DNA of 64,000 nucleotides. Source: Mobula birostris. Lineage: Eukaryota. Positions 1-64,000 of the stretch are shown here, in pieces. The position numbers were made by a program, and so were the translations under genes. Each line of letters begins with the position of its first letter. Within the stretch, counting starts at the first letter, position 1. The stretch is from the NCBI RefSeq assembly GCF_030028105.1, contig NC_092383.1, positions 90,663,921-90,727,920 of the forward strand, given 5' to 3'. The notes below the pieces were generated by a model. That model was not told where the DNA came from. It searched no databases and was given only the letters and a program-made list of their open reading frames with translations.

Positions 1-1109
1 ACAACTCCACATCAATGACCTCAAACCCAGATATTTCAAGTGTCGATCAAGGATGAAGGGTCAGCTTTATTCACCATATATATTTACGTGGACCAGAAGT
101 TTGTTATGGTATGTTGGTCAAGGTGCAACATGCAACAAAAACAATATACAACTTCAAAGTTCAAAGTACATTTATTATCAAAGTATGAATAATACAACCT
201 TGAGTTTCATTTCCTTACAGGCAGCCACAAAACCTGACAAAATCCTTTTAAAAAAGACTAACAACCACCCAATGAGCAGAGAGAGAGAGGAAAAAAACAC
301 AAATTGTGCAAACAATAAAAGTAAGCAACAGCATTCAGAACAAAAGTGACACAAAGCCTAGAGCAGCTGGAGCACGCCCTTAGCCTCAGAATACAGAATT
401 ATATAAAACAACACTGAAGTTAAAGGACTGCCACAAGAAAGCAGCATCTACCATCAACAACCCCCACTATCCACGCCATGCTCTCTTCTCATTGGGAAAG
501 AGGTACCAGAGCCTCAGCTCCCACACCACCGGTTCAGGAACAGTTATTACCTTACAACCTTCAGGCTCCTGAACCAGAGGGGATAACTTCACTCACCACA
601 ACTCTGAACTGGTCACTGAACACGACTATCAAGGACTCTACAACTCATGTTCTCAATATTATGAAGTTATTCATTTATTTATTAATTGATTTTTGTGTTT
701 GCACATTGATTGCTTGTCAGTCTTTTTCACTGATTCTATATACTTAATCGAGATACTGTGCAGAATAGACCTCTCCGGCCCCCGTGCTGCCCCTGATTTA
801 ATCCTAGCCCAAACACCGGACAATTTACAACCACCAATTAACCTACCAACCAGTAAGTCTTTGGACTGTGGGAGGAAACCAGAGCACCCAGAGGAAAACC
901 AAGCATTCCAAAGGGAGCACATACAGACTCTTCACAGATGAGACTGGAATTAAACTACAAACTCCGATACCCTGAGCTGTGATAATGTCCGTGGCACCCA
1001 ATTATTCTATTTCTATTTCTTTGTTTTACTGTGAACACCTGCAAGAAAATTGAACCTCAGGGTAGCATTTGGTAACATATACTACCAAATGTTGGTGATT
1101 GACCGTCGT

Positions 1110-1888
1110 GTCTGACAATGGTGTGAGCAGAATTATCTGCAGCTTAATGTGAAAAAGACTAAGGAGCTGGTGGTAGACCTGAGGAGAGCTAAGGTACCGG
1201 TGGCCCCTGTTTCCATCCAGGGGGTCAGTGTGGACATGGTGGAGGATTACAAATACCTGGGGATACGAATTGACAATAAACAGAACTGGTCAAAGAACAC
1301 TGAGGCTGTCTACAAGAAGGGTCAGAGCCGTCTCTATTTCCTGAGGAGACTGAGGTCCTTTATCATCTGCCAGACGATGCTGAGGATGTTCTATGTGTCT
1401 GTGGTGGCCAGTGCAATCATGTTTGCTGTTGTGTGCTGGGGCAGCAGGCTGAGGGTAGCAGACACCAACAGAATCAACAAACTCATTCGTAAGGCCAGTA
1501 ATGTTGTGGGGATGGAACTGGACTCTCTGATGGTGGTGTCTGAAAAGAGGATGCTGTCCAAGTTGCATGCCATCTTGGACAATGTCTCCCATCCACTACA
1601 TAATGTACTGGTTGGGCACAGGAGTACATTCAGCCAGAGACTCATTCCACCAAGATGCAACACAGAGCGTCATAGGAAGTCATTCCTGCCTGTGGCCATC
1701 AAACTTTACAACTCCTCCCTTGGAGGGTCAGACACCCTGAGCCAATAGGCTGGTCCTGGACTTATTTCCTGGCATAATTTACATATTACTATTTAACTAT
1801 TTATGGTTTTATTTATATTTAATTATTTATGGTGCAACTGTAACGAAAACCAATTTCCCCCGGGATCAATAAAGTATGACTATGACTG
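1110..1888 (+). mobile_element. Rex1/Babar-type non-LTR retrotransposon, 5'-truncated 3' portion (RT C-terminal region plus tail)
   Basis: ORF 1149-1748 reads KTKELVVDLRR...YKYLGIRIDNK..W..NT....KKGQSRLYFLRRLRSF...HPLH...RHRKSFLPVAIKLYN, the typical Rex1-clade C-terminus. It ends in AATAAA plus an (ATGACT)n tail near 1868-1888. Confidence 0.8.
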
Positions 1889-2789
1889 TAAAAGGAAACC
1901 TGTGTGTGACAGTGTACACAGCATTATAAGAAGTGATTTAAAGTGTTTACAGTGCAGAGTAGTGACGGGTTGTAGAAAGAGGGCGACTAACTAAAAGTGG
2001 TGATCAGATTAACTGCCTGGGAGAAGAAACTTTTAAAAAGGCGTGGTACAATCGCTTTATTCATGACTATTTACTTTTGATCAATAACAAAGCCTTATCA
2101 GTTCTTTCAAGTGAAGAAAGTGACCAGAAAACACTAATGGTTGTCAAACTTTTAGCTGAATAGTGGGGAAAAACTACCAAAGTTAAAGGACGTTTCAAGT
2201 TTGCCAAAGTTGGTTTTCAAGAAAATGAAATATTTCATTCCGCATCAAAATCGTGCAGCAAAGGAGACTGTCAGAATACACAAAACTTCAACCCCAGCCA
2301 CAAACACACACAGAGGGCCCACATTTCTCTTAACACAGGCTAGAAAAATATTAAGAACAATTTCTTATACACTGTCACGTTGATTTTGACGCTGAACAAG
2401 TGGAGTTAGATTTGCAAACAAATTTCAGAATAGAAGGACATGCTGGCTTCAAGGAAACAAAAGGGAGAACAGAAGACAAATGTGGAACCCTCGTGTGGGA
2501 ATCAGATGGGCCGTACCTCAGCATTCACCACTCTTCGCCTTACAAAACACAAGCACAGATACATTGAAAATGCACACATCAGAGGCATAATCAAGAGAAC
2601 TAAGATCATTATCTTCAAAAGAATATTTCGGTGCATTGTTTTAACGAATAGGAGACATGGGCATCAACACTTTAAACAGCAAATGAACCATCTCAGGAAA
2701 AAAAACCCTAAATTCCCTCTGAAGTTATAATTGAGTTGATGTCTATGACTGCAGAGTAGCCCATATTTACATCAGGAATGCAGCCTAAC

Positions 2790-3250
2790 CTGCTGTGAAT
2801 CCAGCTTTTTCTGCTATTTATTTTACTTCGGAGATGATGTCCTGCTGTAGTTGTTCAGGATTCCAGCATAAATCCTTGCTTAAGCCAACCTCGGAGCGAT
2901 CCCACTGAAGCTCGATTCTCCACCCTGAGTGGACAGGCAGCTGCATACACGTCTTCCCGATGCAAATCACCGCTTCCCTGATTTTCTTTCCATCCATGCA
3001 CGCATCTGAGTGCTGCTGCCATTTTCAGTGAACGTTACTGCTCCTGCTTTATTGCTGCGTCGATCAGTTTATTCTCTGCACCACAGGTTCATTTAGAAAA
3101 GCGGCTGCTGGCTGTGGGATGAACTGGGCCACACATAGAAAGAAATGCGCCAGTATTGAAGGCTGCTGTTATTTTGAAAAGAAAAGCCCATCGCTAGAAG
3201 AGCGAGTGGTCAACTTCAGCAACCATCAGCAATGGTTAAAAGAAAGAGGC
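2790..3250 (-). other. candidate non-coding 5' UTR exon of the left-hand minus-strand gene (probably usp49)
   Basis: Non-repetitive block bounded on the minus strand by a pyrimidine tract plus TAG acceptor (AG at 3252-3251) and a CAG|GTTAG donor at 2789. Contains only short ORFs. The donor choice is uncertain. Confidence 0.4.
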
Positions 3251-3954
3251 CTAGGGGGAAATCAATAGCATAAAAGGCCGGGGGGGGGGGGAGGTATGGA
3301 GGGGAGAGAAGCTGACAGACAGAATAAATATTAATTTCAGATGGGACTCTTTCTTTAGTTTACATCTCAAAAGAAAACATTCCATTTTTTTAAAAATTCA
3401 GTTGTCAAAGAACAGTGTGATTAGCTTTTTGTTTTAAAGGAGAAACAAATGTTCAGTAGGTTTATCTGCAGGAATTTTCCTTAAAAAGAAAGCACTCCCC
3501 CCCCCCCCATCTCCACAAGTTATTCCCTTCATCTTTCAACCACTTTGTCCTGTTTCTTTACTAAAGCAGGAAACAGCAGGGGTGGAAGGAGGGGCGTGAG
3601 CAGTCAAAGCTAATCGAGTGAGGTCTTGCAGTTTAGTCATGTCTCAGAACAACAGCAGAGGCTGACTCTGTTGGAAGGGCAAGCAGGGTGCGTTTATAGT
3701 TTCAGTTCGCTTTCTTTTCACAAAAGGAAAAATACTTTGTGCCAGCCCACCATCCCTTCAAACCTGCTTGGAGAAGTCATATCAAATCGAAGTAAATTCA
3801 TTAACAAAGTATGCACACAATCCTGAGATTCATTTTCTTGCGGGCATTCATAGTAGATACAAAGAAGCACTATAGAATCAATGAAAAAGAGATAGACAAA
3901 TAACCAATGTGTAAAAGACAACAAATTGTGCAAACACAAACTAAACAATAAATA

Positions 3955-4325
3955 ATCCAGTATCCAGGACACCTTCAAGGAGCAGTGCCTCAAAAAGGCT
4001 GCGTCCATCATAAAGGACCCCCACCACCCAGAACGTGCCCTCTTCTCATTGCTACCATCAGGAAAGAGTTGCAGGAGCCTGAAGGCACGCACTCAGTGAT
4101 TCAGGAACAGCTCCTTCCCTTCCGCCATCAGATTTCCGAATGGACATTGAACCCGTGAACACTACCTCAGAACTTTTTTATTTCTGCTTTTGCATGACTT
4201 ATTTAATAATTTAACATATACACACACACACTTCTTACTGTAATTTACAGTTTGTTGCAATGTACTGCTGCCACATAACAACAAATTTCACAACATATGC
4301 CAGTGATATTAAACCTGATTCTGAA
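3955..4325 (+). mobile_element. Rex1/Babar 3'-end fragment
   Basis: Encodes the degenerate IQDTFKEQCLKKAASIIKDPHHPERALFSLLPSGK...RNSSFPSAIRF motif and the family tail ending taaacctgattctga. Many related fragments occur across the window (e.g. 17375-17845, 41420-41790, 61190-61660). Confidence 0.75.
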
Positions 4326-4509
4326 ATACTGTTGAGAACATGAGTAGTAGTGCCCTTGAAAACGGAATCAGTTCGGTGTTGAAGTGAGTGAGTTTCCTAT
4401 TTGTAATCAGTGACAATCCCCCTAGTAAAAAACACCTTACAATTCTATTACAGAGTGTACCAACCAAGAAAGTAAACACTCTACTCATGCCAGAGAGAAG
4501 AAACGGGAA

Positions 4510-4795
4510 AGATTCCTTCTTCTCCATCCCTTTACCTATCACTTCCCAGCTTCTTACTTCACCCCCCTCCCCCACCCACCCAGCTTCACCTATCACCTAC
4601 TAGCTTGTACTCCTTCCCCTACCCCAGCTTCCTATTCTGGCATCTTCCTTCTTCCTTTCCAGTCCTGATGAAGGGTCCTGGCCCGAATCATCGACTGTTT
4701 ATTCATTTCCATAGATGCTGCCCGGCCTGCTGACTTCCTCCAGCATTTTGTGTGTGGTGCTCTGGATTTCCAGCATCTGCAGAATCTCCTGTGTT
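4510..4795 (+). mobile_element. Penelope-like element terminal repeat with degenerate hammerhead motif
   Basis: C/T-rich leader, then CAGTC-CTGATGA-AGGGTCCTGGCCC-GAAT-CATC-GACTG (4660-4697, GAAA mutated), then the recurring gatgctgcc...ctgctgacttcctccagcattttgtgtgt segment. Confidence 0.65.
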
Positions 4796-5529
4796 TACAT
4801 TAATTAAGTTGTTGCTGACTGCTTAAACCACCTGCAGAAAAAAAAGTCGTAACAAAGACTTCCCTTTCATTTTCAAAATTCTTCCCCTTCAGTGATATTA
4901 AATCTGATACTGATCCAGAGGCTTAACCAAGTTTACCAAATAAATCCTATTGACTTTAGAGAGTTCAATTCCCCTGGAAGTCAGAGGCAATCTTTAGCCC
5001 CTCGTCACCCAAATGGAGAACCGTTAGCTCAATCCTTACACAGATTAGCAATTCAACACGGAATGGGTTGAACTGATGTACTATCTTCCTGCTCAAATGG
5101 ATATACGTCTCCTAGTGTGGTTAAGATTGACCATCTAATTCATATCTCAACATTAAAGGGCTGAGAGGAAAATTGGATCAGCCATGATGAAATGGCAGAG
5201 CAGACTCGATGGGCCAAATGGCCTAATTCTGCTCCTATATCTTACAGTCTTAAATAAGCACCTTTAATGCTGAAGCCACAGTGTGAAAATGACTAAGGAG
5301 ACACAAGAGACTGTAGATGCTGAAACCTGGAACAACAAAGAGCTAGAGGTACTTGCTGAATACCTCCAGTGCTCTATGATAGAAAATGACTCCCACCCCA
5401 CTCCCATCAAGCAGCAGCATTTTTGGACATCATTCTGGTTTATGAAGGCCCCACAAAAAGGCAGGATCTTCATTTTCTCTTGAAATAGTTCTTCAAACAC
5501 GTCATATTTCATTCTATATCTCTCTCATC

Positions 5530-5750
5530 ACACAAAATGCTGGAGGAACTCAGCAGGTCAGGCAGCATAAACGGAGGGGAATAAACAGCAGACATTTCGG
5601 GCCAAGACTTTCATCCGCTCCTGAGGAAGGGTCTCAGCCCAAAACGCGGACTGTTTATCCCTCTCCATAGATGCTGCCTGACTGGCTGAGTTCCACCATC
5701 ATTCTGTGTGTGTTGCTCTGGACCTCCAGCATCCAGAGAATCTCTAGTGT
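5530..5750. repeat. inverted pair of Penelope-like termini (palindromic element)
   Basis: 5530-5614 (cacaaaatgctggaggaactcagcaggtcaggcagcat...) is the approximate reverse complement of 5620-5715 (...gatgctgcctgactggctgagttccaccatcattctgtgtgtg). Confidence 0.7.
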
Positions 5751-8542
5751 TTTTTCTCCTCCTGCAGATGTTAGAATCTGGAGACAAAAACCAGCTTCCG
5801 GAGGAACTCAGTGGATCAGACAGCATCTGAGGAGGAAAATGTACAGTCGGCGACCCTTAAGTAGCATCCTATGCCCTTATAGTGGAGGATTATTGAACAA
5901 ACTCTGATTGTTTTCTCTGGAACGGTGGAGACTGAGGGGAGACCCAAAAAAATTTTATAAAATATGAAAGCCACCAATATAGACTATCAGTCAAAACTGC
6001 TAAAACTATAGAGTATGCAGTGCCCTACGCTCTATAGTTTGTTCAAAATTCAGCACCTCTTATTATTCTCTGCTATTTTCAACAGATTCAATATCTCCTA
6101 GTATTCCAACATTACCTTCCTGATCTCCTACTCCAATGTGTCCATCTCTGTCCATCTGCATCCTCTGTTACCCTTCTCTAAATGCCCATTCAATCTCCTC
6201 CAGTTTTTATTCCACAGTGTAGTTCTTGATGCCCTCCAGTGAACTGTCATTTTAATATTGCAGAGTTTTTCTCCGAAGAGTGGTGCAATTTATTGGTAAT
6301 TCTAAGCCATCAAAACACTCCAGCTATTCACTCACTGCCGCACTAGAATTCGCCAGAGGCTGCAGAGTTCTAACATCAAAACAAAAAGCATAACATGCTG
6401 CAGAAAAGCCGGCCAGCACTCCTAACATGTCACAGAGATGTATTCGAGAACCAACATCTTGATGCAATTTCAAGATCAGAAAACGAGAGGCACCATCATT
6501 CAAACTAGAAACTTGAGATACACCACAACAATCCAAGGACTAACAAGGAATGAAATCATACAAAGGGCCTCAGATTCAAACCCTCTACCCTCAATCCCAT
6601 CAATGCTCAATAACCTGGTGTACACTGGGTGTTACCTATGGCCCTGACACACCTGTCAAATAAAGCTAATCTTTAATAATCACTAAATTTTTAGAAAAAA
6701 GTGAACTCAAGGAAGCAGAGTGAAGGAAGTGACATGAAAAGGAAGGCCATCAGTACCCAGTCAAACTCAATCCCACCTAACACCTACATGTAAGTAGTTG
6801 GAGTCGTTGCTCCAAAGGAGAAAGGAGCGACCAGCAGCCTTATCACTGCAATGGTCACTAAATTCTCCGAACCCACCACCTTGGGATTTTCCTAGGTCGC
6901 TGTGAACAACGGGGATGGCAAGGCAGCCTAGTGGCCAGCACAATACTTTACAGTACCAGTGACTCAGATTCAATTCCCACCACTGCCTGACAGTTCTCCC
7001 AGTGACCACGTGGGTCTCCTCCCAGTCCAAAGACGCACCCATTAATAGGTTAATTGGTTGTTGTAAATTGTCCCGTGATTAGGGTTGAATTAAATCGCGG
7101 GATTGCTGGTTACTGTGGCTCGAAGGGCCAGAAGGGCCTGTTTCATGTTGTATCTCCATAAATAAATAAATTACTCAGGGCTAATTAAAATATTGCATGC
7201 ATTTAACAGAAAGGAAGATGTGCTAGCGATGGAGTCAAAGTAAATTTATTATCAGAGCACATATATGTCACGATATACTACCCTGAGATTCACGTTCTTC
7301 AGGCATACTAAGTCCAGTAATAGAATAATAATCATAACAGAATCAATGAAATTCGGTATAAAGTCCTTCAGAAGCTCTGGGGGTGCCTTTTCTATGAGCA
7401 ATGTGACAGCATTTTCATACGCAGCAAGGTCCTACACACAGTGGCACAGTGGTCCGAGAATTGTTTCTCAGTGATGCCGAGTGAGAATTAGGAACTGTGA
7501 GGAATTTGAGAATTCCTGCCACAATCTGTAAGGACAGTTCGTGCACTGTCTCTGTGACCATGTTCATTTTCTCTGGGTGCTGCAGTTTCTTCCTACGTTC
7601 TAAATACGTAAGGGTTAGGATTAATAAATTGTGGGCATGCTACGTTGGTACTGGAAGCATGGCGACCCTTGCGGGCCGTTTCCAGCACTTCCTCAGACTG
7701 TATTCGTCATTGACAAAAAACGTCACATTTCACTGGACATGACAAATTAATCTAATCTTTAATCTTTAGAATAATTCCCGATCATTTGCAAAAGAGATTC
7801 ATCGGTTCTTTTGTCTATATTCAAGACAGTAGGTAAGCTTAACACCCCATCTGATAAGGTAGCATGTTCCAGGAACCGTGTGGGGGAAAGAAAACTTGCC
7901 TCAAATCTTCTTTAAACTCTCCCCTCTCACCTTAAACTTATGCCTTCTAGTATTTGGCGTCTCCACCCTGGGCAAAAGATGATCTACCTTATCCGAGTCT
8001 CCCATAGCTTTATACACTTCTACCAGTTCCCCCTTCAGCCACAGACACTGCAGAGAAAACAACTTCATCCAATATCAGCTTATAGCTATTACTCTCCAAT
8101 CTGAGCAGTAATCTGGTGAAAAGATTACAGATTCTCCTTATTTGCCATCAAAACATACAGTGAAATGCATCACTTGTGCCAATGACCAACACAGTCTGAG
8201 GATGTCTGGTGCCAACATGGTATGCCCACGACTCACTAACACTGACCCATACATCTTTGGAATAAGGGAGGAAACCAGAGCACCCAGAGGGAACCTACAT
8301 GGTCACGGGAAGAACGTACAAGCTCCTTACAGACAGTGGCGGGAATTGAACCCTAATCAGTTAGTGTTACGCTAACTGCTTGGCTACTGTGCCACCGTCA
8401 AATTCTAATACACTGAAGTCCCAAGCTGAAGTCTCTAAAGATGGATTTCAAACTGTTAACCTTCTGAGTGGAAGCCAGAGCTGAGCCACAACTCCGATTC
8501 TACTCTGTTAACGTAGAATCCCAGTGAAAACTGACTGCCATG

Positions 8543-9096
8543 TACTCGGTGGCCACTTTACTAAGTATCACCTGTACCTAATAAAGTGGCCACTGAGTGT
8601 ATGTCCATGGTCTTCTGCTGCTGTAGCCCAACCACTTCCAGGTTCGACATGTTGTGCATTCAGAGATGCTCTTTTGCACACCACAGTCGTAACGCATGGC
8701 TATTTAAATTACTGTCACCCTCCTGTCAGCTTGAAACAGTCTGGCAACTTTCCTCTGACCAATCTCATTAACAAGGTGCTTTCGCCCACAGAAATGCCAG
8801 TCACTTGATTTTTTTTTCCCCTTGCGCAATTCTCTGTAGCGTCTATAGCGCCTGCTGTACATGAAAATCCCAGGAAATCAACAGTTTCTGAGATTCTCAA
8901 ACCACCCCATCTGGCACCAATAACCATTCCACAGTCAGTCACTGAGCTCACATTTCGTCCCCATTCTGATGATTGGACTGAACAACAAATGAACCTCTTG
9001 ATCATGTCTGCATGCTTTAATGCATGGGATTGCTGCATGATCGGCTGATTAGATATGTGTATTAACAAGCAGGTTTACCTAATAAGGTGGCTACTG
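8543..9096 (-). mobile_element. non-autonomous Tc1-like DNA transposon
   Basis: TIR-type sequence TACTC(G/A)GTGGCCACTTTA...TAAAGTGGCCACTGAGTGTA (8543-8601) and a degenerate copy at about 9075-9096. The minus strand encodes DCGMVIGARWGGLRISETVDFLGFS, resembling the Tc1 transposase N-terminal HTH. Confidence 0.75.
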
Positions 9097-9361
9097 CTGG
9101 AGTACAAGGTGATGTTCTCACATATTAAATGGCAAAAACAAAAAAAAAGGAATTCATCTGCAACTGAATAGAATTTTAAAAAGCCAGTTGTGTGGGTGTC
9201 AGTTATCAAAGTTGGTGCTGCTTTAAGAAGAGCAACTGAAAGAAATGTGCAGGTGATGTTTTTTGTATTGTCTGCAAGGACTATAACAAATAAAAGAAAC
9301 TATGTTATGTAATTGCATTGTGAGGAAAGAATTTTGAAATGAAAGGGACTATTTAGCAATA

Positions 9362-10174
9362 CAGTGAATCCGGTTAATTGGGTCACCGGTTAATCAGGGC
9401 GGCCACATATGGGACAACTCTTAAAAAACAAAAACTAATTGAGAATATAGCCAGGACTCCCTTCATTTGTTTGGGATATAATGTTGTTTATTTGGGGTAG
9501 GAGATTGCTGTCAGTTTCTAACTAGTGTCAGTTGAGTCCACATCTGCACGTTAGACACTACACTGTGCTTCGAGCAGTTTTTAAGTAGTGTCAGCTGCAT
9601 GTGCTTGTATTCAAAAAGAAGTGATTTTTGTCACTGGTAGTTGTCCAGAGATAAGCAGTAAGACAATTCAGGACTATTTTGCTGACTGCGGTTTCCAGCA
9701 TTCAGATTTGGAGATACCAGAAATGGCCAGGAGTGAAAATTAAACAATTTCACTACTTCAAAGAGTTAGAAACTACAAAGAATTTGAAGCTATTGACAGT
9801 CATCTTGAAAGTTACAATGAAAATGCAGAGGATGCAATTGCCAATAGCATTGTATGAAGGCAGTCCATTACCTGTATTAGGTATTGTCTCTGATTTTATT
9901 CATTTCCAGTCAATCAAAAGAACACAGCTGCATACACTGGATGAGTTGCTCTATCGATAACTATACACAGTTTTATAGTACTGTAGTAATATTGATAGTA
10001 TTCTAATTTGTTCTGTATTTAAATTAAATACATAATCTATTGCTCGGTTAAACAGTAGTTTATCTTTTTATACCTTTTTAACTATTTCCACGAAACTCTG
10101 GCTGATTGAGGAAACTGCCTAATTGGACCAAAATGTCCTGCTCCCGATGTGTCCCAATTAACTGAAATTCACTG
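9362..10174 (+). mobile_element. Tigger/pogo-family DNA transposon, internally deleted (copy 1)
   Basis: TA|CAGTGAATCCGGTTAATTGGG left end and CCCAATTAACTGAAATTCACTG right end. Internal remnant translates ISSKTIQDYFADCGF, like the TIGD/pogo 'TIxNCFxxxGF' motif. Confidence 0.75.
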
Positions 10175-10319
10175 TGTATCACAGGCTTATTAGAATAATT
10201 TTGTATCTTTGTGCATTTAGACAGTGACAAGCTTGTTCATTTGTATAATGTGACAAAAGCACTCAGTGTGCTTCAGAATTCATGAAAGGAGGAATAAGGG
10301 TCCAGGTCCTCCCCACCTT

Positions 10320-10880
10320 CATTAAGTCAGGGCATTAGGTAGAAAAACCTGGAGAGGTACTGTGCTCAGTTTTGGTCTCTCTGCTAATAGGAAAGGCGTT
10401 ACTAACTGAAGAAAAGAATTGCAAGGATGTTGCCGGGACAAGAGGGACTGAGTTACCGAGAGCAGTTAGACAGGTGAGGACTTTACTGCTTACCGCGTAG
10501 GAGACTGAGAGATGATTTTATAGAGGTGTATAACATTATGAGCGGCGTAGACAAGGTGAATATATAATATTTTCCTCAAGATGGGATATCAACAATTAGA
10601 TGGCACAGGTTTAAAGAAGAGGGGAAAGATTAAATAGGAACTTGAGGGGTAACTTTTGTTAAATACAAAGGGTGGTATCTATGTGGAATCAACTGCCAGA
10701 GGAAGTGGTTGAGTTGGGTACAATACCAACTTCTAAAAGACTGAGGCAGGTACACAAAAAGGAAAAGTTTAGAAGGTTATGGGCCAAACATGGGCAAATG
10801 GGACAAGTTTGGATGGGACACCTTGGTCCACATAGATCTGCTGAACCAACAGGCCTGTTTGGGTGGCTGTATAACTCTGA
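10320..10880 (+). mobile_element. CR1/HER1-type LINE 3' fragment
   Basis: Degenerate RRLRDDFIEVYNIMSG...WNQLPEEVVE CR1 C-terminus and the family 3' tail. Similar fragments lie at about 7855-8120, 12240-12745, 23050-23550, 30965-31305 and 35966-36550. Confidence 0.7.
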
Positions 10881-11079
10881 CTTCCGAACAGCCCACACAT
10901 ATACCAGTGGGATGAATCTACCATGTAGGAACTTTGACTGGCTTGATTTCTGACAAGAACGGTTCAGGTTACGGGCAGTTAACTGGAACAGAACCCAGGA
11001 AAATCCTAGAGTGAACCTGTATTGTCAAAGAAGCATGCAAAAGACCTGAGCCTGAGGCCTTGTCAGCTGAAGATTCTGT

Positions 11080-11518
11080 ATCTTTTAGAATTGATCTTAA
11101 AGTTTCTTGCTTGTTTTTAAAGCATTGAATGTTCAGAAACTGAAGTACATCACAGAATTGCTTTTGTTTCACAATCCTGCTCAAGTTCTCGGGAATTCTT
11201 CAGTCAATTTAAACTATCTCCCTAAAAGATACTTGTCAGGGCAGCTTTTTTTGAACTACACTCCTAAACTGTGGAATTTCAATATCTAAAACTAGAAGGG
11301 TTGCAGACTCAGTTGACACTTTTAAACACCAGCTTAAAACCTACTTATTTAACCTTGCTTTTTGCCTTTATTTTCAAGTTAATTATATTTTGTCTTTTAT
11401 TTTCATGTTATTTATATCTTGTCTTTTATTTTCATGTTTGCACTTTAGCCCATTGTAAAGCAATTTGAATGACAATGTCTGTAGGAAAAGTGATCTATCA
11501 ATAAGTTATTATTATTAA
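11080..11518 (+). mobile_element. L2-clade LINE 3' fragment
   Basis: Degenerate RIDLKV.LLVFKALN...YITELL...PKLWN...FK..LKTYLF.LAF, ending in aataagttattattatt. A second fragment lies at about 48790-49003. Confidence 0.65.
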
Positions 11519-14500
11519 GAGTGGCCAGTATGTTCAGGATTGATTACGGTGAAAGTTGGAGGACAGCGATGCTGGATCGGTATTCAGTAGGTGGAAAGAA
11601 GCACAAGGTCCTGTAGAAAGGGTTGTAACATGGAGGCATTGATTACGAGGAGCCAGTGTGAACAGAGGGGCCAAAAGGCCTAATTCTGCTCCTAGATCTT
11701 ACGGTCTTATGGAAACTGAGTGTGGGAGGTGGCAGTCTGATGCGTTTTTGACGTGAAGTATAACTATTTCTCACCCACTGGTATCTTTATTTAACCATAG
11801 AGCTCGGAGTTGGCCCTTCCAGTACGTCGAGTCACCCCGTCCCAGCAAATCCATGACCCCAATTAACCCTAATGTGACCATGGGACAACTTACAATGACC
11901 AATTAATCTAACTGGTACGCCTTTGGACTGTGGGAGGAAACCGGAGCACCCAGGGAAACCCCATGCTTTCCACAGGGAGGACGTACAGAGACTTCCTTAC
12001 AGAACGGTACCAGAACTGAACTCTGAAACGCCCCAAGCTGCAACAGCATCGCACTAACTGCTACTAACGGGGCTTATTTTGGGATAAAAGGAGAAGAGAA
12101 TGATGGAGGCCTTTTAGAACGGGATCAAAGGATCAAAAAAAGGCTAGAGCAGCAAAGAATATATAGCAGTTCCATTCAAATACAATCCAGGTAGTCCCAC
12201 TTCCCTTTCAGATATTTACACAGCTCTCCTTTGAATGTTGCTAGAATATATAAGATGATAAGAGGCATTGATACAGTGAACAGCCAGTGACCTTTCCCCA
12301 GGGTGGAAATGGCTAATACAGAAAGGGTATCATTTTAAGATGACTGGATGAAACTATTGGGGGGGGGGGTCAGAGGTAGATTCTTATTACACAGAGTGGT
12401 GGGTGCGTGGAACACACCACTGGGGTGGTGTAGAGGCAAATACATTAGGGACATTTAAGAAACTCTTAGATAAGCATGTTACGTTGGCGCCAGAACATGC
12501 AGCACTTGCAGGCTGGCCACATCACATTGTTAGGTTGCGCTGGTCGTTAACACAAATAACACATTTCACTGCGTGTTTCGATGTACGTGTGATAAATAAA
12601 TGAATCTGAATCTCACTGAAAGAAAACGGAGGGATATGCAGGAGCGAAGCGTTAGATTGATCCTGGGGTGGATTAAGAAAAAAATCGGCACCACATCATG
12701 GGCTGAAGGGCCTGTACTCTGCTCTACCACTCCACAGTATGTTCTTTGTTACAATTAAAATCTGCCTTCAGACAATCAACTCTCCACTGTCTTACATTTG
12801 GTTTCTTTGCCAATCACATTCAAGGTCCGCACGTTCTTGACACCAGCTCCCATGCCAAATGGAACAGTTTCCTTCAACCTTTGTGTATCGCTCCATAATT
12901 TTAACTACTTTAATCAAAGTTTCTCACAGTCTCATCCATCCCAAGTAATCAATGCAATATTTCCAGCAGATCTACATTCCTTAAAGTCACTTGCACATGC
13001 CCTCTCCAAAGATTTTACATCTCTCTTAAAACGTAGGGCTGAGAACTGGACTCTAAATTCCATTTGTGGCCAAATCAAGTGATTTTTTTTCTTTGAAGAT
13101 TCATTGTAACTTGGTCACCTTGTTACAGGAGAGACATTGTCAAGCTGGAAAGGATGCAACAGATTCTGCACAGATGCTCAAAATCCAGAACAACACACAC
13201 AAGATTCTGGAAGAACTCAGAAGGTCAGGCAGCGTCTATGGAAGGGAATAAACAGTCGACGTTTCAGGCCAGGACCTGGGTCCTGATGGAGATGCTCAAT
13301 CTGATTTGTATAAACATTACACAAGACAAGCTTCTTCACTGGTCCATGTGGCAAAACCAATACCTGCTTCTAAACAAAAAACTGGAGGCAATCAGTGGGT
13401 CAGGCACCATCTCTGGAGGGAAATGGACAGTCAACATTTCCAGCCCCTCCTCCATCTGCCTGTCATTACCCCCTCCCCATCTGGATCCATCTATCTCGCC
13501 TGATCCTTTCTCCCCATATTTATCATCCCTATGTCTTTCAGTCTACGCAAATTGGCAACTGTCCATTTTTCTCCACAGATGCTGCCTGACACGCTGAGTT
13601 CCTATAGCATTTTCGCTTGTGGTTATATTTCTCATGTCTGCTCCCCAAAGACCAGAAAAACGCACCTTCATAATGCCTACCTGCTATCAAAGGACATATA
13701 CGTATACAGAAAGGTGCTGGAAAAGAGCCAGTTAAATATGATCCCACCCACCCTGCTCATGGACTGTGAGTCCCACTCCCATCAGGGAGGAGGCTACGTA
13801 GTATCCACACCAGGACCACCAGACTCAAAAACAGTTGCTTTCCCCAAGCAGTAAGGAAAACACCTCCACCCACAAACCCACCCCACCACATCCCCAACCA
13901 CCACTACTTTATCGTTTCCTGTCAGTCACCTTATGTACAGCCACTCCTGTGCCTAGCGTCACTTCATGGACATACAGTCAATGAATATAAGCTAGTTTAT
14001 GTATTTAAATTATTGTATTCTTTATCTTATCGTGTTTCTTTTTGTGCTGTAACAATTATTTAGTTCTCCTATACACTTGTGTACTGGAAATGACATTAAA
14101 TAATCTTGAATAATTTGCAAACAAAAAGCTCAGCGCATTCAGGAATTCCACAGCAAGGTGATCAGTATGCATAGTTTCTCCCTGACATTTTGCACTTTCA
14201 GAACTTGCACCTCTGATATAACCACGGACCTCGATGTGGAATATGTTGGCAAATTGCAAAAGAACACCATTCAATGCTAAAAAAAAAGAGAACGTACCCT
14301 CCAAGGCACATTTCACCCTCAAAGGTGGCGGGTTACAGCCACCTGCTCTTTTTTTAAACCAGATCAGTGGGCGCAGCCATTCCACCAAGTCCACGAAAAG
14401 CAGAACGCAAAGGGAAAAAAAATATCTACATCTGTCAACGATTACGGCAGAAAATTCAAAGGATGGTACACTGGCGTCATAAATCACAACTTCCATCGCC

Positions 14501-14602
14501 CAGAAACAATGCCGAAAAGGTAGCGTGGGACAGTTCACACGTTGTACACACATGGGGAACCCTTTTGTAGCGATGAAGCCACCAAGATCCCATACCTCAC
14601 CA

Positions 14603-14604
<2 letters not shown>

Positions 14605-14633
<29 letters not shown>
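14605..14633. repeat. (CA)n microsatellite
   Basis: Directly visible dinucleotide run. Confidence 0.9.
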
Positions 14634-14635
<2 letters not shown>

Positions 14636-14932
14636 GTTTACAGAAAAAAACACTCGCTTCTGACCTGTCCAACCTGGTTTTGCCCGCGGAGGATCCGACA
14701 CGAGTAAAAGCAGCTACGATTTACACGCGCGTTGCGATTTAAACAAATTCACCGTTTGAAAAGCGGCAACAACAACAACAAAAAGACCATGCGACGCGAG
14801 CGCAGGAGCCATCATGAGAGCAACACGACAGACAGGCAACACTTCATCCAATCCGCCGAGATGGGATCGGCGCAACGACACCCGAGGGAGGGAGGGAGGG
14901 AGGGAGGGGGAAGAAAGGGAGCTTTGCCTTAC

Positions 14933-15122
14933 GTTCCTTGCCCAGGGGAGGGGGAGCACGTCGAGGCGCAAATCTGGATTTTCCACCGGACTGAAAGTTG
15001 AAGTCACTGAGATAAATCTGCACTCATTGATGGCAGCGGGATTACTTGCCGGACGGCGGCGACGGCGGCGGCATCATAATCGCCATGTCACACCCCGGGG
15101 CAGACGGAGGGAGGGAGTGGGG
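14933..15122 (-). other. candidate non-coding 5' UTR exon 2 (with two uORFs) of the left-hand gene, probably usp49
   Basis: Minus-strand ctcccctCAG acceptor (AG at 15124-15123) after a long pyrimidine-rich stretch, and AAC|GTAAGG donor at 14932. CpG-rich. uORFs at 15086-15042 and 15027-15004. Confidence 0.55.
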
Positions 15123-15174
15123 CTGAGGGGAGATCATAGGAGGGTGGGGGGGGGGAGATCAAAGAGGTGGCGGT

Positions 15175-15740
15175 GAATCAGAGAGGGAGCAGAGAGGGGA
15201 AGAAATCAGAGGGAGGAATCAGAGAAGGGGAGAATCGGGGGGAAATCAGAGAGGGGCGGATCAGACAGAGCGGAATCAGAGAGGGGGTTCAGAGAGGGTA
15301 TCAGAGAGAGGGGAATCAGAGGTGGGGGTTCAGAGAAGGAGGATCGGGGGGATCAGAGGGGGCAATCAGAGAGTGGTGAAATCACAATGGGAGAAATCAG
15401 AGTGGGAAATCTGGGGAGGGGATCAGAGTGGGAAATCTGGGGAGGGGATCAGAGTGGGAAATCTGGGGGATCACAGCGGGAAATCTGGGGAGGGATCAGA
15501 GCGGGGAATCTGGGGAGGGAATCGGAGTGGGAAATCTGGGGAGGGAATCAGAGTGGGAAATCTGGGGGGATCAGAGTGGGAGAATCTGGGGTTTCAGAGT
15601 GGAGGAATCTGGGGGAGTTCCGAGTGGGGGAATCTGGGGATCTGAAGGAGAATCAGAGCGAGGAGGTGGAATTGGGAGGGATCAGTGATGGGAATCAGAG
15701 GGATCAGGGAGAGGGGAATCAAGGAGAGAGAATCAGTAGA
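15175..15740. repeat. G-rich minisatellite, about 24-26 bp unit (ATCAGAGTGGGAAATCTGGGGAGGG)
   Basis: Near-perfect units visible at about 15397-15600, with more degenerate ATCAGAG-based units on both flanks. Confidence 0.85.
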
Positions 15741-15977
15741 GGAGGGTGACCAGGGAGAAAGGAGATGGAGGGGGACGAAAGTGGACAGGGTGGAATGGGA
15801 GGAGGAGTGAGGATTTCAGAATGAGTGGGTGTTGAGTGTTGGGGATGGGGACTGAAGAGTGAAGGGGGTTGAGGGTTGGGTTTAAGGGATGAGTACCTTC
15901 CCCCGGGTCCCACAGGTCCCTGCCTCCCTCCTTTAATGAAGCACTGAGCGGCGCCCCGGCCCCACTAAGTCACTCAC

Positions 15978-16090
15978 CCACCAGCCTGCCGCTGCCACAG
16001 CGGGCCGCCCTGCCGTCACTGACCGGCCTCGGGCACTCCAGGCCCGGCCGGGCCCCGCCGCCTCCATCCACCCCCAGAACAATGGGCCGC
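15978..16090 (-). other. candidate first (non-coding) exon of the left-hand gene, probably usp49
   Basis: Very GC/CpG-rich, with a TGG|GTGAGT donor at 15977 on the minus strand immediately downstream of a promoter motif cluster. The 5' boundary is approximate. Confidence 0.55.
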
Positions 16091-16170
16091 CGCAGGAAGT
16101 GGCGGGGCGGCGCCATTGCTGCCGTGACGTCAGCGGTCAGGGTTCAGCGGGCAGGCACGTGACCAGGGGA
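16090..16170 (-). promoter_or_regulatory. CpG-island housekeeping promoter motif cluster
   Basis: ETS CAGGAAGT 16093-16100, GC box GGGGCGG 16104-16110, YY1-like CGCCATT 16111-16117, full CRE TGACGTCA 16125-16132, E-box CACGTGAC 16156-16163. Confidence 0.7.
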
Positions 16171-18079
16171 TCGGTGTGGGTCGCCACTCGCTGTACGGAC
16201 GTGCTCTCGGCTCACGGGGATACGAACACACGCACACAGTAGCTCTGCACAAGGAAATGTGCACACACTCACTGCACACGGGTGTGAGCGCACACGCCAC
16301 GCTGTGCTGGTCACTGTCAACGACGTCCTCTCTGTTTCTTTTCCAGCTACACGCTCCAACCGTTGCTCTGAGCAGGAAATTTTCACACGGCCTGAAAACT
16401 GCACGGCACTTTAATAAAACATTATAGAAAAGAACATTCCAGCTGCGTGGCAACAAAGGCTATGGGCGCTGGAGCATTTCAGCTACTGCACGGCCACACA
16501 TCTTAAAGGGAACACTGACTGGTACAGTAAACTCAAACTATAAAGAGAGCACTTGAGAAGTTTTCATCTAAACAATTAGACACATCAAGTAGTTCCCTAA
16601 GGATATTTTTTTTCAAAATATGTCTATCAATAGCAAACTTGATTCATATTCCATAGGCCAAACTTTCCAAGTGGGAGATTTCTTTTTCACTATATATATA
16701 CTCGTAGACACAAACCACACGTGTGGGTATTACTGCAACATATAGTCATTTTATTAATTTAGTGAGATACAGTGCGGAACAGGCACTCCCAGTCCTTTGA
16801 ACCACGCCTCCCAGCAATCCCCAGATTTAACCTAATAATGGGACTATTTACAATGACCAATTAACCTACCATCCGGTAGGTTTTGGATTGTGGAAGGAAA
16901 CCAAAGCACCAAAGAAACCCACATGGTCACAGGGAGAACGTGATGCTCCTTGCAGGCAGCAGCGGGAGTCAAACCCAAGTCATCTGTCCTGCAAAGCATT
17001 GTGCTTTCCGTGCCGTCCTTCTGCGCTGTACTACTGCTGCAAAACAACAAATTTCATGACGCATGTCAGTGAAAATAAGCCTGATTCTGATTATTGTTTC
17101 AAAGTTGCAGGTTAACACATTTTTAACTTGTGGTACACAAAGCTGAGATGCAGTAAAATAAGAAACAGCCTCTCCGTACCATTCACCATCACTAGCAGGG
17201 CCTCACGACATTGAAGAGATAAGTGAACAGTCCATCTGATTGAAATTGGTTTATTATTGTCACATGTACTGAGATACAGTGAGTAGCTTGTCTTGCATAC
17301 TGTCCATACAACTAAATCTTTACACGGTGCATTAAGCAAGAACAATGTAAAGCAATAACCTTGAAGAAATAAACAAAACCTCCGTCTGATATGGGGAGGG
17401 GGTGTGGTTTGGCTACTGCACAGGATCGAGGTAAGCTACAGAGAGCTGTAAAATTAGCCTGCTCCATCATGAGCACTAGCCTCCAGAGTATCCAGGATAT
17501 CTTCAAGGAGTGGTGGCTGAAAAAGGCTGCATCTATCATTAAGGGCCCCCACCACCCAGGACATGCCTTCTTCTCATTGTTACCATCAGGTAGGAGGTAC
17601 AGAAGCCTGAAGGCACACACTCAATTACTCAGGAACAGCTTCTTCCCCTCTACTGTCCAATTCCTGAATGGACATTGAAACTATGAACACTACCTCACTA
17701 TTCTTTTCATTTCTATTTTTGCACTAATTATTTAATTTAGAGTAATTCACATTTTTCTGTTATTATGTATTTCATTGTACTGCTGCTACAAAGACAACAA
17801 ATTTTACAACGTATCTTGGTGATATTAAACCTGATTTGACTCTGAATGAAGTGTAACAACTACAAAGGAAGTGCAGTGCAGGCAGACAATAAAGTGTAAG
17901 ATCATAACGGGGTAGATGGTGAGATCAAGAGTCCAACTTACTAGGGATCTATTCAATAGTCATATAACAGCGGAGCAAAAACTGTGAGTGTAGTGGTACA
18001 TCTTTCAGGCTTTTGTATCTTCCACCCATTGGGAGAGGGGAGAAGAGAGAGTGTCCCGGGTCGGTGGCATTTTTGATTA

Positions 18080-18856
18080 CACTAAACAACAAATTCTTTT
18101 GTAAGTGTTGCTTTCTAGGAATTTTTTTTTTTGGTTTCTTATAGACCACTTGAAGCTGAACACAAATATAATTTCAGACCACTTGTATCCCACAGGAATT
18201 GGGAGAAAGAGGAAACTAAGTTTTACTGAATATAATATGTTTAATTGCATAACAGTGCTGACGCTTTGCAATAGTTCAATTAAGCTAAAAATGTTTTGTT
18301 GATGATTTTCATTTGTACTCAGTGTCTGAGGCTTCTCGCTTAAGTGTCCAACACTAATCAGCCGGCATTGACGGATTCCAGTTGCCCTGATACTGTTTCT
18401 CCATGACCGCAATGTCCTGGTGAAACCTTTCACCATGCTCGTCACTGACAGCACCTAGATTTGCAGGGAAGAAGTCGAAATGGGAATGCAGAAAATGAAC
18501 CTTTAGTGATAAGTCACGTGAAACATGTTGTCAATCAGCTGCACATAGTTTAGTGCTTTGTAAAATTTTCAGCAACATCCTTGTATGCCTTCCATGTGAT
18601 TTCCTCCAGTCCCGCTAGAAGCTGCCTATCATTGATGACCTGTTTGATTTGTGGAGCAACAGAAATGCCTTCCTTAATCTTGGCATCAGCTATTCTGACT
18701 TGAATTTGAATTGAAACAACAAATATACAAACGTTTGTAGTTTTTTTTAGATGGTGCATAATAGGAACATTTCTTAGTGATTTTCATGATCAGCAGCCCA
18801 AAATCTATAAGAGGCACCCAAAAGAATTCAGGAAGCAAAATCTTTGTTGTCCAGTG
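18080..18856 (-). mobile_element. Chapaev3 (CMC) DNA transposon fossil, internally deleted
   Basis: Minus-strand remnants read DAKIKEGISVAPQIKQVI...W.AYKDVAENF and SLKVHFLHSHFDFFPANLGAVSDEHGERFHQDIAVMEKQYQGNWNPSM. TIRs are CACTAAACAACAAA / TTTGTTGTCCAGTG, flanked by TTA/TCA. Inserted in a Rex1 fragment. Confidence 0.7.
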
Positions 18857-19289
18857 TCATGTTGACTGCTTTCACGAGGCAGCGATAGGTGTAGGCAGTG
18901 TCCATGGAGGGGAGGCCAGCTTGTGTGATGTAATGTACTGAGCTGTGTCCACGACTCTGTGCAATTTCTCACAGTTATATGCAGAGCAGTTGCCATAATG
19001 CATCCAGACAGAATGCTTTCTCTGTTACTGACGTTGACTAAGATATAATTTTTGTGGAGGACACAACTGATACTCTTTGCACAATCCCATGACATCCATT
19101 ACTCCAGAACAGTGAGGAGATTGTCAATTTAATACCTGATCCCGAAGGAACAGCTCTGACACTTCAGGGCAGCACTAAAGCAACAACATGCCAGAGCCCG
19201 TCACATGGGGCCTCAACCCAGAAACCTGCAACAGAAATGAAAGCATTAGACAGCAGGAGCAAGAGCAAATACTGCCGACAGACAGTGTG

Positions 19290-21060
19290 GTGGTGGGAGA
19301 GAGGGGAGAGGCTGAGTAGGGAGACAGAGAGAGAGTGAGGGGTGTGAGAGATAGCAAGGGGAGAAAAGGAGGGGGAGGTTACAAAATGGGATGGTTGAGA
19401 GGGGGGAGTGTGAGGGGGGTGTGAGAGCGGGGGAGGAAGGGAGAGAGGGGGGAGAAGGGAGAGAGAGAGAGGGGAAAAGAGAGAGANNNNNNNNNNNNNN
19501 NNNNNNNNNNNNNNNNNNNNNNNNNNNNNNNNNNNNNNNNNNNNNNNNNNNNNNNNNNNNNNNNNNNNNNNNNNNNNNNNNNNNNNNNNNNNNNNNNNNN
19601 NNNNNNNNNNNNNNNNNNNNNNNNNNNNNNNNNNNNNNNNNNNNNNNNNNNNNNNNNNNNNNNNNNNNNNNNNNNNNNNNNNNNNNNNNNNNNNNNNNNN
19701 NNNNNNNNNNNNNNNNNNAGAGAGAGGGGGGAAGAGAGAGAGAGGGGGGGGAAGAGAGAGAGAGAGGGGGGAAGAGAGAGAGAGGGGGGAAGAGAGAGAG
19801 AGAGGGGAAGAGAGAGAGAGAGGGGGGAAGAGAGAGAGAGAGGGNNNNNNNNNNNNNNNNNNNNNNNNNNNNNNNNNNNNNNNNNNNNNNNNNNNNNNNN
19901 NNNNNNNNNNNNNNNNNNNNNNNNNNNNNNNNNNNNNNNNNNNNNNNNNNNNNNNNNNNNNNNNNNNNNNNNNNNNNNNNNNNNNNNNNNNNNNNNNNNN
20001 NNNNNNNNNNNNNNNNNNNNNNNNNNNNNNNNNNNNNNNNNNNNNNNNNNNNNNNNNNNNNNNNNNNNNNNNNNNNNNNNNNNNNNNNNNNNNNNNNNNN
20101 NNNNNNNNNNNNNNNNNNNNNNNNNNNNNNNNNNNNNNNNNNNNNNNNNNNNNNNNNNNNNNNNNNNNNNNNNNNNNNNNNNNNNNNNNNNNNNNNNNNN
20201 NNNNNNNNNNNNNNNNNNNNNNNNNNNNNNNNNNNNNNNNNNNNNNNNNNNNNNNNNNNNNNNNNNNNNNNAGAGAGAGGGGNNNNNNNNNNNNNNNNNN
20301 NNNNNNNNNNNNNNNNNNNNNNNNNNNNNNNNNNNNNNNNNNNNNNNNNNNNNNNNNNNNNNNNNNNNNNNNNNNNNNNNNNNNNNNNNNNNNNNNNNNN
20401 NNNNNNNNNNNNNNNNNNNNNNNNNNNNNNNNNNNNNNNNNNNNNNNNNNNNNNNNNNNNNNNNNNNNNNNNNNNNNNNNNNNNNNNNNNNNNNNNNNNN
20501 NNNNNNNNGAGGGGGAAGGGAGAGGGGGAAGGGAGAGAGAGAGAGGGGAAGGGGAGAGATTGAGAGAGGTGGAGGGTGTGAGAGGGGGTGGAGGGTGTGA
20601 TGAGGGTTGGGAGAGGAGAGAGAGTGGTGGAGAGGGGAAGGGAGAAAGAGAGGGAAGGGAGAGAGAGGGAGAACAGAGGGGAAGGGAGGGGGAGGGGAGA
20701 AAGAGGGGGAGTGGGACAGAGAGGCAGAGGGGGAGAGAGAGGTGGAGGGGAGAGAGTGGGGTAGGGGAGAGAGGGATGGGGAGAGAGAGGATTGGGGAGA
20801 GAGAGAGGATAGGGGAGAGAGAGAGTGGGAGGAGAAAGAGAGGGGGAGGGGAGAATGAGGTAGAGGGGAGGGGCAGAGAGAGGGGAAGGGAGACGGGGAG
20901 GGAGAAAAGAGGGAGGGAGAGAGAAGGGAGAGGAGGGGGAAGGGGAGTGAGAGGGATGGGGGGATAAGGGAGAGGGGAGAAAGCGGTAGAGGAAGTGTGT
21001 GGGAGGGGCGGGAGAGAGAGAAAGAGAAAGGAAGGAGAAAGATATAGGAGGAAAAAGAGC
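19290..21060. repeat. polypurine (GA-rich) low-complexity tract with three N gaps
   Basis: Almost pure G/A on the plus strand. N runs at 19487-19718, 19845-20271 and 20283-20508. Confidence 0.95.
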
Positions 21061-21567
21061 ATATAGTCTGGAAATGAGAGGTTAAAAGACTGAATTTGTT
21101 ACTTCTCTGAAGTGGTTAACCTGAATGTCACTGAGCCCTTTAGCAGTTCTTCCGTCATTCACTGGAGTCAGAGGTAATTAAGGTCTAACTTCAGTATTAC
21201 GGTAACATTTTGTGAACCAGACCTGTTCCTTTAACAACCATTGTATAATACATACTTTGGGTCACCGGCCCACACCCGGCACATTGAGTCATGTTAGTTT
21301 CTGAGACAAGATTTCCTCATTATTTACAATTTTTAAATTCTAGATTACAAGAACAGATTAAAACGATTTTTTTTCATTAAAGACTAATAATTCCTATTTT
21401 AAGCGATCTATACTCTTGTAATTGTTACAGGATTTAAAATTAATCGTACTTTAAAGTCCCGTTCACCTTGAAACAAAACTCTTCGATAGATAGACATTAA
21501 ATGTGTTTGATAATTGTGTTTCAAATTGAGTGATTTAGCCGGCTTGCCAGACATCAGTCAAAAATTA

Positions 21568-22535
21568 CAGTGGATTCCGGTTAATCGGGCCATCGGTTAA
21601 TCGGGACAGCTGGTTATTTGTGCTAACTCTTAAAGAACAAAAACTAATCGATAGAATAGCTGGGGTTCCCTTCCTTTATTTGGGACACTTTTGCTTAATT
21701 AGGGCAGGTGACTTGCCAGACAGCTTCAAACGAGCGCCAGTCGCCTGCGCTTTTGTGTCCTTAGAGCGAAGAGTTCTTAAAATAGCATCAGTTGCGAGTG
21801 TTTGTGTTCAAAAAGCAGTGATTTTTTGCGAGAAATGAGCAGTAGGACAATTCAGAACTCTTGTTCACTGCGGTTTCAGGCATTCAGTCTCGGAAATGTC
21901 AGGAACGGGGTTTATCTGTTTGCAATGGGACGGCCGCCACACACCGGCACATCGCTTCGACAGGCAGTTAAACCAGGTGAGAGTAGCCGGCGGCCTCATA
22001 CCCCGGTTACCTAGGGCCGTATGCGGAATCAGCTCCGCGGATGAGAGTAACAGTGAGATCCCACGGCCAGGAAGGAGGATCTGCAACGCTCGGTGGAGAG
22101 CCAAGGGCGTGGCGTGAGAGAGGGGTCTCGGTCATCCGCTGCATCCCAGGAAGACACCAGTTGTGATGTCTACTCGTCCCACTGAACCGAACTTTCCACT
22201 CTCCTGCACAGGTTTCCTGTCAACGTCGGATGCGATGGACAACCGCCAGTAGGATTGGTAGTGTTCGAATTTGTTCTATATTTCATTTAAATACATAATT
22301 TGTTACTCCTGACGAAGGGTCTCGGCCTGAAACGTCGACTGTACCTCTTCCTAGAGACGCTGCCTGGCCTGCTGCGTTCACCAGCAACTTTGAAGTATGT
22401 TGCTTGAATTTGTTAGTCAGTTGTATTATTAATATTTTGTAACTATTTCCATGAAACTTCGGCTAATTGGGACAGCCGCTTACTTGGGCCAGAATCTACA
22501 GGTCCTGATGTTTCCCAAATAGCCAAAATCCACTG
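21568..22535 (+). mobile_element. Tigger/pogo-family element (copy 2) with nested insertions
   Basis: TA|CAGTGGATTCCGGTTAATCGGG ... CCCAAATAGCCAAAATCCACTG|TA. Colinear with copy 1 except for inserts at about 21909-22246 and 22309-22406. Confidence 0.8.
22309..22341 (+). ncRNA. minimal hammerhead ribozyme core (Penelope-associated), stem I mostly missing
   Basis: CTGACGA-AGGGTCTCGGCCT-GAAA-CG-TC-GACTG. Core nucleotides are intact, but only 2 bp of stem I can form with the upstream flank. Confidence 0.55.
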
Positions 22536-23788
22536 TACTTTCTTTCCAACCCGCCCCCCCCCCCCGCCACCACCACCACCACTTTCTTTAAAGTTCTCTC
22601 ACACTAGGGTGCTGATATAAAACTCCTACCACTGATGGTGTTCAGTTCTCGTGTGTCTTGAGTGACTTTCAGGCTAATTTATTGAACACAGATTGTCCAA
22701 GCAGCAGACCCACCATCCTTAAGTCAGGCATTAGGTTAGCATCAGAAGACAGAGTGAAATGTATCGTTTGTGCTATCGACCAACACAGTCCGAGGATGCG
22801 CTGGGGGCGGGGGGGGGGGGGCAGCCTGCGAGCGCCGCCATGCCTCTTTGGAATGTGGGAGGAAATTCGCCACAGTCACAGGGGAATGTATACACTTCTC
22901 ATAGACAGCAGCGGGAATCGAATGGGCAATCACTGGAGCTGTAAAACATTCCGCTAGCCACTATGCTACCATGCCGAAAGACCGTGCTAATTGACTCCAC
23001 TCTTCTTTCCTTGTGGCCTGTAAAGATTTTCTTGTCCAATCTACACAGAGCATAACACGCAGTACAGGTTCTCCAGCCCACAATGTTGTACTGACCTTTT
23101 AACCTACTTTGAGATCAATCTGACTCCCCCTTCCACATAGCCCTCCACTTTTCTACCAACTCTTATCTAGGAGTTTCTTAAATGTCCCTAACGTATCTGC
23201 CTCTACCGCCACCCTTGGCAGTGCATTCCACACACCCAGCGCTCTGTGTGAAAACTTACTTCTGATATCCCCTCTCCTAAACTGTCCTTTCCTCCAATCA
23301 CCTTAAAATTGCGCCCCCTTGTGTTAGCTGTTTCCGCTCTGGGAAAAAACCTCTGGCTGTCCATTCTACCTACGCCTCTTATCATCATGTACAATCTATC
23401 AAATCACCTCTCATCCTCTTTCACTCTGAAGGGAAAAGCCCTAGCTCTCTTACTTATCCTCGTAAGACATGCTCTCTAATCCAGGCAGCATCCTGGTGAA
23501 TCCTCTCTCTAAACTGTCTACATTCTTCCTATAATGAGGTGACTAGAACTGAAGAAATAATTTCTTTTGAAGGATCTTTTCATCACACTTTTAGGCACTA
23601 CATTACAAATGAGACATTCCATTGGGTTGGTTCGCCTATTCTTCACTCCAGTTCCTTGACCATAAATGCACTACAATCAAAACTGATCCTGCTCTTGCAT
23701 TTAGGTTTACCCACAGGATAGTAACGAGACAGACGGAGAGCACAGGAGACTACAGATGCTCACAATCAGACTGCCCCCCTTATTGTTA

Positions 23789-24030
23789 GGGCAGCACGGT
23801 AGCGTAGTGGTTAGTGACTCGGGTTCAATTCCCACCGCTGTATGTTCTCCCCGTGACTGCGTGGGTTTCCTCCGGGTGCTCCGGTTTCCTCCCACAGTCC
23901 AAAGGACGGTTGAAAGGTTAACAGGTCGTTGTAAACTATCGGGTGAATAGGCTGGAGTTGCTGCGCAGCGCAGCTCGAAGAGCCGGAAGGGCCTATTCCG
24001 CGTCGTATCACAATAAATAAATGAAATAAA
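23789..24030 (+). mobile_element. tRNA-derived V-SINE (HE1-like) with CR1-type tail
   Basis: Head GGGCAGCACGGTAGCGTAGTGGTTAG...GGTTCAATTCCC, V-domain TGCGTGGGTTTCCTCCGGGTGCTCCGGTTTCCTCCCACAGTCCAAAG, tail gaagggcctattccgcgtcgtatc...aaataaa. Related copies at about 6915-7170, 11790-12070, 16748-17010, 38151-38440 and 42268-42520. Confidence 0.8.
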
Positions 24031-27000
24031 TCTGCTACACCACCCACCTGATGCCCTCTTCACCATCAAAAAAGATGTTACCAGGAAGACCCACACGCAA
24101 CGATCCAGTAACAGCTTCTTCCCCGCCACCATCAGATTTATGAACGTGTCATGTAACCCGTGAACACTACCTTGTTATTCCCTTTCTTAGCAGTTTATTC
24201 TGTAACGTAATAATTTTATGTCTTTGCACTTGTAGTGCTGCCGCAAAACAAATTTCACGACACATAAGTCAGTGATAATAAACCTGATTCTGAAGCTGGA
24301 ATCTGGGGCAAGACAAACTACTTGAGGAACTCAGGGAATCAGGCAGCACCTCTGGAGGGAAATGAACCGCCAATGATGCAAATTCATTCCTCCCCACAGA
24401 TGCTACCGGACCCCTCCCTCCCTCCCTCCCCCTTCACCACCACCACCGAGCTCCTCCGGCAGTTTTTTTTTGTGCTAAGAACAAGAAAATGTCCCTTGAT
24501 AATATTCTTTCACCTGGTCCAGGACACTGGGGTTAAACTTCGCCTTTGGCATTTCAATCTATTTACGACCTGACCCAATGCAATGTCCTGATGTAGTCTT
24601 GTCAACTCTTTATTCCTCTCCATAGACGCTGCCTGACTTCCTGAGTTCCTCCAGCATTGTGTGTGTGTGTGTGTGTTGCTACGGATGTCCAGCATCTGCA
24701 GAATCTCTTGTGTAAGGAACATCTTTTTTTAAGCCAAAAAAAAGGTAAATGTTTTCTATAAAGACTACAGTACTCTTACACGAGCTTTAAGACCTTTTTT
24801 TCCTCCAGAACCAAAATTTCACAATAAACTTGACCCAGGTGCAAGAGGCAAATCCGAACGCACAATGCAAGCCTCATCTGTAACTCGCAATGCGCTTTCA
24901 TATCTGTCACTTGTAAAAATAAACAGTTCCATATGTTCAACCTTGCTCTTAATAACTCCCTGATGTTGACAGATCATTTTAATGCGACAATTGGTAATAA
25001 TTAAATAAGACCAGGTAAAAGTTTAAGTAATGTGCCTTTAAAATATACTACATGTCAGAAATGACACCTAGTTAAGTAGAATCCATTGACCTTGGCATAT
25101 ATTACATTGCCGGTGAAGAACGAGCGAAAACTAATTTGCTCGGTTCATCATCTCTGAGAGCTGAACGAGGCGTGTCTCAAGGACTTGGCAAAAGATTAAA
25201 TGCTCTTCAGTTTGTAAATCACAGGCAGCCTGGCCACTCGCACAAAGCATGTGGTACAGAAAACAACAGTTAGTCACTTGCCAACAATTAATGAGGTGGT
25301 TTTGATCCAGTTCCCTTTTATGCTTGTAGTAAGCATTATTCAACCTGTACTTCCCGGCAATGGCGCATGAACTGTATGCAGTTTCCGAACTGTCCTATGC
25401 CCTAAATCTTGTCACTCAGAAGATAAAGACAAAGAACATGTTCGTAATTTGTTTTAAAAGTCACGCAGCCCTGAAAACAGGCCATTCCGCCCATCAAGTC
25501 CATGTCAATCATGGGGCCCATCTAAGCTTGGTCCATGGCCCTCTAAACCATTTTAAAAAAAATGCTACGGCCCCTAGTTTGGGAACCCCTACTCTAAACC
25601 TTTCCCATACTTATCCAAATGTCGACGCCGACGTCCCGGGGGTCGGGGTGAATCGGAAGTCGTGAAACCGAGGCCTGTTGGTGGGAGCCGAGCCTGCAAA
25701 TCTCCGCAAGTCCTCTGGGGAACTTGAAGCTCGATTCCGCTGGAGACTGGTGAGTGGTTCGTGGGTGGGTGGGGGGGAGGGAGGAACGGAGCTTGTTTTG
25801 CTATTGTTCTGTTGTTTCAGAGCATCGCGGGCACGCCGTGTTGGTGGCGACACTTATAGGTTGTGCCCAGCACACCCCTTGTTAACGGAAACAACGCGTT
25901 TCACTGTATGTTACGATGTACACATGATATATATTTAACCTTGAATTCGTTATTGCACCTGCCTGGGCTACTTTTTCTGGCAATTTGTTCCTTATACCTA
26001 CCACTTTTACCACGTGTTACTCAGGTCCCTTTTAAATCTTTCCCCCTTTCACCCTAAACCTATGCCTTCTACCCTTAGACTCCCATTCCCTCGTTAAAAG
26101 CCTGTGTGGTTTCACCCTGCCTCTGACAGTGCAAAGAATAAGGTCCTACCCTGCCCCATAAACCTTCAGTATCAGAAACAGGTATAATAGTACCGTGCAA
26201 AACTCTAAGACACACACATATATAGTTAGGGTGGCTAAGACATTTGCACAGAACCGTGTTTGTCAACGTGGAGCGGAGAGCGAGTTTGTAAACCTGACGG
26301 GAGCAAAGTATGTTGGGAATGGCGAGGGTGGAGCGCAGCGGGATGGTGTAGGACAGGTGGCAGAGAAGGAATGCCGGAGCGGGGAGTGGCACAGGTGCAG
26401 ACTCACCCATCCCTGAGACACTAGGCAAGGTCATTTGATCCAAACAGTTGGTTTACTTATCATTACAGAATGTCTCCCTGGTGCTTTAGCTCCCTTCCCC
26501 TCTTCCTGCCTAAAGCGTGCAAATTAAAAAAAAATAATACTGAGATACATCATAGAGTGCTTGAAAACGAGTCTGTAGATTGTGGAATCAATTCAGTTGA
26601 GGGGAGTGAACCAGATTTCTTTCGTGCTCCTAGACAAGCCCACTGCTCTCACACACTCATTTCTGCAATACACTGTTGGCAATTGTGCTCTCAGTGCTTA
26701 CTACTTCATTGAATCCCGAGTTCTTTCAGCTGCAAGGCCATTCTTAATGCTCATCTTCGATCAAAGCTTTGGATCACCCATCCTGTTCTCTTCTTGCTAC
26801 TACCATTGGGAGGAAGTACAGAAGCCTTAGGTCCCACCCAACCAGGTTCATCAACTGTTATCACCTCGGCGTGGATAACTCCACTGGCCTCAACTCCGAA
26901 ATGATTCCACAACCTACAGACTCATTTTCAGGAACTCTACAACTCATAATATTTTATCTTATTACTACATCAATACAATACACAGCCACCTGTGGCAACA

Positions 27001-28569
27001 CATTTAGGATTAAATCCCCAACGATTTATCACAAGACAATTTACAATGACCAATTAACCTACCCACCAGTACGTCTTTGGACTGTGAAAGGAGTATCCCG
27101 AGAAAATCCAGTCACAGGGAGACAGAACAATTCCTTACAGACAGTGGTGGGAATTAAATCCGGGTCACCTGTATATAAGTGCAAATGAATCTCAAATTGG
27201 TAAATGGTGAAATACAGTTGCACGCACTTTTGACAACACACTTACTTTGACTTTGGTAACCCAGTCATATTTCGCCAACTCCCTTGATTGAAGAACATCA
27301 TTGTGCAAGTGATAATAAAAGAAGATAAGGTTCCTGAAGTTTCAAATGTGCACCCTTCAGCAGAGCCGTTTTCTCCATGTAACCGGAAGGATTGAGCATT
27401 TAGTCTTCATTGCAAATCCCCAGCACACCCAGAGATTTCTGCAGGCCAGCTGTGTTATCCATTCGTTTGATTAGGTAAATCAATCTTACCATTACAACGC
27501 AAATAAATGATGTGAAACCCAGCAGTACTTAATAAATCTAACAACTGGATGATAAGTCATTGATAACAGCCTATAGCCAGTGCTGTTTTCCCAGGCTCCT
27601 TCAGTGCCATCAAGAGGACATGGCCACAATCATCAGGAGGAAACATTGTTTGGATTGGACACGTGATGAGAAGATAGGCCAACTCCACCATTAAGACAGC
27701 ACCTCATTGGACCCTCTGAAGGGTGGAGGAAACATGGGAGACCAAAGACAACTACCATAGAGGTAGAAATAAGGACCCTGAACCATAACAGAGATGGTGG
27801 CCAAGGACAGACAGAGAAGGAGAATCTTCATTGCTGCCCTAAACACCAGCAGTGTAAAGTGTTTTCCCAGGGTGGAAATGCTAAGACAAGGGAGCACAAT
27901 TTTAAGGTGATTGGAGAAAAGTATAGGAAGGAATGTCAGAGATAGGTGTGTGGAATGTGTTGTCAGGGGTGATGATAGAGGCAGATATATTAGGGATATT
28001 TAAGAGATTTAGCCTGTGCCTACCAATTACCATGTATCCAATTAATCTACTAACCCGTACGCTTTTAGAATACGGGATGAAATCGGAGCATTTTCCCACA
28101 TTCCACAATGGGACAGGTACATAGGCAACATTGAAGAAACCCTCAGGGAGGCACACGGACGATAGAAAAATGGAGGGTTAGTGGGGCGGGAAGGGTAAGA
28201 TTGATCTTGGAATACTTTAAAAGGTCAGCACAGCATCGTAGACTGAGGGGCCTGTACTATACTGTCTATGCTCTACTGTAAAATGGTGGCTATGTGGGAG
28301 GGAAGGGTTAGCTTCATCCTCCAGTAGATTAAAAGGTTGGCACAGCATTGTGGACCGAAGGGCCTGTATTATGCTACAGTGTTTTACGTTCTATGTTCTA
28401 ATTCTACCTCAGCACTCCTTAGCACAAAACTAGCAAGAAACCTCTGGGTTAGGGCACACAGTAAACTTTATGCTCAAGTCTTACAGGATATTTGAATCAC
28501 TTAAATTTGAGATGGCACAAGCTCTTTCTATACATTATAATTACCTTACCCTCAGACACAATACTCTAC

Positions 28570-28899
28570 GGGCAGCACGATAGCGTGGCGGTTAGCGCAT
28601 CACTTTACAGTGCCAGCAATCACAGATCAGGGTTCCATTCCTGCTGCTACCCATAAGGAGTTTGTACGTTCTCCCCATGACTGCATGGGTTTCCTCGAGG
28701 TGCTCCGGTTTCCTCCCACATTCTAGGCACACTGTTAGGGTTAGTGAGTCAGGGGCATGCTACATTGGTGCTGGAAGCGTAGCGCTACTAGTGGTCTGCC
28801 CCCAGCACATCCTTAGCTTGAGTTGGCCATTGATGCAAATGACACATTTCGCCGTATATTTCGATGTACATTAACAAATAAAACTAATCTTAAATCTTT
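28570..28899 (+). mobile_element. tRNA-derived V-SINE with alternative (Rex1-like) tail
   Basis: Same head and V-domain as the 23789 copy but the tail is ...gcatgctacattggtgctggaagcgtagcg...gtatatttcgatgtaca..acaaataaaactaatctt. Related copies at about 7437-7770 and 54580-54875. Confidence 0.75.
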
Positions 28900-30357
28900 A
28901 CTCTTTTTCAAAACCTCATACAAACTATTAATGCTACACAAATCCATCAGGCTTTGAATCACTTAACAGGAAAAGTTGTATTGAATTTAAAGCACATAGA
29001 TTAAATTTCATCATTATTCCCATCAGAAAAAATTTCAATTTTCAGCCACTCTAGTAAAATACGAAACCATCAAATTCTTTAATTAAAAAAAAATTAATTG
29101 GTCAGATCCAACAAAAAAAATCCAAAATATATGTAAAATAAAGTCACACCTTTGGCTCCACTTACTGTCTTATACAGGTGACACTTCCATAGAATGCTGC
29201 TGAACATGCCTCGGCAAGGTGTTTGGTCAAAAGAGGCAACATGTTCGATATTTCCTTACGAGGTAGGAGGCAACCATTTGGCCCGATGAGTCCATAGTAG
29301 CTCAGAGCAATCCCATCACCTGCTAGTTATCTCTGTAACTTCTTCTCCCCACATTCCCATCAGGTTGCCTCACCATGCCCCAGGTTCGGCTACTCACACA
29401 CTAAGGGTAATTCCGTAATTAACCTGCACGCCTTTGGGACTTTGCAGGGAACCTGAGCACCCAGAGAAAACCTTCATGGCCACAGGGAGAACATGGAAAC
29501 TCCACAGAGACAGCAGTAGTCAGGACTGAACCTGGGTCACTGTACCTCTGATGCAGAAATTCCACTAACTGTGCTGTCCACTGATATCTGTAATCTAATC
29601 AGGAGTCACTTCACTGAGACGAGCAATGGGAGCACAGGCTACATTTGAGTGTTTTCTAAAATATCGAGCACTGGCACACATAGGGTGGCGGCATTACTGA
29701 ACCAGGAAGTATTTTCATGTAAAATCTTAAAAAGTAACTCCCCCTAGGTGGTTAGAGTCAATCAGTCCACCGATGTAAAAAAAAACTCCCTAGTAAAGGC
29801 TATTCAACCCTGCTTTATAGATAATTTACTAAAAATAACTATGTATCTGCACAGAAGGCGAAAAATTATGTTGTTATAAAAACAGAAAATTGTCAGATGA
29901 GATAGCATCAAAAGAGCGTTAACATTTAAGCTCAGTACGTTTCAAAGAACTCTCTTCAATGATGCATCAAACCACCTAAATGCTCTCCTGTCACTCAACA
30001 GTTCCAACACTTTGTTTTAATTCCAGCGTCTCCAACATTTTTCTTCTCAGAGTTATTCAGTTAAGAGGCTTTCCCCACTATTTTCAGCCTTCTCTGCTAT
30101 TTAGCATCACCATTTCACACACCGTCCACAGCTAGACAAGATTTCTGAATTAGCCAATGTAAAAACGATCCCTGAATTTAATTAATTAGGATGATGAATC
30201 AAGCCCACTTCTTGTCTGCGACCCTGTGAGCGAGTGACTCCATCCAGCCTTCCTGGTAGAGCTGAATTGGAGAAAGTAGTGCTGTAAGCTCATGTCACTG
30301 GTCACTGGCTTCTTCATGTCACGCCATGGCTACTTTTAATTGAGCAATGCTGCTCTA

Positions 30358-30363
30358 TTTATT
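30358..30363 (-). terminator. candidate polyadenylation signal of med20
   Basis: AATAAA on the minus strand about 270 nt after the stop codon. More distal sites are possible. Confidence 0.4.
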
Positions 30364-30635
30364 TCACAGGCAGGCTAGTCAGTGTGCGTAGAGGAGAATT
30401 AAGAAGAAATAAGGGTCAACATTGCAGAAAACTTCTGGCCATTGGAAACCAGGTGCGAGGCTACCTACCAGCAGAGATGGAAGGAAATAAACTATTTTGC
30501 CCCATTCTTCTCACAAGAAGAAAAGCATTGCAAAATTGTTGTGGTATCTTGAGTGATACCAAATGCTCCTCATTGAAAGGATTAACTTATCAGATTCAAT
30601 GAAGATGTAGTTTAGATTTGTCAGTGCAAAGCAGC

Positions 30636-30851
30636 CTATCTCATTCCTGATACAGGAGCCTGCTGCTGTTTCCGAATTTTATTGAACAGCTCCATGTACT
30701 GAACGGCTGTGTCCGTGGGTGTATAAATGCCATCGTGCTTTGTCGAGAATACAGACGGGATTCCAGGGGTATGGTTTCCCATGAAACTCTGCATGAATTC
30801 CATCATGAGATTCCAGCAGTCACTTGACACTATGCAGGGACAGTACTCTAC
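30636..30851 (-). CDS. med20: Mediator complex subunit 20, coding exon 4 (last)
   Basis: ttcCAG acceptor; VEYCPCIVSSDCWNLMMEFMQSFMGNHTPG...QYMELFNKIRKQQQAPVSGMR*, matching the human MED20 C-terminus. 216 nt, phase 0. Confidence 0.96.
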   Translation of the reverse strand, partial: VEYCPCIVSSDCWNLMMEFMQSFMGNHTPGIPSVFSTKHDGIYTPTDTAVQYMELFNKIRKQQQAPVSGMR

Positions 30852-31904
30852 CTGGAATGATAAAAAAAAATCCCATTTACTTAACTGCAAATTATACTTA
30901 CAGTGCAGGTTCTTCATCATTACTAAAAGGTACCTGTTAGATTTATACAGCATCCTTCTTGATGTCTCAAAGAATTTCACAAAGTCAAGATCATATTAAG
31001 AGGAATAGATAGAGTGCACAGCCAGCGCCTCTTCCCCAGGGCACCACTGCTCAATACAAGACCACGTAGCTTTAAGGTAAGGGGTGGGAAGTTCAAGGGG
31101 GATGTTAGAGGAAGGTTTTTTTACTCAGCAAGTGGTTGGTGCGTGGAATGCACTGCCTGAGTCAGTGGTGCAGACAGATAGTGAAGTTTAAGAGACTACT
31201 AGACAGGTATATGGAGGAATTTAAGGTGGGGGGGTTATATGGGAGGCAGGGTTTAAGGGTCAGCACAACATTGTGAGCCGAAGGGTCTGTACTGTTCTAT
31301 GTTCTATACACACAAGTACGTGTATGGATAGGTGCAGATAGCCAGAGACTTTTCTCCCCCAGGGAAGAAATGGCTACTACAAGGGGACATAATTTTAAGG
31401 TTATTGGAGGATGTCAGATGTAGGTTTGTTCGTGCTTTTTTTTTTAACACACAGAGTGGTGAGTGCGTGGAACACCTTGTCCAGGGTGGTGGTAAAGGAA
31501 GATATGTTAGCGGCATTTAAGAAACTCTTATATAGACAGATGGATGTTAGAAAAATGTAGGGCTATGTAGAAGGGAAGAGATTAATTACACATTCTTTAG
31601 TTTGATCTCAGGGTAGGTTAACAGGTTGGCATAATATTGCAGGTTGGAGAGCCTGTATTGTGCTTTGGTGCTCTATGATCTTGATTCAAGCATTTGACCT
31701 AATCTTTTTACAATTCTTTCCTCCTTTCGCATGTTTTTGAAATTAATTACACATTTTTGGTACAGTTTTTCTCCAACTTTTAATAGAATAAAATCTGCTT
31801 GTACTTGGTGTGTATTATTTGAAAGTCCCAAGACAACTGACAGAAAGAGAGGAATTGTTTCTCTTCAGCAGAGTGTGTTAATACACTGGTTTGCAGATAA
31901 CTGG

Positions 31905-32225
31905 ATAGATTCAACTCTGCCATGGATGATCCCAGCCTCGGCTGTGAAAGGAGGAGGAATGGACATGAGGCTAGCAACTGCCTGTAAAAACTTGGTGCTG
32001 TAGAAACACCAACAGAAACTCCAAAGACCTCATCCCTGGGAAAGGGAAGATCTTCACCTAGAAGATGTACAAAACCATGTGATGAAAGCCTCTAGTCCAT
32101 GGAAGACACAGGGCTAATCAACCTTCTATCAACCTGGACCAGCACCAGACTGGCCCGGGACAGAGACTCTGACCAGCTGCTGTCACTGGCCCATACCCCT
32201 GTAGGGGTGATGGGCTAAACTAACT
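31905..32225 (+). mobile_element. RTE-derived non-autonomous (bipartite) element
   Basis: 5' part resembles RTE 5' UTRs (gatcccagcc...aaaggaggagg...gaggctagcaact..gtaaaaa). 3' part resembles the RTE ORF end (ctggcccgggacagag...ggcccatacccc...ggtgatgggctaa) plus a short (aact) tail. Confidence 0.5.
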
Positions 32226-32477
32226 GTATAAATTCAATTTGCTGGGTGACGATTTAATCAACAGACAACAGTGCAATTTAGTGAGGATGCTAAATGTACC
32301 AGTCAACTTTGATATTTGCACCAAGCAGTTTTTAGCTTTGATTGGACCAATCTACCAGTTGTGGAATGATAAAACAGACTCTACTTTTCCAAAGTATAAA
32401 TATTATAAAGAACCCAATGAACTAATTGTGAACTTCACGAAGAATAAGACGAGGGAACACACACCAGTCCTCAGGGG

Positions 32478-33851
32478 GAGCAGAAACACAAAAAATCTAC
32501 AGCACAATACAGGCCCTTCGGCCCACAATGCTGTGCCGAACATGTACTGTACTCACTTTAGAAATGACCTCGGGTTACCCATAGCTCTCTATTTTTCTAA
32601 GCTCCATGTACCTATCCAGGAGTCTCTTAAAAGACCCGATTGTATCCGCCTCCACCACCGTCGCCAGCAGCCCATTCCATGCACTCACCACTCTCTGCGT
32701 AAAAAACCTACCTGACATCTCCTCTGTACCTACTTCCAAGCACCTTAAAACTGTGCCCTCTCATGTTAGTCATTTCAGCCCTGGGAAAAAGCCTCTGACT
32801 ATCTACACGATCAATGCCTCTCATCATCTTATACACCTCTATCAGGTCACCTCTCATCCTCCGTCACTCCAAGGAGAAAAGGCCAAGTTCACTCAAGCTA
32901 TTCTCATAAGGCATGCTCCCCAATCCAGGCAACATCCTTGTAAATCTCCTCTGCACCCTTTCTATAGTTTCCACATCCTTCCTGTAATGAGGTGACCAGA
33001 ACTGAGCACAGTACTCCAAGTGGGGTCTGACCAGGGTCCTATAAAGCTGTAACATTATCTCTCGGCTCTTGAACTCAATTCTATGGTTGACAAAGACCAA
33101 TGCACCGTATGCCTTCTTAACCATACAGTCAACCTGTGAAGCAGCTTTAAGTGTCCTATGGACTCAGACCCTAAGAACCCTCTGATCCTCCACACTGCTA
33201 AGAGTCTTACCATTAATACTACATTTTGCCATCATATTTGACCTATCAAAATGAACCACCTCACACTTATCTGGGTTGAACTCCAACTGCCACTTCTCAG
33301 CCCAGTTTTGCATCCTATCAATGTCCCGCTGTAACCTCTGACAGCCCTGCACAATATCCACAACACTCCCAATCTTTGTGTCATCAGCAAATTTACTAAC
33401 CCATCTCTCCACTTCCTCATTCAGGTCATTTATAAAAATCACGAAGAGTAGGGGTCCTAGAACAGATGGATGAGCCACACCACTGGCCACCAACCTCCAT
33501 GCAGAATATGACCTGTCTACAACCACTCTTTGCCTTCTGTGGGCAAGCCAATTCTGGATCCACAAAGCAAGGTCCCCTTGGATCCCATACCTCCTTACTT
33601 TCTCAATAAGCCTTGCTTGGGGTACCTTATCAAATGCCTTGCTGAAATCCATTTTCACTACATCTATTGCTCTACTTTCATCAATGTGTTTAGTCACAAC
33701 CTCAAAAAATTCAATCCGGTTCATAAGGCACAACCTGCCTTTGACAAAGCCATGCTGACTATTCCTAATCATATTATGCCTCTCCAAATGTTCATAAATC
33801 CTGCCTCTCAGGATCTTCTCCATCAACTTACCAACCACTGAAGTAAGACTA
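32478..33851 (-). mobile_element. CR1/HER1-type LINE, 5'-truncated RT region, nested in a Rex1 element
   Basis: ORFs 33164-33901 and 32864-33124: SLTSVVGKLMEKI, SQHGFVKGR, DFSKAFDKVP, GPLLFVIFINDL, KFADDTK, LYRTLVRPHLEYCAQFWSP. Flanked by the two halves of a plus-strand Rex1 (about 32412-32477 and 33852-34370). A near-identical 3' end is at 41030-41415. Confidence 0.9.
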
Positions 33852-34939
33852 TATTTTATTGGGAGTTTGAGGAGGTTTGGTATGTCACCAAAGACACTCA
33901 TAGATTTCTACAGATATACCACGGAAAGCATTCTAACTGGCTGCATCACTGTCTAGTATGGTGGGGGAGGGGGGTACTACACAGGATCAAAATAAACTGC
34001 AGTGAGCTGTGAACTTAGTCAGCTCCATCATGGGCACTAGCCTCGCCAAATGCGATATCCATTGTTAAGGACCCCCATCACCCAGGATATGCCTTGTTCT
34101 CATTGCCACCATCAGGGAGGAGGTACAGGAGGCTAAAGACACATACTCAACAAGTCAGGAACAGCTTCCTCCCCCCTAGCATGCGATTTCTGAATGGCCA
34201 CTGAACCCATGAACACTACTTAACTACTTTTTTAAATTTCTATTTTCACTACCTATTTAAGTATTTTATATATAAGTACTGTAATTTACAGGTTTTTTCT
34301 CTATTATTATGTATTGCACTGTATAACTAATGCAAAGACAAGAAATTTTTTAGCATAGGCCGGTAATATTAAGTTTGTACATTTGTACATTTCAGTTTAT
34401 TGATTGCTTTTGACCCATTCTCAGCAAATCATTTCAAACTCAGGCAGTTTAAATCTAAATGCAACGCATTCACATTATTGTGAGACATAAAGGTGGTATT
34501 AATAGATTATATCTGCAAGCAAGTAGTTTTACATGGTCAGAATTTGTCTCTTCAAGCTGTCAATGATGTTGCCATTGTCCACTGCTATTGTTTAAGATGT
34601 ATGCAAACAGTTCATGAAAATTCAGCCAATAAAATAGTACTATCCACTTCAGAATCAGGTTTATCATCACTGGCATGTGACATGAAATTTGTTAATTTAG
34701 AAGCAGCAGTTCAATGCAATACATGATATAGATAAAATAATAATAAATGAAATAAAAATAATAAGTAAATCAATTATAGTACACGTATATTGAATAGATT
34801 AAAAAAGTACAAAAAACAGAAATACTGATTTCTGTTTAAACCTGATTCTGATTTTAATTAGAAACAGTGTCACAAATATCTAAAAAGGAATACAGCATAA
34901 TCATCAGTAACCTAAATAGAGATGATTTAATGGATTTAC

Positions 34940-35193
34940 CTCAACAGTTATGCCACGGACACTGGGTCCCATGGTAACTGTCCCAACCTTTATCAGAAAG
35001 TCACCATACTGATAGCGAGGCCCTCGGCTTTCAATCTTGTTACTCTTGGCATTCTGGAAAAACCCCTTCAGCTTGACCATGAGCGTGTCGAAGTTTGTGT
35101 CGGCAACCAGGTAAGGCCCGTTTTCAAAAAGTGCAAAGCAGCTAAGAGGATACTCAGTGTTGTGCATAACGTACATGAACTTCGCAGGCTGCC
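34940..35193 (-). CDS. med20: Mediator complex subunit 20, coding exon 3
   Basis: tcatCAG acceptor; (G)[26 protein letters not shown]...[16 protein letters not shown]; GAG|GTAAAT donor. 254 nt; phases fit the neighbouring exons. Confidence 0.96.
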
Positions 35194-35868
35194 CTGATGA
35201 AAGATAGATTCAATATTGTTTATTGTCGTTCTTCAGCACGAGTGTATAGAACAGTGCAACTGAGGAACAAGCCCTTCAGCCCACGTTTTGCCTGTGGAAC
35301 CTGCAGTTAGGCAAGGGTTAAGGACAACATCCAGGCAAGTCGAGCCAGCGGTGTGTAGTCAAACCCAGACAAGGAAGAGCTTTGAAGTGAAACTGCCGGA
35401 GCCAACCTTGCTCATTGCAGACAGACAGGTGGGAATGACTGTGGCACTGTGTAATGAACCTAGAAGAACATAGCTTCCCTTAACACACTTTACACAGTGG
35501 GGCAGAGGCAGATGAGATAAGGACAACAGAAGGATGTAAATTACACCTCACAACTAAAGGATAATTGCTTTACTAACTTCAAAATATCGTTGGTTGTCAG
35601 CTTGAAGCTTTGATTGACTTTTAACACCTTTATTGTAAATGGCAATTGATCTTGCAAGTAAGGAATTCAAACATACATAATTTACCAAATGGCCAATATC
35701 CGTAACTGATAAAGATAATTCTGTATAGAAATAGCAGTTGTCTATGCTGGCTTCACAACAGTATGGTGACAGAGGCCATGCTGTTGTCCTTGTGCACAAG
35801 TAAAATAAAAGTATCACTCACAACACGCTGGAGGAACTCAGCAGGTTGGACAGCATCTGTGGAAATGA

Positions 35869-35908
35869 TCAGTCAACGTTTCGGGCCGGAACCCTTCGTC
35901 AGGACTGA
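35869..35908 (-). ncRNA. minimal type I hammerhead ribozyme motif in a Penelope-like terminus, core intact
   Basis: Minus strand: TCAGTC-CTGACGA-A-GGG TTCCGG CCC-GAAA-CG-TT-GACTGA. This gives a 6-bp stem I, both conserved boxes, stem II, a palindromic AACGTT in place of stem III, and a GUU cleavage triplet. The surrounding repeat spans about 35816-35965. Confidence 0.7.
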
Positions 35909-38900
35909 AGAGGGAAGGGGCAGAGGCCCTGTAAAGAAGGTGGGGGGAGGGTGGGAAGGAGAAGGCTGGTACTCCAGATGTGGCCTAACTAGAGCTTTAA
36001 AAAGCCGTAACGTAACTTTGACTCTCGAACTCAGTGTCGTGACTAATAAGGACAAGCATGCCATATTTCCCTCCTAACCATTCTATCAACCTCTGTAGCC
36101 ACTTCCAGCGAGTTATGAACTTGGACTGCAATGTCCCACTGCTCATTAACATCTTTTCCATAACAGTGGACCGTCTCTTTACATTTTACCTACCCAGGTG
36201 CAACACTTCATATTTGGTTGGGTTAAACTCCATCTGCCATTTCTACCACCTATCTGCAACTGATCTATACTCTGCTGTATTCTTTGCCAGTCTTCTATGC
36301 TATCCACAACACCACCAATCGTTGTATCATCTGCAAACCTACTAACATACCATCTACATTTTCATACAGGTTTACATATATCATAAGCAGGAAGGAATCC
36401 CAGTACAGATCCCTACAGAACACCACTATTCACAGACCTCCATCTAGAATAAATCCCTTTGACAACCACCCTGTCTTCTATAGGCAAGCCAGTTCTGAAT
36501 CCAAAGAGCCAATTCACCATCGATCCCATGCACCTTAATCTTTCAGATGAGAAACAGAGAGATTGTTATTCCAGATCAGATACAGCATAAAAAGAAAGAC
36601 ACAATAAGGATAAAAAAAATATATAAATATAAAAGCAATCCTATAAAACATAACGTACAGTAACTGTTTTGTGGCCATATATACATAGATTAGCTTATAT
36701 GGACTGAATGTATGTACATAAAGTGAGGCTTTAGGTTTATAAAGCTGCCAGGAGAGAGGCATCGGAGCCAATGTGCTCCACTGGGGCAGCGTGGCGCCTC
36801 ATCCAGAGTGGAATTGATGCTGCACCCCCCCAGTGTTCGTTTGGCAGAAGCAAAGCTCTGTTGTGGTCAACTGCAGATTTCTGTGGCATCGATGGCCTTG
36901 TCCATCGCGTGGCTGTATCTTACTGATACCTTAATATGCTTGCTATTTTGTACTTGCTATGTGTGCCTTGTGCTGTGTGTGACTGTTAGTACTGAGTTTT
37001 GTATCTTGGCCCCAGAGTAATGATGCCTCGTTTGGCTACATGAGTATTCATGTATGGCTGAATGACAATTAAAACTTGAACTGAATTGAAGAAATAGTAG
37101 GTTAGTGACTACGCCAGTGCAGGTATGAGATGTGGACTGTAAACATAAAGTGGCAGTGCATGGGGGGGTCAGGGGGATGAAGGGTGCTGAGGGGCTGAGG
37201 ACAGGAAGATGGATCTCATTAGAAGGAATGGTCGCAGGATGCACGAAGGGTTAAACCCTCTTTGTACTTTCAACCCCATAGAGGTCACATTCAATCCAGC
37301 CACCGCTTCTAACAAAGACGCAGTAAATTGCCCACCATTGCACACACAGAATCTGAGTCTTCGCGTAGCGGGGCACTGTCATCAGATATTTATTGACCCA
37401 CTTAGTCTCCTTTGAAGGCATATGTTCAAGCTGGCTTCAGGTTCCATTAGAAATGATCACCGCTGGTACCTCGACCAGATGGTCATTCTTTGTATGCGCA
37501 TTTCAACATTCTATCAGCTCTCCAGTTATATCACACCAAGTGACGCAGTGTCCCACTGCACATTTTCCATTGAATAAGTCAAAAACATCAGGATAATTCC
37601 CCCGTTCTGCTCAGGAACTCTGGCCAAATGCTGACATTTCTCCCTACTATGATTTCTGGCTGAACTTCACTTGTATTGAAGGGTGAGAGGATGCAGTGAA
37701 CTGGAAACTTAGATAAGACAAAAATACACAACAGGAGAATTCTTCTGCAGAATACTTCAGTAAACATATATTTAAGATGTGACTAAGTATTGGTGAATCA
37801 GACTTCAAAGGACAAAGAGCAAAATGTCCAAACAGGAAGAGAATTCTACCACCTAGAGGGAAGATCAAAGCCTTGCTTTAACAAGTCACCTCCTAGGACA
37901 TGCAATAGTGAGCAGTGTGTAGCTTCACATATGGCACACACATGTATACTATTTCAGGACAGGAGCAGGCATATTCTCTCTCTCCAGGATGGGGACATTT
38001 GAGGCAATTTCAGTGACCCTAGTTGGAACACTGAAACAGGAGTTACACAAGCCTTCCCGTCATTCAGCTGGATGCAATGAGGTTGCAGCTGATTTATTTA
38101 TGATAATTATCTATCCATCTTGGATATGCATAAAAGCAGTCACTCGCAGTTTTATTTTATCCTGACACAGTATAGAACAGGCCCTTCCGACCTTACGAGC
38201 TGCACTGCCCAGCAATCCCCTGATTTAATGGTAGCCCAACCACAGGACAAGTTACAATGACCAATTAACCTACCAACTGGTACATGTTTGGACTGTGGGA
38301 GGAAACCAGAGTACCTGGACGAAACCCACGCAGTCACGGGGAGAAACGTACCAGCTCCTAACAGACAGCGGTGGGAATTGAACCCAGGTTGCTGGTACTA
38401 TAAAGTGTTGTGCTAACCACTACCACTACACTACCTTCCTGTCTCCACTTATTGAGAAAGAAAGTGCCAGATTTTGTGTGTGAAGAAACTAACTATAAAT
38501 GGCGGGTTCTAATTTTACTGTTTGGGCACCACATTCTACAATCCTCTTATCAGAGGGGACAGCTCCTCTCTATCTCACCATTATATCTCTTAATCATCTT
38601 AAGCACTTAAATTAGGTCATCTCTTAATCCTATATAGTAAAGAGAATTCAGGCCTGTCTATGCAACATGCTCCTAATTTAATCCTTAAAGTGTTGGAATC
38701 TGCAATGCATCCATTCTGACAGTAAGATTACCCATTCCAAAATACAATACCCCCCAAATGAACACCATTCTCAACACTGTATGTAAAGGCTAATGAAAGC
38801 TTTGTAATCCTGTTACACAACTGATATCCTATTGTATTTAACTCCCTGAAATAAAGAGTCCATTAGCTTTTTAAATAACTCTTAACATTGCAACAAGCAA

Positions 38901-40756
38901 TTGCTATCACCGTACAAAAGTGTGTTAAATTTACACAATAATATGAATTTTGAGTATTCCAACTGGTTGCATGCATCACAGGTTGAAACACTTAAGCCCA
39001 GGAATAGAAAGGACTGTGGATACAGCCCATCACAAGCTCTCCACCCCTGAGCACCTTTACATGGAGCACTGCCACAAGAAAGCAGAACCCATCATCAAGG
39101 ACCCCACCATCCAGGCCATGCTCTCTTCTGGTTACTACCATTAGGCAGGAAGCCTTAGGTTCCATACCTCCAGGTTCAAGAACAGTTATTACCTTGCTAC
39201 AGGGATTCCCAATCTGCGGTCCATGAACTCCTTGTTTAATGTATTGGTCCATGGCATAAAAAAGGGTGTGAACCTCTGCCTTACAATCAAGTTCCTGAAC
39301 TGGTGTGAAAAAACTTCACTCACCTCAACTCTCAGATTTCACAACCTACAGACTCATTTTCAAGGACTCTACTCATGTTCTCAGTATTATTTATTTTTCA
39401 TTTACATAGTATGTCTTTTTTGCACATTGGTTGTTTGTCAGCCTTTATGTACAGTTTTTAAAATAAATGTCTTTTTTTTCCTGTATACGTTTGCAAGAAA
39501 ATGAATCTCATTTGGTGATACATTTGCACTTTGATAATAAATTTACTTTGAACTTTGATACATAAATTCAAATAAAGTTCCAGGATCTGTAACATGATTC
39601 TCATCACCAACATCAGAAGGTATATTCAAAATTCAAAGTAAGTTTACTATCAAAGTACTCGAATGTTAGCTTATACTACCCTGAGATTCACTTTCTTGTG
39701 GGCATTCACAGTAAATAAAAAGAAACACAACAGAACCAATGAAAAACCACACGACAGAGATAGACGAACCAGTGTACAAAAAAAAATGTGCAAATATAAA
39801 AAGAAAGAAATAATAGTAATAAATAAGCAATAAATATCAAGAACACAAGTTGCAGTCCTTAAAAGTGAGTCCATAGTCAAAAGTGATTCCTACCATCAGG
39901 AGGAGGAGGTACACACTCAAGGAGCAGCTTCTTCCCCACTGCTATCGGATTTCTGAACGGTCCGTGAACACTCTCTCACTATTCCTCTATTTATTTGTTA
40001 TTGCGACTGGCAGTAATTTTGTATGCCTTGCGCTGTACTGCTGCTACGAGGCCACTCAGCTGATTCAGCCAGTGTGTGAGTTGGATGTTTTATAATCTAA
40101 GTGACCGAAACTTCACTGACTTTATAAATACTCCCAATTTGGTATCGCTGAACAGCTGCCATTGACCACATCATTTGCAGAATAGGGTGGAAAAGAAAAC
40201 ATATCCAAACCCTGGCCCAGCTCCCGGTCTCCTCTAGTTTGCTTGAGATCAGGGCGGCAAGGTCAAAATTATTCTTTTGTTTTATCCTTCAACTCTGTAA
40301 ACATCACACATTAACAGGAGACTAAAGAAACTTGGCATGACCCCTTTGATCCTCATGAACTTTTATCGATGCACCATAGAAAGCATCCTGTCTGGAAGTC
40401 TCACAGCTTGGTACAGCAACCTCTCAGCCCAGAGTTGTGGGCACAGCTCAGCACATCAGAGAATCCAGCCTCCCCTACATGGACTCTATCTTCACCTCGC
40501 TTCTTCGGTAAAGCAGCCACTATAATTAACCCTGGACATTCTCTTCTCCCCCAAATAGGGTTGAAACAATTTCAGCCTCAGCAAAATGACAGAATGGACT
40601 CAATGGGCTGAATGGCCTAATACTGCACCCACATCTTATCGTCATTTAGTTTTCACTTGAAACGCTAGCTCTATTGCTCTTTCCATAGATACAGCCAAAC
40701 TCGATAACTTCCAGCATCTTTTTTTATTCTACCCACTGCTATTCCTCGATAGTTAC

Positions 40757-40908
40757 CTGGGATGGTCACAGTCGGTCCTGCATGATAAGTTTCACAGTCC
40801 ACACAAAATGTGCCCTGCTTCACAGCACCCAGCATTTCCAACTTCTTCGTGAGCATCTCCACCGCTTGCTGGACGCTCTTCCCCTCAACTGCGGGGATCT
40901 GAGAAACA
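40757..40908 (-). CDS. med20: Mediator complex subunit 20, coding exon 2
   Basis: ttctCAG acceptor; (C)[50 protein letters not shown](G); CAG|GTAAC donor. 152 nt. Confidence 0.96.
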
Positions 40909-43900
40909 CTGAGAAAGAGAATCAGCAAATTAGCAAAACCAAACCAGAGTCATGGATGTGGAGTTCAACTTCCTGAAGGGAACTGCCCTCACCCTTCACC
41001 TCCAATGTAAGAAGCTGCAGAGGGTCACACAGAACCACAGAAAACCTACAGCACAATACAGGCCCTTCGGCCCACAATGCTGTGCCAAACATGTATTTAC
41101 TTAGAAATTACCTAAGGTAACCCGTAGCCCTCTATTTTTCTAAGCTCGATGTACCTATCCAGGAGTCTCTTAAAAGACACTATCGTATCTGCCTCCACCA
41201 CTGTCGCCAGCAGCCCATTTCACGCACTCACCACTCTCTGCGTAAAAAACTTACCCGTGACATCAACTCTGTACCTACTTCCAAGCACCTTAAAACTGTG
41301 CCCTCTCGTGTTAGCCTTTTCAGCCCTGGGAAAAAGCCTCTGACTATCCACACGATCAATGCCTCTCATCATCTTATACACCTCTATCAGGTCACCTCTC
41401 ATCATCTTATACACAGGCTGAGGTTGTACTCAGCCAGCCCCATCATGAGCACAAACCTCCCCACCATCAACGCCATTTTTAAGAGAAGTCATCTCCGGAA
41501 GGTGGCATCCCTTATGAAGGGCCCTCACCACCCAGGACATGCCGTCTTATCATTCCTACCAACAGGGAGGTGGTATGGGAGACTGAAGACCGACACTCAA
41601 CATTTCAGGAACAGCTTCTTCCCTTCCGCCATCAGATTTCTAAATAGTCCATGAACCTATTATTCCTTTGTTATGCAGTATCTATTTTTTGTGACTTACA
41701 GTAATTTAATGTCTTTGGCTCTATTGCTTCCGCAAATAAACAAATTACAGGTCCTGTAAGACAGTGATGATAAATCTGATGCCAGTGTTGATTCTGGGTG
41801 GGATGGGCTTTGGATGTTTGTAGGTGACATTGAGTGTTGAAGAACCCTCGCACAATGTGACAGTCAGCAAGTTGTACACATTCTACTCACCACCTCCTCT
41901 TCAGCTCACAGGTTCTCTGCCAGACCCTCGACTTCAGCAAGAAAGCTGCTATCCCTCCTCTTTCTTGAGACAGGGTGGAATGTATTGAGTTTGTGGTCAA
42001 TTAGCCCCTGGATTTCCCAGTTACCCCCATCAAACCAGTCAATTCTTCTCAGAGAAGCCAAGAGTCTTTTCACGTGTTTCTGGCCAATATGTGATTTGAG
42101 ATAACTGATATAGGTGATTTGTGGCTGACTTCTGAAAGGGGCTAGTTCATTGATTATTGCCTGGTCTTGTATCATACCATTCAGCTCCTCTTGTTTACCT
42201 TACCATACCATATGTCTTCCCCTAAACTCACCTTTACACTTCACTGCCTCATTCTTTATAAACTTAAAGGGTGGGGCGGTAACATAGTAGTTAGCACAAC
42301 AGTTTACAGTACCAGTGACCCAGATTAAATTCCCACCACTGCTTGTAAGTTCTTCCCATGACAGCTTCCGTTTCCTCCCACATTCCAAAGACGTACTGGT
42401 TGGTAAGATAATTGGTCGCTGTAAATTGTCCCTTGATTAGGTTTGGATTAAATTGGGGGGTTGCTGGTCGGCACAGCTCAAAAGGCCAGAAGGGCCTGTT
42501 CCACACTCTATGTCAATACAAAATGTCAAACCAGTATCCAAAGTCATTCATCTATCATCGTCAATTATGAACTCTAACCTCATGATTTTACAGCTTCAGA
42601 AGTTAGATATTTGAATTTTACAGGCACACAAAGACTGAGAAGTGACCATTGTACAAAAGACAAACTTCCAATACAAACATAAGTAAATGATAGCAAGAAC
42701 ACAAGATGTAGAGATCTTGAAAGTGAGTCCATAGGTTGTGTTCAGAGTTGAGGTGAGTGAAGTTATCTGCCTGATAACTGTTCCTTAAGGCTCCTGTACC
42801 TCCAGCCCGATGGCAGCATCGAGAAAGGAGCATGGCCTGGGTGGCAGGTCCAACTAAGATCAATCTAACCACAATCCTCCCACACAGCCCTCCAATTTTC
42901 TATCACTCATGTACCTATCTAAAGGTTTCTTAAATGTCCCAATTTATCTGCCTCATTGTGGGATTCTTTGATAAACAGTGATATAATCTGCAATAAAGTA
43001 CTTTACATCTCTGCAACCTGTTAGCTAACAACCTTCCATGGTTTTAACTCTTTATGCTAACTACAGTAACTTGTGAAGGTCTTCAGCACCTACCTATAGC
43101 TAGTGTGCCTAAGACGTTTGCACAGTACTGTATATTAGTTAAAACAGGAGAGTAGTTGGGAAACAAAAATAAGAGGACTTAGCTTTGTATTACTCTATAG
43201 TATTAAGTGTTCTTTGGTAATTTTAATGTGCAAATCTTAGGCACCCTAGTTATATATGTGTGTGCCTAAAACTTCTGCATAACTTCAATTCAGTTGTAAC
43301 TAGTACAAAGTACATATATGCCACCATATACAATGCTGACATTAATTTTCTTGCATGCATTCACAGCACAACAAAGAAATACAATAGAACCAATGAAAAA
43401 CTACTCACAAAGACTGACAAGCAACCAAAAGAATAATAATAAATAAATAATATTGAGTACATGAGATGTAGAATCCTCCAAAGTGTGTTCAGTTCAGAGT
43501 TGGGTGAGTGAAGTTATACCTTCTGGTCCAGGAGCCTGATGGTTCCTGAACCTGGTGGTGTGGGACCTGAGGATCCTGCACCCCCTGCCTGATGCAGTAG
43601 TAAGAGAGCACAGTCTGGATGGTGGATCCAGCTATAATAAATCAAATCTAACTCTTCCCTGCAACATAGCCCTCCATCTTACAGCATGTGCCTATATCGG
43701 TCTCTTAATTGTCCCCAATTTATCTGCCTCGATGTGGGAGTGGGCTCAAGTTTCCTCCCACATTGCCAAGACGTTCAGGTTAGTAGGTTAATTGGGAGGC
43801 GCGGGCCTGTTACCATGCTGCATTTTAAAATAAAATCATTCTCCTCCCAACCAATTCCAGGACTCGAGCTGAGTCCTGCCGGTGACTGTCCCTTATCGTC

Positions 43901-43919
43901 AAATCGAGTGCCTCCTCAC

Positions 43920-43933
43920 CAGGTGACCCCCAT
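43920..43933 (-). CDS. med20: Mediator complex subunit 20, coding exon 1 (MGVT-C)
   Basis: ATG GGG GTC ACC TG|GTGAG inside a CpG island. Matches the human N-terminus MGVTC. Total CDS is 14+152+254+216=636 nt, giving 211 aa. Confidence 0.93.
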
Positions 43934-44017
43934 CCTGCGTCGCCGACCTCCGCTCAGATCCGGACCACCTCACACCCGGACCGGGCGCCCTCCTTCCGTC
44001 CGAGGCCGCCGAACCTG

Positions 44018-44270
44018 CCGCCGTGAGGCCAGGCCGGGCCGTGTCCGTTTCGGTCACAGCGCCCCCTCCAACTGGGAGGAGTAACTGCTTCTCCAGCCAA
44101 ACCCGCCGCCGCCAGACCTGGCCGTGTGTGTATTGGTCATAGCGCCCCCTGCAGATGGGAGGACCAACTGCTTCTTCAGTCAAACCCGCCGTGAGGCCAG
44201 ACCAAAATCTCTATCGGTTACCGCGCCGCCACGGGCCAGGAGGACTAACCACTTCTTCAACCAAACCCGC
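44018..44270. repeat. three-copy ~82 bp tandem repeat in the med20 promoter/CpG island with CTCF-like motifs
   Basis: AAACCCGC recurs at 44099, 44182 and 44263. GCGCCCCCT occurs at 44059 and 44142, with a diverged GCGCCGCCA at 44223 (spacings 83 and 81). Confidence 0.8.
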
Positions 44271-45049
44271 TGCAGCCTCCAGCTGCAGTGTCCCTACGGG
44301 CGCGGAGCACCACGCGTTTCTCCATTCAAGTTAGTCGTCCGGTAATTCGAGATACAAGGATGCAGTTGGCTTGAAATATAACATTAAACATTTACACGTT
44401 AGTCCTTAACATCTATGACAAGGGAAACTATCCTGCCATCCAGGCTACGCTCTCTTCTCGCTGCTACCATTGGGCAGGAGGTACAAGAGCCTTGGGTCCC
44501 ACACCATCAGGTTCAGGAAACTTCACCTATCGGACTCCTGATGGCATGGATAACTCTAGTTGCTTCAGCACTGAACTGATTCCACAACCTATAGACTCAC
44601 TTTCAAGGACTCTACAACTCATATTCTCCCGACTATTAACCTATTACCTTTTTTTTTGTATTTGCTCAGTCTGTCTTGTTTTGCACATTGGATGTTTGTC
44701 AACCTGTGTGAGTAGTTTTTCATTCTATTGTATTTCTTAGTTCTACTGTGAATGCCTGCAAGAAAATGAATCTCAGGGTAGTATATGGTCTCGTACGTGT
44801 AGGATTTTGTGAATAAAAGCTGCGAGAGTCATTTTATATACTTAGCAAAAACCACAGCCCCCTTCTTCCATTACAAACAAGCCAAAAACAGTTGTCTTAC
44901 ACTGACGTCATTACATCAGGCAGTGTCTCTTAAAGTGAACACAACAACTCAATAATGGTGTTTGTGAAATATATAGAAGAGTTTCTGTTATGAAAAATAT
45001 ATGTCATCTGTTGCCCATTACATATGTGCTTTGATAATAAATTTACTCC

Positions 45050-46560
45050 AAACTTTGTTAAAGCGTCAGGAAGGTGGGCTGGGGTCAGATGTCTGGGAAA
45101 TGGAGGAGATGTGGATGAGGGCAGCATCGTTGGCAGAGGGAGGGAAAACCCCATTCTCTGAAAGAGGGACATGTCAGATGTTTGGAATGGAAAGCTTCGT
45201 TCTGGAAACAGATGTGGCGAAAATGAAGGGGATGAGGAAAGGGAATAGGATTTTTTACGAGTGGCTGGGAAGGAAGAGGGATCGTCGTGATAGCTGAGAA
45301 AGTCAGCGGATTCATAAAAGATTTCAGGAGACAGTCTTTCTTGAATTGAATTGATTTTATTACTTACATCCTTCATATACATGAGGAGTAAAAATCTTCA
45401 CGTCATGACTCCATCTGAATGTGCAATGTGCAATTTATGGTAATTTGTAATAAATGGTATATACAATAGGACAGTCAATATAACATAGAAATACAGTTGC
45501 GTCTGTATGAGTTAATCAGTCTGATGGCCTGGTGGAGTAACCTGTCCCAGAGCCTGTTGGTCCTGGCTTTTATGCTGTGATACCACTTCCTGGATGGTAG
45601 CAGCTGGAACAGTTTGTGGTTGGGGTGACTCAGGTCTCCAGTGATCCTTCGGGCCCTTTTTACACACCTGTCTCTGTAAATGTTCTGAATAGTGTGAAGT
45701 TCACATCTACAGTTACATTGGGCTGCCCGCACCACTCTCTGCAGAGACCTGCGATTGGGGGAAGTACAGTTCCCATACCAGGCAGTGATGCAGCCAGTCA
45801 GATGCTCTCAATTGTGCCCCTGTAGAAAGTTCTTAAATTTGGGGGGCCCACACCAAACTTCTTCAACCATCTGAGGTGAAAGAGGCATTGATGTGCCTTT
45901 TTCACCACAGAAAGGGGAGAGAAGTGTCTGGGAAGGACCAAGTAAATTTGAGGGCAGAGTGGAAGACTGAGGCAAAGTTGATGAAAATAACAAATTTGGC
46001 ATGTGTACATGAAGCAGCATTAATGTAATTGTCAATATAGCAGAGGAAAATTTGGGAAGTGTTACCAGGGTAGGCTTGGAACATAGGCTGTTCCACATAG
46101 CCAATGAAATGGCAGGCACAGCTAGGGCCTATGTGAGTTCCCACAAGGCTGGAGAAAGTGGGTGAAACTAAAAGAGGAATTGTTGAGGGTGAGGAAGAGT
46201 TCCACCAGATGGAGGAAGGTGGTGGTGGAGGGGAACTGGTTCGAAAGTGGTGAGATTTTAAGATCTTCCTGATGGGGGTACAAGTGTATAGGGACGGGAC
46301 ATCCACTATGAAAATAAGGTGACCAGGAATTGAAAGTGATTGAAGAAATCGAGAGCATGGATGTAGGTGGGAAGGGACTGAGCATGGAATTAAGATGGAA
46401 TGAGCACTCAGCAGGTCAGGCAGAATTTGTGGAAGTTAACATTTAACATTTTGGGTTCTGGAGCTTTTGCAAAAGAAGAAAAACAAGTTAGAGACACAAG
46501 AGACAGCTGATGCTGGAATCTAGAACAACAAACACACTGCTGGAGGAACAGCATTTGTGG
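45050..46560 (-). mobile_element. Penelope-like retroelement, degenerate RT, interrupted by a Rex1 insertion
   Basis: Minus-strand frames give MDVPSLYT, HLVELFLTLNNSSF, GPSCACHFIGYVEQ, FLCYIDNY, FHSALKFTW...SLPFL (45907-46385), continuing as KNPIPF..LHFRHIC...GFPS (45050-45340). These are Penelope RT and thumb motifs. Terminal-type repeat at about 46407-46560. Confidence 0.75.
45341..45906 (-). mobile_element. Rex1/Babar 3' fragment with (ATTGA)n tail
   Basis: KKAHQCLFHLRWLKKFG...FYRGTIESI...RARRITGDLSHPNHKLFQLLPS...HQAIRLIN. Highly similar to the copy at 49004-49614. Confidence 0.85.
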
Positions 46561-47039
46561 TGGGAATGGAATCCTAAAGATATGCTCTCTTCTCATTGCA
46601 GCCATTGGGCAGGAGGTACAGGAAACTTTTGGCCCACACTATCAGGTATTAGCCCTCAACCATCAGCCTCTTGAACTAACAATGAACGCACCTATGGACT
46701 CACTTTCAAGGACTCTACAACTCTACAAAATAATATTCAAAATGTTTATTATTTATTTATTAATTTCTTATTATGTTTTCTTTTTTATTTGCACAGTTTG
46801 TCTTCTACACGGTTGTTCTACCGTCTTTGCTTGTGAGGTGTGTAGTTTTCACTGATTTGTTTATATCTACTGCGAATGCCTGTAAGAAAATGAATCTCAG
46901 GCTAGTACATCGTGACATATACGTATTTTGATAATAAATCTATTTTGAACTTCGATCCACTGATTGCTCTTCATCTCAGTGCGGTGAAGATGTAGAACAG
47001 AAAGCGGTGTAAATGCTTGGCAATTCGGAGAGCATTTGC

Positions 47040-47242
47040 GGAGACAAGAAATACATCGGAAGTGCGAGTCGTAGTTGCACGGCCAGCGGATACATTTGGC
47101 ACATGCGCGGACCCCGGATCACGTGAATGGCTCGCCGCCGTGGCGTCACCGAGCCGATACGTTCCGCGCAGGCGCGATGTGGCAGTCCCACGTGGGCTGG
47201 TGAGCTGCCGGGTGCTCGGGTCCCCCGGCTGGGTTCACAGTG
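47040..47242 (+). promoter_or_regulatory. bysl: bysl CpG-island promoter/5' UTR with ETS, NRF1-like and MYC-type E-box motifs
   Basis: CGGAAGT 47057-47063, CACGTG 47120-47125, GCGCAGGCGC 47166-47175, palindromic CCCACGTGGG 47187-47196. Confidence 0.7.
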
Positions 47243-47519
47243 ATGCCGAAAGCCAAGCCGGGCAAGGGCGGCCAGGCCCCCCGGAGCCTGGGCCTGGCCG
47301 AGCAGATTCTGCAGGGAGACGCGGTGAAGCCGCTCGGCCGCCAGAAGGAGCGGCACCGCAGGCAGGAGGCCCGGGCCCGGGACGAGGAGGAGTATGTTGA
47401 CGCCCGGCTGAGCCGCAGGATCCTGGAGCAGGCCCGAGCGCAACAGGAGGAGTTGGAGGCCGAGCACGGCGGCGGCGGCGGCGACGACCCGGGCCGCACC
47501 ACAAAAACTACCGTGTTAG
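47243..47519 (+). CDS. bysl: bystin (Enp1 homologue), coding exon 1
   Basis: MPKAKPGKGGQAPRSLGLAEQILQGDAVK...EEEYVDARLSRRILEQARAQQEELEAEHG, matching the human BYSL N-terminus. TAG|GTGAGT donor; 277 nt. Confidence 0.95.
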
Positions 47520-48268
47520 GTGAGTGTTTTGAGTCCGGGGCGGAGGCGAGAGCGAGAAAGCACACACACAAAATGCTGAAGGAACGCGGCAGGTCAGGCA
47601 GCATCCGATGAAACGTCAACCATTTATTCACTTCTGTAGGTGCTGCCTGACCTACTGAGTTCCTCCAGCACCGTGTGTGTGTGTGTGTGTTAGTTCAAGA
47701 TTTCCAGCATCTGCAGAGTTGTGTCACTATGGGAAGGATGTCTTAAAACGAAGAGGGCGTTAAAACCGATTTATAAGGATGTTATCAGGGCTGAAGAGAT
47801 TGGGATATAAGGAGAGACCGGACTGTTTCCCTGGAGTGTAGGAGGATGAGAGCACCTCACAGAGATCTGTAAATTCGTGAAGGGAAAAGACATTTTCAAA
47901 GGATTGGGTGTCAACATCTGGACGGAACACACAAAATGCTGGAGGAACTCAGCAGGGTTAAAGAGACGACCCCCCCCCCTCCACCCCAAAGGGTATTGGC
48001 CCGAAAACGTCAACTGCACTTTTTTTCTATGGATGCTGCCTGGCCTGCTGAGTTCCTTCAGCATTCTGTGTGTGTTGTTCTGGGTTTCCGGTATCTACAG
48101 GTTTTCTCTTGTTTGCAACATCTGGATGGGATAGGCTTAAATTTGGGGAGGAAGGGATCCTGAGGAAAACACGGAGCGATGCATATATTGAATGAGCTGC
48201 CTGAAGAAGTGTTTGAGGCAGGTACATTGAGATATTTGGGGAGCTATACTAATGGGGGAGGTTTAGAG

Positions 48269-48331
48269 CAGGAGTTCCCAACCTTGCTTAATGGTATAGG
48301 TCTGTGGCATGTAAAGGTTTAGGAACCTCTG
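48269..48331. mobile_element. hAT (Charlie-like) MITE
   Basis: TIRs CAGGAGTTCCCAACC / GGTTTAGGAACCTCTG with an 8-bp TSD gtttagag/gtttagaa. Other copies at 39200-39278, about 53063-53230 and 56220-56301. Confidence 0.7.
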
Positions 48332-49003
48332 GTTTAGAATTATATGAGCCAAATGGGATCATTTTAGACAGGCTTCTTGGTTGTCATGGATGAGTTGGGC
48401 CAAAAGGCCTGTATCTACACTGACTGCAAGGGGCTTTGAGTTGGCACATTCCAGCTGGACTGTGGCCTCGAGCCCAAGGGTTAGCAGCGCAGGAAGCCCA
48501 ACACTAGCAGTGGAAAGGGTCTGACTGCCTCTCCAACTCCACACTCGATCCCAACTGCAGGCAAAGTCCGCAGGCCCCTCGTCAGCCTCACCTCCCCCCC
48601 AGAGCCCGGCCAGCAGAAACTCATCCGTGATCCCCGAGGGGCCCCCTCAGGAAGAAAGTTCCATTTTGACAAGCTGGCAGTTTAGTCTGTGACAGCGTTC
48701 CCATCTCCATTGGAGAGTGTCATAGAGTCCAGAAAAAAGCCCTCCAGCCCATCTAATCCTGTTTATTTGCTGCCTGGTCCCAACTAATTGTCAGGTCAGC
48801 TTTTTTTGAACTACGCTCCTAAACTATGGAGCTCAAAACCTGTGAGGAATGCAGACTCAGTTGGCAACTTTAAAGGCCAGCTCAAAACCATTTATTTAAC
48901 TTTGCTTTTACCTAACATAATTTTGTCTTTTATCTTCATGTTTGCACTGTAAAGCACTTTGAGCAGCATCATCTTTACAAAAGTGCTTTGTAAGTTGTTA
49001 TAT

Positions 49004-49614
49004 ATTGAATTGACTTTATTTCTTACATCCTTCACATACATGAGTAAAAATCTTTACGTTACGCCTCCATCTAAATGTGCAATGTGCAATCATAGTAATT
49101 TATAATAAATAGAACAGTCAATGTAACATAGAAATACACTCAAATCAGTGTGAGTTCATCAGTCTGATGGCCTGGTGGAAGAAGCTGTCCGGGAGCCTGT
49201 TGGTTCTGGCTTTTATGCTGCAGTACTGTTTCTCGGATGGTAGCAGCTGGAATAGATTGTGGTTGGGATGACTTGGATCCCCAGTGATCCTTCGGGCCCT
49301 TTTTACACACCTGTCCTTGTAAATGTCCTGAATCATGGGAAGTTCACAACTACAGATGCGCTGGGCTGTCTGCACCACTCTCTGCAGAGTTCTGCGATTG
49401 GGGGAAGTACAGTTACCACACCAGGCAGTGATGCAGCCAGTCAGATGCTCTCAATTGTGCCCCTTATAGAAAGTTCTTAGGATTTGGGGGCCCATTCCAA
49501 ACTTCCTCAATCATCTGAGGTGAAAGAGGTGCTGTTGTGCCTTTTTCACCACGCAGATCACATGAAGTCCTTGGAGATGTGGATGCCGAGGAACCTAAAG
49601 CTGTTTACCCTCTC
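49004..49614 (-). mobile_element. Rex1/Babar 3' fragment
   Basis: ORF 49145-49378 (RCVKRARRITGDPSHPNHNLFQLLPS...FFHQAIRLMNSH). Near-copy of 45341-45906. Confidence 0.85.
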
Positions 49615-49994
49615 ATAGGGGGAGAGTGCAGAAGATTGTGGCTGAACGGGAAAATGGATCAGCCATGATGAAATGGTGGAGCAGACTCAATGGGCCAAAT
49701 GGCCTAATTCTGCTCTTATAATCTTATGGTCCTATAAATATGTTGTTATAAACTACCTGCTCCTGGGCCAAAGCCCTCCATACCCCTCTTGTTCATCTAT
49801 AACTGCAGAAGGAAGGAATCCTCCAGCAGCTTGTTTCAGATTCACGCTGGAGATCACAAGCTGATCCTGATAAAGGTGGGACATGTTAAACTGAGGGCAG
49901 AGCATGTGAAGGGTGTTGGGACAACAGGTTAGAACTCAGATCCATGGGGTAAGGTTGCTCACACTGTATTTGTTTTTTTTTAATCTTTTCACAG

Positions 49995-50160
49995 GCTCAG
50001 GTTCGAAGGGTAAAGATTCGGACTCCGAATCGGACGATGAGTGGCCGACGCTGGAGAGTGCGGCTGCGATTGCGGAGGAGGGCTACGGCGAGGAAGTAGT
50101 CGTGAACCCGGAGGATGAAAAGGCGATAGATACGTTCATGAACAAGAACCCTCCGCTGAG
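49995..50160 (+). CDS. bysl: bystin coding exon 2
   Basis: ttttcaCAG acceptor; (G)[20 protein letters not shown]...[21 protein letters not shown](R); AG|GTAACG donor. 166 nt. An in-frame alternative acceptor exists at 50001. Confidence 0.93.
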
Positions 50161-50983
50161 GTAACGTCAGGTAGTTCCTGAGGAGGATTGATGCAAACAG
50201 GCTTTCAGAAAACCTTTACTTCTGCTTTGCCGACGTCCGTAAAGAGGGATTTGACAGCTCCCTGTGTAAAACGTTGATGGGTGTAGAGTGGGGATCTGAA
50301 AGGCAATGATTTTCCAATCACAGGGTGGTGGGCATATTTTAAAGAGAAATTAGCTTTCTTGTCAGGAGTGCATCAAAATATACGCCGAAGCGTATCGTTT
50401 GTGTCAGCGACCAGCACAGTCCAAGCTTGTGCTGGGGACAGCCTGCAAATGCTGCCACACTTCCAGCGCGAAAGTAGCATGCCCATGTTAACCTTGTGTA
50501 CGTCTATTTGGAATGTGGGAGGAAACTGCAGCGCTCGGGGGCGGGGGGGAACACGAGTGATCACGGGGAGAATGTACAAAGCTCCTCACAACAGCGTAGG
50601 CAGATGGCTGAAAGGAAAATGGGGAGGGGGTGTTGTTACGGGCTGTGTCTGAGGATAGGGTTAGCTTGATCATGATGTAGGTTTATACAGGTCAGCACAA
50701 AATTGTGGGCCAAAGGGCCTGTACTGGTCTACGTTCACAGCAACACAGTGCACAACGTGCCGGCCACAAAGTTGTTTAACTTGTTTAAAGGATTTGGTGG
50801 TGTTGAAGTAGTCGGTGTGTATTGCCTTCGGGTTGAGGGCTCTGGCTAGCTCGTCCCCGTTGACGAGCATGGAGTTGTATACCGGGCCAGACCCGGGTAA
50901 AGACAGCGCACTCTCGTCTAGCGGGGCAGATGAAGGTCTGCTTTTGCTCGTTGCTCATGTAGCTCTCTTGGTTTGCACCGAAG

Positions 50984-51122
50984 GCGCACTCTGGCTGACA
51001 TTATCATGGAGAAGATCACGGAGAAGCAGACGGAAGTGGAGACGGTCGTGTCGGAAATCTCTGGCCGACCGATGCCGCAGCTGGACCCCAGGGTGCTGGA
51101 GGTGTACAAGGGTGTCCGTGAG
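50984..51122 (+). CDS. bysl: bystin coding exon 3
   Basis: ccgAAG acceptor; [46 protein letters not shown]; GAG|GTAAGG donor. 139 nt. Confidence 0.95.
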
Positions 51123-51743
51123 GTAAGGATTAGCTTCATTTGTCACGTTTATGATGGGTTGCTCGTGTCGATGGCCGGTCCAGTCCGAGGATGTGCTGGA
51201 GGCAGCTCGCAAATGTCTACGACTTGCTACAGGTAACCTTAACCCTTGCGTTGTTGGGATGTGGGAGGTTACCGGAGCCCCCAGAGGAAACCCATGCGAT
51301 CGTGGGGAGACCATATCAACTCCTTACAGACAGCAGCAGGAATTGAACCCAAATCTCGCAGCTGGCTCTGTAGTAGCATTACCTTAACTGCTACACAACC
51401 GTCCTGCCCCTGTCATGACGCATTTGGAAGAGGAAGGCATTTTCTTTGGGTGACTTGCGGAGCTGCTAATTTCTGCAATTTTCGTTAAAAGTGCTGCTCC
51501 TGTAAGATACCTCGGAACCTCCGCTCCTCCAGGATGGCGCCGGTGAACCACGGCGACGTTCAGCAGGCTATGTACAAAACTTCTTAACAAACGATTGTGA
51601 TAATCTCAACAGTGAGTTACGTTCACTGACCATAAAGGAAAATTGGGTTTGTTTATTATGACATATGCCTCAGAACACATAAAAATTCAAAGGTGATAGC
51701 TGTACTCAGACCTGGTAAAGCTTTACATTTTGCTTTCCGAAAG

Positions 51744-51877
51744 GTACTGTGCAAGTATCGGAGTGGGAAACTTCCAAAAGCCTTCAAGATTGTGCCAGCG
51801 TTGTCAAACTGGGAGCAGATTCTGTACATCACGGAGCCAGAGAGCTGGACGGCGGCTGCCATGTACCAGGCCACCAG
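51744..51877 (+). CDS. bysl: bystin coding exon 4
   Basis: cgaAAG acceptor; [44 protein letters not shown](R); AG|GTGAGA donor. 134 nt. Confidence 0.96.
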
Positions 51878-52178
51878 GTGAGAGGTCGGCATTCCTGTAA
51901 TGTTGGAGGGCCAGAGTGTTTCTGCTCTTCCTGGCAGGTATACTGGGCATCTGTGCTGCTGCTGGATTAAACGATACAAGGGGCCATTTGGCCCATTATT
52001 CCCATGCTGTTTTCCTAGCGCCCCTCCCTCCCAGTGAATCAAAGTCAGGTTTATTATCACTGACCTATGTCGTGAAATTTGTTGTTTCGTGGTGGCAGTA
52101 CAGTGCCGTCTCATTGCTGCAAACAGTAACTTTGCTGTGTACTCTTCCTAACCCACTTCTCTCCCTCACAACTTGCAG

Positions 52179-52339
52179 GATCTTTGCTGCCAACCTGAAG
52201 GCCAAGATGGCCCAGAGGTTCTACAACCTGGTGCTTTTGCCTCGTGTGAGAGACGACATTGTCGAGTACAAACGCCTTAACTTCCACCTTTACATGTCCT
52301 TGAAGAAAGCGCTGTTCAAACCTGGAGCCTGGTTTAAGG
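52179..52339 (+). CDS. bysl: bystin coding exon 5
   Basis: ttgCAG acceptor; [53 protein letters not shown](G); G|GTAAGC donor. 161 nt. Confidence 0.96.
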
Positions 52340-52791
52340 GTAAGCTTCCTCTGTGCTGAGGGCAGGTGACTGATTTCCTGTCCTTTAGTTGTAGATTTAG
52401 ATTCAGGTTTATTTATCACATGTACAGTCAGTGAAATGTGACGGTTGCGTTGACAGCCAACGCACCTGAGGATGTGCGGGGGGGGGCTGCCCGCAGCTGT
52501 CTTTACCCATTCTGGCGCCAACGTGGCAAGTCCACAAAGTTTGGCAGAACACAGTGGCAAAGCAACATTGTTTAGAGATACAGAATGATAACAAGCGCTT
52601 CCGGCCCAACAAGCCAATTACCCCCATGTGACCAAGTAGCCTGTATGTCTTTGGAATGTGGGAGGAAACCAGAGCACCTGGAGGAAATGTACAAACTCCT
52701 TACGGACAGCAGCAGGAACTGAGCCCTGGTTGCTGGTGTTGTAATGTAGTTACACTAACCACCACGCTACCGTGACGTTCCAGAACGCCAG

Positions 52792-52864
52792 CGCCCATCG
52801 TGGAGATCAAACCCACGACCCTGGCATTAAGGCTCCTGTGCTTTACTGACTGAGTTGGCCAGCC
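52792..52864 (-). pseudogene. tRNA-Lys(CTT)-derived pseudogene
   Basis: 73-nt minus-strand sequence GGCTGGCCAACTCAGTCAGTAAAGCACAGGAGCCTTAATGCCAGGGTCGTGGGTTTGATCTCCACGATGGGCG is colinear with vertebrate tRNA-Lys-CTT as I recall it (about 17 mismatches). CTT at 52831-52829. Stems and B box are broken. Confidence 0.75.
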
Positions 52865-53116
52865 TTTGGTAATCAAAAAAAAAAAGAGCTCTGAAACCTT
52901 TTCCCGAGTTATCCCACACCATCATAGAAATTCTCAGCGTGTAATGAGGCCCTTTGGGGATTAGTGTGGAAACAGGTCATTCGGCTCAACCTTTCCATGC
53001 TAACCAAGATTCCTATCTAAATTTATCTCATTTGCCGGTGTTTGGACCACATCCACCTAACTGAGGGGTTCCCACCCTGGCCACGGGCCACTTGCTTAAT
53101 GGTACAGGTCTATGGT

Positions 53117-53220
53117 GTTGGCGCGTGGCCAAGTGGTTAAGGTGTCGGTCTAGTGATCTGAAGGTCGTTAGTTCGAGCCTCAGCTGTTGTGTCCTTGAGC
53201 AAGGCACTTAACCACACATT
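53117..53220 (+). mobile_element. tRNA-headed CORE-SINE fragment nested in a hAT MITE
   Basis: A-box-like GTGGCCAAGTGG and B-box-like GTTCGAGCC, then TGTGTCCTTGAGCAAGGCACTTAACC, resembling the MIR/AFC CORE domain. Confidence 0.6.
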
Positions 53221-53696
53221 GGGAACCTCTTCTCTAATCCTTTCCTATCCATATACCTGTCCAAATACCTTCTGAATGTTGTTAGTGTCCTTGCCTCAAC
53301 CATTTCCTCTGGATCATGTACTGACCGAACTGCCCTCGGGGTGGTAAAAGTAGCCTCTCAGGTGTCTATTCAGTCTGTACCCTCTTGCCTTCAACCTGCG
53401 CCCTTGTTGGATCCTGATGCTTTTGCAATCTTAAGTTTCTTTGGAAGTTAATAATGAGGCATCAGACTTCTTGCTTACGATTGTTTTATTAAGTGTTACA
53501 AGAACAAAGAAAACGAGGGGAGATGGTTGGTGAGAGAGAATGGGAAAGCGTGGGGGGGGCGGGGGGAAGCAGAGAAAGAGAGCCTAAGGGAAAAGAGATA
53601 AGAGAACAAAGGTGGTCTGATCTTACACCAGACCACTGTAACCACTGGAAAACGCTTTGAACAATTACTGGTGATGACAAAAATAAAATCAATTGC

Positions 53697-54052
53697 CATC
53701 ATCATTATGTGTTGTGTCATATGATGTGGGTGATCGTGGTCTCATGACCTTGGCGGATTCTTCTACAGAAGCCATTGCCTTCTTCTGGGCAGTGTCTTTA
53801 CAAGATGGGTGACCCCAGCCATTTTCAATACTCTTTAGAGATTGTCTGCCTGGCGTCAGTGGTCACATAACCAGGACTTGTGATCCACCAGCTGCTCATA
53901 CGACCATTCACCACCTGCTCCCATGGCTTCACGTGACCCTGATCGGGGTCTAAGCAGGTGCTACACCTTGCCCAAGGGTGACCTGCAGGCCAGCAGAGGG
54001 AAGAAGCGCCTGACACCTCCTTTAGTAGAGGCTTATCTTCACCCTGTCACCC
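53697..54052 (-). mobile_element. RTE/BovB-related SINE-like element
   Basis: Minus strand begins GGGTGAC..., contains CCCAGAAGAAGGCAATGGC (like the Bov-A/BovB GGAGAAGGAAATGGCAACCCAC segment) and ends ACATAATGATGATG. Confidence 0.55.
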
Positions 54053-56056
54053 AAAAAGACGATGTTAAAACTACAAGAAAAATATTAATTATACAGCCCA
54101 ATCCAACACTCCCTACTCTAATCATCTGATTGTTCAGTGAGTTTTCTCCAGGTGCTCCGGTTTCCTCCTACAATGCGAAGATGTAGGTTAATTGGTCATT
54201 GTAAATTGTCCCGTGAGTTGGCTGGGTTAAATCGGGGGTTGCTGGTTGGCAGGGCTCAAAGGGCCTTCTACGTCCTGTATCTCAATAAATAAAAGAATTT
54301 CCAAAAAACACGGGGGAAAAAAACATGACACAGTAACCCTACCGAATGGGGAATCATTTGGAGGAGACACACGGGGAGAACGTACAAACTCCTTACAGGC
54401 AGTGGCAGGATTTAAACCCGGGTCGCCTGTACTGTGAAGTGTTGTACTGACCACTATGCTACCGTGCTGTCTCAGTTAGGATCTCATTTGGCCCTGTGAG
54501 CTTGGCCATTCCTTGCAAGCACAGCAATCCATTTCAATATCGTTCATATATTAATATCTGTGTCGATACGAACCCCAAAATGGGCATCTCAGTAGTGTAG
54601 TGGTCAGCACCAGCGATCGGGGTTCAATTCCCACTGCTGTCGGAAGTTTGTACATGCTCCCCATTACCGCGTGGGTTTCCACTGCGTGCTTCGGTTTCCT
54701 CCCACCTTCCAAAGATGCCCGATTAGGGTTAATGAGCTATGTTGGCACTGGAAGTGTAGCGACACTTGCAGACTGCCGCCAGCACATCTTTGAAATGGAT
54801 GGTCAGAGACACAAGCGATGCATTTTACTGTGTATTTTAATATTATGTGCAACCTAAAGCTAATCTTTATCTTTAAATATTCCCACACTCTCCCCAGAGC
54901 CCCTAGTTGCTTGTGTGCCCAGAAATCGCTCTTCTTCAATGGTGGATTTACAAGCTAATGTTCAAAATACACATGTATCGCCATATACAACCCTGAGATT
55001 AATTTTCTTGAGAACATAATCCATAATATAGTAATAACCATAATAGAATCAATGAAAGATCATACTAACTTGGGTGTTTTACTACTGTGCAAGATGCAAA
55101 CTGCAAATACAAAAAGAAAGAAATAATAGATAATAAATATTGAGAACATGAGATGAAGAGTCATTGAAAGTGAGTGCATTGGTTGTGGAATCAGTCGGTG
55201 ATGGGGCAAGTAAAGTTATCCCCTCAGGTCAAGAGCCTGATGGTTGAGGGGTAATAACTGTTCCTGAACCTGGTGATGCAAGTCCTGAGGCTCCTGTACC
55301 ACCTTCCTAATGGTAGCAGCGAGAAGAAAGTGCATCCTGCATGGCGGGGGTCCGTGATGATGGATGCTGCTTTCCTGCAACAGAGTTTCATGTAGATGTG
55401 CTCAATGGTGGGGGGGTGGGGGGTACTTTACCATGATGGACCACTACTTTTTGTAAGCTAAGTCACCGGACTGTGTTAAATGGATCCGAACGCTGCTTCG
55501 CGGCAGTACGCTAAATAAAAATGTAATATTGAGAATGTTCTTCCCCACGTGTATTGAGAGGCTTCTTTGTAAATGCTTTATTCTGCACTGATTCAGATTT
55601 AATTATTACATGTATATCAAAAATATACAGTGAAATGTGTAATTTGTATTAATAACCAACACACACCAAAGATGTGTTGCTGGGGGCAGCCTGCAAATGT
55701 CGCCATGCGTTCTGACGCCAATATCGCTTGCCCACCACAGTCAACAGTCCTTCCTCCCCTTGTACAGCTTCGATACACTAATGATCTGTGTGGATGGCAT
55801 GTAAAACAAAGTTTTTCACAGTACCAACAATGAACTTGGAACTGGATTTCGGTTGTGTATGGTGACATATGGTTACTTTGGTAATAAGTTTACTTTGAAC
55901 TTCCATAAAATGATTTTAGGAAGCTGAGTTGCACTCCCTGTGTCCGTTGTGGGTGGGTCAATGGTTAATTCTGTCCTGTAATTTCTGAATTTAATTGTGC
56001 AAGTAACAACGGCATTCAATTCCAACAAATATTAATTTTCCCTTCTCTCTCCAAAG

Positions 56057-56159
56057 GTATTCTACTTCCTCTGTGTGAATCTGGTACATGCACATTAAGA
56101 GAAGCTATCATTATTGGCAGTATTCTGACCAAGTGCTCTATCCCAGTCCTTCATACCAG
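56057..56159 (+). CDS. bysl: bystin coding exon 6
   Basis: ctccaAAG acceptor; (G)[33 protein letters not shown](S); AG|GTAACG donor. 103 nt. Not shown in the supplied ORF track. Confidence 0.95.
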
Positions 56160-56905
56160 GTAACGGCTGTTTGTTCTGGGGTACAGGGCTGGCAGTGGAA
56201 CGGGAGCATGTCTCCAGGGCAGGAGTTCCCAAACCAGGGTCCATAGACCCCTTGCTTAATTGCATTGGTCCATGGCATAACAAAAATGTTGGGAACCCCT
56301 GCTGTAGGGTGGGAGAACCTTGGTGTTGTTTGCCTACCCTAAGGCCCGTTAGCTGATGTCTCCCACTGCTGCATTCTGTTGTACTTGTGTCGTGGCACCC
56401 TGTTCGAAAAGGAGCTCGCTGCTGCCACCTTGAGGAGAATGAGAAATAAGCCAGAATTAACTCTATGTGTGTACTTTTGTTCTACCCTTTAAATGCCTTC
56501 TTTGTCATCATCTTGGTTTCAGAAATAGCTGTTTTATATTTAGGGCGCTATACAAATCTGAGTAGTTACTCTGACAGTGAGTGTAGAACGTGGAATTGGA
56601 ACAGGCCATTCAGCCCACAATGTTGCAGTGATCTTGATTCCTGTTTATATTAAATGTCCTTCGGTGTATCATCAGTATCCGTCCATTCTGTTCATATTCA
56701 TGTGTCTCAGCCTCCAGACTCTGCCTGCTTTCTCTGCTATCTCTGGTAACTCAATCCAGGCATGTACTGCTCTGTCTGGTTTTAAAAAAAAATCCCTGTC
56801 ACTTCAGCTTTAAACCACCCCCCACCACCCTTATAACCTTAAAAGCATGTCCTCCGATGTTTGACATTTCCATCCTTTGGAAAAGATTCTGACCATTTAC
56901 CCGAT

Positions 56906-57631
56906 ACAGTGGATCCAGTTAATTTTGGCCCAATTAGGCAGCTTCCTGTTAGCTATAGTTAAAAGGGTATAGAAAAAATGGGTAACAAATTATGTATTTA
57001 ATTGAACTACAGAACAAGTTGGAACACTACCAATAGTACTACAGTACTATAACACTGTACTAGTTCCTAACAGTTATTGACGGAGGAATTCACCCAGTGT
57101 ACACAATGAACAAAATCAGTGTGGACACCTAGTGCAGGTAATGGACTGCCCTCCTACAATGTTAGCAACAGTTGCATTCTCCAAATCTTCATTTTCATTG
57201 TCTCATTCAAGATGATTGTTGATGCCTTCAACTTCTTTGTAGTTCCTAACTTATTGAAATAGTGAAATGGTTTAATTTTCATGCTCTGCCATTTCTGGCA
57301 TCTCCAAGCCTGGATGCTTGAAAGCGTAGGGAGGAAAACAGTTCGGAATTGTCTTACTGCTTATTTCTCGCCAACTTTCAGTGACAAAAATCACTGCTTT
57401 TTGAACAGAAGCATGTGCGACTGATGCTATTTAAAAACTGCACAAAGCACAGTATAGGTCTAACGGCAACTCAAATGCATGTCATTGACGTTAGTTGGAA
57501 CCTATTCGGTAACAATCTGTCCCAGTTAAGCGTCATAGTGTCCCAACTAAACAGAGAGAATCCTGGCAATTTTCTCAATTAGTGTTTGTTCTTTAAGATT
57601 AACTGATGGCCCTATTAACTGGTATCCATTG
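56906..57631 (-). mobile_element. Tigger/pogo-family element (copy 3, reverse orientation)
   Basis: TA|CAGTGGATCCAGTTAATT left end and CTATTAACTGGTATCCATTG right end. The interior is the reverse complement of copy 1 (9362-10174). A further fragment is at about 59775-59915. Confidence 0.75.
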
Positions 57632-58699
57632 CATATGCTTCTCATAATCTTAAAAATCTAAATCGGGTCTTCCACTCAGCCTCTTACCCTCAAGGAAAAA
57701 CAGATCAAGTTTGTCCAGCCTGGCCTTTGAGCTCATACTCTGCAAGGTTACAGGAATGGCAAATGTGAAAAGGACTGATAGGTGGCGCTAACAGCACTTG
57801 GATAGGTACAAGGAGGGGCAGGGCTTATTGGGATATGGGTTGAACAGGGGAAATTGGGACTAATTGGGTTGGCACCATGGTCAGCATGGGCTTGTGGGGC
57901 TGAAGGGCCTGCTTTGCTCCATGATTTTGATTGAATCCATGCCAGGGGCCAGATCATCTCTGGCTGGGAACGTTATAATGTTCAGTTCCAAAAGGGCTCA
58001 TTGCTGCCACCTCAAGGTGAATGAGGATTGAGCAAGATTGCCACCGAGGACAACACACAAAATGCTGGAAGATCTCTGCGAGTTGGGTGGTGTCGGGGGC
58101 GGGGGGGAGGGAATAAACTGTTGACATTTCAGGCCAAGGCCCTTCATCATGATGCAACAAGATTCCTCCAACATTTTGTGTGTGTGTGTTGCTCAAGATT
58201 TCCAGCATCTGTAGCATCTTTTGTGTCTCCAGTTGCCGCTGTGAGCAAAGTCCAGGGATATGGGCGAAAACCACGAGTGAGGCATTAGATTGATCTTGGG
58301 GTGGATTAAAGAAGATCATGGGTAGAAGGATCTGTAATGTACTGTTCTGCGTTTGTTCTTACGTTTACGCTTGGGTCTTTAGAAATCAAGAGAAACAACT
58401 AAATAAAGCTAAAAAGGCAATAATATATGCATTATACTAAAAATGTATGATGCATAATGTGCATATGCATAACACTAAAAATACAATGTTTAGTCTGATG
58501 GACAATCGTATTAATTTCAGTAATTGATATGATCTCATCAGAGTCACTTTATTAGCAGTATATGAACTATACCAGAATTGATTGTGGTTCAGCGCCAAGC
58601 ATAAAACAAGACAATTCCGTAACAGACAACAGAACAGCAGCCAATAATTCACAAGGCAATAGGGCAAGCAGCTATGAGCAATCAACAATTAGCAGAACA

Positions 58700-59200
58700 G
58701 TCAGATTCTCAAATGTCAATAATCAAACTTAAATATATGTGAACATATGAACAGACTCAATAATTATCAACGAAACAAGGAGAGCAGGAAAGGCCATGTA
58801 ATGGATGTTGTGCAGGGACAGTGAGGGGATTACACCTGAGTGAGTTTTGGTGAGAAGCTGTATCGTTACAGGAAAGAAGCTTTGGAGATGATTTGTAGTC
58901 CTGGTGGTGATGGACCAGTAGTGGCTCCCTGATGGTAATTTGGTGAATAGGTGACTGCTCGGGAGGGTGGAGTCAGCAGTAATCTTTCCAGCTCTTTTCT
59001 TCACTGTGGCAATGAACGGGTCTTTTAATGTTGGTAGCTGACAGCCAATGATCTTCTCCACTAAGTGAACTACTTACTGCAACCTGGACATGGAGAGAGA
59101 GGAGGTGGCAGGAAACTAGACAGTGATAGAGGTGGTCTTAATGCTCTCAGTGATCCGGGCATATACATTTTCTGATCCGTTGTTCAGATGTTTATTGACC
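58700..59200 (-). mobile_element. Rex1/Babar-type 3' fragment abutting the bysl exon 7 acceptor
   Basis: ORF 58729-59061 (EKIIGCQLPTLKD...KKRAGKITADSTLPSSHLFTKLPSG...SFFPVTIQLL) and the upstream YARITESIKTTSITV segment. Confidence 0.7.
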
Positions 59201-59225
59201 TTCATCATCTTTCTTGCCCTGACAG

Positions 59226-59568
59226 TGCTGCGATGCTGAAGATTGCGGAGATGGAATACAATGGAGCGAACAGCATCTTCCTGCGATTGATGATTGACAA
59301 GAAGTACGCCCTTCCTTTCCGGGTGATTGACGCGCTGGTTTTCCACTTCCTGCGGTTCCAGACGGATAAGAGGACCCTGCCCGTGCTGTGGCACCAGTGT
59401 CTGCTCACCTTTGCCCAGCGCTACAAGGAGGACTTGTCCTCTGAGCAGAAGGACTCCTTAGTGGAGCTGCTGAGGATTCACCATCATCCAAGCATCTCTC
59501 CGGAGATCCGCCGTGAACTGGTCAACTCCAAGTCGAGGGACGTGGAAGTGGGAATGGCCTTGGACTGA
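59226..59568 (+). CDS. bysl: bystin coding exon 7 (last)
   Basis: tgaCAG acceptor; [41 protein letters not shown]...[17 protein letters not shown]...[23 protein letters not shown]. Total CDS is 1323 nt, giving 440 aa. Confidence 0.96.
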
Positions 59569-59606
59569 TTTGTTTTCACTTCCTGCTGGCTTTGTTTTCT
59601 TGGCTG

Positions 59607-59612
59607 AATAAA
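59607..59612 (+). terminator. candidate polyadenylation signal of bysl
   Basis: AATAAA 38 nt after the stop codon, followed by T-rich sequence. Confidence 0.55.
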
Positions 59613-62229
59613 CATCTGGATTTGAAGTGATTTTAATCTCGCCAACTAGCCTGGATTTCTACTTGATGTGGAGATACTTATTGTCTTGTTATTAATTAAC
59701 AAGTTTTTATATTGACTTAATCCTTGTGAAACTCAAGAACCAACTTTATTCACCATATACGTTAACATATTAATTGAATTCTACTTACTTGGGAGACATT
59801 GGGATTAGTACAGTTTGGCCCAGTTAAGCGGCCGCCCCAAATAGCCAAAGGTTCATGGAAATAGTTAAGGTATAAAAAGAAAGACAAACAACCGTTTAAC
59901 TGAGCAACATATTATGACTCTCACCTGGAGGTTCGCTGTGTGAACAATGACTTGTATTTCCCAGTTAACAGATTCTGTGTGGCTCCAGTTTCGTCAGGCG
60001 CAATGTGTCACATCATCACAGAGTACGTCAAGGGTAGACCAAGTTTAAAAATACTTTAAAGGTCAAAGTAAATTTATTATCTAAGTACATATATGTCACC
60101 ATATATAACCCTGAGATGTGTTTTCTTGTGGGCTTACTCAGTAAATGTACAGAATAATAACCATAACAGACCATCCAACTTGGGCATTCAACCAGAGTGC
60201 AGAAGACAACAAACTGTGCAAATACAAAAAGAAAGGAAGAATAATAATAAATAAACAAGCAATAAATTTCAAGAATATGAGATGAAGAGTCTTTAAGAGT
60301 GAGTCTGTTAGTTGTGAGAACATTTTAATGATGGGGCAAGTGAAGTTATCCCCTTTCGCTCAAGAGCTTGATGGCTGAGGTGTGGTAACTGCTTTGGAAC
60401 CTGGGAGCATGGCCTGGGTGCTGAGTGACCCTGATGATGAATGCTGATTCCCTGCGACAGCATTTCATGTAGATGTGCTCAATGGTGCAGAGGGCTTTAT
60501 CCACTTTTTTTTTGTAGGGTTTTCCATTCAAGGGCATTGGTGTTTCCATACCAGGCTGTGATGCAGCCAGTCAATATACTCTCCAATGCAGAATGAAGTG
60601 TCGCAGCTACAGAGAAAGTGAAGTGCAGGTAAACAATAAGGTGCAAAATTATGAACGCAAGAGATTCTGCAGATGCTGGAAACCAGGGTAACGCGTACAA
60701 AACGCTGGAGGAACTCAGCAGGTCAGGCGGCATCTAGGGAGAGGAATAAACAGGCGACGTTTTGGGCCGCGATGCTCCATTGGACATTCCTGCAATGTTT
60801 TGTGTGTGTTACAGTTCAAGTTCATAACGAAGTAGAGTGAGGTCGAGTCCACCCTTTCATACAAAAGGTCTGTATGAGCAGGATAAAAAAAATGTTCAGC
60901 TTATAAAATAGCAGAAGAGGTTCTTTAGCAGAACATCTTGATTTCAATACTCATTATTTATTTGAGATACAGCACAGAGTAGACTCTTTGAGCTTTACCA
61001 CCCAGCAAACCTGATTTAACCCTGGCCTAATTACGGGACAACTTGCAATGAACAATTAGCCTAATAACCAGTCAGTCCTAAGCCGGGGCACCCAGAGGAA
61101 ACCCACGCGGTCACAGGGAGGAAGTACAAACTCCTTGCAGACAGTGGCGGGAACACAGATGAAGACAATATAACGAGATTGGGTCAGGCAGGAATTGGAA
61201 TCAGGTTTAACATCACGGACGTGCGTCGTGAAGGGTGTTGTTTTTGCGGCAGCGGTACAATGCCCGTGAATCACACTAAGTATATACAGTTATGTTAAAA
61301 TAGATAAATATTACAAAAAGAGAAGGGAATAAAGGTGAGCTAGTGTCCATGGATTCAATGTTGTATCGTTGAGTGTGTGTCTTCAGGTTCCTGTACCTCC
61401 TCCATGAGGAGAGGGCGTGTGCCGGGTGACGGGGGTCCTGAATGATGGATGCCGCCCTTTTGAGGCATCACTCCTTGACGATGTCCCAGATCCTGGGGAG
61501 GCTGGTGCCCATGATGGAGCTGACAGTTTACTGCAGCTTCTTTCATCCTGTGCAGTGTCTCTCTCCCCCACTATACCAGATGGTGATGCAGCCAGTCAGA
61601 ATGTTCTCCAGGGTACTGTACATCTGCAGAAACTCGTGAGTATCAAATCTCAACCTCCTAATGAAATATCCGGAGGTTGCAAAATGTTTGTCATGGAACT
61701 TGTGCAGATATTAAATTAAAATTCCCCTGAGCGCGTTTGTATTTTGCATTTCTTCAGCATCACAAGTTATATTCATCTTGGCTGACTTGGTTAGTCTTTC
61801 CCTTCAATATTTTCCATTGAGCACTGAGTGAATGACGTTCGTGCGTAGTTATAAAGCAGAACAGCAGATGGCATCTCTACCCTGCTTTACTAACGTCAGG
61901 TTCCGGGGCAAGACACTGCTTGAAGTTAGAAATTATGATTATAGAAAAGTTTGGGTCGGTGATAGCGCTTGTATGTGTTAACAAAGGCGTTCAATAACTT
62001 TTCTTACAAAATCTTCAATGCATACAATAGCTCGCGATGTGACTTTGAACTAAGTATCATTTCTAGCTTGCAACAATGAATAAAAATGAACATAATTATC
62101 TCTATTTCACCAAGAAAAGGGGATCACCAGATGAGGGGCTGAGGAGTTGGACACGACGCTGAAGTCTTCGCTGCAAAACACGGTGAACACAAATTTTCCA
62201 CAGTTTGGAAATGTAAGTAAGTATAATCT

Positions 62230-62580
62230 TAAGCAACGCCGCAGCGCAATGGTTTCTGGCGAGTGTGCCGCAAGTTGCAAGGGGGCCGGTATACAAATAT
62301 TATGGCACCGTTCTCTAATCGTGCAAACCCTTTGAGAGTGTGATTGACACTCGCTTTGCAAACTTCGCCTGCTACTGCGCAGGTGCGAGCGCTGTTGCCG
62401 GGCAGATTTGTGTCCTGACGGTGACCCAGCCGGGCCGGCGCACGCGCACTAGCTCCCGAGTGTCGCCGCGCGGCTCCCCTCCCCGTCCTGGGACGCCACG
62501 CCGGCCGGGGTGCCGGGCTGGGATGGTGGGGTCTCCTCGTCACCCTCCGCTCTATTCCCCCCACCCCACACACACACCTC
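62230..62580. promoter_or_regulatory. orphan CpG island (possible promoter or first exon of an unidentified transcript)
   Basis: Dense CpG, non-repetitive sequence (e.g. ccgggccggcgcacgcgc, tcgccgcgcggc) in an otherwise CpG-depleted region, with NRF1-like TGCGCAGGTGCG near 62376. No convincing ORF. Confidence 0.55.
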
Positions 62581-62639
62581 CCAACACAAATGCAGCAAGC
62601 TTTTATCGTAGCTGTCAATAAAATTAACTTGCAGTAAAA

Positions 62640-63270
62640 ATAATCAGAATTGGGTTTAATATCACTGGCGTATACCGTGAAATGTTTTGCGGGAGCAGTA
62701 CATTCCAATACATGATATTAAACTATGAGTTACAAATTATATATATATATGGCAGTTCAATAAAAGTAGTCTTCATGGATTTATTGTCCATTCAGAAATC
62801 TGATGGTAGCTGTTCCTAAAATAGGTAAGTGTGTGCCGTCGGGCTTCTGTATCTCCTCCCCGGTGGTAGCAATGAGAAGAGGGCATGTCCTGGGTGACAG
62901 ATGCTGCCTTTTTGAGGCATCACCTTTCGAAAATGCCCTTGTTGCTGGGGGGAAGCTGGAGCCTGTGACCGAGCCGGCTGAGTTTGCAACTTTCTGCAAT
63001 GTCTTCCGATCCCGTGCGGTGCCCCCCTCCCCGCCCCCCGCACCAGACGGTGATGCAACCAGTCAGAACGCTCTCCACAGTACATCTGTAAGAAACTTGT
63101 GAGAGTCTTTGGTGACATGCCAAATCTCCTCAAACTCCTAATGAACTTTAGCCGCAGTTGTGCCTTCTGTATAGCTGCATCAATATGTTGGGCCCAGGAT
63201 AGATCTTCAGAGATGTCGACACCCAGGAACTTGAAACTGCTCACCCTTTGCACTACTGATCTCTCAGCAC
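62640..63270 (-). mobile_element. Rex1/Babar 3' fragment
   Basis: ORF 62816-63274: VSSFKFLGVDISEDLSWAQHIDAAIQKAQLRLKFIRSLRRFGMSPKTL...HPGHALFSLLPPGRRYRS. Confidence 0.85.
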
Positions 63271-64000
63271 TCACTTATTACTCAATAAGCAGTGCACTCG
63301 AATGGGCACGAGGTGCAAAACAGAAGACAGGAAATCCAAACCGAAAACTGGGGATAAACTGTTATCCAGAGAGGTTAGAATTAACAGGTCCAGCCACTCG
63401 GACTCTGCAGCTCACGAAGCATGGGGCATGAGGCTAGCCGATTTTTACAGGTGTTCCAAAACAAGTGTCCGATCTGGATGCATCAACATTTGGCAAAGCA
63501 GCTGCTCTTGCCCCTGACGGCAAGAATTCGCTTTACTGCCTGGTTTGGAACAGGAGCAGGATGGGAAAAGCCCGCAGAGGGCCGTAGGCTCAGACAGCGT
63601 CATCACAGGTAGGGCTAACCCCAACATCAAGGACACACATGACCAACAGCACAAACCATCTTCTCATTACCAGGGAGGAGCTACCGGAGTGTAAAGCCAC
63701 ACACTCAACATTTTAGGAACTGCTTCTTCCCCTCTGCCATCAGATTTCTGAATGGTCCATGAACCTATTTACTTCAGGTTTCCACAAGACCCTAAGATTT
63801 CGGAGCAGAATTAAGCCCTCTGGCCCATCGAGTCTGCTCTGCCAGTTCATCACGGCTGATCCAATTTTTCTCTCAGCCCCAATCTCCTGCCTTCTCCCTG
63901 TATCCCTTCATGCTCTGGCCAATTTCCATTAGCAGCATCTTATGCCATTACGAGCTATCTGCTCTCCAGCCGCTGATCGCTGGCATCTGCATAACTTGCC

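Follow-up and report, generated by a model that had tools for sequence, protein, structure and literature searches.

The question raised by this locus is whether a minimal hammerhead ribozyme motif, which lies in an intron of a host gene of the ray Mobula birostris, acts on the RNA of that gene or is carried there as a passenger of a mobile element. The window, i.e. the whole stretch of DNA that was analysed, is 64 kb long and carries the motif on the minus strand, in the sense orientation of the med20 gene. The initial annotation had described the motif as an intact minimal hammerhead, sense to the med20 pre-mRNA and of Penelope origin, and had proposed that it could form part of a host-RNA processing or circularisation system.

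The host gene is encoded on the minus strand, with exon 1 ending at 43920 (as read from the sequence), exon 2 at 40908-40756, exon 3 at 35192-34937 and exon 4 starting at 30848; the closest MED20 match found was that of a skate (94%). The intron concerned is given below.

35193 to 40755, minus strand: med20 intron 2, the host intron (contigs join 40756 to 35192; GT and AG ends; Pfam Med20 on the flanking exons)

The motif is situated in this intron approx. 680 nt before the acceptor of exon 3. Exons 2, 3 and 4 were joined in the contigs of all four runs, which are presumed to be RNA and come from two studies. No accumulation of ends was visible in these contigs; since contigs carry no information on RNA ends, partial cleavage would be compatible with the splicing seen in these runs. 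The window contains 19 remnants of the element end, one of them inside the med20 transcript; among these, no second remnant, intact or not, was found in that transcript. The genes med20 (43933) and bysl (about 47240) are in a head-to-head arrangement and separated by about 3.3 kb, in which a Penelope RT fossil and further fragments of repeats are situated, and a two-copy, 83-bp, GC-rich tandem repeat (44028-44191) lies just upstream of the med20 start codon.

The hammerhead, read on the minus strand from 35908 to 35869, is UCAGUC-CUGACGA-A-GGGU-UCCG-GCCC-GAAA-CG-UU-GACUGA, and it was the sole motif on either strand of the window to pass a general descriptor of minimal hammerheads. Since this descriptor gave 22 matches in 1.58 Mb of genome DNA and 0 in the reversed control, the motif is not a product of chance. 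Its parts are the following.

35903 to 35908, minus strand: stem I 5' arm, UCAGUC (sequence and fold)
35895 to 35902, minus strand: core box C3-A9 (CUGACGA) and the extra A between 9 and 10.1 (sequence)
35883 to 35894, minus strand: stem II, four base pairs GGGU/GCCC with the loop UCCG and G10.1-C11.1 (fold)
35875 to 35882, minus strand: G12 A13 A14, the loopless palindromic stem III half ACGU, and U17, which is C17 in the family (sequence)
35869 to 35874, minus strand: stem I 3' arm, GACUGA (sequence and fold)

All core residues are present (C3 U4 G5 A6 N7 G8 A9, G12 A13 A14 A15.1, U16.1 and H17, the last being U), together with the extra nucleotide between 9 and 10.1 and the G10.1-C11.1 pair. 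Positions 15.2-16.2 form a palindrome without a loop 3, and the closure is of type I, via the 6-bp stem I. The cut is predicted 3' of 35875, i.e. between 35875 and 35874. The earlier reading of the catalytic boxes and of this predicted cut was confirmed from the sequence, and so was the assignment as a minimal type I hammerhead with an extra A after A9, which matches the minimal type (min-HHR) of the Penelope-like elements (PLEs). Other details had to be redrawn. Stem II, described as GGG/CCC, is present and is better drawn with four base pairs and the loop UCCG. The palindrome had been given as AACGUU; the working palindrome consists of ACGU (A15.1-U16.1), with A14 as the outer A and residue 17 as the last U, and since the family has C at this residue, AACGUU has arisen by decay. 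In the window copy stem I is a perfect 6-bp helix, which is not the rule of the family, as the nucleotide at 35908 is A in 13 of 20 sister copies and that at 35871 is C in 10 of 20. The latter change gives the pseudo-LTRs (pLTRs) of those ten sisters a stem I in which three pairs are followed by an A-C mismatch. As judged by reading, the stem changes between subfamilies are one-sided, C-G becoming U-G in stem I and G-C becoming G-U in stem II, with one mismatch.

The motif is real and sense in intron 2, and "intact" overstated its condition, because residue 17 has decayed: it is U in the window copy and C in 16 of the 20 sisters, the change being at a CpG. As its cleavage triplet the window copy has GUU in place of the GUC of the family, so that it is not pristine and shows CpG decay; outside the variable columns, four of its six differences from the majority of the sisters are at CpG sites. 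According to published work, cleavage is fastest with GUC and GUA, and GUU can still be cleaved (PMC3138052). In Rfam nothing reached the gathering score in the window and two chance lncRNA matches (E 1.4) fell over the motif; this silence is expected from a motif without stem III and counts neither for nor against it.

The surroundings of the motif, and the other remnants in the window that bear on its origin, are listed here.

35815 to 35971, minus strand: pLTR, the 5'-truncated 3' end of an endonuclease-positive PLE, 157 bp, without the optional 30-40 bp tail (boundaries from similarity)
35972 to 36565, minus strand: older, decayed LINE fragment, which we take to be CR1-like, directly upstream of the 157-bp piece with TAC shared at the junction (RT-like translations; 67% match to a LINE at 33011-33142)
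22301 to 22401, plus strand: sister copy outside med20, core intact with G10.1-U11.1, stem I 5' arm lost (fails the general descriptor)
45908 to 46327, minus strand: fragment of a Penelope RT, decayed and from an older subfamily, situated upstream of med20 exon 1 (tblastn with the natural sister ORF P0099, 44% identity, E 3e-28)

The 157-bp piece (35971-35815) showed 96-99% identity to the best 39 other genomic places scored and a mean identity of 91% when compared with the pLTRs of 20 copies that had been selected through their RT-endonuclease ORF. Longer copies extend upstream into this ORF, in which RT is followed by GIY-YIG. Pfam RVT_1 and GIY-YIG were obtained in this order (E 1e-6 and 0.03, neither score reaching the curated cut-off), and the GIY-YIG motif is visible in the translation; a sequence search of the PDB with the element ORF returned no match. 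The linker between the RT and the endonuclease (EN) reads CERKCYTC, also CKCKCYTC, and a CX2-5CxxC linker at this place is the signature of Neptune/Nematis (PMC8557442). Judged by domain order and linker, the source is an endonuclease-positive PLE of the Neptune/Nematis type, Neptune and Nematis being left unsplit. The Penelope origin claimed for the motif holds, since the same motif was present on the ORF strand, in the pLTR, in 20 of the 20 copies selected by their ORF; it lies 252-275 nt past the ORF stop in 15 of the 16 copies in which the stop was anchored. Inverted 5' pieces, found in 5 of the 20 ORF-selected copies, and the extra tail of 30-40 bp, found in 116 of 340 sampled copies, are both hallmarks of PLEs (PMC8557442).

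The six related motifs noted earlier in the window (4660, 5620, 13253, 22309, 47990 and 58118) are real and decayed and belong to the 19 remnants. A Penelope RT fossil had been placed at 45-46.4 kb; tblastn confirmed it for 46327-45908, and over the rest of that interval no match to the Penelope ORF was obtained. Pfam did not recognise the Penelope fossil frames of the window, which tblastn with the natural sister ORF did. Some of the old remnants stand back to back as inverted pairs (5529-5715, 13374-13614, 47561-47684 and 47927-48077), a typical footprint of PLE insertion. Elsewhere in the genome, one Penelope copy (L187, G000:C3:171005740-171014568) is flanked on both sides by a long minisatellite array, as if it had been inserted into it. 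Three same-strand pairs of copies were considered as a tandem element and rejected, being separate short insertions.

The family is very large. With three mutually exclusive exact patterns, each of which gave 0 in its reversed control, at least 44,069 exact core-intact copies were counted in the 4.0-Gb ray genome, namely 11,271 with G-C and GUC, 29,918 with G-U and GUC and 2,880 with G-C and GUU; the very large number of half-sites suspected earlier is thereby borne out. In 1.58 Mb, a profile search detected 340 ends of the element, a density of 216 per Mb, and if that sample is typical, the genome total is on the order of 0.9 million remnants. In the commonest exact form (29,918 copies; e.g. 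L012:5620-5670) G10.1-U11.1 replaces G-C while the neighbouring CpGs are retained, so that it resembles a change in a young master element more than decay.

In our opinion the locus is, with high probability, a lone 5'-truncated PLE end, sense in med20 intron 2, the hammerhead of which likely served the parent element and is here likely an inert or nearly inert passenger. In published experiments with PLE hammerheads no cleavage was obtained from a single min-HHR and weak cleavage from dimers (PMC4209133), and in the dimer model two half-sites in tandem pLTRs complete stem III (PMC4209133; review PMC6765202). The dependence on dimers that was earlier assumed for the motif agrees with this model. 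Nine Xenopus dimers were assayed in another study and one of them cleaved (bioRxiv 10.64898/2026.07.22.740005). The ribozyme of an anole PLE required PLE protein for cleavage, none of the RNA-seq reads had an end at its site, and cutting was dispensable for insertion in vitro (PMC11167929). By analogy with this work on other PLEs, tandem pLTRs in the parent element would have let two half-sites pair via ACGU and complete stem III, and the RNA of the element would have been cut weakly, probably with the help of its own protein. After insertion, C17 of the window copy has been lost to CpG decay, no partner is present in its own transcript and the predicted fold is a rod in which the core is buried; the copy decays as the DNA around it does, and splicing removes the host intron.

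The rod follows from nearest-neighbour energies with tertiary contacts omitted, which give the monomer a predicted fold of -14.8 kcal/mol as a rod versus -12.4 for the open core, and -23.1 kcal/mol for the predicted active dimer versus -29.6 for two rods. The core GACG (35900-35897; C at position 7) is complementary to the CGUC/CGUU before the cut site (35878-35875), therefore the monomer is predicted to form a self-blocked rod, and an off state may thus be built into the motif. A solitary intronic copy with GUU is most probably silent.

The best of the competing explanations, which we regard as unlikely, holds that core-intact intronic copies cut the host pre-mRNA at a low rate, in trans or aided by protein, and that the weak cost is removed by selection, the window copy being among the weaker ones. 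Partners would be available in the at least 44,069 exact core-intact copies, the anole case provides a PLE protein that turns the ribozyme on (PMC11167929), and Xenopus retrozymes are depleted in introns (bioRxiv 10.64898/2026.07.22.740005); against this stands the weakness of a 4-bp intermolecular stem III. The orientation of the copies was determined in an intron sample of eight 200-kb stretches from 7 very large genes, with the strand taken from LamG and CUB exons (1,575,296 bases without N); these genes are probably neuronal, unlike housekeeping genes such as med20. An orientation bias in introns, the lack of which had been set beforehand as a ground for rejecting a host effect, was not observed over all copies: 167 were sense and 173 antisense in known-strand introns (p=0.79; 95% interval of the sense share 0.44-0.55). 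The copies which span the ribozyme gave 117 sense to 118 antisense, and the decayed or partial ones 159:159. The intact copies showed 8 sense versus 14 antisense in the fetched 1.58 Mb, and together with the exact motifs listed in the C1 gene outside the fetched spans 14:26 (p=0.08; p=0.09 versus the decayed copies), which points in the direction of low-rate cutting. However, copies are born intact, so that selection at the time of insertion should mark the old copies as well, and those are evenly divided. By divergence quartile the sense to antisense counts were 26:32, 27:31, 32:28 and 32:27, with 53:63, a slight antisense lean, in the youngest half. Control LINEs in the same introns (75:71 and 28:35) were also flat, thus the sample is without a positive control for bias.

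The core had been expected to be conserved above its flanks, and it decays like the tail, with 182 mismatches in 2088 (8.7%) versus 620 in 6237 (9.9%), p=0.10. This comparison covers nine non-CpG core columns and 29 tail columns against the subfamily majority, after removal of those tail columns in which the mismatch exceeded 30% in at least one subfamily. Sense and antisense cores did not differ (p=0.44). At the CpG sites of the core about 27-38% of 235 copies deviate, and only 22 of these copies pass the descriptor. The decay of the ribozyme core across the copies is neutral, and an effect on host introns, if there is one, is weak in the 1.58-Mb sample.

The starts of truncated copies bear on the same explanation. 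In one subfamily, genome-wide, 196 copies start exactly at the predicted cut site versus 61 at +3 and 117 at +6, a raw excess in favour of cutting. However, among 100 cut-site starts listed, 43 were recognised by eye as self-homology joints, of which the 26 TCAG joints fold back to the element's own stem I 5' arm and the 17 TCCT joints are deletions across a shared GAC; with these joints removed, the scaled number of cut-site starts is about 112, which is near the value of the +6 control. There is no peak at the site in the intron sample, where just 3 of 105 truncated copies begin no more than 2 nt away from it. Self-homology joints could arise with or without cleavage, and the sequence of those that fold back to the stem I 5' arm suggests template switching on stem I complementarity. 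The general form of the explanation, in which more than 44,000 half-ribozymes cut ray pre-mRNAs at a low rate given element protein or partner RNA and leave behind intact intronic copies that are weakly depleted in the sense orientation, as well as cut-site joints, seems to us improbable. If true, low-rate cutting would be the first population-genetic sign of PLE hammerheads acting on host RNA in vivo.

Domestication of the window copy for med20 splicing, RNA processing or circle formation, in the manner of the conserved amniote intronic hammerheads, is very improbable. It could appeal to the sense orientation, the full 6-bp stem I, the presence of all core residues, the distance of 680 nt to the acceptor and the precedent of RECK and other intronic hammerheads (PMC6155905). 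Sense orientation, however, is common to half of all copies, and the copy is young, as judged by its identity to other copies, and its decay is ordinary, with the CpG changes described above. It has neither a stem III nor a partner in cis, circle formation needs two cuts where one site is present, and at the family level the core is not conserved beyond the neutral expectation. The proposed host-RNA processing or circularisation system is therefore not supported, as the med20 transcript holds no second copy, the intron is spliced, and neither an orientation bias over all copies nor extra conservation of the core was found.

An origin from a non-autonomous tandem retrozyme family replicating as circular RNA can be dismissed as extremely improbable: animal retrozymes do derive from PLE pLTRs and are present in the one chondrichthyan sampled (bioRxiv 10.64898/2026.07.22.740005), but no tandem array exists at the locus, the same-strand intact neighbours in the 1.58-Mb sample are 6-131 kb apart, and longer copies run directly into the PLE ORF. 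A tandem-unit retrozyme identity of the window copy itself is contradicted by its single hammerhead without tandem units. Among the matches listed for 20 long copies, no direct repeat of the element's own pLTR was found.

As it is, the window copy alone matters little and adds to the known copies of a motif already described. The family, with its tens of thousands of nearly identical copies, is useful as a test bed for the in vivo cutting of PLE hammerheads genome-wide, a question that the papers cited here leave open. The hammerhead class, the extra nucleotide, the dimer model and the dispersal as single copies are already published. Apart from the preprint, in which one chondrichthyan is included, we found no publication on the PLE hammerheads of rays or sharks, and subscription journals, Repbase or supplements may hold the family.

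The motif resembles the metazoan PLE min-HHRs (Cervera and De la Pena 2014, PMC4209133) in its type I closure, its loopless palindromic 15.2-16.2, the extra nucleotide between 9 and 10.1, which is typical of that group, its short stem I, its place in the pLTR and its occurrence mostly as single dispersed copies of truncated elements. It differs from them in the ray host, in the commonest ray form, which has G10.1-U11.1 instead of the highly conserved G-C, and in a stem II of only 4 bp; the at least 44,069 exact ray copies compare with about 4,000 in the coelacanth and 9,000 in Xenopus, counted with different descriptors. The element is like the Neptune/Nematis EN+ PLEs (Craig et al. 2021, PMC8557442) in having RT and then a C-terminal GIY-YIG, with the CX2-5CxxC linker, and the ray family shares their 5' truncation, inverted 5' pieces and optional tail; unlike in those elements, a full-length tandem copy was not found among the 20 ray copies examined. 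The ribozyme of the anole Poseidon element PAc (Frangieh et al. 2024, PMC11167929) is also a vertebrate PLE hammerhead located just upstream of two alternative element ends; it belongs to the Poseidon clade and was tested in vitro, where it proved to be assisted by protein and dispensable for insertion, whereas the ray motif is known from sequence alone. With the animal non-LTR retrozymes (bioRxiv 10.64898/2026.07.22.740005) the motif shares the type I hammerhead and the derivation from PLE pLTRs, but those are defined by tandem units and the window copy is a single truncated PLE end. Finally, the amniote intronic hammerheads such as RECK (PMC6155905) are likewise of type I and intronic; they are conserved across species, whereas the window copy is a young, neutrally decaying repeat without stem III.
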